Shown here: positions 1 to 60,602 of the stretch, in pieces | Position numbering within the stretch: position 1 is the first letter of the stretch | Layout of the letters: every line of letters begins with the position of its first letter | Assembly (NCBI GenBank): GCA_045046875.1 | Contig: JASFYY010000020.1 | Location: 1-60,602 of the forward strand | DNA length: 60,602 nucleotides | Reading direction: 5' to 3' | Source of the DNA: Verrucomicrobiota bacterium | Lineage (GTDB): Bacteria; Verrucomicrobiota; Verrucomicrobiia; Verrucomicrobiales; DEV007 | The notes under the pieces: model-generated | Seen by the model: the letters and a program-made list of their open reading frames with translations, nothing else | The model's database searches: none | Told to the model about the DNA's origin: nothing | Position numbers and translations under genes: made by a program

Positions 1-1272
1 CGATAGATTTTTCATTTCAAAAGGGTCTTGCTCGAGATCAAACAACTGGCGCTCACCAGTGATCAAATGCTGAATCAATTTATACCGACTCGTCCGTACC
101 GCTCTTGTCACCGTATCCCGCTTGGGATCATGATAAGAAAAATACAAACGCTGACGGCCTTTTTTACTGCCTTCATACAATCCCAAAAAACTTTCACCTT
201 CAACGGTCGCAGGCACTTCGACACCCGCCGCTTCAAAAATGCTAGGAAAAATATCCATGGTGCTAACCAAAGCCGAATTCACTTGCTGCCCAACTTTGCG
301 CCGGGGATCCCGGACAATCATAGCCGATCGAATGCCCTCTTCATACATCGTCTGCTTACCAATGATGCCATGAGAGCCTAGTGACAAACCTTTCACACTG
401 GCAAATACCACCATAGTATTTTCCGCCAGCTTTTGATTTTCCAGCGTGACCAGCAAGCGCCCCACCTGGGCATCCAGATGTTCGAACATCGCATAATACT
501 GCGCCAGGGCCTCACGCACATCTTGCTCCCGGCGCGGAAAAGGCAATACGGTTTCATCCCGGATTTTTTGATTAAACTGCTTAAATGGAGGTCGGGGCAT
601 GAAGTTCTCCGGCAGCAATACTTCTTTCGCTGAGTACTTGCCCTCATAACCCGGCGGTGCCAAAAAGGCGTCATGCCCCACGGTGTAAGCAAGCACCATG
701 CAAAATGGCTCTTCATGTTTCTGCTTGAGATACTCCACCGCATCATCAGTGAACACCGTGCTCGAATACCGATCCGCAGTTTCCCGGGATTCATTATCCC
801 CACCAAAGGGCGTCAGTGTCATTTTGAATTGGTCAAATTTACCTCCAGCCCAGCAACGCCCCCCTGTGGTGAACCCATTGGTCCACGGCTTGCCCTCGCT
901 GTGCCATTTGCCACCAAAATAGGTTTCATATCCCGCCTCTGCCAAGAGCGCAGGTAATACCGGCGTATTTTTATAGCGCTTTTTACCATTAAAAGTAACC
1001 CCGTTGGTCCAACTGTCCTGACCAGAATAGATGCACGCCCGAGCCGCCATGCAAATCGGGTTCGGGGTAAAACAGCGATTAAAATACACCCCTTGCTGCG
1101 CCAAACGGTCAAGATGGGGAGTGCGTATCATCCGGTTGCCCGAAGCCCCCAGCACCCGGTAATTATGATCATCACTGAGGATCAACAATACATTCGGCCG
1201 CTGATCAGCCCCGATTAACGGCGCGGCCAACCAACATAAATAAACAACCAACAGACTCTTGAATCGATGCAT
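1..1272 (-). CDS. Sulfatase-family protein, truncated by the window edge (3' end missing)
   Basis: Not in the ORF track because no stop lies inside the window. Manual translation from ATG 1272 is open to base 1: signal peptide, RPNVLLILSDDH, IRTPHLDRLA, NPICMAARACIYSG (CxAxR), GKWH, GSHGIIGKQTMYE, LFDLEQDPFEMKNL. Confidence 0.85.
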   Translation of the reverse strand, partial: MHRFKSLLVVYLCWLAAPLIGADQRPNVLLILSDDHNYRVLGASGNRMIRTPHLDRLAQQGVYFNRCFTPNPICMAARACIYSGQDSWTNGVTFNGKKRYKNTPVLPALLAEAGYETYFGGKWHSEGKPWTNGFTTGGRCWAGGKFDQFKMTLTPFGGDNESRETADRYSSTVFTDDAVEYLKQKHEEPFCMVLAYTVGHDAFLAPPGYEGKYSAKEVLLPENFMPRPPFKQFNQKIRDETVLPFPRREQDVREALAQYYAMFEHLDAQVGRLLVTLENQKLAENTMVVFASVKGLSLGSHGIIGKQTMYEEGIRSAMIVRDPRRKVGQQVNSALVSTMDIFPSIFEAAGVEVPATVEGESFLGLYEGSKKGRQRLYFSYHDPKRDTVTRAVRTSRYKLIQHLITGERQLFDLEQDPFEMKNLS

Positions 1273-1306
1273 AACAGAATGACAAAAAGAATCTAGCCGA
1301 ATCTGC

Positions 1307-1810
1307 TCACTCCGCCACCACATCCTTCAAAGCCACCCTGCCATTGTCCATCACCATAAGAACGGCTACTCCCCCCTTACGTAAATCGTCTTCCAATTTC
1401 AGGGCTTTTTCTTTGGGTGCAAAAAACGCCTCGATCCCATACTTAATCTCTAGATCATTATAGTGGCGCTCTACCCGCCCTTGCAAAAAAACACCTTCCA
1501 CCGGCCGCTCTAAAGAAACCTCTTTGAAACCATAAAGACCCTTGCCATCCATTTGCAGACTCACATAAACCCTTTCTCCTCGGTTATAGTTGGCCCCGGA
1601 TTTCAGCTCATCTTTGTCCAATCTGCCAATTTTGTAATCCAAACGAGCATAGTTGCCACGAAACAATGACCTCGGGTCGCGCGGCACCGTCTTGACCCGT
1701 ATTTCCCTGCCCACCCAAAGCGGCAACGCCGCGCTTCCCAATATCCCCGCCACCACCACTACCTGCGCCACGATGGCAAAAACCAATCCGAATATTATTG
1801 ATCGTTTCAT
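1307..1810 (-). CDS. GDYXXLXY-domain membrane-anchored protein
   Basis: N-terminal TM, then PRDPRSLFRGNYARLDY and YGIEAFF. Start placed at ATG 1810, overlapping the upstream stop by 4 nt. Confidence 0.8.
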   Translation of the reverse strand: MKRSIIFGLVFAIVAQVVVVAGILGSAALPLWVGREIRVKTVPRDPRSLFRGNYARLDYKIGRLDKDELKSGANYNRGERVYVSLQMDGKGLYGFKEVSLERPVEGVFLQGRVERHYNDLEIKYGIEAFFAPKEKALKLEDDLRKGGVAVLMVMDNGRVALKDVVAE

Positions 1811-3117
1811 AATTTCATCTGCTTGAACTGTTGCATCTTCCAATACCTCGCCGCTGCCAACAGCAATGCCGCCAGCGTCATGAACAACACCGCCCCGCCA
1901 ATGTATTCACCAATCAAATCAACATACCTCATCAAAGCCACCAGCAGAATGGTCGCCACCCCAAGGAAAAAATAGTGCGAAATCCCATGATTGATGCCCT
2001 CCACAATCAGACCGATAGCAACAGCCACCAAGACCAGGTTATACACCACCTGAAAATAAACAGCCGGGTCATAATAAACCGGGTAGATCACCGCCCCCAT
2101 CGACAAAATGGAAAATATAATAATCGGCACCAGCACCTGCAGCTTTCCTGTTCTCCATCCGATCCACAACGCCGCCCCCATCAACGCTGTTACTATTCCC
2201 GCCATGGACGACAAGTGATTCCATTCCGCGCGGATAAGTTCATCCCAAGGTTCACTGAAGCTCAATACCAACATCAAGACCAATCCGAAGCGCAGTGCCC
2301 AAAGTGATAACATCACGCCATAGTCTTTAGCTTTGCCGCTTTCGCGCGAATGCAACCAGAGGCTGAACGCATAGGCAAAAATGAACAGCGCCACGCTGAC
2401 AAATAAATGCTCAGCATGCAAATCAAAATCCCGCACACCGCCACCCCATACTCTGGCCAACAAAGCCTCCACCCACAGACCTATACTGCCCACTGCAGTC
2501 ATGAACAGCAACGCACTTGTTTTGCCTTTGATCAAAACATAGACCGCAGCGAGAATGAAAATCGGCATCAATAATGGAAAGTAACCCCAGCTCAATTCCA
2601 TAAAAAACCATACCATAGCCAATACACAGCTGAATAAGGTCAGCCAACTATTACGCAACAGAATACCAAAAGGCAGAGTCCCCAGAGCCCACCAAAACAC
2701 TTCATTTGGAATGTGCTCACCAAGATGATAAATCTGCGCCACCAGGATAATCGATGCCCCATAAAATAGATTGCCCAGAAAAAACAATCCAACCGCCCCT
2801 GCTTCTTTCCCACGAAAATAACAGCTTAAGGCCCAAAGCTGTGTGGCCAACGTGATGCCCACCAGTCCACCCAAACGCAATTCCCGTGGCATCTCCTCCC
2901 AATTGGCACCTATCAGAATGATCACCGCCACTCCGATAAAAAGATAGCCCATCGAAACCAGCAAACGGTAACCAAGCGAATGGTCCTCGCTCGAACCATA
3001 GTCCATATCATATTCACTACAAATAGACTGCGCTTGATCCCCGCTGATCAAATCCTTATCGACCCAGGCCACCATTTCCTTGGCCAGATCCCTTTTAAAT
3101 AATCGTATCAACCTCAT
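1807..3117 (-). CDS. DUF2157-like polytopic membrane protein
   Basis: W..KDLIS..QA N-terminus, LIGANWEEMP, GASIILVAQIYHL and many TM segments. Usual partner of GDYXXLXY genes. Alternative start 3141. Confidence 0.75.
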   Translation of the reverse strand: MRLIRLFKRDLAKEMVAWVDKDLISGDQAQSICSEYDMDYGSSEDHSLGYRLLVSMGYLFIGVAVIILIGANWEEMPRELRLGGLVGITLATQLWALSCYFRGKEAGAVGLFFLGNLFYGASIILVAQIYHLGEHIPNEVFWWALGTLPFGILLRNSWLTLFSCVLAMVWFFMELSWGYFPLLMPIFILAAVYVLIKGKTSALLFMTAVGSIGLWVEALLARVWGGGVRDFDLHAEHLFVSVALFIFAYAFSLWLHSRESGKAKDYGVMLSLWALRFGLVLMLVLSFSEPWDELIRAEWNHLSSMAGIVTALMGAALWIGWRTGKLQVLVPIIIFSILSMGAVIYPVYYDPAVYFQVVYNLVLVAVAIGLIVEGINHGISHYFFLGVATILLVALMRYVDLIGEYIGGAVLFMTLAALLLAAARYWKMQQFKQMKL

Positions 3118-3244
3118 AACAAAACTTGTATTGCGAATCATGCTAACAAGCCGGCCATCATTAATTAAATCGAAAGATTTGATAAGAACATCATCTAAAT
3201 CGATGACAATACAGCCCTACTTCCCTCCATCCCCCCCCCTACGC

Positions 3245-3706
3245 TCACTTTTCCGCTTCACGTTCATAAGCCAGTTGCACCGACTCCCGCATCAGCACCA
3301 CTAAAGAAAACACTCCCAGCGCGGTGCCAAAAGGTAGCCGAAGGCAATTTACGCCGGCCACTATCAACGAAAAAGTGCGGTATTTCTTTCGACGTAAAAA
3401 CACTCCGGAAAAAATATTCAGCATCCCGATCGCCACGGCAAAACATGCTCCAAATATGTAAAACCACACCATAACCGCAAAAAGGCTTTTGATGAATTCC
3501 GGTGGAGGCCCACCCCCTTTAGACTGCGCATTTTCCCATATTTCCGGGTTAGTAAAAATCGTACTCATGAAAAAATAATGCAGGGCAAGAAATCCCAACA
3601 TCAAGAGAGACAAGCCCGCTAAAACAAAATGAAATACCGCAAGCAATTTCAATTGCTCATCATCTTTACGTCTCTGCTGTTCAGAACTTTCCGCTGCTGT
3701 ATTCAT
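3245..3706 (-). CDS. Hypothetical membrane protein (about 4 TM)
   Basis: Hydrophobic helices and a PFGTALGVFSLVVLMRESV motif. Start taken at ATG 3706. Confidence 0.65.
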   Translation of the reverse strand: MNTAAESSEQQRRKDDEQLKLLAVFHFVLAGLSLLMLGFLALHYFFMSTIFTNPEIWENAQSKGGGPPPEFIKSLFAVMVWFYIFGACFAVAIGMLNIFSGVFLRRKKYRTFSLIVAGVNCLRLPFGTALGVFSLVVLMRESVQLAYEREAEK

Positions 3707-3909
3707 ATTCAAGCAGCATGAACAAATGCACAATAAGAAGCGATTATAAATTTCATGGGAATTTATAGCCCCCACCAATCGCCCAATCCTCAACCACAGG
3801 AATTCTGTGAATTACAAACATGCGCTCAAATTATAATCGCAAACATCATCATACCTACCGATACTTATAAGCGAAAGACAATTAATATAAATATCAACCC
3901 AAATTCAAA

Positions 3910-4143
3910 ATGGACGACGACTACCCAATGACAATCGGAGACTGGATGATCACCATGCTCATCCTCACGATCCCTATAATAAACATCATCATGTTCCTCG
4001 TATGGGCCTTCGGCAGCTCCGGAAATACCAGCCGCAAAACCTATTGCCAAGCCAGCCTGCTATGGATGTTAATCCTTATCGGAGCAGCCTTCGTATTCGG
4101 CGGCGTAGCCCCCCTCTTCCAAGAGCTTCTGCCCACAGAATAA
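3910..4143 (+). CDS. Small hypothetical membrane protein
   Basis: 77 aa, TIGDWMITMLILTIPIINIIMFLVWAF, hydrophobic. Confidence 0.65.
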   Translation: MDDDYPMTIGDWMITMLILTIPIINIIMFLVWAFGSSGNTSRKTYCQASLLWMLILIGAAFVFGGVAPLFQELLPTE

Positions 4144-4191
4144 CCTGCTACCGCTTGACGCCTCAGCTAAAGGCTTGCTTTCCATCAAACC

Positions 4192-5652
4192 TCACTGCGC
4201 GTCCAAATCCAAATCATTCTCCCGCACCTCTTCCAACTTCTTCGCCAACTTCGCCTTGAAACTCTCGACCACGCCCTGATGCTGCGGGTCCTTGGCAAGA
4301 TTGGTGAACTGTTTAGGGTCTTTGTCCATATCAAACAGCTCGATACCCTGCTTGGCATCCTCGCCATACTGAATGTAAGACCACTTTTTGTCACGCAGCA
4401 AAAACCCCTTACGCATCGGCGCCACACTGAACGCTGCTTCGCGCACTTTGAAACTCGGGTCGTCTAACATCGGTGAGATGTCCTTACCTTGGATGTTCTT
4501 GGGAACCTGCAAACCGCACAACTTGGAAAGTGTGGGATACAAGTCCAGCAACTCAACAAAAGAATCGCACACCGCCGCTTTTTTACCCGGTACCGATATA
4601 ATCAAAGGCACGCCCGATGATTCATCACGCAAGCTGACCTTTTCCCAAAATTCATGTTCATCCAAATGGTAACCATGGTCGGCAGTGAAAATCACAATGG
4701 TCTTGTCATCCAAACCCGACTTCTTAAGCGCCGCCATCACCTTGCCCACCTGGGCATCCATAAAAGACACCGAAGCATAATAAGCACCCAGAGCTTTTTT
4801 CTGGCGACGGATATCCAACTTCATGTTCTTGTTATTTTTGTAATTGATGCCCGCTTTGGGGATATCATCCCAATCGCCCTCCACCTGCTCGGGCAGCTTC
4901 AATTTGCTGTAGGGCAAATAGGGCTCGTAATAAGAACGCGGCGCAACAAAGGGCACATGCGGACGCACAAAACCCACCCCCAACCAAAAGGGCTGTTCTT
5001 TATGCTGGGCAATCAGTTGCGCCGCTTTCACCGCAGTTTTGCCGTCGGAGTGCACCAAATCATCTCCGTCAGCCTCGACCACCACCATGGTATTCCTACC
5101 TACCAGCGGCTTGGTGCCGTCGGGATTGTTTTCCAAATTCTCCCCATCCCCCGGAGCCATCCACTCCGGCCCGGGACTGTTAAAGCGCTCGGTCCACGAC
5201 AAAGCGTCATCCGCTCCATTGTAAAAATCAGGATCACGGCCCTCTTCATATTCAATCCCCCCCGGCACCCCCATGTGATAAATCTTACTCACTCGCGCCG
5301 AATAATATCCGTTATTTTTGAAATGCTGCGACCACGTCGCCCGATCCCCAATCTGCGGACGCGGATTTTTATACCCCATCACCCCGGTCGCATGGGGATA
5401 ATACCCCGACATGAAAGAAGCGCGCGAAGGCCCGCAATAAGTCGCCTGGCAATAAGCCTGGGTGAAACGGGTGCCGCGCGCCGCGAGGGCATCAATATTC
5501 GGCGTCTTGCAAACGGTATTGCCGTAACAGGAAAGAGCGGTGGCCGTGAGGTCATCAGAAATAATGAACAGCACATTGTATTTTTTCTCTTGGGCAAATA
5601 GAGCGGAAGAAAAAAGCAAACAGCTGAGGGCGGTGACTAGGCGGGTTTTCAT
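4192..5652 (-). CDS. Sulfatase (iduronate-2-sulfatase-like)
   Basis: Signal peptide, NVLFIISDD, CGPSRASFMSG (CxPxR), GFVRPHVPF, FTADHG. Start at ATG 5652. Confidence 0.9.
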   Translation of the reverse strand: MKTRLVTALSCLLFSSALFAQEKKYNVLFIISDDLTATALSCYGNTVCKTPNIDALAARGTRFTQAYCQATYCGPSRASFMSGYYPHATGVMGYKNPRPQIGDRATWSQHFKNNGYYSARVSKIYHMGVPGGIEYEEGRDPDFYNGADDALSWTERFNSPGPEWMAPGDGENLENNPDGTKPLVGRNTMVVVEADGDDLVHSDGKTAVKAAQLIAQHKEQPFWLGVGFVRPHVPFVAPRSYYEPYLPYSKLKLPEQVEGDWDDIPKAGINYKNNKNMKLDIRRQKKALGAYYASVSFMDAQVGKVMAALKKSGLDDKTIVIFTADHGYHLDEHEFWEKVSLRDESSGVPLIISVPGKKAAVCDSFVELLDLYPTLSKLCGLQVPKNIQGKDISPMLDDPSFKVREAAFSVAPMRKGFLLRDKKWSYIQYGEDAKQGIELFDMDKDPKQFTNLAKDPQHQGVVESFKAKLAKKLEEVRENDLDLDAQ

Positions 5653-5782
5653 AGGATGCAAATATAGGGTAGGAGATATTAACCACAGCCGAGACGAAGT
5701 CAAGACAGCCGAAGAACCCTACCCGAAGTCAAATTTCACGGATTTTACGGATAAAAATCATAATGCGAAATTGCCATTGTCT

Positions 5783-5811
5783 CTCTCGTCAGGTGGGGAC
5801 ACCCGCGTTAC
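5783..5811 (-). repeat. REP-like palindromic element, family A copy 1
   Basis: Minus strand GTAACGCGGGTGTCCCCACCTGACGAGAG, near-identical to 19799-19827. Confidence 0.7.
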
Positions 5812-7382
5812 TTCTTATTCCCCCGCTCATCCCACCATCCACCACGCGGCACGTAATCGGCTTTTAAAAAGTTTGCGTGCTGTTTGTCCCGCTTTGAAAT
5901 TCCCTTTTCTTCCAATTGCTTCATCGACTTTTCATACGCTGCCGCATTCCAATTTGGATTTTCCGTCGGCTCTACCGCAGCTACGCTTTTTTGCCAAGCC
6001 TTGAGCTCTTTCACCATCGCCTCGACCCGCTCGGGGTATTCACGATAAAGATTGCGCTGCTCGCCAATATCCCTGCCCACATGATACAGCTCATTCCTAC
6101 CATCCTCAAAATAATGGATCAACTTCCAACCATCACGTAAATGAATCGCCGAAGGCTCACCACCCTGATTCCCATAATGCGGATAATGCCAGAACAAAGA
6201 ACGCTCAGCCAAAGTCCCCCCCTTTAATACCGGCACCAAACTGACCCCGTCCTGATGCTGCTTGGGCAATAAAGGAACACCCGCCATATCCAAAATAGTG
6301 GGATAAAAATCCGTACCCGTCGCAGGCACATCGGTGCGCTTGCCATCCGTCACCCCCGGCCACTGAATATAATACGGCTGCCGCACGCCGCCCTCCCACT
6401 GCCTCCCTTTGCCCCCGCGCAGTGGCAAAGCACTGGTGGCATAACCATCCCCCGAAGATACTCCGCCATTATCCGAAGTGAATATCACCACTGTATTTTC
6501 CATCAATCCATTTTCCTGCAAAGCTTTGAGCGCATGCCCCACCCCCTCGTCCATCGCCTCCATCATGCCTGCATAAATAGGATTGTCCTGCACCTGCCGT
6601 ACTTCCTGCAAACGGTCCAAAACAAAACGAGGTTCCTCCCGGTCGATCAGTCCCATTGACTCGGCTTTAGCTCGATATTTTTCCCAGCGTTTTTTACTGC
6701 ATTGAATCGGCGCGTGCACCGAATAAAAACTCAACATGGCAAAAAACGGCTGGTCTTTATTTGCGGTAATAAATTTTGCTGTTTCACGCCCGAGCCTCAC
6801 CGGCAGTTCCTCTCCCTGCGGCCCATCTTCAAGCGCCGGATTTTTATAAGGCGGAAAATACCCGCCCACAGGTGATCCCGTGAGATTACCACCCACATTC
6901 ACATCATAACCCTGATCCTCAGGCCCTTTTCCCTCATGCCCCAAATGCCATTTGCCGGCAAAAAAAGTTTTATACCCATGCTCGTGCAGAGCCTCCGCGA
7001 TAGTGACCTCCTCCAGTTCCATCTCCATCTTGTAAGGCGCCGGCAGCAACTTGGTATTGCGCTTCCACTTGTCCGGTTGATTACGCCCCGCGGTTCCACC
7101 GATATAATCTGTGATGCCCACCCTTGCCGGGTATTTGCCGGTTTGAATAGCCGCTCGTGAAGGGCTGCAAACCTGGCAAGCCGAATAGCCATTGGAAAAA
7201 CGCATCGCCTTTTGAGCAATACTATCGATATTCGGAGTCTCGTGAAAAGCACTGCCCTCGCAACTCAGATCCTGACGCCCCAGGTCATCAACCAGGATGA
7301 ACAGAAAATTAGGTTTAGCGCTCTGCGCTTGAACCAGTGACCCCATAAAGAAAAAGATGATTAAGTGATAAATTAATTTCAT
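5808..7382 (-). CDS. Sulfatase (arylsulfatase/GALNS-like)
   Basis: Signal peptide, PNFLFILVDDLG, CSPSRAAIQTG, GKWHLG, FTSDNGG, LRGGKG. Confidence 0.92.
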   Translation of the reverse strand: MKLIYHLIIFFFMGSLVQAQSAKPNFLFILVDDLGRQDLSCEGSAFHETPNIDSIAQKAMRFSNGYSACQVCSPSRAAIQTGKYPARVGITDYIGGTAGRNQPDKWKRNTKLLPAPYKMEMELEEVTIAEALHEHGYKTFFAGKWHLGHEGKGPEDQGYDVNVGGNLTGSPVGGYFPPYKNPALEDGPQGEELPVRLGRETAKFITANKDQPFFAMLSFYSVHAPIQCSKKRWEKYRAKAESMGLIDREEPRFVLDRLQEVRQVQDNPIYAGMMEAMDEGVGHALKALQENGLMENTVVIFTSDNGGVSSGDGYATSALPLRGGKGRQWEGGVRQPYYIQWPGVTDGKRTDVPATGTDFYPTILDMAGVPLLPKQHQDGVSLVPVLKGGTLAERSLFWHYPHYGNQGGEPSAIHLRDGWKLIHYFEDGRNELYHVGRDIGEQRNLYREYPERVEAMVKELKAWQKSVAAVEPTENPNWNAAAYEKSMKQLEEKGISKRDKQHANFLKADYVPRGGWWDERGNKK

Positions 7383-7488
7383 GATGCAACATTGGACGCC
7401 TCTACACCACCCCGGTCAAGCCAATAAGGGTATTCACAGCTCCCTCCATTTTTTTCGCCAAATACATAATACCGTTTAAGGTGGATCC

Positions 7489-8419
7489 ATGAGATCCTTA
7501 TTTTTATTCTTAACGATTTTTGTCACCCTAAGCACGCTCAGCGCCGCCGAGCAAAAACACGACGCCTACCACTGGAACTCACTAATCGGCAAAGGCATCA
7601 ATCTCGGTAATGCCCTCGACGCCCCCAAAGAAGGCGCTTGGGGAGTCACTCTTAAAGAAGCTTATTTCGAACTGATTTCCCAAGCTGGATTCGACTCGAT
7701 CCGCATCCCGGTGAACTGGGCCAATCACGCTGCAAAAAAAGCCCCTTACACCATCGACCCGACCTTTCTCGCCCGGGTGGATTGGGCCGTTGAACAAGCT
7801 CTCTCCCGCGATCTGGTAGTCATCCTCAACATCCACCACTACGACGAACTCTACAGCCACCCGAAAAAAAACCGCGCTCGCTTTGTGGCCTTGTGGAAAC
7901 AACTAGCTGAGCACTACCAAAACTCCCCGGCCACACTGTATTTCGAAATTCTCAATGAACCTCACGGAGAACTCACCAGCGAGCTATGGAACCAATACCT
8001 CGAACAAAGCCTCACCGTGATCCGCAAAGATAAAAACATCATTGTCACTTTTCACTTTTACCTGCCGTTTAAATTCACTCATCAAGGAGCTTCCTGGGTT
8101 GGCGAGCAAAGTCAAAACTGGCTGAGCACCGAATGGCACGGCTCGACCGCCGATAAACAAGAACTTATCGGTTTTTTTGACAAAGCCCACCAATGGTCAA
8201 AAACCCAGCAACGCCCTCTCTAATATGGGAGAATTTGGTGCCTATAACCGCGCTGATACCGCATCGAGAGTGCGTTGGATGGCCTTTGTGAAAAGCGAAG
8301 CTCATAAAAAGAATTTCTCCTGGGCCTACTGGGAATTTTGCTCCAGCTTCGGACTTTACGACTTGAAAACCAAAAAGTGGCGAGGCGAACTGCTCAGCGC
8401 ACTGATTGACAAGGAATGA
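7489..8419 (+). pseudogene. GH5 endoglucanase, frameshifted and with an internal deletion
   Basis: GINLGNALDAP, RIPV, HHY, LNEP in frame 1 up to TAA 8221-8223. The GEFG nucleophile and WAYWEF are in the next frame. Removing one A at 8222-8223 restores L-Y-M-G-E-F. Confidence 0.8.
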
Positions 8420-8603
8420 CTGACTAATGACAAGATCCGCGAAGTAAGAAACGATTCTTCTTCTAAGGTGCTAACGAAATTATCCGACATCAAATACTGC
8501 TTGCTTTCTACTTACATTTTTTTGCATAATCGCCATAAATTTTGCATCCAAGTTCAAGCGCCCATCGTAAGCCATATTTGAGAAACAGGAAACCCGGCCC
8601 GTC

Positions 8604-9962
8604 ATGGAAAACAACTCATCTCCTTCAAACAAATCGCTAAGCCCCATTTTATTGCTGGTAGCGGCATTCGCATTCTGCCTCATCATTGGTGGAATCACTT
8701 TAGCAAAAAAATACGCCCCCAAGGCGCTAGCATCCAAAGAACGACATATCGTCAGGAGCGTTGCCGCCTCGCCCTTGAAAGGTAGGACCGCCCGTGTTGA
8801 CCCCGAACTGTTAAAAATCGGCGAAACTACATTTAATACTCTCTGCGCTGCCTGTCACCAGCCCGGCGGCACTGGCAAAGCAGGTTTTGCTCCAGGCATC
8901 CGCAATCACGACTTTCTCGCCCTGGCCTCTGACGATTACCTACGCACTACCATCCGCGCCGGTCGCCCCGGCACGGCCATGGTACCTTGGAGCGCCCTCA
9001 GCGAAAAAGAACTCGCCGGTGTGATCGCCTACCTGCGCACTGGCAACGAAGGTTATGTTTCCGAGCTTTCCCAGGATTCGGAAAAGAAAATCGCCGGGGC
9101 AGCGGGAAAAGGGGAAATCACTTTTGAAACCTATTGCGCCGCCTGCCACGGCCCCAATGCCGAAGGCTATGCCGCCGGAGGATCCGGACCTGGCATCGGG
9201 TTGGCGGGTTTCCTTTCCGTGGCTTCCGATGACTTCATCATGCAGACCGTCAAACACGGACGCTCTGGCACGGCGATGCTGCCCTTTGTGGGAGCCAAAG
9301 GGCTCGCCAATTTGTCGGAGAGTAGCGTCGGCGACATCATCGCTTATCTGAGATCCCTGCCCGGCAAACCGGTCGTCGCCGAAGCCAAAAGCACCGCGCC
9401 GCCGGATCCCAAAGCCGGCAAAATGCACTTCGACGCCAACTGCATGGCCTGTCACCAACCCGGCGGCATCGGCAAAGCTGGTTTTGCCCCCAGTATCCGC
9501 AACCGCGATTTCCTCGCCCTGGCCGACGATGACTTTATCCTCAAAACGGTGAAACAAGGCCGCCTGGGTACCGCAATGCTGCCCCGACCCGACCTCTCAG
9601 ACAAAGTGATGGCAGACATCATCGCCTACCTGCGATCGGCTCCAGCAAAAACCGTGGTCAATGTCAGTGTCGATCAGAGCAAAAAGTTCAACGGCGACTC
9701 CCAACAAGGTCATAGCAAATACACCTCCTACTGCTTTGCCTGCCACGGAGACAAAGGCACCGGGTACGTCGCCGGAGGGGCGGGCCCCGCGATTGGATTG
9801 GCCGGATTCCTCTCGGTCGCATCAGATGACTACATTTACCAAACCGTAAAACTCGGACGTATCGGCACAGCGATGAAACCCTTCATCGGAAGCAAAGGCC
9901 TCGCCAACCTGAATGACCAGGACGTTTACGACATCATTTCCTATTTAAGAAGTTTAAATTAA
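8604..9962 (+). CDS. Membrane-anchored tetraheme c-type cytochrome (four class I/cbb3-subunit-III-like domains)
   Basis: N-terminal hydrophobic helix. CAACH, CAACH, CMACH and CFACH are each followed by a GRxGTAM motif (putative Met ligand). Confidence 0.88.
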   Translation: MENNSSPSNKSLSPILLLVAAFAFCLIIGGITLAKKYAPKALASKERHIVRSVAASPLKGRTARVDPELLKIGETTFNTLCAACHQPGGTGKAGFAPGIRNHDFLALASDDYLRTTIRAGRPGTAMVPWSALSEKELAGVIAYLRTGNEGYVSELSQDSEKKIAGAAGKGEITFETYCAACHGPNAEGYAAGGSGPGIGLAGFLSVASDDFIMQTVKHGRSGTAMLPFVGAKGLANLSESSVGDIIAYLRSLPGKPVVAEAKSTAPPDPKAGKMHFDANCMACHQPGGIGKAGFAPSIRNRDFLALADDDFILKTVKQGRLGTAMLPRPDLSDKVMADIIAYLRSAPAKTVVNVSVDQSKKFNGDSQQGHSKYTSYCFACHGDKGTGYVAGGAGPAIGLAGFLSVASDDYIYQTVKLGRIGTAMKPFIGSKGLANLNDQDVYDIISYLRSLN

Positions 9963-9983
9963 TCACCAGAAACCCAAGTAACG

Positions 9984-12602
9984 ATGAAAAGAAGAACACT
10001 ATTAAAAAGCTCGGCAAGCGCTGTTGCCCTATCAACCGGGGTGACCAAAACGGGATGGGCGGTACCTTCGGGTGATGAAATCGAGCTAGAAGGCAAAGAG
10101 GCCAAAACCGATTGTTATGCGGCTTGCCCTTATTGCGGAGTAGGTTGCGGAACGATCATCAAAACCAAAAACGGCCGTATCACCAACATCGTACCGGATA
10201 AAGATCACCCTACCAACAAAGGCCTGCAGTGCATCAAAGGCCTGACCTCGGCCGAGGCCATCTACGTCAATCGTCTGACCAAACCGCTGATCCGCAAAGA
10301 TATGTCGGATCCGCTGCGTGGCCATGTTTCCAAAACCAAAGGTTCCTACGATCCCGAACTGTTCCGCGAAGCCTCTTGGGAGGAAGCCGAAGAATTGATC
10401 GCCGAGCAGATCACCGAAATCATCAAGGAATCCGGTGGCAACTCCGTGGGACTCTACGGATCCGGACAACTCTCGCTCGAAGGGCAGTATCTGGAAAACA
10501 TCTTCATGAAAGGTGTGATCGGCTCCAATACGATCGAGGCCAACGCACGTATGTGCATGACTTCGGCAGTGACCGGTTATTTTAAATCACTGGGCTCGGA
10601 CACCCCGCCCACCTGTTATGATGATGTCGAACTGGCGGACATGATTTGTTTCTGGGGACACAATGCGCGTGGCGCCCATCCGATTCTATACTGGCGTGTC
10701 GCCGATACCAAGGCCAAGCGCGACATTCCTACTCTAGTGGTCGATCCTCGCCGCACGGGTACCGTGATGGGCTTGGAGGATGTGGATAAAAACAACAGCT
10801 TCCACTTCCCCACCATCAATGGTGATATTTCGATTCAAAATGCCATCGCCTGGGCGATTCTGAACAAACACCCCGAAGCGGTGAACTGGGAGTTTTTGAA
10901 AAAACACACCTCCGGCTGGGAAAACTACATCAAAGAAGTCAAAGAGGGCTACAAACCCGAGGACGTCGAAGACCGCACCAAGATCCCCGCAGCCGAAATT
11001 TACGAAATCGCAAAAATCTGGGCAGAAAAAAGTGTTCAGGGTCGCGAACGCGGCAGCGGCGGCGTGCTCTGTATCTGGGGCATCGGCTACAACCAGCACC
11101 TGCATGGCCAGAACAATACCATGAGCTTGGTCAACTTACTCGCTCTGACCGGAAACATCGGTCGTCCCGGTTGCGGACCTCACTCCCAGACTGGACAACC
11201 CAACGCCATGGGAGAACGTCTCACCGGCGGACTTACCGGACGTTTGCCTTTTAATATCGGCATCAAGGATGACAAACACCGCAAATGGTGTGCCGAGCAA
11301 TGGGGCATCCCGCAAGAGCGCCTCGACGCGGTCGCCAAAATGGAGAACGTCGGCATGGCCGTTGGCATGATGGAACGCGCACTGAAAGGCGAGGTCAAAG
11401 CGATGTTCCTGATCTACGCGACTCACATCGACCTTCCCGATGCTTATAACCTGTCGCGACCAGCGCTGACCAAAACCTTCACGGTGGCCCAGGAAATCTA
11501 CAAAGACGCACCGAACAATCTATACGCCGACGTGATTCTGCCCGCCGCCACTTGGGGCGAATGGGTCAACGGCATTTACATCCAATCGGAACGTCGTCTC
11601 TACATCAATGAAGGCACCGGCAATCCGGTCAAAGGCTGCCGTCCGGACATGGACATGGTGATCGACAAAGGCAAGTTGATTGCAGAAAAACTCGGTCTCG
11701 ATGCAGAAAAAATCTTCCCTTACCAACGTAAGGAAAACGGTTTTTACGATCCTGAAGAGGTGTTCCGTGATTTCATCAAAGCCTCCAAAGGCAGCGACTG
11801 CGATCTCACTGGTATCCTTGAAGTGGAAAAAGAAACCGGCAAGTCTCCTTATGAGCAGATCAAGGAACTGCGCGGTATCCAATGGCCGGCACCAACCGCA
11901 GCCATCGCCAAAGCCGGCGGCACCAAACGCCGCTACATGGGGCAGGAAGCCGCTTGGCCGGACAAACCCTATTCTGAGTTCCGTCACAAGGACGGCAAGA
12001 TGCACTTCAACATGTGCCATCAGGATTATTCCAACTATCGCGAGATCACCGACGAACTCTCGAAAGTGGGCGTCGAGCCAGGCTTTTACATCACCGATCA
12101 CATGGATCTACTGGTGAAAGCCCGTGACGCCGGACTGACCCCTGAGCTTCCGCACGCGGAGCACCTCGGCAAAAAAGCAGGCGAAGCACCCAAGGGAACC
12201 TACCCTTTCTGGTGGGCCACCGGCGTGGTTTACGAACACTTCCACACCGCAAAAACCATCCGTGCGGGTACCACCAAAAAACTGGTGCCAGAGATGTACG
12301 TGGAAATGCACCCCGACGACGCCAAGGAGCTGGGAGTCAAAGACGGCCAGTGGGTCAAAATCACCACTCGTCGTGGATCGATCGAAGCCCGTGCTTCCGT
12401 CGGCCTGGATTCCGCAGTCAAACCAGCGCGTAATACCGTACCTAAAGGTTTCCTCTTCAGTCCGTGGAATCTGTCAGTGGCAGACTCAGCGGATCCGAAG
12501 AAAAACAAATGGTTGGCCAATGGCACCACTCACCGGGCCTTTGATCCGGTGTCGGGCCAGGCTGACTTTAAAAAATGCGCAGCGCGAGTAGAACTTCTGT
12601 GA
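9984..12602 (+). CDS. Tat-exported molybdopterin (bis-PGD) oxidoreductase, nitrate reductase family (NapA/NasA/NarB-like)
   Basis: MKRRTLLK twin-Arg signal, CPYCGVGC...C [4Fe-4S], ANARMCMTSA (Cys-Met), TGQPNAMG, C-terminal molydop-binding domain (VEMHPDDAKELG, DPVSGQADFK). Confidence 0.85.
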   Translation: MKRRTLLKSSASAVALSTGVTKTGWAVPSGDEIELEGKEAKTDCYAACPYCGVGCGTIIKTKNGRITNIVPDKDHPTNKGLQCIKGLTSAEAIYVNRLTKPLIRKDMSDPLRGHVSKTKGSYDPELFREASWEEAEELIAEQITEIIKESGGNSVGLYGSGQLSLEGQYLENIFMKGVIGSNTIEANARMCMTSAVTGYFKSLGSDTPPTCYDDVELADMICFWGHNARGAHPILYWRVADTKAKRDIPTLVVDPRRTGTVMGLEDVDKNNSFHFPTINGDISIQNAIAWAILNKHPEAVNWEFLKKHTSGWENYIKEVKEGYKPEDVEDRTKIPAAEIYEIAKIWAEKSVQGRERGSGGVLCIWGIGYNQHLHGQNNTMSLVNLLALTGNIGRPGCGPHSQTGQPNAMGERLTGGLTGRLPFNIGIKDDKHRKWCAEQWGIPQERLDAVAKMENVGMAVGMMERALKGEVKAMFLIYATHIDLPDAYNLSRPALTKTFTVAQEIYKDAPNNLYADVILPAATWGEWVNGIYIQSERRLYINEGTGNPVKGCRPDMDMVIDKGKLIAEKLGLDAEKIFPYQRKENGFYDPEEVFRDFIKASKGSDCDLTGILEVEKETGKSPYEQIKELRGIQWPAPTAAIAKAGGTKRRYMGQEAAWPDKPYSEFRHKDGKMHFNMCHQDYSNYREITDELSKVGVEPGFYITDHMDLLVKARDAGLTPELPHAEHLGKKAGEAPKGTYPFWWATGVVYEHFHTAKTIRAGTTKKLVPEMYVEMHPDDAKELGVKDGQWVKITTRRGSIEARASVGLDSAVKPARNTVPKGFLFSPWNLSVADSADPKKNKWLANGTTHRAFDPVSGQADFKKCAARVELL

Positions 12603-12633
12603 TGCTCGTCACTGCGACAAGAAAGTCTGAATC

Positions 12634-13287
12634 TTGTCTGAAAAATCATCATCTGAAAAAAGTAGCGGACTCAGTAGAAAACGCTTCATCGGCTCATTTG
12701 TTCTTGGATTAGGGGCAACCCTGCTATTGCCCCTGATCGAAAAACTGCCGATTTCCGCCCAGGTAAAACTGAAACGCTTCCTGCGCCCGCCGGGAGCGCA
12801 AAGTGAAGCGCTTTTTTTACAAAACTGCATCGCCTGCGGTCAATGCGCCAACGTCTGTCCCAACCAATGCATCAGCCTTTATGGGCTGGAAGCAGGATTG
12901 GAGAACCTAGGCACACCGCGTATCACAGCGCGCGCCCAAGCCTGCATTCTCTGCATGGCCTGCACCCAGGTCTGCCCCACCGATGCGCTTGAAAAACTCG
13001 AACCCACCAAGGAAGGCAAGCGTGCCGTGCAAATGGGCGTCGCTGTTCTTTCCGAGGATCTTTGTTACTCTTTTGCAGGTCGCACCTGCGGAGTCTGCTA
13101 CCGCGCCTGCCCCTTGCCCGGGGAAGCAATGACCATCGGTCTATTTGAGCAACCCCACGTGCACGCCGAACACTGTGTCGGCTGTGGCCTGTGCGAACAA
13201 GCCTGTGTGAAAATGCCGCAGGCCATCCGCATTATTCCCCGTCTCGAACTTGAAAATGCGGCTAAATCCCAAACAAAAATATCATGA
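12634..13287 (+). CDS. NapG/MauM-like polyferredoxin 1
   Basis: LRPPGA motif and four Cys clusters (CIACGQCANVCP, CILCMACTQVCP, C...CGVCYRACP, CVGCGLCEQAC). TTG start is uncertain. Confidence 0.85.
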   Translation: MSEKSSSEKSSGLSRKRFIGSFVLGLGATLLLPLIEKLPISAQVKLKRFLRPPGAQSEALFLQNCIACGQCANVCPNQCISLYGLEAGLENLGTPRITARAQACILCMACTQVCPTDALEKLEPTKEGKRAVQMGVAVLSEDLCYSFAGRTCGVCYRACPLPGEAMTIGLFEQPHVHAEHCVGCGLCEQACVKMPQAIRIIPRLELENAAKSQTKIS

Positions 13288-13892
13288 TACGTCGAAAATT
13301 CACTCGAATGGTATTGCGCACCGTAGGCGTAAGCATCGCATCCTTTGCCGGACTCGGTGCTTTTGCCGGTTTGTTAAAAAGAAAAGCCGCGCCCAATCCT
13401 GTAATAGGAGAACCCGAAATCATCCGCCCTCCCGGCGCCTTGGAAAACGAAGCCGACTTTTTATCCCAATGCATCCGTTGTGCCCGCTGTCGTGATGCCT
13501 GCCCCACCGGCGCGATCAAACTGGGAGGATTCAGCGATCCCGCACAACTGGGCACGCCTTACGTTTTGCCCTTTGAATCAGGTTGCAACTTGAGCCTCGC
13601 CTGCACCACCACCTGCCCCACCGACGCGCTGCAACTGCTGACCCTCACCAAAGACGTGAACATGGGACTTGCCGTGGTTGATGAACGCACCTGCGTTTCG
13701 TTCAATGGCACCGGAGTCTGCGGTGCGTGCCACACCGCCTGCCCCTTCAAAAATTTCGCCATCACCCAAGGCTCGCACAACGCCCCCACCGTTCACCAAG
13801 ACCACTGTGTCGGCTGCGGTTTGTGCGAAGAAGCTTGCATCGTTGATGGCATCAAAGCTATTCGAGTTTTTTCCGGAAGGGAGTCCCTATGA
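13284..13892 (+). CDS. NapG/MauM-like polyferredoxin 2
   Basis: IRRKF twin-Arg-like start, IRPPGA, CIRCARCRDACP, CNLSLACTTTCP, CGACHTACP, CVGCGLCEEAC. Confidence 0.85.
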   Translation: MIRRKFTRMVLRTVGVSIASFAGLGAFAGLLKRKAAPNPVIGEPEIIRPPGALENEADFLSQCIRCARCRDACPTGAIKLGGFSDPAQLGTPYVLPFESGCNLSLACTTTCPTDALQLLTLTKDVNMGLAVVDERTCVSFNGTGVCGACHTACPFKNFAITQGSHNAPTVHQDHCVGCGLCEEACIVDGIKAIRVFSGRESL

Positions 13893-14905
13893 GCAAATTA
13901 TTCACCACCCCATCCGGCTTTGCCGGTTCAACTCTGGTACAAGTTCTGCGCCATACAATTCGTTTGGCGATATTACTAAGCATCATCGGTGTCGGCCTAG
14001 TGGCTCACTACCGGGTTTTTGTCACCAAGGAAAAAATCAATGTCATCCAGTCGGAAGACAACCCCAACCTGGCGCGCAAAACCGCCCTGATGATGCACGA
14101 GCACCTACAAACTGCCGAAGTTCAACGGGGCGTCGAACAAAAACGCCTGTCCGATATTCGAGGCAATACCTGGTCAGCCGACATCTACGGCTTCAGCGTG
14201 ACCGACCCTCTCGCCGGGGCAGAATCAGTGGCTACCAGTCGCACTATAACCAAATCCCTGCTGATCGGCTTGGCTCTGCCTGTGATCGCCACCCTGCTAC
14301 TGGGACGTTTTTTCTGCTCGTGGATTTGCCCGGCAGGATTCCTCTTCGACATCGCCGACCGCCTGCGTGCCCTGTTGCAAAAAATCGGTGTGCCGGTGCA
14401 TCACCTTCACCTCTGGCGCGGCAATAAATACGTGCTGCTGGTGACCGGACTGATCATTGGCGCGGTTGTGGGCGTTCCTGTGCTGGGAGCTTTTTATCCA
14501 CCCGCCGTACTCGGCCGGGAGATCAGCCACCTCACCGCCTCCTTTTTCTCGGTGCTCAGCGACTACCCTGTAGTGACAGGTATTTCCCTCAGCGGACTAT
14601 TCATTGTCGGTATCATCATCGCCGAGACCTTTGTCAGTCGCCGTCTGTGGTGTCGCTATGTCTGCCCCGGCGGCGCCTTGTATTCCCTGATTGGAATGGG
14701 ACGAGCGGTGCGGGTTCACAACGACCTGAAACAGTGCACCCACTGCACCGAATGTGTGCAAGTCTGCCCAATGGGTCTCAACCCGATGAAAACAAAATCA
14801 CCAGGCATCGAATGTGACCAATGCATGCTGTGCCTGAACACCTGCCCACCCGGATCGCTGAGCTTGCAATTCGGGCTAGCCAAACAAAACAAGGGGAATG
14901 ACTGA
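13889..14905 (+). CDS. NapH/MauN-like membrane ferredoxin 1
   Basis: TM helices, TDPLAG, GRFFCSWICP, RLWCRYVCPGGALY, two C-terminal CxxCxxCxxxCP. Confidence 0.87.
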   Translation: MSKLFTTPSGFAGSTLVQVLRHTIRLAILLSIIGVGLVAHYRVFVTKEKINVIQSEDNPNLARKTALMMHEHLQTAEVQRGVEQKRLSDIRGNTWSADIYGFSVTDPLAGAESVATSRTITKSLLIGLALPVIATLLLGRFFCSWICPAGFLFDIADRLRALLQKIGVPVHHLHLWRGNKYVLLVTGLIIGAVVGVPVLGAFYPPAVLGREISHLTASFFSVLSDYPVVTGISLSGLFIVGIIIAETFVSRRLWCRYVCPGGALYSLIGMGRAVRVHNDLKQCTHCTECVQVCPMGLNPMKTKSPGIECDQCMLCLNTCPPGSLSLQFGLAKQNKGND

Positions 14906-14918
14906 AGCTGCAAATCCC

Positions 14919-14981
14919 GGCAAGCGAAGCGCTCGCCCTACAGACGCACCGCCTCATTGTAGGGCGGCCGCTCCGGTTGCC
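14919..14981. repeat. Inverted REP doublet (REPIN/BIME-like), family B copy 1
   Basis: GGCAAGCGAAGCGCTCGCCCTACA (14919-14942) and TGTAGGGCGGCCGCTCCGGTTGCC (14958-14981) are imperfect inverted copies. The same pair recurs at 33070-33144. Confidence 0.75.
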
Positions 14982-15022
14982 CACTCAACCCACCCGACCT
15001 CAATCCGGTCAACTGCTCCACT

Positions 15023-15976
15023 ATGAAATCAGGACGTCTGCTGCTGGCCATCTCCATTATCTCCCGAATCGGGGTGGTGACGATCCTTTGCGCCCTGGCT
15101 TTATTAACCCATTACCACAATCTCAAAACCGCCTATAACAATCCCCGCCTAGTCGAACTCAGCAGCGGCAAAACAGCTCGTTTTCTTTACCAAAGCAGCG
15201 ACGACTTTTTATCCTTGTTCGGTGATCCGCAACAAGTCGCCCGCAAAAGCGGCGGCATGACCTGGTCCATCCGCCTCGCCGGCATTCCTTTCACCGACCC
15301 CGTCGCCGCGCTCTCTGTCCTGGCAAAAAACCGCCGTTGGGAACTCGGTTTTGCCTTGGGGCTGATCGTGCCCCTGAGCCTGGCTTTCATCTTTGGACGG
15401 GTTTTCTGCTCTTACATCTGCCCCGCATCCCTACTGTTTTTCTCCATTTCCCGACTGCGGAAATTGCTCTCCCCTATTTTCTTTTTCCCCGACCTCAAAA
15501 TAAGCCGGGGGTTTTCCTGGGGAATCCTCGTCGGCGGCCTGAGTCTGGCCGTTTGGTACAGTCATGGCATTTGGATCCTCATCCTACCCTACTTTGCTAT
15601 TGGCCAGACCATCTACGCAGGCATCGCCTCGGGCACCTTGTCGATTGCCCTTGGCAGTCTGGTGCTGTTCTGCTCCCTCGACCTGTTTCTCGGCAAACAA
15701 TTCACCTGCCGCTACGTCTGCCCGACCGGCCGCTTACTGGGTTTCATCGGCAGGAAGTCGCCGATCACCATCCAACGCGACAGCAGCACCTGCCTCGACT
15801 CCTGCCAGAGTTGCATAGACGTCTGCCCAATGAAAGTGCAACCCAAATACGATGAAAGCATCGACTGCTCGATCTGCGGCGAGTGCCTGACTGTCTGCCC
15901 ACCGCAGTGTCTCTCCATCGGCTTGCGCAAGAAAACCAAAGCCGCTCCGGTTGCCGATTCTAAATCTTCCGCATGA
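15023..15976 (+). CDS. NapH/MauN-like membrane ferredoxin 2
   Basis: TDPVAAL, GRVFCSYICP, CRYVCPTG, CLDSCQSCIDVCP, CSICGECLTVCP. Confidence 0.82.
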   Translation: MKSGRLLLAISIISRIGVVTILCALALLTHYHNLKTAYNNPRLVELSSGKTARFLYQSSDDFLSLFGDPQQVARKSGGMTWSIRLAGIPFTDPVAALSVLAKNRRWELGFALGLIVPLSLAFIFGRVFCSYICPASLLFFSISRLRKLLSPIFFFPDLKISRGFSWGILVGGLSLAVWYSHGIWILILPYFAIGQTIYAGIASGTLSIALGSLVLFCSLDLFLGKQFTCRYVCPTGRLLGFIGRKSPITIQRDSSTCLDSCQSCIDVCPMKVQPKYDESIDCSICGECLTVCPPQCLSIGLRKKTKAAPVADSKSSA

Positions 15977-16590
15977 AAAAACATCTTTCCATCCTCTGGC
16001 TCGGACTCTGCGCAATCGCCTTGTGCCTGCTGCCCCTGACCGCCTTGGCTCACCACTTCAAGGGACTGCCACACTACAACTATTTCGAAAACTACCCCGA
16101 GATCCCCGAAGACGAATTTCTCGGCCAAGTCGGCGACTACGAGGTATCACTGGTCGTCTATGACTTTCAGGGTATCCAACGGGAGAACGTCGATGACCCC
16201 GATATGGTGCGCCTGTTCCTGGTCATATTCAACCTGCGCAACAACGACATCTACGGCGGCCCTTTGACCATCGAGGTGCTCGACAACGGTAAAGTTGTCC
16301 ACAGCGAACGACACAAGTCCTCGGAACTCGAGAACCTCTACTCAATGCACCAGAACCTGGCCGACACCGGCAATTACGCTCTACGCCTGACCCTGCACAG
16401 CGTCGATGATCTGCAGTGCGTGATCCCGTTTAAATTATCTTCGCAAAAAATCCACTGGGGCAAATGGGTCGCCGGCTCCATGCTGGTAGTGATCATTATC
16501 GCCGCCATCGGAGCCAGAAAAGCCCGCGTCTCAATGGATAGAAAAGAAGAAGCTGGCAGAAGGAGAGAGGAGTCAGGAGAGAGGAGTTAG
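15973..16590 (+). CDS. Hypothetical exported, C-terminally anchored protein
   Basis: Sec-type signal ending ALA, mature start HHFKGLPH, one C-terminal TM followed by basic residues. 4-nt overlap with the upstream gene. Confidence 0.75.
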   Translation: MKKHLSILWLGLCAIALCLLPLTALAHHFKGLPHYNYFENYPEIPEDEFLGQVGDYEVSLVVYDFQGIQRENVDDPDMVRLFLVIFNLRNNDIYGGPLTIEVLDNGKVVHSERHKSSELENLYSMHQNLADTGNYALRLTLHSVDDLQCVIPFKLSSQKIHWGKWVAGSMLVVIIIAAIGARKARVSMDRKEEAGRRREESGERS

Positions 16591-16646
16591 AATTTAATAT
16601 TATCACCAAAGATCCGGCTTCTACCTTCTAAATTCTACCTACTAAA
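16561..16646. repeat. Heptamer short tandem repeats, two facing arrays
   Basis: AGGAGAG-AGGAGTC-AGGAGAG-AGGAGTT-AGAATTT, then TTCTACC-TTCTAAA-TTCTACC-TACTAAA. Confidence 0.65.
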
Positions 16647-16649
16647 AAT

Positions 16650-18185
16650 ATGAACCACTCCGAAATGAACGCAAGCGGCGGCCACATGATGGACGGCATC
16701 CCCGTATGGATGGGCGTCGTAGGTTTGATCGCCATCATCATTTCTTCCCACCTGCTGGTGCGCTACCGCAAACCCTCCATCGAACTGATGGACTACCCGA
16801 AGTGGCGCTTGTTTAAGTTCAAATGGATCTCCGGCCTGGTAAAAAAATCCTGGTTCCCGCTGTTGGTGCAATCCCTGTCGATCTTCTTTTTCCTGTTAGT
16901 GATCACCGCCGGTCTGATCGGCAATGACAAACACAACATCGGCCCGGTACTGACCTGGACCTGGTGGTGGGTGCTGCTGATTTTTCTCGCTATGGGCTTT
17001 GGTAAAGTCTTCTGCATGATCTGCCCCTGGGAGGGGCTCTCTTCAATGATCACGTCTCTCTCATTCACCTCGCGGGTAAAAAAACTCGGCTTTGATCTGC
17101 CCTGGCCCAAATGGGCACGCAACATCTTCCCCGCGATCATCTTTTTCATCATTCTTACCTGGTTCGAACTCGGTCGCGACATCACCCGCTCGGCGATGTG
17201 GACCTCCATCCTCGGGCTGGTCATGGTCAGTATGGCCGTGCTCTCCGCCATCATCTTCGAAAAACGTTCCTTCTGCCGCTACGGCTGCCTGGTCGGCCGC
17301 ATCAGTGGTTTGTATTCACTCTTCGCCCCGGTCGAACTGCGCGCCGCCTCGGCTGACGTTTGCGGTGACTGCCATGGTAAAGAATGTTACACCGGCACCG
17401 CCACCACCACCGCCTGCCCGACCTTCCTCTTCCCCTCCAAGCTCAGTGAAAACTCCTATTGCACCCTGTGCACCGAATGTGTTCGCTCCTGCCCCCACGA
17501 CAATTTGGAGATCAATTTCCGCCCCATCGGCACCGATCTCAAAAACAAAGACAAATTCCAGTGGGACGAATCCATCCTCGCCGTTGTGCTGCTCTCACTA
17601 ACCAGCTTCCACGGACTCACTATGACTCCACACTGGGGACACTGGAACGGTGTATTGCGTGCCGAGACCGGCCTCGGATCCACCGCCGTCTTCACCATCC
17701 TGATGAGCCTGATGATCATTCTGCCCATTCTGCTTTTCTGGGTCGGAGCCAAAATTGCACGCAAACTTGCCCAGCCTACCGAGGTCAGTGCGGCAGAAAT
17801 CTTCAAAGCCTTTTCCTACTCTCTGATCCCCATCGCCCTGTTCTATCATCTGGCGCACAATACCATGCATTTTTTCATGGAAGCCCAACACCTCACACCA
17901 CTGTTGAGCGATCCCTTTGGTTTTGGCTGGGATCTATTCGGAACCGCAGGCAAAACCTACTTACCGCTGCTGTCGCTCAATACCATCTGGTACCTGCAAA
18001 TCACCTGCGTCATCATCGGGCACCTCTACGGCGTGGTGATGGCCGATCGTTTCGCCCGCCGTTTGTTCGGCGACAGCCCGACCGCCTTCCGTAGTTTGAT
18101 CCCGCTTATTTTCACCATGATCCTCTACTCCAGCTTCAGCGTCTGGTTGATCATGCAACCGATGGACATGCGCTCGGCGATGTGA
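16650..18185 (+). CDS. Polytopic membrane 4Fe-4S-binding protein (polyferredoxin of the broad NapH/CcoG/NosR-C-terminal type)
   Basis: About 10 TM helices, GKVFCMICP, RSFCRYGC, CGDCHGKEC...CP, CTLCTECVRSCP. Confidence 0.78.
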   Translation: MNHSEMNASGGHMMDGIPVWMGVVGLIAIIISSHLLVRYRKPSIELMDYPKWRLFKFKWISGLVKKSWFPLLVQSLSIFFFLLVITAGLIGNDKHNIGPVLTWTWWWVLLIFLAMGFGKVFCMICPWEGLSSMITSLSFTSRVKKLGFDLPWPKWARNIFPAIIFFIILTWFELGRDITRSAMWTSILGLVMVSMAVLSAIIFEKRSFCRYGCLVGRISGLYSLFAPVELRAASADVCGDCHGKECYTGTATTTACPTFLFPSKLSENSYCTLCTECVRSCPHDNLEINFRPIGTDLKNKDKFQWDESILAVVLLSLTSFHGLTMTPHWGHWNGVLRAETGLGSTAVFTILMSLMIILPILLFWVGAKIARKLAQPTEVSAAEIFKAFSYSLIPIALFYHLAHNTMHFFMEAQHLTPLLSDPFGFGWDLFGTAGKTYLPLLSLNTIWYLQITCVIIGHLYGVVMADRFARRLFGDSPTAFRSLIPLIFTMILYSSFSVWLIMQPMDMRSAM

Positions 18186-18197
18186 TTCTTTCTATTT

Positions 18198-18824
18198 GTG
18201 AGCTCTAATTTTTCCAGACGACAACTCTTCAAATTACGTCTAGGTGACGTAGGCAACCTTGTGCGCCAGGCTCGCCAGAGCCTCGTAGAAAAAAACACAG
18301 AGGACGAGTCCCCCGCTGCAGAAAGCCCGGCCGAAAACATCAACATCATCCGCCCACCCGGCGCCCTTTCACCCGACAGCGATTTCCTTGCCACCTGCGA
18401 GCGCTGCCACGCCTGCGCCGACGCCTGCCCCCACGAAGGAGTGATTCAAACCTTCGGCCCCTCCCACGGAGCCAACGAAGGCAGCCCTTTCCTCACTCCC
18501 GGAGAAGCTCCCTGCCGCTGGTGCTTCGACACCCCCTGCATCAGCGCCTGCCCCAGTGATGCCCTGCAAATTCCTAAAACAGACAGCCACGAAGCGAAGC
18601 CCCTTGCCGCCATCGCCGCCGCCGTGCTCGATCTCGACAGCTGCCTCAATAATCAAGGCACCATCTGTGACACCTGCGCCCTGATGTGCCCGCCACACAT
18701 CAAAGCCATCAAGATGATCAGCCGCCAGCCCCACATCGACGTCGAGCTCTGCACCGGCTGCGGCATGTGCGCCTACTACTGCGAATCAGAGCCCGGCTCG
18801 ATCACGATTGTGCCGCTCTCTTAA
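18198..18824 (+). CDS. NapF/NapG-like ferredoxin 3
   Basis: SRRQLF start without a hydrophobic h-region, IRPPGA, CERCHACADACP, CRWC...CISACP, CDTCALMCP, CTGCGMCAYYC. Confidence 0.8.
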   Translation: MSSNFSRRQLFKLRLGDVGNLVRQARQSLVEKNTEDESPAAESPAENINIIRPPGALSPDSDFLATCERCHACADACPHEGVIQTFGPSHGANEGSPFLTPGEAPCRWCFDTPCISACPSDALQIPKTDSHEAKPLAAIAAAVLDLDSCLNNQGTICDTCALMCPPHIKAIKMISRQPHIDVELCTGCGMCAYYCESEPGSITIVPLS

Positions 18825-18884
18825 AGTTAACCGATATTCTGTGTCTCTCTGCGTTTCAGCCATCAGTTGAATACGAAAATCATC

Positions 18885-19463
18885 TTAAACTCCTCCCTCC
18901 CCTGAGAAAAACCTTTCCGCCCAGACAGGTATCCTCTCCAACGTTTTTTGAAAAACCTCACCAGATCGGAATTCACCCAATAGCCGAAAGGGAGTCTCAT
19001 ATGAGCTGTTATCATAAATGGTAACCCGCGGTAACAACGCGATGGCTCGTTCCAAATTATCCAAATTGCGCAAGTAACGAGCCACTATCTTTTCTTCCGG
19101 AACAGAATGCCCTCCTCGCTTGACACGAGATTTCACCCGCTTCACAGCCATAGCCGAATCCTCAATTCCAATAAATATCAATTGAACATCAAAACCCGCT
19201 TCAACCGCTCCCGCCAAAAATTCAACCTTCTCTCCCACAGGATCGGACAACACCGTTTCAGTCACAAAACTCTGTCCACGCTCGACCATCAAACGACGAA
19301 TAGCCGTCGTTTGTGATGCTGCTTCATATACACCCATGCCTGTTGATGCCCGCAAAACATCCGCGTTCAAAAAAGGAAGCTGCAAAGCAGACAAGTAAAC
19401 ACGGTGAAAAGTGCTCTTCCCTGCACCGTTGGGCCCAGCCAACATGATCAGAACCGGATCCAC
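18885..19463 (-). CDS. Zeta-toxin-family P-loop kinase/ATPase
   Basis: AGPNGAGKST Walker A, SFVTETVLS, RVKSRVKRGGHSVPE. Confidence 0.8.
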   Translation of the reverse strand: MDPVLIMLAGPNGAGKSTFHRVYLSALQLPFLNADVLRASTGMGVYEAASQTTAIRRLMVERGQSFVTETVLSDPVGEKVEFLAGAVEAGFDVQLIFIGIEDSAMAVKRVKSRVKRGGHSVPEEKIVARYLRNLDNLERAIALLPRVTIYDNSSYETPFRLLGEFRSGEVFQKTLERIPVWAERFFSGEGGV

Positions 19464-19741
19464 TACGGTTGAGAAACAATGTTAGCACTCGTTCTCTGAA
19501 TTTCCACCTGCGCTTTTTTGATACCGCTACTGCTTCCTACCACAGATAGGGCTTCATCAATTTTTTTACGGTCAACGGCAGCGAGCATCTTCTTTTCAGC
19601 AGGATAAGATAAGGCCACCTCCATCACCCGCCCTATTGCCGCCCAATGCTCAATTTGTTGAGGCGGCGAGCGATGGAACAACGCCGCCTGCTCCTTTGCC
19701 ACCTCGGCGAGTTCATCGCTAATGCGTATGGACTGACTCAT
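19463..19741 (-). CDS. ParD-like (RHH) antitoxin
   Basis: SIRISDEL...HRSPPQQIEHWAAIGRVME. Its stop overlaps the toxin start. Start taken at ATG 19741. Confidence 0.75.
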   Translation of the reverse strand: MSQSIRISDELAEVAKEQAALFHRSPPQQIEHWAAIGRVMEVALSYPAEKKMLAAVDRKKIDEALSVVGSSSGIKKAQVEIQRTSANIVSQP

Positions 19742-19751
19742 ACTTTTACGC

Positions 19752-19776
19752 TGTGGCAATTTACCACAATTGTCAA
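19752..19776 (-). promoter_or_regulatory. Putative autoregulatory operator and -35 box of the TA operon
   Basis: Near-palindrome TGTGGCAATTTACCACA (19752-19768) between a TTGACA (19771-19776, minus strand) and the antitoxin ATG. Confidence 0.5.
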
Positions 19777-19798
19777 TCAATATCACTATTCGACACCG

Positions 19799-19827
19799 CT
19801 CTCGCCGGGTGGGGACACCCGCGCTAC
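19799..19827 (-). repeat. REP-like palindromic element, family A copy 2
   Basis: Minus strand GTAGCGCGGGTGTCCCCACCCGGCGAGAG, hairpin CGGGTG/CACCCG. Confidence 0.7.
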
Positions 19828-19828
19828 G

Positions 19829-22654
19829 TCACTTCACCACCTTCATCACTCCGCGCATGATCCTCCAATGACCGGGGAAGGTGCAGATGTAGGGATACTC
19901 ACCGGGTTTGTCGGGGGCGAAAAAATTCAGGGTGTAAGAACGCGCAATGCCCAGGGTGATCTGCGGAGTGAAATGCAATACATCGGGATCGTCGGGCACG
20001 TAATTTTTATCCAAGCCGTCCGGTTGACCTGCCATCATGTCCGCTTTGGTTCCAATTTTGTCCAAAGCGCCCTCGTTCACGATCACCATGTTGTGATAAA
20101 GATTGTCCGGATTGCGGAACAGTAACTTCACCGCACTGCCGGCTTTCACCGAGAACTCCGTCGGCACAAATTTCAAATCAGGAGTTGCCGATACGGTCAC
20201 GCTCGAAAGCACACGATTGCTGTATTCCGGCGGCCACACACTGCTCGGGATGCGCCTCATCGCCTCGAGGGCGGAAAACGCCAGGGCGATGTTTTTCTCA
20301 GCGTATTTATCCGATGTCGCCACCAATAACTTAAGACTCTGCTGATCCTGTGATGGAAAACTGGCAATGGCCGGCATCATCGTCTTCACCAGACCTGCCG
20401 AGGATTTTTCCCCAGTGAGCAATTTGCTGAACCGTGGATACAAAGTATCCGGCGACTTGCCACGTCCCGCGCGGGTCACCGCCAAAGCCAACAAAGTATC
20501 GCTCTTTAACAAACGTCCTTCGCCACTGGCAGCGCCAGCACGCAATAACACCGCCTGCGCGCCCGTCCGCACACTGGTCGCCTTGCCTGCCGCCATCAGG
20601 GAAGCGATCGCATCAGCGTGTTTTTTGCTGTCCTCGATCGGCCAGGCCAACAACATCGCCTCCAAAGCCGGCAAAGCCTTATCCGGCGTTTTAGCCGTGC
20701 TTTTCTCCAGCCTTCCCAACAAATACTGCAAGGCATCTTTCTGCCCCGCTTGCCCCACCAGGTAATCCAAAGCGCGACGATGCTGGTCTGCTGCCAATTT
20801 AGAACGGCTAAGAATCTGATCCGCCACCGCCGGACTCAAGTCCATCGTCAACAGCCGCTGCTCATTCGAAAATGGCAGTAGAAAATCGCTTACTTTCTCC
20901 ACCGATGTATCCGTCTGACTAGTCAGATAAGTGAACACGTCATAAGCCGCGTTCACACAACCGGCATCCATCTCCTGATCCAGCACCAACGCCGCCACCG
21001 ACAGCGCCTTATCCACATCGGCATAAAAACTGAGATCAATCAAAGCCTCGAGCCTTACCCGTTGGGACGGGTCCTGGATCGCGGTTTTCAACAGAGCCAA
21101 TACCTCCTGCTGATCCATCTGCGTTTGCCAGTAGCGCAATACTCTTAACGCCGCGGTGCGCACATGATGATCCGGAGCCGCCAACACGGTTTTCAGCAAT
21201 CCCGTGTCGTAGTCATTGAAGTTCTGGTGCAACCACAGCGCTTCGATCAGTTTTTTGCCATCCTCTGGCTTGGATGTCGATAGGCCCGCGATCCACTTGT
21301 CCACCACTGGCAATACCTCACTGACCTTGCGCTGATGCAGTTCGTGGCGCGACAGATAACGCGCCCGCTCATTGCTGTGATTCAAGTTAGCCAACAAAGC
21401 GGGCACCTCTTCACCGTAAATTTTCGGCTGCCAGTCGAGCGGACGGGTTTTGTGAGTGATACGCCACACCCGGCCGTGCGTTTTGATATGCCGTGGATCA
21501 CGAAAGCTGTAAGTTGTATGACCAACAATCGGGTTATAATAATCCAAAATATAAAGCGCACCATCAGGCCCTATCTGCTGGGCAACGGGGCGGAACATGA
21601 TGTCACTGGTGGTCAGCAATTCGTTGTCCTCACCGTAAGGTTGGCTCGCTTTCACTCCCGAACCGCTCTCCTCCAATTTATACCAGCGCACCCCATGCCA
21701 ACCCTTCATTTGATTGGTCAAATACCAACCCCGCACTTCAGGTGGAAAGTGATTGGATGACAAAAACTCATTGCCGCAGGACGGGCGACGCCCGGAGGGC
21801 GTGAAAGAGACGTCATTGCGACGCCCCATCCAGTTGCCATACTTATCTGGTTTGGGGTAGGTAAAATTACTCGTCGTATGGGACATATAATAGTTCAACG
21901 CCGGTGAAGCATCGGCGAGAAAAGGTTGGCCCCAGCTATCAAAAACAATGCCCCAGACATTCGACCAACCAAAACTAGCGAACACCTCCAGCTTATTGTC
22001 GCGAGGATCATGACGGAAAACCGCTGCCTGATGCGCACGCACCGGCCCGTAAGTGGTCTCGACCTGGGTATTCAGAAACAATCCCTGGCCCGAATACAAA
22101 CGCCCGTCCGGTCCCCACTGGAAAGCCGAGATGAAGTGGTGATTGTCCTCAGTTCCAAACCCCTCCAGCATGATTTGTTTTTCATCCGCCTTGCCGTCCC
22201 CGTCGGTATCTGTCAAACGAACCAAGTTGGGTTCATCCGTGACATACACCGTCTTGCCTCCGTCCGCCACGGCCAGGCCCAGAGGCAAATACAAACCTTC
22301 GGCAAACACCGTGTGTTTATCCGCCTTGCCATCCTTGTCCGTGTCCTCAAGAACGATCACCGAGTCCTTGATCGGCACCCCAGGTTTGGCATGCGGTTGC
22401 GTCGGGATGTTGCCCACCCACAAACGCCCCCTTGAATCAAAGGTCATCGCCGCCGGACTGTGCAAGGGAAATTCAACTTCCGAAGCATATAGATTGATCT
22501 GGTAGTCAGGATGAAGTTTGAACTTCTTCATCGATTCCTGCGGCGTGAGCAAGGGCGCTGCCTCGCCACCAATCAAATCGGTAGCCCGGGCGCTTGAGTT
22601 AAAGCCCAACAGGCCCAAGGAAAATAATAACAGGGTGGAAAGAACAGGTTTCAT
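19829..22654 (-). CDS. PVC-type membrane-bound-dehydrogenase-like beta-propeller protein with HEAT-like repeats and a C-terminal azurin/auracyanin domain
   Basis: Signal peptide, LEDTDKDGKADK, TDTDGDGKADE, WGPDGRLY, GPDGALYILDYYN, HGRVWRI. C-terminal HNMV and YICTFPGHWRIM type-1 Cu ligands. Confidence 0.8.
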   Translation of the reverse strand: MKPVLSTLLLFSLGLLGFNSSARATDLIGGEAAPLLTPQESMKKFKLHPDYQINLYASEVEFPLHSPAAMTFDSRGRLWVGNIPTQPHAKPGVPIKDSVIVLEDTDKDGKADKHTVFAEGLYLPLGLAVADGGKTVYVTDEPNLVRLTDTDGDGKADEKQIMLEGFGTEDNHHFISAFQWGPDGRLYSGQGLFLNTQVETTYGPVRAHQAAVFRHDPRDNKLEVFASFGWSNVWGIVFDSWGQPFLADASPALNYYMSHTTSNFTYPKPDKYGNWMGRRNDVSFTPSGRRPSCGNEFLSSNHFPPEVRGWYLTNQMKGWHGVRWYKLEESGSGVKASQPYGEDNELLTTSDIMFRPVAQQIGPDGALYILDYYNPIVGHTTYSFRDPRHIKTHGRVWRITHKTRPLDWQPKIYGEEVPALLANLNHSNERARYLSRHELHQRKVSEVLPVVDKWIAGLSTSKPEDGKKLIEALWLHQNFNDYDTGLLKTVLAAPDHHVRTAALRVLRYWQTQMDQQEVLALLKTAIQDPSQRVRLEALIDLSFYADVDKALSVAALVLDQEMDAGCVNAAYDVFTYLTSQTDTSVEKVSDFLLPFSNEQRLLTMDLSPAVADQILSRSKLAADQHRRALDYLVGQAGQKDALQYLLGRLEKSTAKTPDKALPALEAMLLAWPIEDSKKHADAIASLMAAGKATSVRTGAQAVLLRAGAASGEGRLLKSDTLLALAVTRAGRGKSPDTLYPRFSKLLTGEKSSAGLVKTMMPAIASFPSQDQQSLKLLVATSDKYAEKNIALAFSALEAMRRIPSSVWPPEYSNRVLSSVTVSATPDLKFVPTEFSVKAGSAVKLLFRNPDNLYHNMVIVNEGALDKIGTKADMMAGQPDGLDKNYVPDDPDVLHFTPQITLGIARSYTLNFFAPDKPGEYPYICTFPGHWRIMRGVMKVVK

Positions 22655-23694
22655 TTGGAGGGTTTCAGTTTTTTCGCTGCAGAATGAATTTTTTGCTCAA
22701 GAGCGATGATCATTTTATCCCACTGCGCCATTTCCGGAGGATAGGAAATCACTCCAAAAGGATCCCGGCGACGGCCATAGACATATTCGCCATTGATCGG
22801 TCGCCAGCGGAAAAAGAACTGTTTGTTTTTCTCCACAATCAGTTTGCGTATTTCTTCAAGCTCATCCGACCAAGGATCCGTCATACCTAAACCAGTGGCC
22901 AAAATCTCCGCGACGATTTTCTGCCCATGGGCATTCAACTGCGAACCGTCGATGGTCAGCGGCTGATCCCGTGACGTTTTCATCTGACTCACACTCGCAG
23001 CAAACAGATCGACAAAACGCAGCTCGTTCTTTTTTGCAATCTCTCCAATTTGCTGAGTATAGATTTTAAGATTCTTATTTTGTCCGCTAGGATCCGGATA
23101 AGGAGCTCCTCGTTTTTCCTGCGCTATGGGCGATACCAGAATCAATCTCGGCGCTGTTTTGCCATTAAATTTTTTCTGTGACAGATGCTCGATCAGCACT
23201 TGGTAATTGGCGGTAAACTTAGCCAGGCCCGCTTTGCCTTTGAATGCTTCGTTAGCCCCGAAACACAGCAAAATCGTATCCGCTTGCTGCGCTTGCAAAT
23301 GGGCCATCAAAGTTTCGTGGTCGGCATCTGATTCAAAAGAAAAACCGTAACCCGGATCCGGATCATCCTCCACGCCGGTTCCAGCGGAAATCACAAAATT
23401 ATACGGCCGCGGCATCAGCGCCACCTCGTCTCCGGGCCAGGCCATATTACGCACGATCAAATCACGCTCACTTTCATGACGTGACAGCAGGGCTTCAAAA
23501 TAACCAAAATACTGCAAGCGTTCGGCAAAAGTGCCGCCGAGCAGAATCACACGCTCACCTTTGCCCGAGCCTAAAGGAGCGTCCGACTGAGCAGATGAAG
23601 GAAACAGGGAGAGCGCAGAAGAAATCAACAGGCTGGCCAAAACCAGGCCAAACCGCTGTCTCTGCCGAAATCGGCTTTTACTTGAGGGGGTCAT
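22651..23694 (-). CDS. SGNH/GDSL-fold exported protein
   Basis: VILLGGTFAER, RNMAWPGD, LCFGANE, LTIDGSQLN. 4-nt overlap with the downstream gene. Confidence 0.72.
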   Translation of the reverse strand: MTPSSKSRFRQRQRFGLVLASLLISSALSLFPSSAQSDAPLGSGKGERVILLGGTFAERLQYFGYFEALLSRHESERDLIVRNMAWPGDEVALMPRPYNFVISAGTGVEDDPDPGYGFSFESDADHETLMAHLQAQQADTILLCFGANEAFKGKAGLAKFTANYQVLIEHLSQKKFNGKTAPRLILVSPIAQEKRGAPYPDPSGQNKNLKIYTQQIGEIAKKNELRFVDLFAASVSQMKTSRDQPLTIDGSQLNAHGQKIVAEILATGLGMTDPWSDELEEIRKLIVEKNKQFFFRWRPINGEYVYGRRRDPFGVISYPPEMAQWDKMIIALEQKIHSAAKKLKPSK

Positions 23695-23747
23695 TATATA
23701 TCGATAGTGATTATGATTGGATCATTCTAGACCGGCATTGTTCAAAC

Positions 23748-23777
23748 AAAAAGCCCACCCGAATTTCTCAGGCGGGC
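23748..23777 (-). terminator. Rho-independent terminator
   Basis: Minus strand GCCCGCCTGA-GAAAT-TCGGGTGGGC followed by TTTTT. Confidence 0.65.
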
Positions 23778-23800
23778 CGATAAAAAGAATTCGCAAATCC

Positions 23801-24649
23801 TTATTTGCCCGAAGTCGCTTTTTCCATCGCCAGATTGGCCATGACCTGAATCGAACCTGCTGACAACGTCCCCAGGATACCCGAGCGTTTGCCATCCACA
23901 ATGCGTTCCAAAGTCACCCCAATCGGACTGCCACCCAGAGTGAACACCGGGATACCCTGGGCTGTCCCTGCCGTTGTGACGTAATAAGTGCGATCGCCTT
24001 TAAACACGCCGGTGATATGACCCATGATCACTGTTGGCATGTAGCTATAAACAGCCGACGAACGAGACAGACCCACCACATTGTCCGCAGCTTTAGCGGT
24101 GGTGGCAAATTTGGAAAGATCCACTGCAGTGAACGTCTTGCCTAATTTTTTAGCGGCAGCAGCATCCGGCAAAACAAACGCCAGATCAATCTCCGGGCGC
24201 TGGGCGATCACCCGGCCCGGCAATACCACCGCATCCCCATAACTGATTTCCACTTTTGAGAACTCGCTCTTGGCCGAAGCCACTGTCACAATCTTCGGTT
24301 TGCCGTCTTTACCTGCGATACGCACCTTTTGCTGCACCAAACCCACACTCGCGTCCAGTGCGCTGTTGGAGCATACGATCAAGCCATTTGGGAAAACCGT
24401 GGTGCCGAGCGTTCTCCGCTGCTGGGTTTTAGTCGGCAAAGGATCTCCGTCCGTGGTCGTGACCACCTTGCTCTCTGCTGTCACCACCACCAGAGCCCCC
24501 TTGTATTTATCCATCAGGGATCTCGCCGCATCATTCACCTCTTTTTGCGCGGATGCCTGATGGGGCAAAGCAAAAGCGAATGCGATTGAAAATAAAGCAG
24601 CTGCCTTGATAAGACCGCCAACTGAAAACGAAGGACTATTTTGTAACAT
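23801..24649 (-). CDS. Exported trypsin-like-fold protein, catalytic residues apparently absent
   Basis: Signal peptide, GTTVFPNGLIVCSNS, RPEIDLAFV, GIPVFTLGGSPIGV resemble the trypsin_2 scaffold. Confidence 0.6.
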   Translation of the reverse strand: MLQNSPSFSVGGLIKAAALFSIAFAFALPHQASAQKEVNDAARSLMDKYKGALVVVTAESKVVTTTDGDPLPTKTQQRRTLGTTVFPNGLIVCSNSALDASVGLVQQKVRIAGKDGKPKIVTVASAKSEFSKVEISYGDAVVLPGRVIAQRPEIDLAFVLPDAAAAKKLGKTFTAVDLSKFATTAKAADNVVGLSRSSAVYSYMPTVIMGHITGVFKGDRTYYVTTAGTAQGIPVFTLGGSPIGVTLERIVDGKRSGILGTLSAGSIQVMANLAMEKATSGK

Positions 24650-24776
24650 TGATCCGAATAGGTTGAGTATGAGAGAAAATTAGCAGAAAGAAGGCATGTT
24701 ATAACGGGTTCCCCCAGCCTTCCAAAGCTTTTTTGTTATTAAAACGGGTTTTGTGACGAAAATCCGCTCATTAAGC

Positions 24777-24817
24777 AAAAAAAAGCCCTCGAACTCGGTT
24801 TCCCAAGCATGAGAGCT
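24777..24817 (-). terminator. Rho-independent terminator after rpsD
   Basis: Minus strand AGCTCTC...TTGG-GAAA-CCGA...GAGGGCT plus a T run. Confidence 0.6.
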
Positions 24818-24878
24818 CTTGTTTTGCTCATCCTTGCCTTCGCTTTTACAAAGACACGGTGAGCGCGGTTTTTAGAGA

Positions 24879-25493
24879 TTAACGGGAATACAACTCAACC
24901 ACCAACTGCTCGTTGACCATTGGGTCGATTTCGTCACGCTCAGGTGCCCGGTTTACGGTTCCCCTGATCGCGTCGCGATCCATGGTCAACCACTCGGATT
25001 CAGGACGTGCCTGGGTAGAATCCAACAAACGCATCGCCAATTGGCGTGAACGATTACCTTCGCTAACGGTGACCACGTCACCCGATTTGCACTGGTAAGA
25101 AGGAATATCCACTTTCTGGCCATTCACCAGAATGTGCCCGTGATTAACAAACTGTCTCGACGCACGACGAGTCGTTCCCATTCCAAAACGGAAAACGATG
25201 TTATCCAAACGCATCTCCAACAATTCCAACAAAAGCAAACCCGTCACTCCACGGCGACGTTGAGCTTCAGCAAAATAACGACGGAATTGTTTTTCCATCA
25301 CACCATACTGAAAACGCAATTTCTGCTTTTCTCCCAGCGCGATCGAGTAATCCGAATGTTTACGACGACGTCCACCACGGGGTCCGTGCTGTCCGGGGCC
25401 GTAAGGACGGCGTTCCAATGCCTTTGAAGGGCCGAACAAAGGCACTCCAAAACGGCGGTTGATTCTTTCAATGGGTCCAGTGTATCTAGCCAT
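24879..25493 (-). CDS. rpsD: 30S ribosomal protein S4
   Basis: MARYTGP, PGQHG, LEMRLDN, VELYSR. Confidence 0.97.
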   Translation of the reverse strand: MARYTGPIERINRRFGVPLFGPSKALERRPYGPGQHGPRGGRRRKHSDYSIALGEKQKLRFQYGVMEKQFRRYFAEAQRRRGVTGLLLLELLEMRLDNIVFRFGMGTTRRASRQFVNHGHILVNGQKVDIPSYQCKSGDVVTVSEGNRSRQLAMRLLDSTQARPESEWLTMDRDAIRGTVNRAPERDEIDPMVNEQLVVELYSR

Positions 25494-25537
25494 GAGTCTT
25501 AATTAGAAAAAATTAATATGAAATGTGATATGAAACC

Positions 25538-26173
25538 CTACACACGACGTGCTTTAGGTGGGCGACAGCCGTTATGTGGCACCGGAGTGACATCAGTGAT
25601 CTTGGTGATTTCCACCCCGATCGCCTGAACCGCACGAACCGCAGATTCGCGACCCACACCAGGTCCTTTGACCCGCACTTCAGCCTGCTTCAAGCCGTGG
25701 CTCATTGCCTGGCGCAGAGCGTCCTGACAAACCAACTGACCCGCGTAAGCGGTGCTTTTTCTCGATCCACGGAAACCCAGTTTACCTGAGCTCGACCAAC
25801 CCAGGGAGTTGCCCTTTTGATCCGTGATCGTAACGATCGTATTATTAAAAGTCGCCCGCACATGAACAATGCCCGAGTGCACGTTCTTGCTGCTCTTAGA
25901 TTTAAGGATCTTCGGTGCATCCGCTTCGCTAGGATCCAGCTCCAGGAAAATATCCGCAGCGGTTTTTTCCTTTTTGGGCTCCTCGGCGGCTGGCACTTGA
26001 GCTGCTGCCGGTTTTTCCTCTGCTTTTTCAGCAGGTGCTTCCGTTGCTTTTTCAGCAGGTGCCGCTGCTGGTGCTTCTTTTGCTTCGACAGCTTTTTCCG
26101 CAGTTTTTTCCGCAGTTTTTTCCACTGCAGCGTCTTTCACCACTTCCTCTTCCTTTTCTGATTCTTCAGCCAT
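25538..26173 (-). CDS. rpsK: 30S ribosomal protein S11 with long acidic N-terminal extension
   Basis: [36 protein letters not shown]. Confidence 0.96.
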
Positions 26174-26210
26174 AATAGATGATCTTTCTCTGGTCTATAA
26201 AATTGCCCGA

Positions 26211-26609
26211 CTACTTAGCGCGCACCACACCAACCGTTCTGCGTTTGCCCTTACGGGTTCGACTGTTGGTAGAAGTTCTCTGTCCGCGCACTGGCAAGCT
26301 CTTACGGTGACGGATGCCACGGTAACAGTTGATCGAAGCGATACGCTTCATGTGTCCCTGCAGCTCCCGGCGCAAGTCACCCTCGATGAGCAATTTGCCG
26401 CCTTCACAATTGAGCGTTTCGCTCTCAGTGATCACATGAGCGATTTTGCTGATCTGCTCATCGCTCAATTCTCCGGTGCGGATGCCTGGCTCTACACCAG
26501 CTTGCTCCAAAATTCTTTTCGCCGTTGTCGGGCCAATGCCATAGACGTAAGGCAAAGATGCCTCAATCCGTTTTTCGTTTGGTATTTCTACTCCTAGCAA
26601 TCTTGCCAT
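26211..26609 (-). CDS. rpsM: 30S ribosomal protein S13
   Basis: MARLLGVEIP, YGIG, LPVRGQRTSTNSRTRKG. Confidence 0.97.
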   Translation of the reverse strand: MARLLGVEIPNEKRIEASLPYVYGIGPTTAKRILEQAGVEPGIRTGELSDEQISKIAHVITESETLNCEGGKLLIEGDLRRELQGHMKRIASINCYRGIRHRKSLPVRGQRTSTNSRTRKGKRRTVGVVRAK

Positions 26610-26662
26610 TGTATTTCTATGCCTCCTGGGATGGTAATTCGTTAAATAAAAACTTCCTAAAA

Positions 26663-26776
26663 TTATCCCTGACGCTGCTTGTGGCGCGGGTTGCTACAAA
26701 TAACACGCACAATGCCGTGTCGGCGAATGATCCGGCATTCAGTGCACATACGTTTTACAGATGGTCTGACTTTCAT
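26663..26776 (-). CDS. rpmJ: 50S ribosomal protein L36 (Zn-binding form)
   Basis: Below the ORF-track cutoff. Manual translation [37 protein letters not shown]. Confidence 0.95.
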
Positions 26777-27067
26777 AGTTTTGTTTGCTGATTTTCCCTG
26801 GCCTTCTACCTGCTCACTCGTGTGAACTGATTCAACGCTTGATTCAAAATCCTAGCATCTGAAGCCCTTTCCAGCCGTAGCAAATACGGCGGGAGGGAAT
26901 CTGTATCACAACTTTGCCAAGAGGCAAGCTGTGTTTCCTCTTCAAATGACTGATTTTTATAAATTCTCACCAAATCAAGCTTTTTGAGCGTATTTTCCAC
27001 TCAAAACCAGCTATTTTTTAAAAAAAGGGTTCAAACAACCCTGAATTCAAGGAAACTCTACCACACG

Positions 27068-27481
27068 TCACAAGCCCAGCTCCCTCGATCTCCAATTCTC
27101 CAACAACAAACCCTCTACCCTTGTGAACTCTTTCACATGATCGGTGACCCATACTAGACCTAGAGCCAGCGCATGACCGGCCAACAGCGTATCATAAGCT
27201 CCAATTTTTCTTCCATCAGTTTCCAAATCCATACGAATTCTGGCCGCCGCCTTCGCCGCGCTCTCGTTCCACGCAAGCACGCTCATAGTATCGCACAGCA
27301 AACTTACTTTCTGCAGCTCAGCTTGTGGATCCCTTGATTTATGTGCCCCCGCTTCAAGCTCGAACATCGACACGCTGGAAATCGCACAGTCGTCAGGTGA
27401 CATCGATCTAAGCTGGGCGATCACTTCCTCCCGACCCCGCATGACATCGATGCACACATTGGTATCAAGCAAGTACCTCAC
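27068..27481 (-). CDS. vapC: VapC-family PIN-domain ribonuclease
   Basis: YLLDTNVC, ELEAG, IGAYDTLLAGHA, VTDHVKEFTRVEGL. Confidence 0.88.
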   Translation of the reverse strand: MRYLLDTNVCIDVMRGREEVIAQLRSMSPDDCAISSVSMFELEAGAHKSRDPQAELQKVSLLCDTMSVLAWNESAAKAAARIRMDLETDGRKIGAYDTLLAGHALALGLVWVTDHVKEFTRVEGLLLENWRSRELGL

Positions 27482-27485
27482 TGCA

Positions 27486-27534
27486 TGTAAATCCTTCGAC
27501 TGGTTTCATTTTAAATCCAGTCGAAGGATTTACA
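27486..27534. repeat. Perfect 18-bp inverted repeat with 13-nt spacer
   Basis: TGTAAATCCTTCGACTGG (27486-27503) / CCAGTCGAAGGATTTACA (27517-27534). Confidence 0.85.
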
Positions 27535-27634
27535 CAAACTCTAAATACAAACACGACTGAAGGAAAAACAGCAAATCCCGCTAAAGCTATAGATGCAACC
27601 CACCCGCAGAAATATCAACTCTAGTGAATGAATA

Positions 27635-28309
27635 TCAGCTCCCGAAAATCCGGTGCAGCCACCCGGCTTTTTTTGCAATTCCCGGATTGTAAGTATAAGC
27701 CTTTTCCGATTGCAGATACTCAGCGATTTTGAGCGAAAATTCTATCCGCTTCATTTTAGCCCGCAACCTGCTAAGCGGGTGATCACTGAACATTTCATCA
27801 TATTTTACATTCTCGGACAAATTCCAGCGAAACCCTCTTGTGATTTCACTGTCATATGGATCATGCGCCCAACCTTTATTGCAGCTTTTGATGAGCCCTT
27901 CATTCAAAACCATTTCCAACACCACCGCATCACGCATGCCAGTGACACCGTCCTCGATACACTGGATCTTAACCACGAAACTAAAATTATGGTATGGAAT
28001 GGTAAAGGAGCCAACATAGGTCATTCCTTTAGGTTGCTGAGGAACCTTAATGATCGTTTTCACAACCCGTTGTTTGTCCAGCACCACCGAATCCACTTCA
28101 ATGACCGCGCAGCCTGAAGCCAAGGCAAATTGACGATAATATTCACGAAGCGCTTGCACATCATCAGGGGCAGCACCTATATCCGGTGTCAACTCAAATA
28201 GATAGAGCCAAAGACCGTCACCTCGCAAGTCGTGCCATACCCGAGGCGACTCCGAATCCTGTCGCTCCCATGACGAAGCATCAAAAGTAACATCATTGAG
28301 AGTTGGCAT
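27635..28309 (-). CDS. Hypothetical protein
   Basis: 224 aa soluble ORF, GVTGMRDAVV, GWAHDPYD, DHPLSRLR, KKAGWLHRIFG tail. Confidence 0.7.
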   Translation of the reverse strand: MPTLNDVTFDASSWERQDSESPRVWHDLRGDGLWLYLFELTPDIGAAPDDVQALREYYRQFALASGCAVIEVDSVVLDKQRVVKTIIKVPQQPKGMTYVGSFTIPYHNFSFVVKIQCIEDGVTGMRDAVVLEMVLNEGLIKSCNKGWAHDPYDSEITRGFRWNLSENVKYDEMFSDHPLSRLRAKMKRIEFSLKIAEYLQSEKAYTYNPGIAKKAGWLHRIFGS

Positions 28310-28428
28310 ATCCGAAAAAAAACTAACTCCCGAATCAGATTGATATCAAGTTCTGTATTGCATCCCCACTTCTCAAAAAAATACCATCCGCAAACCTTTG
28401 TGGAATTTGACGCAAGACCGTCCATTAA

Positions 28429-28794
28429 TCACCCTCCCACCACCCTAATCATAGATGACGGAAGTGGATCTGCTGCGAGCCTGGACACGTGCATTGCCGA
28501 GTAAGAAAGATACGCCAACACAATCAGCATCACCAAACACGCTGGAACCAATGCCAATGATTCCATTCCATCAGACCCTTCTCGGCTCCAAACAATCAAC
28601 ATCAGCACAAAAAAAGCCACCGGCACCAGTAGTATTGCCAAACTAAGATACCCAAAAAGTGAAACAACTCCCTGCGGGGGCAGTCCCTTGTAGGCCATCT
28701 TGTTCACAAACCCAAAGAGCAAAGTGCATGCGCCAATCCATGCGAACATAAATACCGTCACTCGAGCTGATGCTATGGGAATCATAGAATACAT
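28429..28794 (-). CDS. Hypothetical membrane protein (3 TM)
   Basis: 121 aa with three hydrophobic segments. Confidence 0.55.
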   Translation of the reverse strand: MYSMIPIASARVTVFMFAWIGACTLLFGFVNKMAYKGLPPQGVVSLFGYLSLAILLVPVAFFVLMLIVWSREGSDGMESLALVPACLVMLIVLAYLSYSAMHVSRLAADPLPSSMIRVVGG

Positions 28795-28939
28795 CCTGAG
28801 CGAACTCGTTACTGTTGTCTAGCTAATTACCCCCCTCTGCCCGCCTAGCTAACTAGTTTCCAAGCCTGTCGCTCATCACTGTCAAAATATCTCAGCACAT
28901 CGCGTTCAGCGCATAATACTCCACCTTCCAATGATTTCC

Positions 28940-29431
28940 TCAATGCCCAAGGTCATCGTCCTCTTCATAGTTCCCATAAGCATCTACCCATAAATCCTCA
29001 AATGACCCATAGCTCAAATCCTGATCTTCTCCGCAGGCGCTTAATACTTCTGAAGCCAGTTTACGAACCAGCTTCCACTCATGAGCACTGCGCAATCCGT
29101 GTTTGGTGTAATTAAAATCACGATCTTCTGCCGAGATCAACCGTAATACCGTATTGAGGTAAGGACTTGTTTTCCACAGAGGGTGATTTCTGTCCGCATG
29201 CATCTCTGCAGTGACCCCTGATCTCTCAAACCAAGTATCGATCCCTTCGCAACCGCCTGAATCAATATCATCAATCACATTGATGGTTTTCCGATACAAT
29301 ACCATCATACGATAAACATTATTTTTCTTGGCTGACTCATCCACAACTAAATTTTCCGGAATGGGCTCAAGAAATAAAATTTGCACTGCCGGCGCTGCAG
29401 CTAGCACCCGAATTATTTCAAAAATTTTCAT
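28940..29431 (-). CDS. Hypothetical acidic protein
   Basis: 163 aa, 4-nt overlap with the upstream ORF. Confidence 0.6.
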   Translation of the reverse strand: MKIFEIIRVLAAAPAVQILFLEPIPENLVVDESAKKNNVYRMMVLYRKTINVIDDIDSGGCEGIDTWFERSGVTAEMHADRNHPLWKTSPYLNTVLRLISAEDRDFNYTKHGLRSAHEWKLVRKLASEVLSACGEDQDLSYGSFEDLWVDAYGNYEEDDDLGH

Positions 29432-29946
29432 CGCCCGCTTTCCTTTTCATTCTCCCAACCACACGCCAGCATCACTTGTTCACGCATCTCCTCCTTCATG
29501 TGAGGAAGCAATACCTTAGTCGTAAAATGCCCTTGAAAAACGCCACCCTCACAATACGACCAATCCGAAATGCGGTTCTCTTCCACCACCACTTCATCCC
29601 CCAGTTTGATGCCAGGAATGTTATTGGGATCATTCGCCAACAGCCCTTTTAATCCCCTCGCCTCCAGAGATAAATCAGAAACCCAAATGTGCTCATCGCC
29701 CAAATCAGTTGGAAAAGCGACTTTAACCGAAAATTCGGTTAACTCTTCTGAATGACCTTCCATAATGCGAAAAAAGCCAGGCAATGACTCCCTGGCTTTT
29801 TTCTTAGCGGCCAGCATCTCAGGATGATCATCAGGGAGCCCCACCAGATCTGAACGCCCTACAATCAACCACAGAATAAGACGGAATGGCAACAGTATTA
29901 TATTGAACAAAAACTTCACAAGCTTGTTACACGTAAAGAGATTCAC
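29428..29946 (-). CDS. DUF2314/YegJ-like protein
   Basis: DHPEMLAAKKKARESL, SVKVAF, EHIWV, GLLANDP, RISDW, GHFT. Confidence 0.75.
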   Translation of the reverse strand: MNLFTCNKLVKFLFNIILLPFRLILWLIVGRSDLVGLPDDHPEMLAAKKKARESLPGFFRIMEGHSEELTEFSVKVAFPTDLGDEHIWVSDLSLEARGLKGLLANDPNNIPGIKLGDEVVVEENRISDWSYCEGGVFQGHFTTKVLLPHMKEEMREQVMLACGWENEKESGR

Positions 29947-29955
29947 CTCCCCGCA

Positions 29956-30972
29956 TCAATTGTCATCAGGATCGTCATAACCATACACATCCGCTTCGAT
30001 CGGCGCGTCCACCGAGATGATTTTCTCCAGCTTCAATTCCGGGTACTCGACCACTACCTTTTGAAAAAACTGTTCCGTGTCTTCACTCTCGGCCAATAAC
30101 TCCCGCAAGCGCTTTTCTTTCACAAAATCAATGTGGTCAAAAGTCATTTCAATATATTGACAGAACCCGTTCTTTTCAAAACGCGGGTGGTAGATGAAAA
30201 GACTGCATTCATACTTCGTCCAAACTCGAGCACTGATCTCGTCACTTTCTTCAAGACTCTCCGAGATCTCATTTTCGATATGTTGCAGATGTTCTCCGAC
30301 CATATCAGAATACGCTAAAAGTAGATTTTTCTCCTTTGCGTGCTTTGACCAACGCTTCATATAATCCTCTATGCCATCTTGCCACAATGGCCGCCCGTTG
30401 GATTCGTAAGATTGCTGGATATCCTTGTTGATAGAATCTTGCAAGTAAGCGGTGAACTCCTCCTCTGGAACCGCGATCAACGAGGCGTCAGAAATCAATT
30501 GATTGAATTTTTCGTAAAGTTCGGCGGGTCGCGCATGAGCACACCCTTCGATGATTTTATTTGGCTTGATCGAATAAAGCTCACTCAAAGCATGATTGGT
30601 CATATTTAAGCTGATTCCGTCAACGGTCTCCGCGCAAAATTCAGCTATCACCTCTTGTGGCGTGTGATAAACCCCCGCAATCTGATCCCTAGCTTCGTTA
30701 GTGAGAATAAGCGTTTTCGTACCTCCCAAAATGGATTTATACACCTTAGCCTGTTTGAAGCCGAGTTCACCAAACTCCTCCACCAGTTTCTGAACCTCAG
30801 GCTCAGTGACCCATTTGGCATCAGGGTCTTCTTCCAACTCTACCCGAGTTAAGGATTCCCCTGCAAATTTTCCAATACGCTTCCACCACCACCGAATCAA
30901 AAAATAACCGAGCAACAACAGCGCCGCCACGACAATAAAAACAATACCAAGTATTTTGAGCAATAGACCCAT
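29956..30972 (-). CDS. Hypothetical protein with N-terminal membrane anchor
   Basis: 338 aa, TM followed by RWWWKR, acidic soluble domain. Confidence 0.7.
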   Translation of the reverse strand: MGLLLKILGIVFIVVAALLLLGYFLIRWWWKRIGKFAGESLTRVELEEDPDAKWVTEPEVQKLVEEFGELGFKQAKVYKSILGGTKTLILTNEARDQIAGVYHTPQEVIAEFCAETVDGISLNMTNHALSELYSIKPNKIIEGCAHARPAELYEKFNQLISDASLIAVPEEEFTAYLQDSINKDIQQSYESNGRPLWQDGIEDYMKRWSKHAKEKNLLLAYSDMVGEHLQHIENEISESLEESDEISARVWTKYECSLFIYHPRFEKNGFCQYIEMTFDHIDFVKEKRLRELLAESEDTEQFFQKVVVEYPELKLEKIISVDAPIEADVYGYDDPDDN

Positions 30973-31230
30973 GTTGACTATTTTAGAAGATTAAGATTAA
31001 CTATATGAACTGGAGTTTTTAGCCATGCATAAGTTGTGTGTCCAGACTTTTTTCTAATTTCACCTATTCCCTACTAGCTACAATATTCAGCGGGCAGTGA
31101 AACAAGAGGGGCGTAGCTCCCAAGAATACCTAGTCCCTCACACGGCGATTCAACATCTTCGAAATCGTTGGGACAAACCGGCCACGCTCTGGAAATATTC
31201 ATCACATTTTCTTCATCAACGTAATCGAGC

Positions 31231-31659
31231 TCACACAGCGACTTCTATCAACTCTTCATATCTCTCGAACAAGGTAATAAATTCACCATCAAAAGGGCGG
31301 TCATTAAGCAACATTTCGCCCCACTCCACCATCATAACATCATAGAAAATCGCTTCTTCAGTCCATTCATTAATCCCATATTCAGGCATAGGAGAAATCG
31401 GCATCGAGATCATCAAAGTTCTTCCTTCCTTAATCACCCATTCGGTTCTTGTTGGGGCTTCAGCAGTATTCTCATCAAATCTACCTTCTATATCAGGGTA
31501 CCCCCACCTGGCTCTACCGTCAGGATACAACCACAATTCCTTCCTCTGCTCAACTTGCTCAACAGAAAGCGTCTTGATCGATCCTCCCGATAAAACACTG
31601 CGCCATTTGCCCGTCATTCGCTGATCACGTTCTTCCAGTTGTGTAGCTTCAAATCCCAT
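31231..31659 (-). CDS. Hypothetical protein
   Basis: 142 aa acidic ORF, GGGAG RBS just before the ATG. Confidence 0.6.
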   Translation of the reverse strand: MGFEATQLEERDQRMTGKWRSVLSGGSIKTLSVEQVEQRKELWLYPDGRARWGYPDIEGRFDENTAEAPTRTEWVIKEGRTLMISMPISPMPEYGINEWTEEAIFYDVMMVEWGEMLLNDRPFDGEFITLFERYEELIEVAV

Positions 31660-31663
31660 CTCC

Positions 31664-32851
31664 CTATGCTCTAATTTTTAAATCCGTCGATTGAGTAAAC
31701 TGACCTTTTTCTGGATTCTCCAGCGGAATTATAGTCATGTTGATTTTGCCATCTCCCGCTTTCACCGCGAAGGGAGCCTTCTCCAAATCACCCAAAGGGT
31801 TTACATGAATTGTCGCACGACTCTCTGCCTCCATATATTTTTTATAATACTTAGCAAAATCCCTCGTTAAATCAGGTTCTCCCACTCCTGCTGGAATACT
31901 ATAATCCGGAAATTTTGCTAGCCAATATACCCCCTCTTGATCTTCACATTTCTCTAGATAAACCTCATTTCTTTCAAACTGTCCTTCCCCTTTTTTTCCA
32001 GATTTACAGCACGCCTTTCCAAGAGCTACTGCTTTTACCTCTACCAATCCTTCTTTCATTGCTTCCCCAGCCAACACTACCATAATTCCCACGCCTGCTC
32101 CCCCGGTGTTCTTGATCGATAGGCCAATTTGTAGCATATCACCAACAGCCACCACTCTTCCAGGGGTAAGCGTATCCCAGGTGAATGCGGGTAATCCGCT
32201 CAATTTTTCCTCGTAGGGTACTTGCTTTTTTGATCGGAAAAAAAGACGGTTTATTTCATACACATCTCCCACATCAGCCAAATCTCCGCAGTTCAAAAAA
32301 ACAAGATCCTCGTTAAACCCCATAATTGAGCAATACTCCGATAAAACATCCTCTGCAAAAACGGTTTCCTGGTTTAGTGATTGAAGATCATTGATCAACT
32401 TTCCTGGCGACAGAAGCGTCTCCCATCCCCTGGCTTTAAACGCCTCTACCTCTCTTTCCTCATGGCTTCCATCAGTCACCTGCTCGAAGTAATTGGGGTT
32501 ACTGTTGAAAAAATCAGCCCTTTCCCCTTTTTGATATAGGCCTGTCACAAACACATCACTGTCATGCACCAGCACAGGTACGGCGTAAACACTGCCGTGT
32601 TTTGTGATTCCCTTGGCCAAATCCTCTACCAGACTATAATCCTGGCTCTCCATATGCTCATCAAATACAGTAAGCCAGCCCCCGTTACGATCAAAAGCTA
32701 CAATGACCGTTCTGTCGTCATCGCTCCCGTTTTCCACATAATCAAACTCCTTCGACAAATGCTCCTTAATTTTTGTGACTAGGAATTCTGCAGCCTCTTT
32801 TACCGGCTTTCCAGAAACCTTAACCTGAATATTTGTGATAAAAGAGCCCAT
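31664..32851 (-). CDS. Hypothetical protein
   Basis: 395 aa, MGSFITNIQV, GWLTVFD, VLVHDSD. Confidence 0.7.
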   Translation of the reverse strand: MGSFITNIQVKVSGKPVKEAAEFLVTKIKEHLSKEFDYVENGSDDDRTVIVAFDRNGGWLTVFDEHMESQDYSLVEDLAKGITKHGSVYAVPVLVHDSDVFVTGLYQKGERADFFNSNPNYFEQVTDGSHEEREVEAFKARGWETLLSPGKLINDLQSLNQETVFAEDVLSEYCSIMGFNEDLVFLNCGDLADVGDVYEINRLFFRSKKQVPYEEKLSGLPAFTWDTLTPGRVVAVGDMLQIGLSIKNTGGAGVGIMVVLAGEAMKEGLVEVKAVALGKACCKSGKKGEGQFERNEVYLEKCEDQEGVYWLAKFPDYSIPAGVGEPDLTRDFAKYYKKYMEAESRATIHVNPLGDLEKAPFAVKAGDGKINMTIIPLENPEKGQFTQSTDLKIRA

Positions 32852-33069
32852 ATTTTGTCACAAAGAGCATCCCTGAAAAACTCTTGTTCTTCAATCCAAA
32901 TCTCAATCTTCGTAGCACCCCTCACACAGCCTCCGCGTGGAATACCATACAAAATACATATTCCAGTATTCAAGATAACCACTCAGGTAATGCAGGAATT
33001 CTGAACAAGGCCTTGTCTGACAGGGCAGATTTACTGCCAAAGGTTAAATTCGGCTTATGCTTACCCGCG

Positions 33070-33144
33070 GGCAAGCGAATCGCTCGCCCTACAATAATCG
33101 TTATACATTGGAGTCCCTATTGTAGAGCGGCCGCTCCGGTTGCC
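33070..33144. repeat. Inverted REP doublet, family B copy 2
   Basis: GGCAAGCGAATCGCTCGCCCTACA (33070-33093) and TGTAGAGCGGCCGCTCCGGTTGCC (33121-33144). Each arm differs by one base from the 14919-14981 copy. Confidence 0.75.
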
Positions 33145-33210
33145 TATTTCTCCCCCAGAGACTTTGCATCGCTCGATCACAATTTGATTAAGCCAAAATG
33201 AAGTGACTAA

Positions 33211-33235
33211 TCATGGGCTGGAAAGCCCATGTTAC
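33211..33235 (-). repeat. REP-like hairpin, family C
   Basis: Minus strand GTAACATGGGCTTTCCAGCCCATGA, stem CATGGGCT/AGCCCATG, just after the map stop. Confidence 0.55.
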
Positions 33236-33239
33236 AAAA

Positions 33240-34046
33240 CTACGCCATTACCGACTTCGCCAGGGTCAAATTCGGCACGCTGCGTTCCCGCGCCGTGAGA
33301 ATTTCCGGCTGGTCATCGGTGATCAAAACGGTGTGTTCAAAGTGGGCCGATAAAGAGCGGTCCGCGGTTTCCACCGTCCATTGATCGTCCAAAACGCGCA
33401 CATCCGGCCCTCCGGCGTTCACCATCGGTTCGATCGCCAGGATCATGCCAGCGCGTAACCGCGGCCCTTTACCCATTGAGCTTTTGTCCCAATGATTGGG
33501 AACCTGTGGCTCTTCATGTAAATTTTTTCCCACCCCGTGGCCGACAAACTCCTTCACCACGGTAAAACTAAAAGTATCAATGCATTTTTCCACCGCCCCA
33601 CACAACTGAGCCAGACGCACCCCGTCACGCGCTTGATCGATTGCCGCCTGCAAAGATTCTTCGGTAGCATACAGCAGACGCTCGACTTCAGGCTCCATCG
33701 CCCCCACTGGAATCGTTTTTGCGTTATCACCCACCCAGCCATCCTTGATGATGCCCACGTCCAGTTTGACAATATCGCCGTATTGGATCACCCGCTCTCC
33801 GCCGATGCCATGCACCACCTCTTCGTTCATCGAAATGCAGGTGTAACCGGGAAAACCGCGATAACCCAAAAAAGCACTCACACAACCACGCTCGGCGATG
33901 AACTGCGCGGCGGCCTCATCCACTTCGCCGGTTGTTACACCCGGTCGAATCTCCTTGGCGGTCAACTTCAGTACCTCGGCAGCGATCTCCCCTGCTCGAC
34001 GCATGTAGTCCAGTTGGCGTCCTTTGCGAATCGGTATGGCACTCAT
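33240..34046 (-). CDS. map: Methionine aminopeptidase type I
   Basis: NEEVVHG, GHGVG..LHEEP, AIEPM, SAHFEHT. Confidence 0.96.
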   Translation of the reverse strand: MSAIPIRKGRQLDYMRRAGEIAAEVLKLTAKEIRPGVTTGEVDEAAAQFIAERGCVSAFLGYRGFPGYTCISMNEEVVHGIGGERVIQYGDIVKLDVGIIKDGWVGDNAKTIPVGAMEPEVERLLYATEESLQAAIDQARDGVRLAQLCGAVEKCIDTFSFTVVKEFVGHGVGKNLHEEPQVPNHWDKSSMGKGPRLRAGMILAIEPMVNAGGPDVRVLDDQWTVETADRSLSAHFEHTVLITDDQPEILTARERSVPNLTLAKSVMA

Positions 34047-34097
34047 TCCCCTGATCTCCTCCCTGACATTTCACCCGTTCACCTTAATTACCCAACA

Positions 34098-35600
34098 TCA
34101 GCCTTTTGCCACTATTGAATAAGTCACCCCAACGATGACCAAAATCGCCACCACCAAATAAAGCCACACCATGCCGCTGCCTGAAGCTACGGCGGTTCCT
34201 GAATTGCGATCAAAACGTCCACGGATTTTTCCCTTACGCAGGAAGCCGTCATAATGGCGTTGAATCAAATGAGTCTCTATCTGGCGCATGATGTCCAACA
34301 ACACGCCGACCAAAATTAGCAAACTGGTTCCACCGAAAAACTGCGCCGCTTGAAAAGGAACTCCCATCTGGCGACTCAACATGCTCGGCAATACCGCGAT
34401 AATGGTGAGGAAGATCGCTCCAGCAAAAGTCAGGCGACTCATCGTGCGGTCAAGAAACTCAGCCGTAGGCTTGCCCGGACGCACACCCGGCAAATAACCG
34501 CCGTTGCGCTTGAGATCTTCCGCGATCTGATTGGGCTGGAACATGGTCGCCACCCAGAAGTATGAGAAAAAGAAAATCATCAGCGCTGACAAGGTGTAAT
34601 ACAACCAACCACTGCCACCGAGATTAGCCGCCAGTTTATTGGCCCATGCCGCATCAGGGAAAGCAAACATCAAAATCTGTGAAGGGAACAACAGGATGGC
34701 CTGGGCAAAAATGATCGGCATCACACCCGCGTAGTTGACCTTCAAAGGCATGTATTGAGTCTGGCCCCCATAAACCTTGCGCCCCACCACTCGTTTGGCG
34801 TAGTGCACACTGAGCCGTCGCTGCGCCTGGGTAATCGAGATCACTCCAGCGATCACAAAAAACAGAAAGGCAATCAAGGCCACCAACATCAGTGGTTTCA
34901 TTGGATCCTCCGCAGCCCCCTCGACAAAAGTCACATAAACCTGACCCAAAGCCGCAGGCAAAGCGGAAATGATATTAGCCGTGATGATCAAGGAGATACC
35001 ATTGCCGATACCGCGATCCGTTATCTGGTCACCCATCCACATCAGCAACAAGGTGCCTGCAGTGATCACGATAATCGTAACCAAAATAAAGGCCGTGCCT
35101 CCGTCCGGCACCAGTTCCCGCGTATCATTCTGATCAATAATCCCTCGCAGCAAAAAGTTCGACTGCGGGTTGATCAAAGATTTGGCCAGCATGTAACCCT
35201 GGAAAACACACAATATGATCGCGACATAACGCGTATACATACTGATTTTCTGACGTCCACCCTCTTCACGTGAGAGCTTGCCCAGGCTTGGCACTACTGC
35301 CGTCATCAACTGCATCATGATCGAAGCACTGATGTAGGGCATGATACCCAAAGCAAAAACCGCGCAGTTTTGCAAACCGCCGCCACTAAAAACATTCATC
35401 AAAGCTGCCATCGCAGCCACCCCTTGGCTTTCCCCCGCTTTTTCAACGCCTTCTTTCAACCAAGCTTGCAACACCGTTACATCAACTCCTGGAAGAGTGA
35501 TCGACGCACCGAGCCGGATAATCACCAGCATCAACAGCGTAAACATAATACGCTGCCGCAGCTCGGGAATTTTAAAGGAGTTTGTAAATGCGGATATCAT
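34098..35600 (-). CDS. secY: Preprotein translocase SecY
   Basis: LGIMPYISASI, GIGNGISL, AGVMPIIFA, PGVRPG, FGGTSLLI. Confidence 0.97.
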   Translation of the reverse strand: MISAFTNSFKIPELRQRIMFTLLMLVIIRLGASITLPGVDVTVLQAWLKEGVEKAGESQGVAAMAALMNVFSGGGLQNCAVFALGIMPYISASIMMQLMTAVVPSLGKLSREEGGRQKISMYTRYVAIILCVFQGYMLAKSLINPQSNFLLRGIIDQNDTRELVPDGGTAFILVTIIVITAGTLLLMWMGDQITDRGIGNGISLIITANIISALPAALGQVYVTFVEGAAEDPMKPLMLVALIAFLFFVIAGVISITQAQRRLSVHYAKRVVGRKVYGGQTQYMPLKVNYAGVMPIIFAQAILLFPSQILMFAFPDAAWANKLAANLGGSGWLYYTLSALMIFFFSYFWVATMFQPNQIAEDLKRNGGYLPGVRPGKPTAEFLDRTMSRLTFAGAIFLTIIAVLPSMLSRQMGVPFQAAQFFGGTSLLILVGVLLDIMRQIETHLIQRHYDGFLRKGKIRGRFDRNSGTAVASGSGMVWLYLVVAILVIVGVTYSIVAKG

Positions 35601-35695
35601 CTTGGTAACTTAGGTCAGAAGTCAAAAATACAGAATAGGCGCGAGCTTTTAAGAACCCTCGGTCCAAAGCTCATACGCCGTCAGCTCACGAATCA

Positions 35696-36142
35696 CTAGG
35701 CCGAAACGATTTCGCCACCAGCTTTCTCGATTTTTTCACGTGCTGTAGCAGAAATCTTGTCTGCTTGCACTTTCAGCTTCTTCGACAAATCTCCGTCACC
35801 CAGAATTTTCACTCCGGTTTGCGTGCCTTTCACCAATCCCACCGCTCTCAGAGCCGCTTCGTCGACATTCGCACCAGCTTCGAAGAACACTTCCAAGTCA
35901 GACACATTCAGAATCGCATAAACTTCCTTATGCCGTCCGTTGGTGAATCCTTTTTTAGGCAAACGACGAGCGATAGGCATCTGCCCACCCTCGAAACCAG
36001 GCCGGATCGAAGCTCCCGAACGGGATTTCTGTCCTTTGTGACCTTTGCCAGATGTTTTGCCTTTACCAGAGCTTTCGCCACAGCCGAGACGCTTACGGCG
36101 ATGTTTGGTGCCGTGTTTTGGTTTTAAATCGTTTAGTCGCAT
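35696..36142 (-). CDS. rplO: 50S ribosomal protein L15
   Basis: GKTSGKGHKGQKSRSG, FEGGQMP. Confidence 0.97.
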   Translation of the reverse strand: MRLNDLKPKHGTKHRRKRLGCGESSGKGKTSGKGHKGQKSRSGASIRPGFEGGQMPIARRLPKKGFTNGRHKEVYAILNVSDLEVFFEAGANVDEAALRAVGLVKGTQTGVKILGDGDLSKKLKVQADKISATAREKIEKAGGEIVSA

Positions 36143-36196
36143 GATGGTCGAATTCCTCCAGCTTAATAGTTCAAATTTATCGCAATCAAACCGGCC

Positions 36197-36976
36197 TTAC
36201 AGCGCGGCGTTTTCCTTAATCTTTTTCCCACGCAGTTTCCAGATCTGCTCTTTGGTGCGCAAAGACTGAAGCGCTTTCAAAGTCGCTTTGACGACATTGT
36301 TGTGATTGTTGGATCCCATCGATTTGGCCAATACATCCTTGATACCTGCCGCTTCCACCACCGCGCGAACTCCGCCACCGGCGATGATTCCCGTTCCCGG
36401 AGAAGCCGGACGAAGCATTACCCGACCGCCACCAAACTCACCAATCACCGCATGGGGGATGGTATTGCCTTTCAGCGCGACGGGCACCATTGATCTTTTA
36501 GAGATTTCGCTGCCTTTACGAATGCAATCCGCCACTTCGTTGGCTTTACCAAAACCGTAACCCACATTGCCTTTTTGATCACCACTGACCACCAATGCGC
36601 TGAAGCTGAAACGACGTCCACCTTTCACCACTTTAGCACAACGGTTGATGAAGACCACTTTCTCCATCAGTTCCTCTTCTTCGTCCTCCGTCTGGTATTG
36701 TTTGAGTTTTTCCTCTGCTTTTTTCAGCACTGCTGAAGCAGGTTTCTCGGCAGGATCCTTTTTTTCCTCCTTGGCCGCAGGCGCTGCTTCTTCGGCAGGC
36801 TTTTCCTCGGTTTTTTCCTCGGTTTTCGCCTCAGCTGCCGGAGCCTCTGCTGCTACTTCCTTCTCAGGAGTCACTTCAGCTTTCGCTTCAGGTTTTTGCT
36901 GTTCCGCAGTCTCAGCCACTTCAGCTTTGACCTCTTTTTCGGACTCTTCCGGTTTATTGGTATCGTTATCGCTCAT
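36197..36976 (-). CDS. rpsE: 30S ribosomal protein S5 with long acidic N-terminal extension
   Basis: [34 protein letters not shown]. Confidence 0.96.
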
Positions 36977-36994
36977 TACCCTTATTAACTAAAA

Positions 36995-37351
36995 TTAAAA
37001 TCCCAAACCTGCCTCGCGTGCCGCGTCGGCCAAGGCTTTCACTTTGCCATGATAAATAAAACCACCGCGATCAAAAACCACTTCTTTGATTTTTGCTGCT
37101 TTAGCGCGTCCGGCGATTTCCTCGCCGACTTTGGTCGCCGAAGCCACACTCGCTCCAGCCACACCCACCGCTTTGTCGCGAGTCGAAACTGCAGCAAGCG
37201 TATTGCCCGCTGTGTCGTCGATCAATTGGGCGTAAACATTTTTATTGGAAAAATACACCGACAAACGAGGACGTTGTGCGGTTCCGGATATTTTTCGGCG
37301 AATGCGTTTGTGCATCCGGTTGCGCGCGTGATGGCGATTAAATTGGCTCAT
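36995..37351 (-). CDS. rplR: 50S ribosomal protein L18
   Basis: [26 protein letters not shown]. Confidence 0.97.
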
Positions 37352-37354
37352 GAT

Positions 37355-37387
37355 TGCTAAATGCTAAATTCTAACTGCTAAATTCTA
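37355..37387 (+). repeat. Heptamer short tandem repeat
   Basis: TGCTAAA-TGCTAAA-TTCTAAC-TGCTAAA-TTCTA between rplF and rplR. Confidence 0.65.
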
Positions 37388-37399
37388 TGTGCAACTATT

Positions 37400-37936
37400 T
37401 TACTGCACGCTCTTACCTGCTTTACGACGCACGTGTTCACCAACATAACGCACCCCTTTGCCTTTATAAGGCTCTGGTGGATAATACGCACGCACATGAG
37501 CGGCAAACTGCCCCACCTGTTGTTTGTCGATGCCCTCAACTTTGATCTTGGTATTGTCAGCCACCGTCACGGTCAGCTCATCCGGAATCGGATGCTCCAG
37601 CGGGTGGGAAAAACCCAAACTCAAGTCCAAAAACTTGCCTTTCACGGCTGCACGAAAACCCACTCCCTGGATTTCCAGCTCCTTAACAAAGCCGGTCGAA
37701 ACCCCCTCCATCATGTTCGCTACCAGACTGCGAGCGAGACCGTGCAAAGCACGCACCTTGCGATCCTCATTGGCGCGAACCAAGGTCACTTCGCCGTCTT
37801 TTTGCTCCAGTGAGATGCCCTCGGGCAGATCCCATTCAAGCTTTCCTTTCGGCCCTTCGACCACCACGTGAGATTCACTCACGGCGACCGTTACCTTCTC
37901 CGGCACACTGATCAATTTATTCCCTATTCGCGACAT
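37400..37936 (-). CDS. rplF: 50S ribosomal protein L6
   Basis: MSRIG, GPKG, PPEPYKGKGVRY. Confidence 0.97.
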   Translation of the reverse strand: MSRIGNKLISVPEKVTVAVSESHVVVEGPKGKLEWDLPEGISLEQKDGEVTLVRANEDRKVRALHGLARSLVANMMEGVSTGFVKELEIQGVGFRAAVKGKFLDLSLGFSHPLEHPIPDELTVTVADNTKIKVEGIDKQQVGQFAAHVRAYYPPEPYKGKGVRYVGEHVRRKAGKSVQ

Positions 37937-37978
37937 GACTGTTTGTGTTTGATATAAAATCGTTGCTGCTGGTAAGAT

Positions 37979-38377
37979 CTACCAGACAAAAGCTATTACT
38001 TCTCCGCCGAGATTCTCTTTTTTCGCCTTATGACCGGCCATCAGCCCCTTGGAGGTGGAAAGAATCGAAATACCCATTCCGTTGAGAACTTTAGGAATCT
38101 CTCCCGCCGCCGAATATTGGCGCAAACCAGGTCGACTGACTCTCTTCAAATCGGTCAAAGCCGGAGTATTGTCAACATACTTTGGTTTCACCCGGATTTC
38201 AGGATACTTGCCATCGTTGTCGATTTCATAGCCCCAGATATATCCTTCTTCTTTCAGGATACGGGCGATGTCCGCTTTGATTTTTGAAAACGGTGCGTTG
38301 AATTCTTCTTTCTGCGCACGAGTCGCATTTTTAAACCGAGTCAAAAAATCGGCGATTGGGTCAGTGAGAACAGCCAT
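37979..38377 (-). CDS. rpsH: 30S ribosomal protein S8
   Basis: TDPIADFLTR, VSRPGLR, STSKG, GGEV. Confidence 0.97.
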   Translation of the reverse strand: MAVLTDPIADFLTRFKNATRAQKEEFNAPFSKIKADIARILKEEGYIWGYEIDNDGKYPEIRVKPKYVDNTPALTDLKRVSRPGLRQYSAAGEIPKVLNGMGISILSTSKGLMAGHKAKKENLGGEVIAFVW

Positions 38378-38427
38378 AATACTTTCTAGTTAGCTTTTTA
38401 AATAAAGTGTCTGAGTTTGGATACCGA

Positions 38428-38985
38428 CTACGATGCGCCGCCGGGTTTGCGGAAAGGCATTCCCAGCCCTGTCAGCAGCTCCTTGGCCGCTTCATCCGTA
38501 GTTGCAGAAGTAACGATAGTGATATCGAAACCGATGGTGCGTTTGACTTTGTCGAGTTCGATTTCCGGGAAAATCGTCTGGTCACTCACCCCGAGGGTGT
38601 AGTTGCCATTGCCATCAAAACTTTTGGTCGGCACACCGCGAAAGTCACGAATGGTCGGCATCGCCGCATTCAACAAACGATCGAGGAACTCCCACATGAT
38701 TTTGCCGCGCAAAGTCACCCGGGCTCCAATGGTATCACCTGCCCGCAGTTTGAAGTTCGAAATACTATTTTTCGCTTTGGTCAAAACCGGACGCTGCCCC
38801 GTGATGATCGACATGTCGTTCACCACATCCTCAGCGGCTTGTTTGCGGTCATCCACATTACCAAACCCGCTATTGAGCACCACTTTCTGCACCTGTGGCA
38901 CCTGGTGCACATTGCTGATGCTCAGCGTTTTTTTCAATTCGGGAGCGACTTCCTCGTTGTATTTTTTTAAAAGATTGGGCTGCAT
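38428..38985 (-). CDS. rplE: 50S ribosomal protein L5
   Basis: ITGQRP, FKLR, RDFRG, FDGNGNYTLG. Confidence 0.97.
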   Translation of the reverse strand: MQPNLLKKYNEEVAPELKKTLSISNVHQVPQVQKVVLNSGFGNVDDRKQAAEDVVNDMSIITGQRPVLTKAKNSISNFKLRAGDTIGARVTLRGKIMWEFLDRLLNAAMPTIRDFRGVPTKSFDGNGNYTLGVSDQTIFPEIELDKVKRTIGFDITIVTSATTDEAAKELLTGLGMPFRKPGGAS

Positions 38986-39032
38986 AATGCTTCTACCTCT
39001 GTTTACCTGAAATTCTTATCTACCAAGGCCGT

Positions 39033-39284
39033 TTATTTGCTCTCGGCATTGACCAGTTTGACATTCGAAATGTGAATCGGCCCCTCGCGTTCGATGATGC
39101 CTCCCTCGGGAAGATCCTCGCTCTTGCGCTCTGCCTTTTTGATCATACGAACGCCTTCGACCAGAACACGTCCCTTTTCGGGAAGCACCTGCAGCACTTT
39201 ACCCTGGGAACCTTTGTGTTCGCCCGAAATCACTTCGACTTCGTCGTTCTTCTTAACGTGTGTTTTGATTTTTTTCCTGTTCAT
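39033..39284 (-). CDS. rplX: 50S ribosomal protein L24 (short form)
   Basis: KOW motif [24 protein letters not shown]. Confidence 0.95.
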
Positions 39285-39646
39285 AGCACTTCTGGAGCTA
39301 GTGACACAATTTTCATGAAGTTCTGCTCACGCAATTCACGTGCAACAGGACCAAAAATACGAGTTCCCTGCGGGTTCTTGTCCTTATCAATGATGACGAC
39401 AGCATTTTTGTCAAAACGCAGCACCGAACCATCGGCGCGACGAACCGGAGCCGCCGTGCGCACCACAACAGCGCGAACCACTTCCCCTTTTTTAATGCTA
39501 GCCGTGGGAGACGCTTCCCGAATATGTATAGTGATGACATCGCCGATGCCGGCACTCTTGGTGCGTTTGCCAATCACCCCAATCATCTTGGCAGCCTTGG
39601 CTCCGGTATTATCGGCCACTAGGACCCTGGATTCCATTTGAATCAT
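39281..39646 (-). CDS. rplN: 50S ribosomal protein L14
   Basis: [30 protein letters not shown]. Confidence 0.98.
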
Positions 39647-39694
39647 CTCTCAATAACCTTTCGTTTAAAATTCTTAATTGCTTAAAATTTCTGC

Positions 39695-39970
39695 TTAGTG
39701 ACTCAACACTTCCATCAATCGCCAGCATTTGCTTTTGCTGATTGGACGGGTTTCCATCACCTCTACTTTATCCCCCACTTTAGCTTCCTCTTTTTCATCG
39801 TGAGCGAACACGGTTGTCGAACGCTTGACGATTTTACCAAATTTCGGATGCGGTACCCGGCGCACCAACTCGACTTTGATCGTTTTGTGCATCTTATCCG
39901 AAACGACGACTCCTACGAGACTTCTTCGCGAATTGCGACTTTGGGTTTCCGTGCTTGCTGTATCACTCAT
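39695..39970 (-). CDS. rpsQ: 30S ribosomal protein S17
   Basis: GVVVSDKMHKT, ETRPISKSK. Confidence 0.97.
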   Translation of the reverse strand: MSDTASTETQSRNSRRSLVGVVVSDKMHKTIKVELVRRVPHPKFGKIVKRSTTVFAHDEKEEAKVGDKVEVMETRPISKSKCWRLMEVLSH

Positions 39971-40071
39971 GACTAGTAAAACTTTTTAACTGCTAACGAA
40001 CGCTTTGTTATTACCGCGATTCGCTTCTCTCAAATTATCTTCTCTATATTGCTGCCTCTCGACCCCAACCT

Positions 40072-40305
40072 CTATTCTGCTGCTGCCACTTCTTTAGTCG
40101 CGGCCGCTGCTGCCAATCTGCGTTCTGAAAGAATTGTTTCAATTTTGGAGATCTCTCGGCGAATGGCTTTCAACCGTGAGGAATTCTCCAACTGTCCGGA
40201 CTCCTGTTGCACCCGCAAATGCAGGGCTTCTTCCTTGACGTCCCGTCTCCGGGTTGCCAATTCTTCCACACTCAGTTCTCTCAGCTCTTTAATTTTTGTG
40301 TTCAT
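40072..40305 (-). CDS. rpmC: 50S ribosomal protein L29
   Basis: ELRELSVEEL, GQLEN, RREISKIET, and position in the operon. Confidence 0.93.
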   Translation of the reverse strand: MNTKIKELRELSVEELATRRRDVKEEALHLRVQQESGQLENSSRLKAIRREISKIETILSERRLAAAAATKEVAAAE

Positions 40306-40381
40306 CTTATTTCAAGACTGTTAAAATCATTGTTGGTTCTAAATACCTGCTCTGATTTTATTCCTTATCCAAATTTCCTTA

Positions 40382-40789
40382 TCATCTGCCCACAAAGCGA
40401 GTTCTCACTCCCAATTTGTTAGCTGCCAATCGCATTGCCTCTTTGGCCAATGATTCCGGCACACCACCCACTTCAAACAACATCGTTCCAGGGCGAACCA
40501 CGGCCACCCAATGTTCCGGAGAACCCTTACCTTTACCCATACGAGTTTCAGGTGGACGCTGCGTGATAGGTTTGTGAGGAAATACACGAATCCAAACTTT
40601 CCCCTTACGTTTAAGGTGACGATTGATCGCAACACGGCAGGCTTCGATCTGACGATTCGTGATCCACTCACGACCGAGAGACTGCAAGCCAAACTCGCCG
40701 AAGCTCACCTTCGTTCCACGCTGAGCATCACCGGCACGGCTGCCGCGCTGGCTCTTGCGATACTTCACTCTTTTGGGCATTAAAGGCAT
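40382..40789 (-). CDS. rplP: 50S ribosomal protein L16
   Basis: [16 protein letters not shown]. Confidence 0.97.
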
Positions 40790-40853
40790 AATACTTTTCC
40801 TTCTTTTCTAAAATTTATCTAAATACTTTTCTCTGTTACAACAAGCTCAACGA

Positions 40854-41690
40854 CTAGCGTCTTGCTCCCGGACCTCCTGGTCCGCCACCCGGACGACCAC
40901 CTGGTCCACCTGGACGACCACCGCCACCCGGTCCGCCTGGACGGCCCGGTCCACCCGGACGACCTGGCCCACCCGGACGACCCCCTGGTCCACCCGGACG
41001 ACCACCTCCACGGCGATCTGGACGATCAGGACGACCACCCGTTTGCTTTTTAGCATTGGTTTCGAGATCTTCCTTCTTGTTGATCCAGCATTTGATCCCA
41101 ATGATTCCCCAAGTGGTGTTCGCTTCAGTGAAACCGTAATCAATCGGCACCCGCAGGGTGTGCAAAGGCACACTGCCTTTACGATACCACTCAGCACGGG
41201 CAATATCAGCACCACCCAGACGTCCGGCGCAGCGCAAACGAATGCCCTCGGCACCAAACTCCATAGCGGTCTGCAAAGCTCTTTTCATCGCACGGCGGAA
41301 AGCAATCCGGCGCTCCAGCTGCAAAGCCACTGACTCGGCAACCAACTGCGCATCCGTTTCCGGTTGCTTGATTTCCTGGATGTCCACTTTGACTTGCTTG
41401 CCTCCACACATTTTGGAAACTTCAGCTGTCATGCGTTCGATCTCAGATCCCTTACGTCCGATAACAAGACCGGGGCGGGAAGTGAAGAGCGTTACCCGCA
41501 CACTGTTCCACGCACGCTCGATCATAATCTTCGACACAGCGGCAAAATGGAGTTTCTCCTTCAAGTAGCTGCGAATTTCCAGATCGCTGTGCAGGTAATC
41601 TGCAAATTGCCCTTTAGGTGCATACCATTTCGAACGCCAGTCTTTATTGACTGCGAGGCGAAATCCAATTGGATTGACTTTTTGTCCCAT
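40854..41690 (-). CDS. rpsC: 30S ribosomal protein S3 with Gly/Pro/Arg-rich tail
   Basis: MGQKVNPIGFRL, RPGLVIG, GRLGGADIAR, VPLHTLR. Confidence 0.97.
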   Translation of the reverse strand: MGQKVNPIGFRLAVNKDWRSKWYAPKGQFADYLHSDLEIRSYLKEKLHFAAVSKIMIERAWNSVRVTLFTSRPGLVIGRKGSEIERMTAEVSKMCGGKQVKVDIQEIKQPETDAQLVAESVALQLERRIAFRRAMKRALQTAMEFGAEGIRLRCAGRLGGADIARAEWYRKGSVPLHTLRVPIDYGFTEANTTWGIIGIKCWINKKEDLETNAKKQTGGRPDRPDRRGGGRPGGPGGRPGGPGRPGGPGRPGGPGGGGRPGGPGGRPGGGPGGPGARR

Positions 41691-41719
41691 GATTCTTGTC
41701 TCTCGTTCTTAAATTAAAA

Positions 41720-42295
41720 TTATTTCTTGTCACCGTCTTCGGCGACATCTTTCGCATCTTCTGCGGCAGGGGCGCTATCAGTAGCGCTTTCTGCGGAATT
41801 TTCCACAACAGTTTCTTCAACCGCTACTTCTTCTTCGGTCTCAACGACCTCTTCTTTGACTTCTTTTTTGGCTTTAGCCGCTGGTTTTTTAGCCGCCTTC
41901 TTCTTAGGAGCCGCTTTTTTGCGTTTCCGTTCAGAAGTTTCCTCCAAGAGAGCGATCATGTCAGCGTCTTCGGTCAATACGATATTGATCCGGCTAGTGC
42001 GCTTGCGGATGGGCGAAGCCGATCCACGAGCCCTTGGCATGAAGCGCTTCATCGTCGGGCCTTCACCCGCCGTCGCTTCCTTGATCACCAAGCTATCCAC
42101 TGACAGCTCAAAATTATGTTCCGCATCCGCCACTGCTGCTTTCACGGTCTTTGCCACCAGGCGAGCTGCTTTTCTTGGCGTGAAAGCCAAGAGGTCCAGT
42201 GCTTGCGAGACCGGCAGGCCTTGAATTTCACGAGTGACATCACGCACTTTACGTGCTGAGATACGGGCTCCTTTGTATGTTGATCGAACGTCCAT
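41720..42295 (-). CDS. rplV: 50S ribosomal protein L22 with C-terminal basic then acidic extension
   Basis: RISARKVR, PRARG, RKRTS. Start taken at ATG 42295. Confidence 0.95.
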   Translation of the reverse strand: MDVRSTYKGARISARKVRDVTREIQGLPVSQALDLLAFTPRKAARLVAKTVKAAVADAEHNFELSVDSLVIKEATAGEGPTMKRFMPRARGSASPIRKRTSRINIVLTEDADMIALLEETSERKRKKAAPKKKAAKKPAAKAKKEVKEEVVETEEEVAVEETVVENSAESATDSAPAAEDAKDVAEDGDKK

Positions 42296-42314
42296 TAAAT
42301 CCAATAGTATAAGT

Positions 42315-43154
42315 TCAAAGTTGTTGCGGTTTCGGCTGAATTCTGTCGCCAATTTTTACATCATCGTTTTCGCTGACTAATTCACTAAGCACAGCTCCAC
42401 AGATCGAGTCGCGCACATCAACCACCATAGCCGTGCCTATCGGACGGTCGGTGCGCAAAATTTCCAAAGGCATTCCCACTCGAACGCCACCTTTTCTTCC
42501 TACATTCAAAACAATCAATCCGATTTCCGGATCCATACTCACCACCCGTGCACGTGATACGCTCACCGGTGCTTTTTTTACTTTAGGCAAAGTCAATCCC
42601 AGGGCCACATCACTGGCTCTCAATTCGGTCTCAACCAGCATCCTGCTGCTAGGGTCCGCCGTGCCCTGCGCGCTGGCTTGCAAATAACCCACCACCGATT
42701 CACTAAGAGTGATCAACTGTGAGGACAGTTTCTGATTTTGCTCGCGTTCCAGTTCGGTTGCTCTGACCGCCTTGAGCAAGCGCTGTTGTAACCCTTTAGG
42801 ATCCACATTCAATACATCCACTCCGAGAGCTTCCATTTTGATCAGCAAATCCTGATAAGCGGCACGCTCTGTCCTAGCCTCGTTATTAGCGGCAGCCAAA
42901 CTCTCAGCGAGAGCCTTGCGGGTTTCATCCAGAGCCGCAGCCCGGATTTTTTCCGCTGCCAATCGTTTCTGACTGACTTTCAAAGCAGTTTTTAATTCCT
43001 GAATCTCAATCGAAGCTTCCTGTGCTTCGAGCGAAGCTGACATCAGCAAGGAACCCGCCAGCAACAAACACAAAGCGGCAGTCACAACCACATTCACCGC
43101 GTTTGCGGTAGCCGTGGCGCGTTGGCGCATCGTATGGTTGATGGTTGTGTTCAT
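42315..43154 (-). CDS. Hypothetical exported coiled-coil protein inside the S10 operon
   Basis: Signal-like hydrophobic segment, heptad-rich middle, C-terminal beta domain (LIVLNVG..GGVRVGM). Co-oriented between rpsS and rplV. Confidence 0.8.
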   Translation of the reverse strand: MNTTINHTMRQRATATANAVNVVVTAALCLLLAGSLLMSASLEAQEASIEIQELKTALKVSQKRLAAEKIRAAALDETRKALAESLAAANNEARTERAAYQDLLIKMEALGVDVLNVDPKGLQQRLLKAVRATELEREQNQKLSSQLITLSESVVGYLQASAQGTADPSSRMLVETELRASDVALGLTLPKVKKAPVSVSRARVVSMDPEIGLIVLNVGRKGGVRVGMPLEILRTDRPIGTAMVVDVRDSICGAVLSELVSENDDVKIGDRIQPKPQQL

Positions 43155-43186
43155 ACTATGATGTTCTTATCCAGTGCTCGTCTCAA

Positions 43187-43459
43187 TTACAGTTTCGGAT
43201 TGTGTCCACCGTGAGCGATAAATTTACGCGTCGCAGAGAACTCACCCAATTTGTGTCCGACCATGTTTTCCGTCACAAATACAGAAGGGAAATCCTTGCC
43301 ATTGTGAACCAGAAAAGTGTGGCCGACAAAATCCGGAGTGATCAGCGAACGTCGTGACCAGGTTTTGATCGGACGTTTTCCGCCGCTCTCATTCATCGCA
43401 TCGATTTTGCCCAGAAGTTTCTGGTCAACAAACGGTCCTTTTTTCAGTGATCTACCCAT
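43187..43459 (-). CDS. rpsS: 30S ribosomal protein S19
   Basis: [27 protein letters not shown]. Confidence 0.98.
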
Positions 43460-43546
43460 GATTTTTTAAGTGCTTTCGAAGTCTTTACGTTTCGATTTAA
43501 AATTATTCAGTGCTTAGTATCGGTTGCTAAATCAAGCTCAGCTCAA

Positions 43547-44395
43547 TTAACGACGCCCACCTTTTTTCTTGCGTCTTTCGACAATAAATTTGTTGCTGGA
43601 TTTATGTTTCTTACGGGTTTTCAGCCCTTTCACATGTCCCCAGGGACTCTTCAAGTGCTGGCGACCACCACCTGATTTTGATTTACCCTCACCACCACCA
43701 TTTGGATGATCAACCGGGTTCATACACATACCGCGCACGGTAGGACGAATTCCCAGCCAGCGAGTTCTACCCGCTTTGGCGCTCACCACATTCATGTGCT
43801 CGTGGTTGCCCACCTCACCAATCGTGGCGTAACATTTCAAATTCACTTTACGCATCTCACCTGATGGCAATTTCAACACAGCGTATTTTTCATCTTTACT
43901 GGCCAAAGTCGCTGCCTGCCCAGCACTACGTGCCATCTGTCCACCGCGACCAGGAGTCAATTCGATATTGTGAACCAAGCTGGTCAATGGAACTTCAGAA
44001 AGCGGCATGGCGTTGCCGGGTTTCAAAGGGCTGCCCTCACCGGACTGCACCGATTGTCCCACTTCGAGACTTCGTGGAGCCAGGATGTAAGATCTCTGTC
44101 CGTCGGAATACTCGATCAAAGCGATACGCGAAGTGCGGTTCGGATCGTATTCGATTGCGATCACTTTAGCCACTTCGTCATGACGAGCGCGCTTGAAGTC
44201 GATCAAACGATATTTGCGTTTGTGACCACCACCACGGTGACGACAAGTGATGCGTCCACGGTTGTTGCGGCCACCCGATTTTTTCAACGGGCTGGTCAGG
44301 TTCTTCTCTGGCTTCGATTTTGTGATTTCCGCAAAATCGGGCAGCAGTTTGTAACGATTCGAAGGCGTTACTGGTCTAAATTTTTTCAACGGCAT
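43547..44395 (-). CDS. rplB: 50S ribosomal protein L2
   Basis: [29 protein letters not shown]. Confidence 0.98.
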
Positions 44396-44423
44396 GACTT
44401 TTCCTTAATTTAAAAGTTGATCC

Positions 44424-44708
44424 TTAAATGATTTCGATCTCTTCACCTTCTTTGAGGCGAACAAATGCTTTTTTCCAACTCGCGGCGCGACCGTAATCAG
44501 CACGACGCTCACGTTTCTTTTTTCCCTGATAGTTAGCAGTGCGCACATCAATCACTGTTTTTTTAAACAGTTTCTGCACCGCCTCCTTGATCTCCAGCTT
44601 GTTAGCGCGAGGATCTACTTTGAACACATAAACATTATGCATATCGGAAAGCAGCGTTGCTTTTTCGCTCAGCTGAAGAGTCTTGATAACTTGAAATATA
44701 TCTTTCAT
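44424..44708 (-). CDS. rplW: 50S ribosomal protein L23
   Basis: SEKA, ANKLEIKEAV, WKKAFV. Confidence 0.96.
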   Translation of the reverse strand: MKDIFQVIKTLQLSEKATLLSDMHNVYVFKVDPRANKLEIKEAVQKLFKKTVIDVRTANYQGKKKRERRADYGRAASWKKAFVRLKEGEEIEII

Positions 44709-44734
44709 TGTGATCGTCCTAATTAAAATTCAAT

Positions 44735-45415
44735 TTACGCTTCTTCGCTTGCAGCCTCTTTAGCTTCTTCTTTAGCAGAAGCGGCAGCCGCTTTTTCCCC
44801 GGCATCAGCACCCGTGCGGGTTGACAAGACACTCAAGGCGTCACCTACCACTATGATTTTGTCGAAATACAACAAATTCTCAGTGTTCACTTCCGCCGCG
44901 CTCATCAACAAAGTCTTCGCCACGTTGCGGCCAGAAAGAAATGTCGAGTCGGTGAAGTCCAGGCCGATGATCAAAGTTTTGCGGGCTTCCACCACACTGT
45001 TCACCGCTGCTACAAAACTCTTGGTTTTGCCATCCTTCACTTCAAACGAAGGAACGATAATAACATCTCCAGCGATAATCCGTTCACTGAGAGCTTTACG
45101 GAAAGCCAATCGTTTGGTCGATTTGTTGGTCTGCTTGGCATAACTCCTTGCACGAGGCCCAAAAACCACACCACCACCACGCCAGATCGGCGACGATGAA
45201 CGTCCGGCACGAGCACGACCCGTTCCTTTTTGACGCCATGGTTTTTTATTGGTCGCTTTGACTTCGCCACGGGTTTTGGTATTAGCCGATCCACAACGTC
45301 GATTAGCACGCATCGCGGTGATCACTTCGTGAACCGCCTGGGTGCCCCGACGATCTACGATCACATCCACGTTGGATTTTTTAGCTGCTGCAACTGTTAG
45401 TACTGTTCCTGCCAT
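44735..45415 (-). CDS. rplD: 50S ribosomal protein L4
   Basis: KPWRQKGTGRARAG, WRGGGVVFGP. Confidence 0.97.
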   Translation of the reverse strand: MAGTVLTVAAAKKSNVDVIVDRRGTQAVHEVITAMRANRRCGSANTKTRGEVKATNKKPWRQKGTGRARAGRSSSPIWRGGGVVFGPRARSYAKQTNKSTKRLAFRKALSERIIAGDVIIVPSFEVKDGKTKSFVAAVNSVVEARKTLIIGLDFTDSTFLSGRNVAKTLLMSAAEVNTENLLYFDKIIVVGDALSVLSTRTGADAGEKAAAASAKEEAKEAASEEA

Positions 45416-45435
45416 GATATTTTTCCTTTTGCAGT

Positions 45436-46131
45436 TTACGCTTTGTCTGCACTGTCATCTTTAGACGGCGCATCACCTGCTTTTAAATTTTGTTCCGGTG
45501 CGGGATGTTTCACCGCTGGGCGGATCATCACATAACTTCCTTTTGAACCAGGGATCGCTCCGCTGATCAAAAGCACATTGTCCTCTTCGCGTTTAGCGAC
45601 GATTTTCAGATTCTGAATCGTCTTACGGTATTGACCGTGACGACCAGGCATCTTTTTGTTCTTCCACACACGACCCGGCCAAGTGCCGGCTCCGATACCA
45701 CCCGGACGGCGATGCATCATCGATCCGTGAGCGGCGGGAAGTCCACCAAAGTTGTAACGTTTAACCACACCTTGAAAGCCTTTACCTTTCGAAGTGCCGA
45801 TCACGTCCACCCACTGATCTTCTTCGAACAGGTTAATGCCCGGATGATCCACTTCGGGAAGTGCCGCGTCGTCAGTCACACGAAACTCACGGATGCGCTT
45901 TTTAGGGTCGCCTCCATTTGCTTTGATGTGTCCGTTTTTTGCTTTAGTAAGGCGACTTTCTTTCTGCTCGTCAAAGCCTACTTGAATAGCCGAATAACCG
46001 TCTTTCTCCTGGGTTTTCTTCTGGAGAAACTGATTATCACTCACATCGATCACTGTTACAGCGACCGCTACACCGTCCTCGGTGTAAACGCGAGTCATTC
46101 CAATTTTTTTGCCTATCAATCCAATACTCAT
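45436..46131 (-). CDS. rplC: 50S ribosomal protein L3
   Basis: GKKIGMT, SKGKGFQG, KKMPG. Start taken at ATG 46131. Confidence 0.97.
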   Translation of the reverse strand: MSIGLIGKKIGMTRVYTEDGVAVAVTVIDVSDNQFLQKKTQEKDGYSAIQVGFDEQKESRLTKAKNGHIKANGGDPKKRIREFRVTDDAALPEVDHPGINLFEEDQWVDVIGTSKGKGFQGVVKRYNFGGLPAAHGSMMHRRPGGIGAGTWPGRVWKNKKMPGRHGQYRKTIQNLKIVAKREEDNVLLISGAIPGSKGSYVMIRPAVKHPAPEQNLKAGDAPSKDDSADKA

Positions 46132-46186
46132 GGTTTCAGCGTGAAGTTTTTGACCTGGGGTCAATCAAACAATTAAAAGTTCCAAA

Positions 46187-46495
46187 TTAAATCTTGATGG
46201 TGATATCCACCCCTGCTGGCAAGTTGAGTTTTTTCAACTCATCCACCGTTCTTGAAGTCGGCTCGATGATATTCAACAGCCGCTTGTGTGTTCTGATTTC
46301 AAATTGCTCCGCAGCTTTTTTGTTCACGTGCGGAGATTTGTTCACACTGAATTTTTCAATTCGTGTAGGCAACGGAATAGGTCCCGCTACTTTCGCACCA
46401 GTGCGTTTTGCCGTCTCCACAATATCGAGAGTCGATTTGTCGAGGATGCGGTGATCGTAGGCCCGGAGGCGTATTTTTATGCTTGTGTTTTGCAT
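46187..46495 (-). CDS. rpsJ: 30S ribosomal protein S10
   Basis: [26 protein letters not shown]. Confidence 0.98.
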
Positions 46496-46575
46496 TTCGA
46501 TACTGGTTATACAGTGTGTTTAAATTCTGTTCTTAAAAAATTCTATTGGGTGGGTTTCTGCCTTGGGGAGCGTTT

Positions 46576-48771
46576 CTATCCGCCGCCGCGCCGTTCCACT
46601 ATTTCTTCTACTATCTTCTCCGGCACCTCGTCAAAATGAGAGGGTCTCATTGAAAAATCCGCTCGCCCACTTGAGAGGCTGCGCATATCCGTCGAGTAAC
46701 CGAACATCTCCGCCAAAGGAGCCTCCACTCTCACGATGCTATGGTTGCCCTTAGCTTCGATCTCCTGGATTTTGCCACGACGTCGATTCAGATCCCCGAT
46801 GATATCACCTTGATATTCATCTGGAGTGCTCACCTCTACAGCCATTATCGGTTCAAGCAAGATCCCTTTTGCATTTTTAAAGCCATCTTTCATCGCAAAG
46901 ATGGTCGCCATCTTGAATGCCTGCTCATTGGAGTCCACATCATGACTCGAGCCATCGAGCAATTCAACGTGCACATCAACCATCGGATAACCCGCAGTCA
47001 CCCCGTTGATCATGGAATCTTTGATTCCGTCATAACAGGCATTGATAAATTCTTTAGGAATACTTCCACCGACCACCTTGTTCTCGATCGTCAAACCCTC
47101 GCCCTGTTTATTCGGTGCCACGTTCAGCACCACATGGCCGTATTGACCCTTGCCACCGGACTGCTTGATCAATTTGCCCTCACCCTTAGCCGATGCGGTA
47201 ATCGTCTCACGATAAGCGATCTGCGGTTTGCCCGAAGCGCTCTCCACTCCAAATTCACGTTTCATGCGCTCTTGCAACACTTCGAGGTGCAGCTCGCCCA
47301 TTCCAGAAATAATGGTCTGTCCGGTCTCTTCATCCGAGTGCACGGTGAAAGTCGGATCCTCTTCTGACAAGCTCTTTAAAGCCAGGGCCATTTTATCCTG
47401 ATCGAGAGTCGTGCGCGGCTCGACCGACATCGAAATCACCGGCTGAGGAAAAGCTGGAGGTTCCAGCATGATTTTAAAACTTTTGTCCGCCAGCGTATCA
47501 CCGGTGCCCACCGTCTTGATACCCACGATTGCGGCGATATCCCCTGCATAACAGGTTCCGATATCCTTGTGTTCGTCCGATTGGATCTGGATCAAGCGAC
47601 CCACTCGACTGGTTTTGCCAGTGCGCGGGTTGTAAACCTGATCCCCTTTGGAAATCGAGCCCGAATACACCCGGATAAAAACCAACTTGCCGACAAACTT
47701 GTCGCTCCACAATTTGAAAGCCAAAGCACAAAATTTGCCATTGTCGTTCGCCGCCGCTTCGACCACCACCGATTCATCATCAGGGTCCTGACCTTTGGCA
47801 GCCGGAATTTCCAGGGGACTGGGCAGGTAATCCACCACCGCATCGATCAAATACTGCACCCCTTTGTTCTTAAAAGCAGAACCTCCCGCAACCGGGATGA
47901 TTTTGTTAGCGATCGTCGCCCGGCGCAAAGCCGCTTTGACATCCACCACGGTGATTTCCTCTTCGTCGAGAAATTTCATTCCCAACTCTTCATCAGCTTC
48001 GACCAACGCCGACATCAGCTCTTCGTGAGCCGTTTCCGCTACCAGCATCTGCTCCGCATCCAGATCAACCACTTCGTAAGTGGAACCCAGCAAGTCGTCA
48101 TCGGAATAAATAACCCCCTTTTTATTGACCACATCAATCTGGCCAGTCAAATCTTCTTCACTGCCAATCGGAATCAAAACCGGAATCGCATTCGCGCCCA
48201 GCTTTTCACGCACATCCTGCACCGCCGCATTAAAATCAGCCGCCACGCGGTCCATCTTATTGATAAAAATGATTCGCGGCACCCCGTAAGTGTCCGCCTG
48301 ACGCCACACCGTCTCCGACTGCGGCTGAACCCCAGCCACTCCACAAAAAACCACGATCACTCCGTCGAGCACCCGCAAAGAACGCTCCACCTCCGCAGTG
48401 AAATCCACATGCCCTGGAGTATCGATGATATTCACCCGCTGCTCCTGATCGGCAAACGCCTTATAAACACCCACCTCGGGAGTCTGCGTCCAGCGGCAAC
48501 TGACCGCTGCCGAAGTGATGGTGATGCCACGCTCACGCTCCTGATCCATCCAATCCGTAGTGGCTGCTCCGTCATGCACTTCACCGATGCGATGAATCAT
48601 TCCGGTGTAAAACAAAATCCGCTCCGTCAGGGTTGTTTTGCCTGCGTCGATATGCGCTGCGATGCCAATATTCCGCGTACGTTCCAGCGTCACTTCGCGA
48701 TCAGGCGAATTCGGCGAAACGGAAACAGAATTGCTCACTTTTTTGGGCATATCCAGGGTTACAGCACTCAC
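46576..48771 (-). CDS. fusA: Elongation factor G
   Basis: AHIDAGKTT, ERGITI, DTPGHVDF, NKMD, GMGELHL. Confidence 0.98.
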   Translation of the reverse strand: MSAVTLDMPKKVSNSVSVSPNSPDREVTLERTRNIGIAAHIDAGKTTLTERILFYTGMIHRIGEVHDGAATTDWMDQERERGITITSAAVSCRWTQTPEVGVYKAFADQEQRVNIIDTPGHVDFTAEVERSLRVLDGVIVVFCGVAGVQPQSETVWRQADTYGVPRIIFINKMDRVAADFNAAVQDVREKLGANAIPVLIPIGSEEDLTGQIDVVNKKGVIYSDDDLLGSTYEVVDLDAEQMLVAETAHEELMSALVEADEELGMKFLDEEEITVVDVKAALRRATIANKIIPVAGGSAFKNKGVQYLIDAVVDYLPSPLEIPAAKGQDPDDESVVVEAAANDNGKFCALAFKLWSDKFVGKLVFIRVYSGSISKGDQVYNPRTGKTSRVGRLIQIQSDEHKDIGTCYAGDIAAIVGIKTVGTGDTLADKSFKIMLEPPAFPQPVISMSVEPRTTLDQDKMALALKSLSEEDPTFTVHSDEETGQTIISGMGELHLEVLQERMKREFGVESASGKPQIAYRETITASAKGEGKLIKQSGGKGQYGHVVLNVAPNKQGEGLTIENKVVGGSIPKEFINACYDGIKDSMINGVTAGYPMVDVHVELLDGSSHDVDSNEQAFKMATIFAMKDGFKNAKGILLEPIMAVEVSTPDEYQGDIIGDLNRRRGKIQEIEAKGNHSIVRVEAPLAEMFGYSTDMRSLSSGRADFSMRPSHFDEVPEKIVEEIVERRGGG

Positions 48772-48934
48772 GGTTCAAAATCGATTTGTCACAATCGACA
48801 CAAAGTTTTATCAGTCGTCAGGGTTACGTCTTCTTATTGCTAGCGTGGTTCTTAGCGCCCAGCGAACTTGTATTTCACCGGGCAGGCACTCAGGCCTAAA
48901 TCAATCCTTAGCTTTAGCTATTGGCTCAGCTCTT

Positions 48935-49408
48935 TTACCAACGGAAATGAGAGAAAGCACGGTTGGCCTGCGCCATCTTATGCGTCTCGTCCTTTTTGCG
49001 GATCACTCCGCCCTGGTTGCTGCTAGCGTCCTTGATCTCATTGGCCAGCGCAGCGTGCATCGGCACCCCTTTGCGGCCGCGAGCGGCATTGACGATCCAG
49101 CGCATGGCCATCGCTTCCTGACGATCAGTCGCCACTTCGATTGGCACCTGGTAGGTAGCTCCACCAACACGGCGGCTTTTCACTTCCACACGAGGTTTGG
49201 CGTTTTCGATCGCACGGTTGACCACTTCCAATGGATCAACAGCTTCCGAACCTTCGTTCGCTTTGTCGATTGCCGCGTAAACGATTCTTTCAGCCAACGA
49301 TTTCTTTCCAGAAACCATCACTTTAGAGATCATTTTAGCAACGAGAGTGCTCTCGTAACGAGGATCTGCTACCTCGACTTTTTTGATTGTTCTTCTTCTT
49401 CGTGACAT
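48935..49408 (-). CDS. rpsG: 30S ribosomal protein S7
   Basis: SRRVGGATYQVP, HKMAQANRAF. Confidence 0.98.
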   Translation of the reverse strand: MSRRRRTIKKVEVADPRYESTLVAKMISKVMVSGKKSLAERIVYAAIDKANEGSEAVDPLEVVNRAIENAKPRVEVKSRRVGGATYQVPIEVATDRQEAMAMRWIVNAARGRKGVPMHAALANEIKDASSNQGGVIRKKDETHKMAQANRAFSHFRW

Positions 49409-49481
49409 AGGATAATATGTGTAAAACTATATTTTCGTATCGCGAGGAGACTGACGATTTATCATCGCCAAAACCTCCGCG

Positions 49482-49859
49482 TTACCCGGCTTTAGGCCGC
49501 TTGGCTCCATATTTGGAGCGAGATTGTTTCCGTCCATCGACGCCTAGGGTATCCAGAGCACCACGAACAACGTGATAACGAACACCGGGCAAATCCTTCA
49601 CCCGGCCACCACGCACCAGCACAATTGAGTGCTCCTGCAGATTGTGACCTTCTCCACCAACGTAGGCGATGACTTCCTGACCATTGGTCAAACGCACCTT
49701 AGCCACTTTACGCAAAGCTGAGTTTGGTTTTTTCGGCGTGCGAGTGTAAACCTGCAAACAAACCCCGCGGCGTTGCGGGCAGTTAGCCAAAGCCGGAGAC
49801 TTTGATTTCACCACTTTGTCTTTACGTCCAAAACGAACGAGCTGATTGATAGTAGGCAT
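49482..49859 (-). CDS. rpsL: 30S ribosomal protein S12
   Basis: [30 protein letters not shown]. Confidence 0.98.
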
Positions 49860-49935
49860 ATTTGCTAGTGAGTAAAAATTATAAAAACAGGAACTTTCAG
49901 GTCTCCTGGACGCCCCTTTTTTTAGAGCGGGCTGG

Positions 49936-49963
49936 AATATAGTCAGAAAAGCCCACAGCGCAA
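49936..49963 (-). promoter_or_regulatory. Putative sigma70 promoter of the str/S10 cluster
   Basis: TTGCGC-16 nt-TATATT upstream of rpsL. Confidence 0.4.
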
Positions 49964-50121
49964 GCCGTTTTCCCTATATTTTCACCCACCCCACGACAAA
50001 AAATATTATAAGCACGGATTTCGCTGGTTTTCACTGCAGCGAAGATGGGTTTAACCTCAAAACACCGAGCCGGCCACACCCCTTAGACACACCCACCGCC
50101 CTTAAGACTCCCCATCCCCCC

Positions 50122-50167
50122 TCCTGAATTCTAACTTCTGAATTCTAAATCCTAAATCCAACTCCTG
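50122..50167 (+). repeat. Heptamer short tandem repeat
   Basis: TCCTGAA-TTCTAAC-TTCTGAA-TTCTAAA-TCCTAAA, just past the tRNA 3' end. Confidence 0.65.
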
Positions 50168-50176
50168 TCAAAAAAG

Positions 50177-50248
50177 TAGCAGGAGAGGGTTTCGAACCCC
50201 CGACCAAGAGATTATGATTCTCCTGCTCTACCACTGAGCTACCCTGCC
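50177..50248 (-). tRNA. tRNA with CAT anticodon (elongator Met favoured, Ile2 not excluded); CCA not encoded
   Basis: GGCAGGG/TCCTGCT acceptor stem, TAGCTCAGTGGTAGAGC D arm, GGAGA-AT-CAT-AA-TCTCT anticodon arm, GGTTCGAAACC T arm. Confidence 0.92.
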
Positions 50249-50317
50249 ATTCTGAGAGGACTTATAATTGACTCGACTCCCGTAAAGTCAACCGCCAAAA
50301 CTGAGGAATTTCAAATT

Positions 50318-50965
50318 CTACGTCACATACCAATACACCGCAAAAAAATGGCTTAAACTGCCAATCAACACAAAAACATGAAACAGCGCATGATTGAGCG
50401 GGATCCGATCCAAACTGAAAATCACTGCACCCACCGTGTAACTCACTCCGCCCGCCACCAACCAAAACACCCCCTCTGCTGGCAAAGCGGCAATCAAGGG
50501 TTTGATCGCAAATACAATCACCCAACCCATGAACACATACATCGCGGTCGAAATACGATTGAACCGTCCAGTGAAAAACAACTTGAGCATGACCCCGGTC
50601 ACCGCCATCGCCCAACTGACCCCAAAAATCGTCCATCCCACCGCCCCCTTCAAAGTGATCAGACAAAAGGGCGTGTAAGTGCTGGCAATCAAAATATAAA
50701 TCGCTGCATGATCCAATACCCGCAGCCTGTTTCTAAGCTCAGGCCGCTTCACCCCATGATACGCCGTCGAAGCCGCGTACAACAACACCATGCCCAGCCC
50801 GAATATACTGAAGCTCGCCACATGCCAGGCACTGCCGAACGATACGGCTCGAATCACCAGCAATACCAGTCCCACCACGCTCAAAAACAAACCCACGGCA
50901 TGAGACCACACATTAAGCGCCTCCTCTCTCTTTGAATAAAGCCGTGCCTCGCCCACGCTTTGCAT
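50318..50965 (-). CDS. Hemolysin III/PAQR-family membrane protein
   Basis: EEALNVWSH, ASTAYH, LDHAAIYILIA.TYTP, HALFHVFV. Confidence 0.9.
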   Translation of the reverse strand: MQSVGEARLYSKREEALNVWSHAVGLFLSVVGLVLLVIRAVSFGSAWHVASFSIFGLGMVLLYAASTAYHGVKRPELRNRLRVLDHAAIYILIASTYTPFCLITLKGAVGWTIFGVSWAMAVTGVMLKLFFTGRFNRISTAMYVFMGWVIVFAIKPLIAALPAEGVFWLVAGGVSYTVGAVIFSLDRIPLNHALFHVFVLIGSLSHFFAVYWYVT

Positions 50966-51910
50966 CTATTTCCTGAATACCCCCTCGATCTCCAGCTTCA
51001 GCGGTTGGCGGCAGATATCCGCCTGAATAAATACCGTCTGTGCCAGCACCTCTGCGCCCACCACCGCCGCAAGACGCTCACGGAGCTCGGCGTAATCCTC
51101 CACATCACGCACATACACCCGCAACTGCGGCGAATAGTCAGCCATTTTATCCCAGCCACCCGCAAAGCCCATCTGCTGCATCGCCACGCGGATATTTTCC
51201 ATCGTTTCAGAAAATTGCTTTTCCAAATCGCCCTGCCCCACCGTTTCACTGCCACAGATGCTCGAAGTGCCTGACAAATAACCCAACTCACCCCGCTCAC
51301 AACTCACCACCGATGCACGCGCAAAACTCGGTGACCGTGGACCGAACTCGCTCGGATATTGATACGCCGGGGTCTGACGAGGGTTTTCAAAATACTCCAC
51401 CGGTTGATCTCCGGCCAGAAACATCAAAGCCAATCGGGGAACGCTCTCTTGCAATCCCACCGCCGTTGCCGCCGGCAAACGCACATCCATTTTTGTTTCG
51501 CCATAAACAGAAGCAAAAGCCTTCCACCGCCCCGCGTTAAAAGAGCGATAAACCTCCTGCCCCAACGATTCGTCATTAATGTGTGGGACAAAATTCCACA
51601 AGCGCTGCAGGCTCAAACCGCGGGTATGCGCTAATAATTCATCATAGAGTTGCTCACTGACCGACTCGATCTCTTCCATTCCGCACTCGACCACCGCGAT
51701 CCCCGCCATACACCCTCCGCTGCGCAAAAAAGAAAAGTTGTTGCCCACCTCCTGCTCCGCCCACTCGCATTCAAACAGCACTTCATCCACCGGGCCACCC
51801 AAATGAGCCGCCGCCAGATTCAACTGCAAACCCATTTCATCGGCCACGCACACCGTCTCCGCTTCTCCGAAGCGAATTCTGATGTTTTCCAAACCGGCTG
51901 TCACATTCAT
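50966..51910 (-). CDS. FkbO/Hyg5-family chorismatase (XanB2-like)
   Basis: RLWNFVPHIN, YRSFNAGR, LPAATAVG, ENPRQTPAYQYP..FGPRSPSFARA, SGTSSI, ADICR..LKLEIEG. Confidence 0.8.
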   Translation of the reverse strand: MNVTAGLENIRIRFGEAETVCVADEMGLQLNLAAAHLGGPVDEVLFECEWAEQEVGNNFSFLRSGGCMAGIAVVECGMEEIESVSEQLYDELLAHTRGLSLQRLWNFVPHINDESLGQEVYRSFNAGRWKAFASVYGETKMDVRLPAATAVGLQESVPRLALMFLAGDQPVEYFENPRQTPAYQYPSEFGPRSPSFARASVVSCERGELGYLSGTSSICGSETVGQGDLEKQFSETMENIRVAMQQMGFAGGWDKMADYSPQLRVYVRDVEDYAELRERLAAVVGAEVLAQTVFIQADICRQPLKLEIEGVFRK

Positions 51911-52061
51911 TGCTAAAAAATTACATCAATATTACAGGAAAAAGAAGGATGAAATCAAAGCCCTCAAACAATTACAAGCCTATTTTCCTAATCTCTCCTC
52001 TGATGCCACTTGCAGCGGCATTTTATTTTGCCCATCTTCTCCGGCGGCAAATTTAACCAAC

Positions 52062-52090
52062 AAAAAACGCCGTCCGATAAAAGACGACGC
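52062..52090 (-). terminator. Rho-independent terminator after rpsU
   Basis: Minus strand GCGTCGTCT...GGACGGCGT followed by a T run. Confidence 0.65.
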
Positions 52091-52126
52091 TGCGGCAAAG
52101 ATTATTCACCTTAAAACAGAGAAGGC

Positions 52127-52348
52127 TTACGCCTCATCCCTTTTATTGTGCTGATCCAAAGTAAATCTCACACGATTGCGAGCGCGTTTGGCATTGGCAC
52201 GTGCTTTGCGCTTGGTGCGCTGGGTTGGAGTCTCGAAAGAACGCAAACGGCGAATCTCCTCAAGGATGCCCTCGTTTTCGAGTTTGTTCTTCAAACGCTT
52301 GAGAGCACGATCAACCGGTTCTCCTTTTTTTACACTTACTTCAGCCAT
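52127..52348 (-). CDS. rpsU: 30S ribosomal protein S21
   Basis: VKKGEPVDRALKRLK, FETPT. Confidence 0.93.
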   Translation of the reverse strand: MAEVSVKKGEPVDRALKRLKNKLENEGILEEIRRLRSFETPTQRTKRKARANAKRARNRVRFTLDQHNKRDEA

Positions 52349-52432
52349 GATTTATTAAACAATTAGTGAAACCTTCAAAATTTTTCCAACTCCCATCAAC
52401 CCTGCTCAGGGCAAACGGTCAAGCGGGCGGCA

Positions 52433-52461
52433 ATTCTAGCCACGATCCCCAACAAAGTCAA
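52433..52461 (-). promoter_or_regulatory. Sigma70 promoter of rpsU
   Basis: TTGACT-17 nt-TAGAAT. Confidence 0.65.
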
Positions 52462-52535
52462 TTCGCCAGCGCAAATTTCTTTTTCTCAAACATTTTCCCT
52501 CAAAAAAGTCTCTCAAAAACCTCTTCCACCACGAC

Positions 52536-54968
52536 CTAGGCCTCGATCACCTGGCTCTCGGGGCTGATCTTCTCCTGCTCGGAGTCCAGCACCTCGCGGC
52601 GCAGGTTGGTATTGGTCTTACGCACCCACCACAACACGATCGGCGAAGCAACAAAGATCGATGAATAGGTTCCGACGATCACTCCGGCGATCAGGGTGAA
52701 CGCAAAGTTATTAAGCGACGGACCACCAAAAATATACAAGGTCAGCAGGGTCAGCATCGTCGTCAAACTGGTCAACAAGGTCCGTGACAAGGTTGCATTA
52801 AGCGAGAAGTTCATAATATCCTTCACGTCACCACGCTTGGTTTTCAAACCCTCCCGCACCCGGTCAAAGACCACAATCGAGTCATTGATCGAATACCCGG
52901 CAATAGTCAAAAATGCCCCCACCGTGATCAAGGAAACCTCCAGTCCGGACACTGTCACCAAGCCCAGCACAATGATCAAATCATGCACCAGCGCCACCAA
53001 GGCACCCAAGGCAAAGGCAAACTCAAAACGAATTGTCACATAGAGCAAAATCGCAACCATACCAAATCCCAAAGCCATCAGTGAGGTCTTCAGCATTTCC
53101 GAGCCCACCAGGGAACCCACCGACTCCACCTCGATCTCCGAAACATCCATCTCCAGGTCCTTTTGCAAAGACTCTTTGATCTGCTCTCCAGTGCCGTGCA
53201 CACTGCGAATAGTGAGGAATTCTCCACCGCCACCCATGGCGTGCTGTTTCTGCACATAAAAACCCTTGAAATCAGCTGCCAACAAAGTCTGCTCGATTTT
53301 TTCCGTAGTGACATCACCCGGCGAATGAATCGTCAGCAAGTCTCCACCTTTCAGATCCACTCCGCGCGGATCTTTAGTTGGAGTGATCAGTAAAGACAGA
53401 ACCACCAATACGGCCGAAGCCGTCAAAGCCACCCGACGTTTGCTCAGGAAATCGAACTGCCGCTTAGGCGCGATATTGGCAAAGCTCAGCTTTTTGACCA
53501 AACCACCTTTTTCCTTCACCAACCAGGAAAAACAAACCCTGGTCACCAGCAGAGCCGAGAACAATGAAGCCAGAATCCCCAGAATCAAAGTGATCGCAAA
53601 ACCCTTCACCGTTCCAGTCGCCACCATATACAAAATACTCGCAGTGATCAAAGTAGTGATATTAGCGTCGATAATCGCCGAGAGCGCTTTGGCGTAGGCC
53701 GTCTTGATCGCATTCGGCAAGGATTTTCCTCCAGACATTTCCTCACGCAGGCGCTCGTAAATCAACACATTGGCGTCGATCGCGATACCGATGGTCAAAA
53801 TGATACCCGCAATACCCGGCAGGGTCAGGGTGAACTTGAACAAGGCCATCGATCCAAAGATGATCGCGATGTTGATCAACATTCCTAGAATCGCCAGAAT
53901 GCCTGCCACCCGGTAGTAAACAAGAATGAACAACAAAGTCAGCGCCAGACCCGCAATACCAGCAGTGATGCCCTGCTTCACCGTCGCAGCACCCATCGTA
54001 GGTGAAATAAAGCTAACCGATTCCTTGGTCAAGGGCTCCTTCAAAGGATTGGCCATCGCAGCCGCCAAGGACATCGCTTCCAGCTGGGTGAAATCCCCAC
54101 TGATCCGGCAGTTGCCTCCCCAGATCGGGCCGTTATTGAATGCTGGATAGGAAATCACTTCCCCATCCAAAATGATCGCCATCTGACGATTCGGATTCGC
54201 CGCTGAAAGTTCGCCGAATTGCTGTGCCCCCGCCGTATCAAAAGTGATGCTGATGCCCCAGCCTTGTTGGTCGAAACTCGCATAAGCCTTGGTCACGGAA
54301 TCTCCCGACATGTCAGCTTTGAGCTTCATCAGCACATAATCAGGCCCGGGTTGCGCCTCCTTTTTATCCTTATCCGCCCCTTCAAGCTCTTCACCCTTCT
54401 CCCCATCAGCTGCAGGTTTATCCTCATCTCCCGCTTTTTTCACCCTCAAAGCCTTGTAACCAGGGACAATCTGCGTGCCCTTATCCACCGCATTTCCCAA
54501 AACAAAAGCATTTCCCGGGATACGATCATCCTGTGGGGTGGGAATGATGGAAAATTCCAGTTTGGCCGCTTGAGTCACCGCCTTGACGAAGTCGTCAGCG
54601 TCTTCCTCCCCAATCGAAGGCATTTGCAGGAAAATACGATCCGTCCCTTGAGGTGCAAGAATCAGCTCTTTAGCCCCCAATTTATTCAAACGTCTTTCCA
54701 GCACCCCGATCACCGTCTCCTGGGTTTCACGCGTGATCGGCATATCCGGATTGCTCTGCTGAATGCGCAGATTCACCGCGATCCCCCCCTTCAACTCGAT
54801 CCCCTGCTCAATACCGAGCTTTTCATAAAAATAAATACTGGCCGCCGTCACCCCAATCGCCAACATCGTGCCGATCCGCCTTTTGATCGTCGCCGATTCA
54901 GTGCCAAAATACCACGCAAACGCAAATAACACTGCGATGCCCATGAGAAAAATAAGTCCAGCTGCCAT
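52536..54968 (-). CDS. secDF: Fused protein translocase subunit SecDF
   Basis: GIELKGG, TLTLPGIAGIILTIGIAIDANVLIYERLREE (SecD); GVDLKGG, AGYSINDSIVVFDRVRE, GTYSSIFVA (SecF). Confidence 0.95.
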   Translation of the reverse strand: MAAGLIFLMGIAVLFAFAWYFGTESATIKRRIGTMLAIGVTAASIYFYEKLGIEQGIELKGGIAVNLRIQQSNPDMPITRETQETVIGVLERRLNKLGAKELILAPQGTDRIFLQMPSIGEEDADDFVKAVTQAAKLEFSIIPTPQDDRIPGNAFVLGNAVDKGTQIVPGYKALRVKKAGDEDKPAADGEKGEELEGADKDKKEAQPGPDYVLMKLKADMSGDSVTKAYASFDQQGWGISITFDTAGAQQFGELSAANPNRQMAIILDGEVISYPAFNNGPIWGGNCRISGDFTQLEAMSLAAAMANPLKEPLTKESVSFISPTMGAATVKQGITAGIAGLALTLLFILVYYRVAGILAILGMLINIAIIFGSMALFKFTLTLPGIAGIILTIGIAIDANVLIYERLREEMSGGKSLPNAIKTAYAKALSAIIDANITTLITASILYMVATGTVKGFAITLILGILASLFSALLVTRVCFSWLVKEKGGLVKKLSFANIAPKRQFDFLSKRRVALTASAVLVVLSLLITPTKDPRGVDLKGGDLLTIHSPGDVTTEKIEQTLLAADFKGFYVQKQHAMGGGGEFLTIRSVHGTGEQIKESLQKDLEMDVSEIEVESVGSLVGSEMLKTSLMALGFGMVAILLYVTIRFEFAFALGALVALVHDLIIVLGLVTVSGLEVSLITVGAFLTIAGYSINDSIVVFDRVREGLKTKRGDVKDIMNFSLNATLSRTLLTSLTTMLTLLTLYIFGGPSLNNFAFTLIAGVIVGTYSSIFVASPIVLWWVRKTNTNLRREVLDSEQEKISPESQVIEA

Positions 54969-55046
54969 GATCTAATTAATTGAAATATTATAAACGTAAA
55001 ATTTGCCCGACCCATTCCAGTCAAGCGCGAGGGATTCCGAAGCCCC

Positions 55047-55430
55047 TTATTTATCTGATGATTTTTTCTCCTCGACGATTTCCGCCTCCACTTCCGTGGC
55101 CTTGCCGCCCTTGCCTTTATCTTTACTGAAAACCTGCGTCACAGAAGCTTTTTCAAATTTGATCTTAACCCCGTCCTGTACCTTCACCGTCACCGTGCGG
55201 TCACTTTTATTCGATACGATGCCGTGAATCCCTCCTGCGGTGATGACTTCATCACCAATTTTGAGCTCATCGACCATCTTCGCCTGTTCCTTCTGCTTCT
55301 TCTGCTGCGGACGGATCATGACAAAATACATCATCACCAAAAGCAGCACCATCGGGATCATCATGCCGCCCATCGGGTTAATCGACGGCGCCGCATCAGC
55401 GGCAAGTATTGTGTAAAATTGTGTGTTCAT
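55047..55430 (-). CDS. yajC: Preprotein translocase subunit YajC
   Basis: MYFVMIRPQQKKQK, GDEVITAGGIHG. Start taken at ATG 55430. Confidence 0.95.
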   Translation of the reverse strand: MNTQFYTILAADAAPSINPMGGMMIPMVLLLVMMYFVMIRPQQKKQKEQAKMVDELKIGDEVITAGGIHGIVSNKSDRTVTVKVQDGVKIKFEKASVTQVFSKDKGKGGKATEVEAEIVEEKKSSDK

Positions 55431-55443
55431 TCGGAATTCTGTT

Positions 55444-56553
55444 TCACTCCCCACGGTAGCGACGAATAAAGTCGTCCTTGAAAGTGCTGAAAGAGCCGAC
55501 TTCGATAGCACATCTGACCTCTTTCATCAAGTTGAGATAAAAATGAAGATTGTGTAAACTCAATAAACGCAGACCCAAAATCTCGTCACTCTTGATCAAA
55601 TGCCGCAAATAACCACGGCTGAACCCCTGGCACAAAGGATGGGTATCCTCTGAAATCGGCCGTGAATCTTTCTCGAATTTTTTATTTTTGATGTTCAAGG
55701 TACCGTCCCGGGTATAAACCGTTCCATTCCTCGCCACCCGCGTCGGCAGCACACAGTCAAACATGTCCACGCCCCGTGAGATCAGCTCCAGCAGCTGATC
55801 CGGCTGTCCCATGCCCATCGCATATCGAGCCTTGTCCTGCGGCAAAATAGGCACCGCGACATCCACCGCCGAATACAATTCCCCGTTCGGTTCCCCCACA
55901 CTCAGTCCACCCACCGCATAACCATCAAAGTCCAAATCAACCAAATCTCGCGCCGCTTTTTCCCGCAGATCCGGATAAGTCGATCCCTGCACAATGCCAA
56001 AATAATTTTGCCCCTCGCGACGATTTTTTTCTATCCAGTCCCGCGAACGCCGCGCCCAATCCGTAGTGATGCGCAAACTATTCTCCGCATAATCCCGCTC
56101 ACAGGGGTAAGGCGGACATTCATCCAGCAGCATCGCGATGTCCGATCCAATCGTCGATTGGATCTCCAATGCCGATTCCGGGCTCAAGAAAAGCTTCGCC
56201 CCGTCAAGGTGACTCTGAAATGCCACCCCCTCGTCGGTGATCTTACGCAGCTTGGCCAAAGAAAACACCTGATAGCCGCCCGAATCCGTCAGAATCGGTC
56301 CGTCCCAGTTCATGAAATTGTGCAAACCCCCGAATTCCCCGATCACCTCCATTCCCGGCCGAATGAACAAATGGTAAGTATTGCCCAGAATAATGCTCGC
56401 CTCCAGCTCATGCAACTCCGCCGGGCTCACCGTCTTCACCGTGCCCCGAGTCCCCACCGGCATGAAATCCGGCGTCTCCACCACCCCATGCGCCAAATTT
56501 AAGCGCCCCCGCCGGGCCGCCGTTTTATCATCCGTCTTGATCAACTCAAACAT
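55444..56553 (-). CDS. tgt: Queuine tRNA-ribosyltransferase
   Basis: ETP.FMPVGT, LGNTYHL, TDSGGYQVFSL, DMFDCVLPTR. Confidence 0.96.
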   Translation of the reverse strand: MFELIKTDDKTAARRGRLNLAHGVVETPDFMPVGTRGTVKTVSPAELHELEASIILGNTYHLFIRPGMEVIGEFGGLHNFMNWDGPILTDSGGYQVFSLAKLRKITDEGVAFQSHLDGAKLFLSPESALEIQSTIGSDIAMLLDECPPYPCERDYAENSLRITTDWARRSRDWIEKNRREGQNYFGIVQGSTYPDLREKAARDLVDLDFDGYAVGGLSVGEPNGELYSAVDVAVPILPQDKARYAMGMGQPDQLLELISRGVDMFDCVLPTRVARNGTVYTRDGTLNIKNKKFEKDSRPISEDTHPLCQGFSRGYLRHLIKSDEILGLRLLSLHNLHFYLNLMKEVRCAIEVGSFSTFKDDFIRRYRGE

Positions 56554-56845
56554 ACCTCGCAGAGCTTAGCCACAAAGCCCACCAACGAAAGCGCTAAAAT
56601 CACGCAATAAAAAATCTGGTCAGGGGTCTGACCCTTTCCGGACCCTTGAAGAAATGAAGGAGGCAAACAATTACATCAATCAAGTCATCCAGAGAGCAAC
56701 CCACCACACGCAAAGATTTATCCGCTGGCTGCCGCCACCAAGTATACAAACGTCTTCCCTGGAGTGAATCTCTGGGCTTACTGGCTATCTACTGGGGAGA
56801 AAAGTCAACCTAGTTTTCCACACCCATCTACCTGGGAGACCCTTC

Positions 56846-58135
56846 TTATTGGGATAGATAGCGCTGGCGCCACTCGGAACGGGGAAGTTTTCCGCGTGCG
56901 TTGGGGGTCAGATCGGAACAAAACCACCAGTGCCTGGGCATTTCAAAATTTTCCAGATAGTGGGCAAGACTGGATTTGATCTGAGCGGGTTGTCCCGGCG
57001 ACTTCGTTGCCGATACGCAGGCGACCACTTCTTCGACTCGTTCGGGATCCTTGCTAGGCACACCGAATACCAAACAATAGTCTAAACTAGGATTCGCCTT
57101 CAAAATGGCTGCTTCAATTTTTCCAGGAGCCACTTTGCGACCAGCTACGTTGATCGTATCCGAGTGACGGTCATGCAGCAACAGCTCTCCGCCCGGGCTT
57201 TTGATCTCCGCGCGGTCGGCGGTCACAAATTGACGGCTCTGCAATGGCCCTCCCCCTACTGACGGCGGCCAATAAGATTCTCCAACGGCTTCACTGCTGA
57301 CGACCAAACAGCCGTCTTCACTGCGAATCTGTAAGTCCACACGATCCATAGCCGTGCCCACGCATGCCCGGTCACTACGTGGGCTATCACTGCGGTCGTA
57401 AGCTATGCCACCACATTCACTCGACCCATAAAAATTATGCACCTTGAGCCCCACTTCTTCATACAAGCGCTTTTCAAGCTCCAGGGACAACGGCGCTCCT
57501 GCCGAAATAGCCAGCTTCACGTCTGCGCCCTTAAGTGCACCGGCCTGCAGCCAGACTCGCCACATCGCGGGAACCGCGGGCAATGTACACGGACTTTTTA
57601 TTTCTGAAAAAATCGCCGCCATCCTAGCCGGCAATGGATCTCCCGACCAAATCAAGGGGATTCCATGTAACAGCAAGGGGATGACCAAATTGGAAAAACC
57701 ATACGAGTGCGCCATTGAGATCACTCCTAGGTTCGGCCAACCGGTTCGCAATCCCATCGTAGTGACAATATTCGCCGCGTCAGCGGCCAATTGATCAGCA
57801 GTAAAAAGAATCAACTTAGGCTGCGCGGTGCTGCCTGATGTCATTTTCACATGCACGATCTGCTCCGCTACATCCTCAAATTGAGCGGCATCCGGCGGAT
57901 CTCCCTCCACCGGACAAAACAAACAGCCATCACGCCAGGCTCGTAGAGTTTCAAATATCAAATCAACCGTCCACGCGTTAGCAGACATCACTTCTTGAGC
58001 TTTCGCCGATGGCAACCTTTCCACTTCCTGCTGCAACTGACCAAATGTCCACGCGCGACCGGATTTCCAGTCGAGCAGTGCTTGCTCTTCCGAAAATTGA
58101 TCCGCAATACTCTGCCAGCTCTGGTATAAATTCAT
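56846..58135 (-). CDS. AMP-dependent acyl/aryl-CoA or -ACP ligase
   Basis: MTSGSTAQPK, HSYG, SAGAPL, FYGSSECG, TAD, INVAGRKV, NARGK. Start taken at ATG 58135. Confidence 0.85.
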   Translation of the reverse strand: MNLYQSWQSIADQFSEEQALLDWKSGRAWTFGQLQQEVERLPSAKAQEVMSANAWTVDLIFETLRAWRDGCLFCPVEGDPPDAAQFEDVAEQIVHVKMTSGSTAQPKLILFTADQLAADAANIVTTMGLRTGWPNLGVISMAHSYGFSNLVIPLLLHGIPLIWSGDPLPARMAAIFSEIKSPCTLPAVPAMWRVWLQAGALKGADVKLAISAGAPLSLELEKRLYEEVGLKVHNFYGSSECGGIAYDRSDSPRSDRACVGTAMDRVDLQIRSEDGCLVVSSEAVGESYWPPSVGGGPLQSRQFVTADRAEIKSPGGELLLHDRHSDTINVAGRKVAPGKIEAAILKANPSLDYCLVFGVPSKDPERVEEVVACVSATKSPGQPAQIKSSLAHYLENFEMPRHWWFCSDLTPNARGKLPRSEWRQRYLSQ

Positions 58136-58189
58136 CTGTAATGAAAAACTGTTTCTGTATGAGCCAGAAACTGCTACAGCTTTATTGCC

Positions 58190-59449
58190 ATGCCGACGAG
58201 AAACGGTCAACTCCATAGAAATCAATCAAACAACCGCGTTGTGATCAGCGGCGCTGGCATCGTCACGTCAATGGGGTTGGGCTGGAAAAATAGCGCTGAG
58301 GGGTTCCGGGCGGGCAAACAAGCTTTCCGCGATATCACCTTATTCGATACCACCAGACAAAGAGTTCATCAAGCTGGCGAAGTGATACTGCCCGACTGCT
58401 TGCCCTCCACTCGTTTAAAAAAACGCCAACTAGCCCGTATCGACCGGGCATCGCAGCTGCTCATCCACGCCACGGCCGAGGCTCTCAAACAATGTGCTTG
58501 GAACGATGACGATTTGCACGAAGACATCGCCATCGCACTCGGCAGTTCGGCTGGAGCGATGTTTTGTGGAGAAAAATTCACCCAAACAGCCCTGCAACAA
58601 CCCAACCAACGAGTTGGCCAGGCCTCCCGCATTCACCTCTATCAAACCCAACACCAAGCCCGCACCCTGGAAGACGCTTTCGGGATCCAAGGGCCGGTCA
58701 GCATCATTTCCAACGCCTGTGCTTCCGGAGCCAACGCCATTGGGCACGCTTTTCGTTTACTCAAATATGGCCACCACCAAAGGGCCATCGCCGGTGGCTA
58801 TGACGCTTTGAGCCAACTGGTTTTCGCCGGCTTTGATTCCCTCCAGGCACTCACCACGACCCTGCCTCCACGACCCTTCGATGCCGACCGCGACGGACTC
58901 GCTCTCGGCGAAGGCGCCGCCGTGCTGATGCTGGAAACACTCGACTCTGCGCGACAACGTGGCGCTGAAATTTTGGCCGAAATTGCCGGCTACGGCGCAG
59001 CCACGGACATCCATCACCTCGCCCAACCCCACCCGGAGGGAGACGCCGCACTCTCCTCGATGAATGATGCCTGCCACGAAGCGCAACTCAATCCGCAGGA
59101 GATCCAATACATCAACTCCCACGGAACCGGCACACCAAAAAATGATGTCGCCGAGGGCCGTGCCATCCAACGTTGGGCGGGGGCTCATACCCAACAGGTC
59201 TGCGTCAGCTCGACTAAAGCCTCCATCGGCCATTTGCTCGGCGGTGCCGGCGCGGTCGAAACCGTAATCTCACTGATGGCCCTGCAAGGTCAATGGTTAC
59301 CTCCCACCACCACCATCAATAAGCTTGATCCAGTTTGCACTTTCGACCTGGTAAGAGAAGCGCGTGATGCACGGATCGATGCCGTGCTGAGCAATTCCTT
59401 TGGTTTTGGCGGCGCCAATGCCACTTTGATTTTGAAAAAATTTGCTTGA
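58190..59449 (+). CDS. Beta-ketoacyl-ACP synthase (FabF-like, catalytic)
   Basis: NACASG (Cys), SHGTGT, GHLLG, SNSFGFGG. Confidence 0.92.
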   Translation: MPTRNGQLHRNQSNNRVVISGAGIVTSMGLGWKNSAEGFRAGKQAFRDITLFDTTRQRVHQAGEVILPDCLPSTRLKKRQLARIDRASQLLIHATAEALKQCAWNDDDLHEDIAIALGSSAGAMFCGEKFTQTALQQPNQRVGQASRIHLYQTQHQARTLEDAFGIQGPVSIISNACASGANAIGHAFRLLKYGHHQRAIAGGYDALSQLVFAGFDSLQALTTTLPPRPFDADRDGLALGEGAAVLMLETLDSARQRGAEILAEIAGYGAATDIHHLAQPHPEGDAALSSMNDACHEAQLNPQEIQYINSHGTGTPKNDVAEGRAIQRWAGAHTQQVCVSSTKASIGHLLGGAGAVETVISLMALQGQWLPPTTTINKLDPVCTFDLVREARDARIDAVLSNSFGFGGANATLILKKFA

Positions 59450-59452
59450 ACC

Positions 59453-60535
59453 ATGCCCTCTCCTTCAACCCAACACCCAATGACAATCAGAGGCATCGGT
59501 GCGGTTTCTCCGGCAGGTTGGTCGGCAGGCGAGCTAGTGACAGCCACTTTGACTAACAAAATTCTTGCTCACGAAGAACTCGCCAGAGAAGGCTGCCAAC
59601 ACACTTGTAAAATCCGGCGAGTTCCCAAACCCCAACAAAAACTGCCCTTTGCCCGCCACCCGCGCCTGCGTCGCGCTAGCGCGATCTCACGATACGTGGC
59701 CGCAGCTGGACTCGAAGCTCTCGGCGATACCCGTGCCACTGCTGTGAGTCAAGGCGAACTCCGACTCGGCATCATCGTGGTATTTGCCACCGGCTGCGTG
59801 ACTTACACCCGGCGCTTTTTCGAAGAAATGCTCGAGGACCCGGCACTTGCCAGTCCCATCCTATTTCCAGAAACTGTTTTCAACGCACCCGCGTCCCACC
59901 TATCCGCCATCCTGGGATCCACCGGAATCAGCTACACCTTGCTTGCGGATTCTGCCGGATTTTTATCCGGTTTGCAACTTGCCCGGGACTGGCTTTTCAC
60001 TGATCAATGTGACGGTTGCCTGGTAATCGGCGCAGAAGAAATCGACTGGCTCATCAGTGAAGCGGTTCATTTATTTTCACGCGAGGCCATCCTCGCCGAG
60101 GGCGCAGGCGCGCTCTACCTCGAAAGATCCGAATCGCTCACCTCTTCACCGATACCCGAAGTCCAACTTTCCCAACTCACCCCGCCGCTTCTATACACCA
60201 ATCAACAGGATAAAAAATCCGCTGCTGCTAAAATGTGCAGCTTGCTTGAAATTGATCCCTCGCAAGAAAAACAATGCCTACTGGTAGATGGCCTGCAGGG
60301 AGTCCGAGCCAGCGATAAAATCGAAGCGAGCACTTGGCACCATTGGCAAGGACAACGACTGTCACCGCGCCGCCTGGTAGGCGATGCCTTGGGCGCATCT
60401 GTAGCCTGGCAATGCATCAACGCGACCTCCCTACTTAACGACTCTTACCACGACTGCACATCAGCAGTTGTCAGCGCCATCGGGCTCAATCAACAAAGCC
60501 AGGGCGCGATATTTTCACCCTACTCACTAACATGA
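59453..60535 (+). CDS. Ketosynthase-like chain-length factor (non-catalytic)
   Basis: RLRRAS, ASPILFPETVFNAPASH. ADSAG stands where the catalytic Cys would be, and there is no HGTGT. Confidence 0.78.
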   Translation: MPSPSTQHPMTIRGIGAVSPAGWSAGELVTATLTNKILAHEELAREGCQHTCKIRRVPKPQQKLPFARHPRLRRASAISRYVAAAGLEALGDTRATAVSQGELRLGIIVVFATGCVTYTRRFFEEMLEDPALASPILFPETVFNAPASHLSAILGSTGISYTLLADSAGFLSGLQLARDWLFTDQCDGCLVIGAEEIDWLISEAVHLFSREAILAEGAGALYLERSESLTSSPIPEVQLSQLTPPLLYTNQQDKKSAAAKMCSLLEIDPSQEKQCLLVDGLQGVRASDKIEASTWHHWQGQRLSPRRLVGDALGASVAWQCINATSLLNDSYHDCTSAVVSAIGLNQQSQGAIFSPYSLT

Positions 60536-60602
60536 AAACTATCCTTATCACCGGAGCCAACGGAGCTCTGGGTCAGGCCATCGCCCGGGAATTTCTCGAA
60601 GG
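60532..60602 (+). CDS. SDR/3-oxoacyl-ACP reductase-like protein, truncated by the window edge
   Basis: MKTILITGANGALGQAIAREF (TGxxxxLG Rossmann motif), 4-nt overlap with the CLF gene. Confidence 0.7.
   Translation, partial: MKTILITGANGALGQAIAREFLE

Follow-up and report, generated by a model that had tools for sequence, protein, structure and literature searches.

What reaction is served by a nine-gene operon that sets a molybdoenzyme of the nitrate reductase family beside NapG- and NapH-like proteins, and that carries neither napB nor napD? The question is raised by a 60,602-nucleotide stretch of DNA from a Verrucomicrobiota bacterium (contig JASFYY010000020.1 of assembly GCA_045046875.1), which was analysed at its full length and is called the window below. 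A first-pass annotation had seen in this operon a separately assembled periplasmic electron-transfer chain and had called its substrate and direction unknown. Here we compare the genes with known systems, follow them through other genomes and weigh the reactions that they may serve.

Results

Gene content of the operon

The nine co-oriented, tightly spaced genes of the first-pass annotation were all confirmed: the ORF list places them on the plus strand between positions 8604 and 18824 of the window, close together or overlapping, with the exception of one gap of 117 bp (14906-15022). Their identities were assigned by profile searches with Pfam and NCBIfam models (Table 1), and none of the nine has a closer paralogue elsewhere in the host genome. 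Directly past the cassette, at 18885-19786 on the minus strand, the window encodes a Zeta-toxin-like ATPase and a ParD-like antitoxin. A GH5 glycoside hydrolase at 7489-8419 is apparently split into two frames (244 and 80 amino acids); the same region is a single 339-aa ORF in the relative L004.

Table 1. Genes of the cassette, their positions in the window and the basis of each assignment.
Gene product	Position	Strand	Basis
Cytochrome c, 452 aa, membrane-anchored, four class I domains	8604..9962	+	PF13442 x4, 4 CxxCH, one N-terminal hydrophobic helix
Catalytic Mo-bisPGD/[4Fe-4S] subunit, 872 aa, twin-arginine leader, Cys191 ligand	9984..12602	+	Profiles, residues, tree
NapG-like polyferredoxin 1, core gene	12634..13287	+	NapG model, 140.6 bits vs cut-off 269
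NapG-like polyferredoxin 2, optional in verrucomicrobial-type loci	13284..13892	+	Profile match
NapH-like membrane Fe-S protein 1, optional second copy	13889..14905	+	Profile match
NapH-like membrane Fe-S protein 2, core	15023..15976	+	Profile match
His-His protein, 205 aa, predicted exported, C-terminal anchor, Ig fold, orphan in profile searches	15973..16590	+	Alignment, structure model
511-aa membrane polyferredoxin, weakly NapH-like N-half and C-terminal helical domain	16650..18185	+	Profiles, alignment
NapF/NapG-like ferredoxin	18198..18824	+	Profile match

The catalytic subunit falls outside the NapA clade

The curated model that fits the Mo enzyme best is the NapA model NF010055, with 359.7 bits against a cut-off of 904. 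The NapA model TIGR01706 gave 331.1 bits (cut-off 930.55) and two assimilatory Nas models gave 294 and 255 bits (cut-offs 1000 and 1100), and the protein stayed far under the cut-off of each of the NasA, NasC and Fdh models. Among solved structures, its nearest relatives are those of NapA. Over the trimmed columns its identity is 29-36% with heterodimer-type NapA, 34-37% with NapA of the monomeric type, 31-34% with Nas and 26-29% with formate dehydrogenase; heterodimer-type NapA and Nas share 29-38%.

The active site of the Mo enzyme follows the Nap/Nas pattern in CxxCxxxC, C83, K85, C191-M192, NQ370-371, T403-G-Q405 and R412. Formate dehydrogenase, which has a His after the Cys/Sec, RGQ and no Arg at 412, was ruled out as an identity by Met192 and TGQ; the host genome carries a separate Fdh. 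Beside the shared pattern stand changes that are specific to the family: Ile367 where Nap/Nas have Met (a position that we take to be Met308 of D. desulfuricans NapA), the loss of the acidic residue following R412, and, near the site and funnel, Val748 for Arg, Phe753 for Trp and ATH for TNP at 479-481, together with a 49-residue insertion at 681-729. The substitutions near the site are invariant within the family, whose mean column identity is 77% (56 sequences). An RR motif with a hydrophobic stretch, recognised by motif and not by a predictor, is present in nearly all full-length relatives, and we infer that the Mo enzyme is exported by the Tat system. One family member, P0124, is degenerate and has no catalytic Cys-Met motif.

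Trees were built with 75, 50 and 35 rows (locus L092 is in none of them); one tree step took 45 of the 150 cluster representatives, and P0124 was dropped thereafter. Among the representatives of clusters at 50% identity, only four long family matches (38-53%) came ahead of ordinary Nap/Nas sequences. In the tree of 50 rows, the family and NapA, represented by 10 and 14 rows, form distinct clades, each with an SH-aLRT of 100, and monomeric-type NapA (Selenomonas and kin) falls in the NapA clade. Grouping the family with heterodimer-type (E. coli-type) NapA was rejected (p-AU 0.017; quick tree, LG+G4). In quick trees as well, a position as sister of Nas was not rejected (p-AU 0.42), and the unconstrained tree sets the family nearer NapA. 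The tree as a whole sets it within the Nap/Nas radiation. In the available part of PMC10100899, Nap and Nas are treated as one radiation, in which the characterised members reduce nitrate and this branch has no name. These sequence comparisons point to a lineage of its own for the Mo enzyme, apart from NapA and NasA alike; nesting within characterised NapA, which the first-pass annotation had named as a point that would speak against it, is not seen, the NapA clade excluding the family.

A c4-like cytochrome is predicted to replace NapB

The protein first described as a tetraheme cytochrome does have four haem motifs, but these belong to a c4/CcoP-like dihaem unit with His/Met ligation that is repeated in tandem, and the protein is not of the NapC type. 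The cytochromes of relatives have two haem motifs in 34 of 71 loci, four in 32, three in 3 and six in 2, and the distal Met is invariant in each domain of the dihaem unit (56 sequences). CcoP is the closest solved protein, and c4/CcoP-like His/Met cytochromes are usually of high potential.

When the Mo enzyme was modelled in complex with the last dihaem unit, the score was 0.65, compared with 0.00 for the best of three controls, with contacts agreeing between runs by at least 56% and a partner pLDDT of at least 87. Among reference cases, 116 of 157 solved complexes and 2 of 215 mismatched pairs attained this mark, figures that carry over only roughly to a model made with its own alignment. At the modelled interface the region round the fourth cluster Cys of the 4Fe-4S meets haem 4 of the cytochrome. 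The model supports docking of the cytochrome at the 4Fe-4S face of the Mo enzyme, in the place of NapB, and the cytochrome is predicted to be the direct electron donor that replaces NapB.

Iron-sulfur, His-His and 511-aa proteins

NapG-like protein 1 has a leader with a degenerate twin-arginine motif, and the NapG and NapH homologues are present but stay under the model cut-offs. In many relatives NapH-like protein 2 and the His-His protein are one polypeptide, and since 17 ORFs join the domains of two or all three of NapH-like protein 2, the His-His protein and the 511-aa protein, the three likely act as one unit. The mature His-His protein is predicted to start with His-His, and both residues are invariant in all 55 aligned rows, which were chosen by that motif. 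Its profile had no match at E < 0.001 among Pfam and PDB sequences. The structure model is an anchored Ig-like sandwich (pLDDT 82.7), for which the best folds, among many Ig folds, are DUF3244 (Z 9.7), CrdA (Z 9.6), PmoD (Z 9.3) and P19/FtrA (Z 8.1). CrdA, PmoD and P19 bind copper, and the His-His protein likely binds a metal (copper or iron).

The membrane domain of the 511-aa protein has seven invariant residues, His302, His381, His384, His388, Met306, Met486 and Met488 (numbering of alignment A3), and a Foldseek comparison of its model with the PDB gave no match at E 0.001. Three of its 30 plasmid homologues were inspected: one, in M. chubuense NBB4, sits between copper and di-iron monooxygenase clusters, and the other two were uninformative. 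The NapF/NapG-like ferredoxin has an RR motif and no hydrophobic leader, and it is likely a cytoplasmic maturation factor, as NapF is.

The cassette is widespread and its core conserved

A genome scan reported 380 stretches that encode relatives of the Mo enzyme. The best 80 of these, 59-100% identical to it and largely marine by their record titles, belong to Verrucomicrobiota, Planctomycetota, Lentisphaeria, Omnitrophota, Eisenbacteria, Latescibacterota, Cloacimonadota, Chloroflexota, Bacteroidota, Myxococcota, Spirochaetota and Proteobacteria. The closest relatives among those listed are Verrucomicrobia, which agrees with the verrucomicrobial host that had been thought probable. Carriers include Ruegeria sp. 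HKCCD8929, Lentisphaera profundi and Microaerobacter geothermalis, and the names in databases vary ('molybdopterin-dependent oxidoreductase', 'ferredoxin-nitrate reductase', 'nitrate reductase NapA', 'anaerobic selenocysteine-containing dehydrogenase'). A plasmid search returned no member of the family, the best identity being 31.5% over most of the length.

Of the genes around the Mo enzyme, the cytochrome was found in 51 of the 55 long loci (those with at least 7 kb downstream), G, H and the His-His protein in 53 each, and the 511-aa protein in 39. The conserved core consists of the cytochrome, the Mo enzyme, NapG, NapH and the His-His protein, so that the gene set is indeed kept together. 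All nine genes occur in 9 of the 55, in a different order in one of the nine. Two traits by which the operon had at first been defined did not hold. Doubling of the G/H module was rejected as a defining trait, as two H-like genes are present in only 10 of the 55 long loci; NapG-like 2 is absent from most verrucomicrobial-type loci, among them L003 of the same genus, which has no extra pair. Absence of NapC is not a defining trait either, as NapC lies upstream of the cassette in 19 of 22 proteobacterial loci (by sequence cluster; two members confirmed with Pfam). In L056 and L058 the Mo enzyme stands without downstream G, H and His-His genes, and in L056 also without the cytochrome; in L040 the cassette is divided into divergent halves.

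Among related genomes the Mo enzyme was found in 8 of 61 (this one counted), and five of these eight are among the six genomes of the same genus. Such patchy spread suggests lateral movement or frequent loss.

Genome context of the host and of other carriers

Profile searches of the host genome, whose assembly is 94.7% complete, found no NapB, NapD or TorD/NarJ-type chaperone, and tblastn of E. coli NapB, NapC and NapD against it gave no match; NapA, NarG, NrfA and NosZ were also not found in the assembly. The genes napB and napD, the presence of which elsewhere in the genome would have spoken against the first-pass annotation, are thus missing from it together with nrfA, while nirK is present. 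The absence of a nitrite reductase and a nitrate transporter holds for the window itself, but both nirK and a nitrate transporter are encoded elsewhere in the genome. The host NirK (C54:14298-15797) scores over the cut-off and has a cytochrome c-like domain. The genome also encodes a qNOR-family protein, a cbb3 oxidase and three other haem-copper-family proteins, and its Nas, NirA and NarK form a separate, complete assimilatory cluster.

The qNOR homologue (C149:44870-47359; L100:4874-7360, minus strand) matches 3ayf at E 1e-135 and has close copies (86-97%) in G003, G004 and G005 of the same genus. Its site motifs, HMWVE and HNFYW, depart from the HLWVE and HHxY of seven ordinary qNORs and resemble the signature of the putative NO dismutase (Nod). 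A further host locus, C55:10824-15339 (L103), encodes an octahaem cytochrome with weak Hao/HDH similarity, along with DsrO/DsrP-like and tetrahaem genes, and is possibly another quinol-linked nitrogen or sulfur redox module.

Either nirK or nirS is present in four of the five carriers of the same genus. Among 54 carrier genomes, many of them MAGs of unstated completeness, a respiratory nitrite reductase was found in 21 and not found in 33; nirK is present in 9, a nirS-family gene in 8, nrfA in 4, NarG-type genes in 5 and a chlorite dismutase-family gene in 7. The nirK gene also occurs in 6 of 27 non-carriers of the same family. A NapA-type gene is present in 18 of 50 carrier genomes (15 over the cut-off), which suggests a non-redundant role for the cassette, and all 14 NapD matches over the cut-off among the 54 carriers are in genomes with such a gene.

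FNR-type boxes lie upstream of 7 of 18 proteobacterial loci (shuffles: mean 0.47, maximum 2; control windows: 21 of 479). In the Verrucomicrobia-containing group there is no enrichment (3 of 37 vs 1.7 expected), and upstream of the operon in this window there is no FNR-type box. A search for upstream NarL sites found none. At L042 (G088 contig C8, L042:17903 onward) the cassette is directly followed by a NapA-type gene and then by nirK and qNOR on the same contig; in G017 it lies about 7.5 kb from nirK, and at L059 it adjoins a Crp-family gene and a NarQ/X-like sensor. Of 323 candidate flanking proteins 125 were scanned, and most are unrelated to nitrogen; Moco genes and one NarQ/X-like sensor stand out, and NarK, NirA and NirB are absent from the 125. 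In 13 loci (L059, L061, L063, L065-L068, L075, L076, L078-L080 and L042) the cassette is flanked by a protein with a DUF255 thioredoxin domain; other flanking genes are a MOSC-type gene, predicted from its appearance (11 loci), MoaA (8 loci) and a porin of the alginate-export type (7 loci).

Discussion

Relation to known systems

The cassette is like E. coli NapAB (napFDAGHBC; PDB 2nya) in having a Mo-bisPGD/[4Fe-4S] subunit with a twin-arginine leader and a Cys-Met active site, in its NapG/H/F-like partners and, in the proteobacterial form, in NapC. It differs in sequence (29-36% identity, 360 bits vs the cut-off of 904, a separate clade), in lacking NapB and NapD, in having a class I His/Met dihaem-repeat cytochrome, and in adding the His-His and 511-aa membrane proteins. 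Monomeric-type NapA, as sampled from Selenomonas and kin, differs from it too, at 34-37% identity and by its place in the NapA clade. NasA, NasC and NarB share the GQPNAMG motif, the Cys-Met site and 31-34% identity with the Mo enzyme, but are cytoplasmic and clustered with nitrite reductase and NarK, whereas the cassette has an RR leader, a c-type cytochrome and NapGH. P19/FtrA with FtrD and FixG/CcoG with FixH are metal-handling modules; the cassette resembles them only at the level of fold (Z 8-9.6, among many Ig folds), in a putatively metal-binding periplasmic Ig-fold protein beside a NapH-like membrane polyferredoxin, and has no Ftr1 permease or cupredoxin.

Nap systems without NapB are described in PMC4911364 and PMC5317091 for Desulfovibrio desulfuricans (napCMADGH; PDB 2jio), Thermosulfurimonas (napMADGH) and Caldithrix. 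As in these, a tetrahaem cytochrome gene stands right before the catalytic gene, G and H follow, and NapC is dispensable; the Desulfovibrio and Thermosulfurimonas operons have napD, which the cassette lacks (NapM and Caldithrix are compared by description). The cassette would work like NapB-less Nap, yet is outside NapA by score, by phylogeny and by its lack of NapD and NapB. A search of the open literature, with subscription papers and supplements outside its scope, found no description of the Mo-enzyme family. This is apparently a widespread, uncharacterised branch of the Nap/Nas kind, and within that scope the operon keeps its standing as a candidate for an undescribed system.

Proposed function and its alternatives

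We think that the operon probably encodes a periplasmic nitrate reductase that is independent of NapB and NapD. Nitrate reduction is suggested by the Nap/Nas active-site residues of the Mo enzyme, by its position inside a radiation whose characterised members reduce nitrate, by partners on the quinol side (NapG/H in 53 of the 55 long loci, NapC in 19 of 22 proteobacterial loci) and by the complex model that joins haem 4 to the 4Fe-4S region. It is suggested as well by a host that has nirK, a qNOR-family gene and cbb3 without NapA or NarG, and that keeps its assimilatory Nas cluster separate, by the FNR-type boxes of proteobacterial loci and by the nirK, NapA and NarQ/X neighbours at L042, G017 and L059. 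Against it we count NapA in 18 of 50 hosts, the 33 of 54 carriers in which no nitrite reductase was found, nirK in non-carriers, the family-specific site changes, the lack of FNR enrichment in the Verrucomicrobia-containing group and the mostly non-nitrogen flanks. The substrate and direction are less obscure than first stated, as residues and genome context favour nitrate reduction; the separate periplasmic chain on a non-NapA catalytic subunit is supported by the separate clade and the conserved cassette.

In such a nitrate reductase, quinol would be oxidised by the NapH/NapG-like proteins, with NapC as an added quinol entry in Proteobacteria, and electrons would pass from the c4-like haems through the 4Fe-4S cluster to Mo. 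At low oxygen, periplasmic reduction of nitrate would yield nitrite, which in this host would be handed to NirK. The NapF-like protein would assist maturation without NapD. In what is the weakest part of this scheme, NapH-like protein 2 may combine with the His-His and 511-aa proteins into one membrane unit that binds or delivers metal. The nitrate reducer Microaerobacter geothermalis carries a distant family member, P0122; as its genome lists NarGHJI-type genes (PMC9119079), this species provides no test of the substrate of the Mo enzyme.

The same architecture and direction might serve another marine oxyanion or oxide as acceptor, such as iodate, selenate, chlorate, bromate or an N- or S-oxide. 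This would fit the co-occurrence with ordinary NapA, the many carriers in which no respiratory nitrite reductase was found, the invariant substitutions near the site, the very high conservation across phyla and the mostly marine record titles. We hold it to be possible but doubtful, given the intact core of Nap/Nas residues and the place of known iodate, selenate and DMSO reductases in other clades (as set out in PMC10100899); the models of such reductases, among which there is none for iodate reductase, give 28-135 bits. (Per)chlorate respiration was rejected as a general role, the chlorite dismutase family being present in only 7 of 54 carriers and absent from the host genome.

It is unlikely that the Mo enzyme oxidises its substrate, which might be nitrite or some other reduced oxyanion, and sends the electrons through the His/Met cytochrome to a cbb3 or aa3 oxidase while G/H links the quinone pool. 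A c4/CcoP-like partner, of a type that usually has a high potential, and a host with cbb3 and three other haem-copper-family genes would suit an oxidase, but quinol oxidation is the usual task of NapC and NapGH, the FNR-type boxes indicate induction at low oxygen, and no characterised Nap/Nas enzyme is known to be a physiological oxidase. Moreover, the nitrate couple, at +433 mV according to PMC10100899, can take electrons from His/Met haems. The same source has NapA acting in redox balancing and assimilation, and a periplasmic nitrate reductase of either kind, not serving respiration, would agree with the p-AU of 0.42 for a sister of Nas and with the many hosts in which no respiratory nitrite reductase was found; we judge it very improbable, as the host has a complete, separate assimilatory cluster and NarK, NirA and NirB are missing among the flanking proteins scanned. 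A bolder and tentative view is that low-oxygen seawater and sediment harbour, in this cassette, a new respiratory complex of the periplasm. Its Mo enzyme, of a third lineage and with a remodelled funnel, might act on a non-nitrate substrate or on trace nitrate, and the membrane unit (NapH, His-His protein and His/Met-rich polyferredoxin) might hold a copper centre undescribed in Nap-family systems.

Significance

Standard nitrate-reductase gene profiles miss the Mo-enzyme family. If its members reduce nitrate, the first step of denitrification would be open to many marine MAGs, this one included, that are now scored as having neither nap nor nar, and that step would be under-counted in gene surveys of oxygen-poor waters; the family would also offer a Nap-type enzyme that matures without NapD and uses a c4-like cytochrome. 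The named carrier species make the cassette testable. If the substrate is another one, the cassette would stand for an unrecognised respiration.
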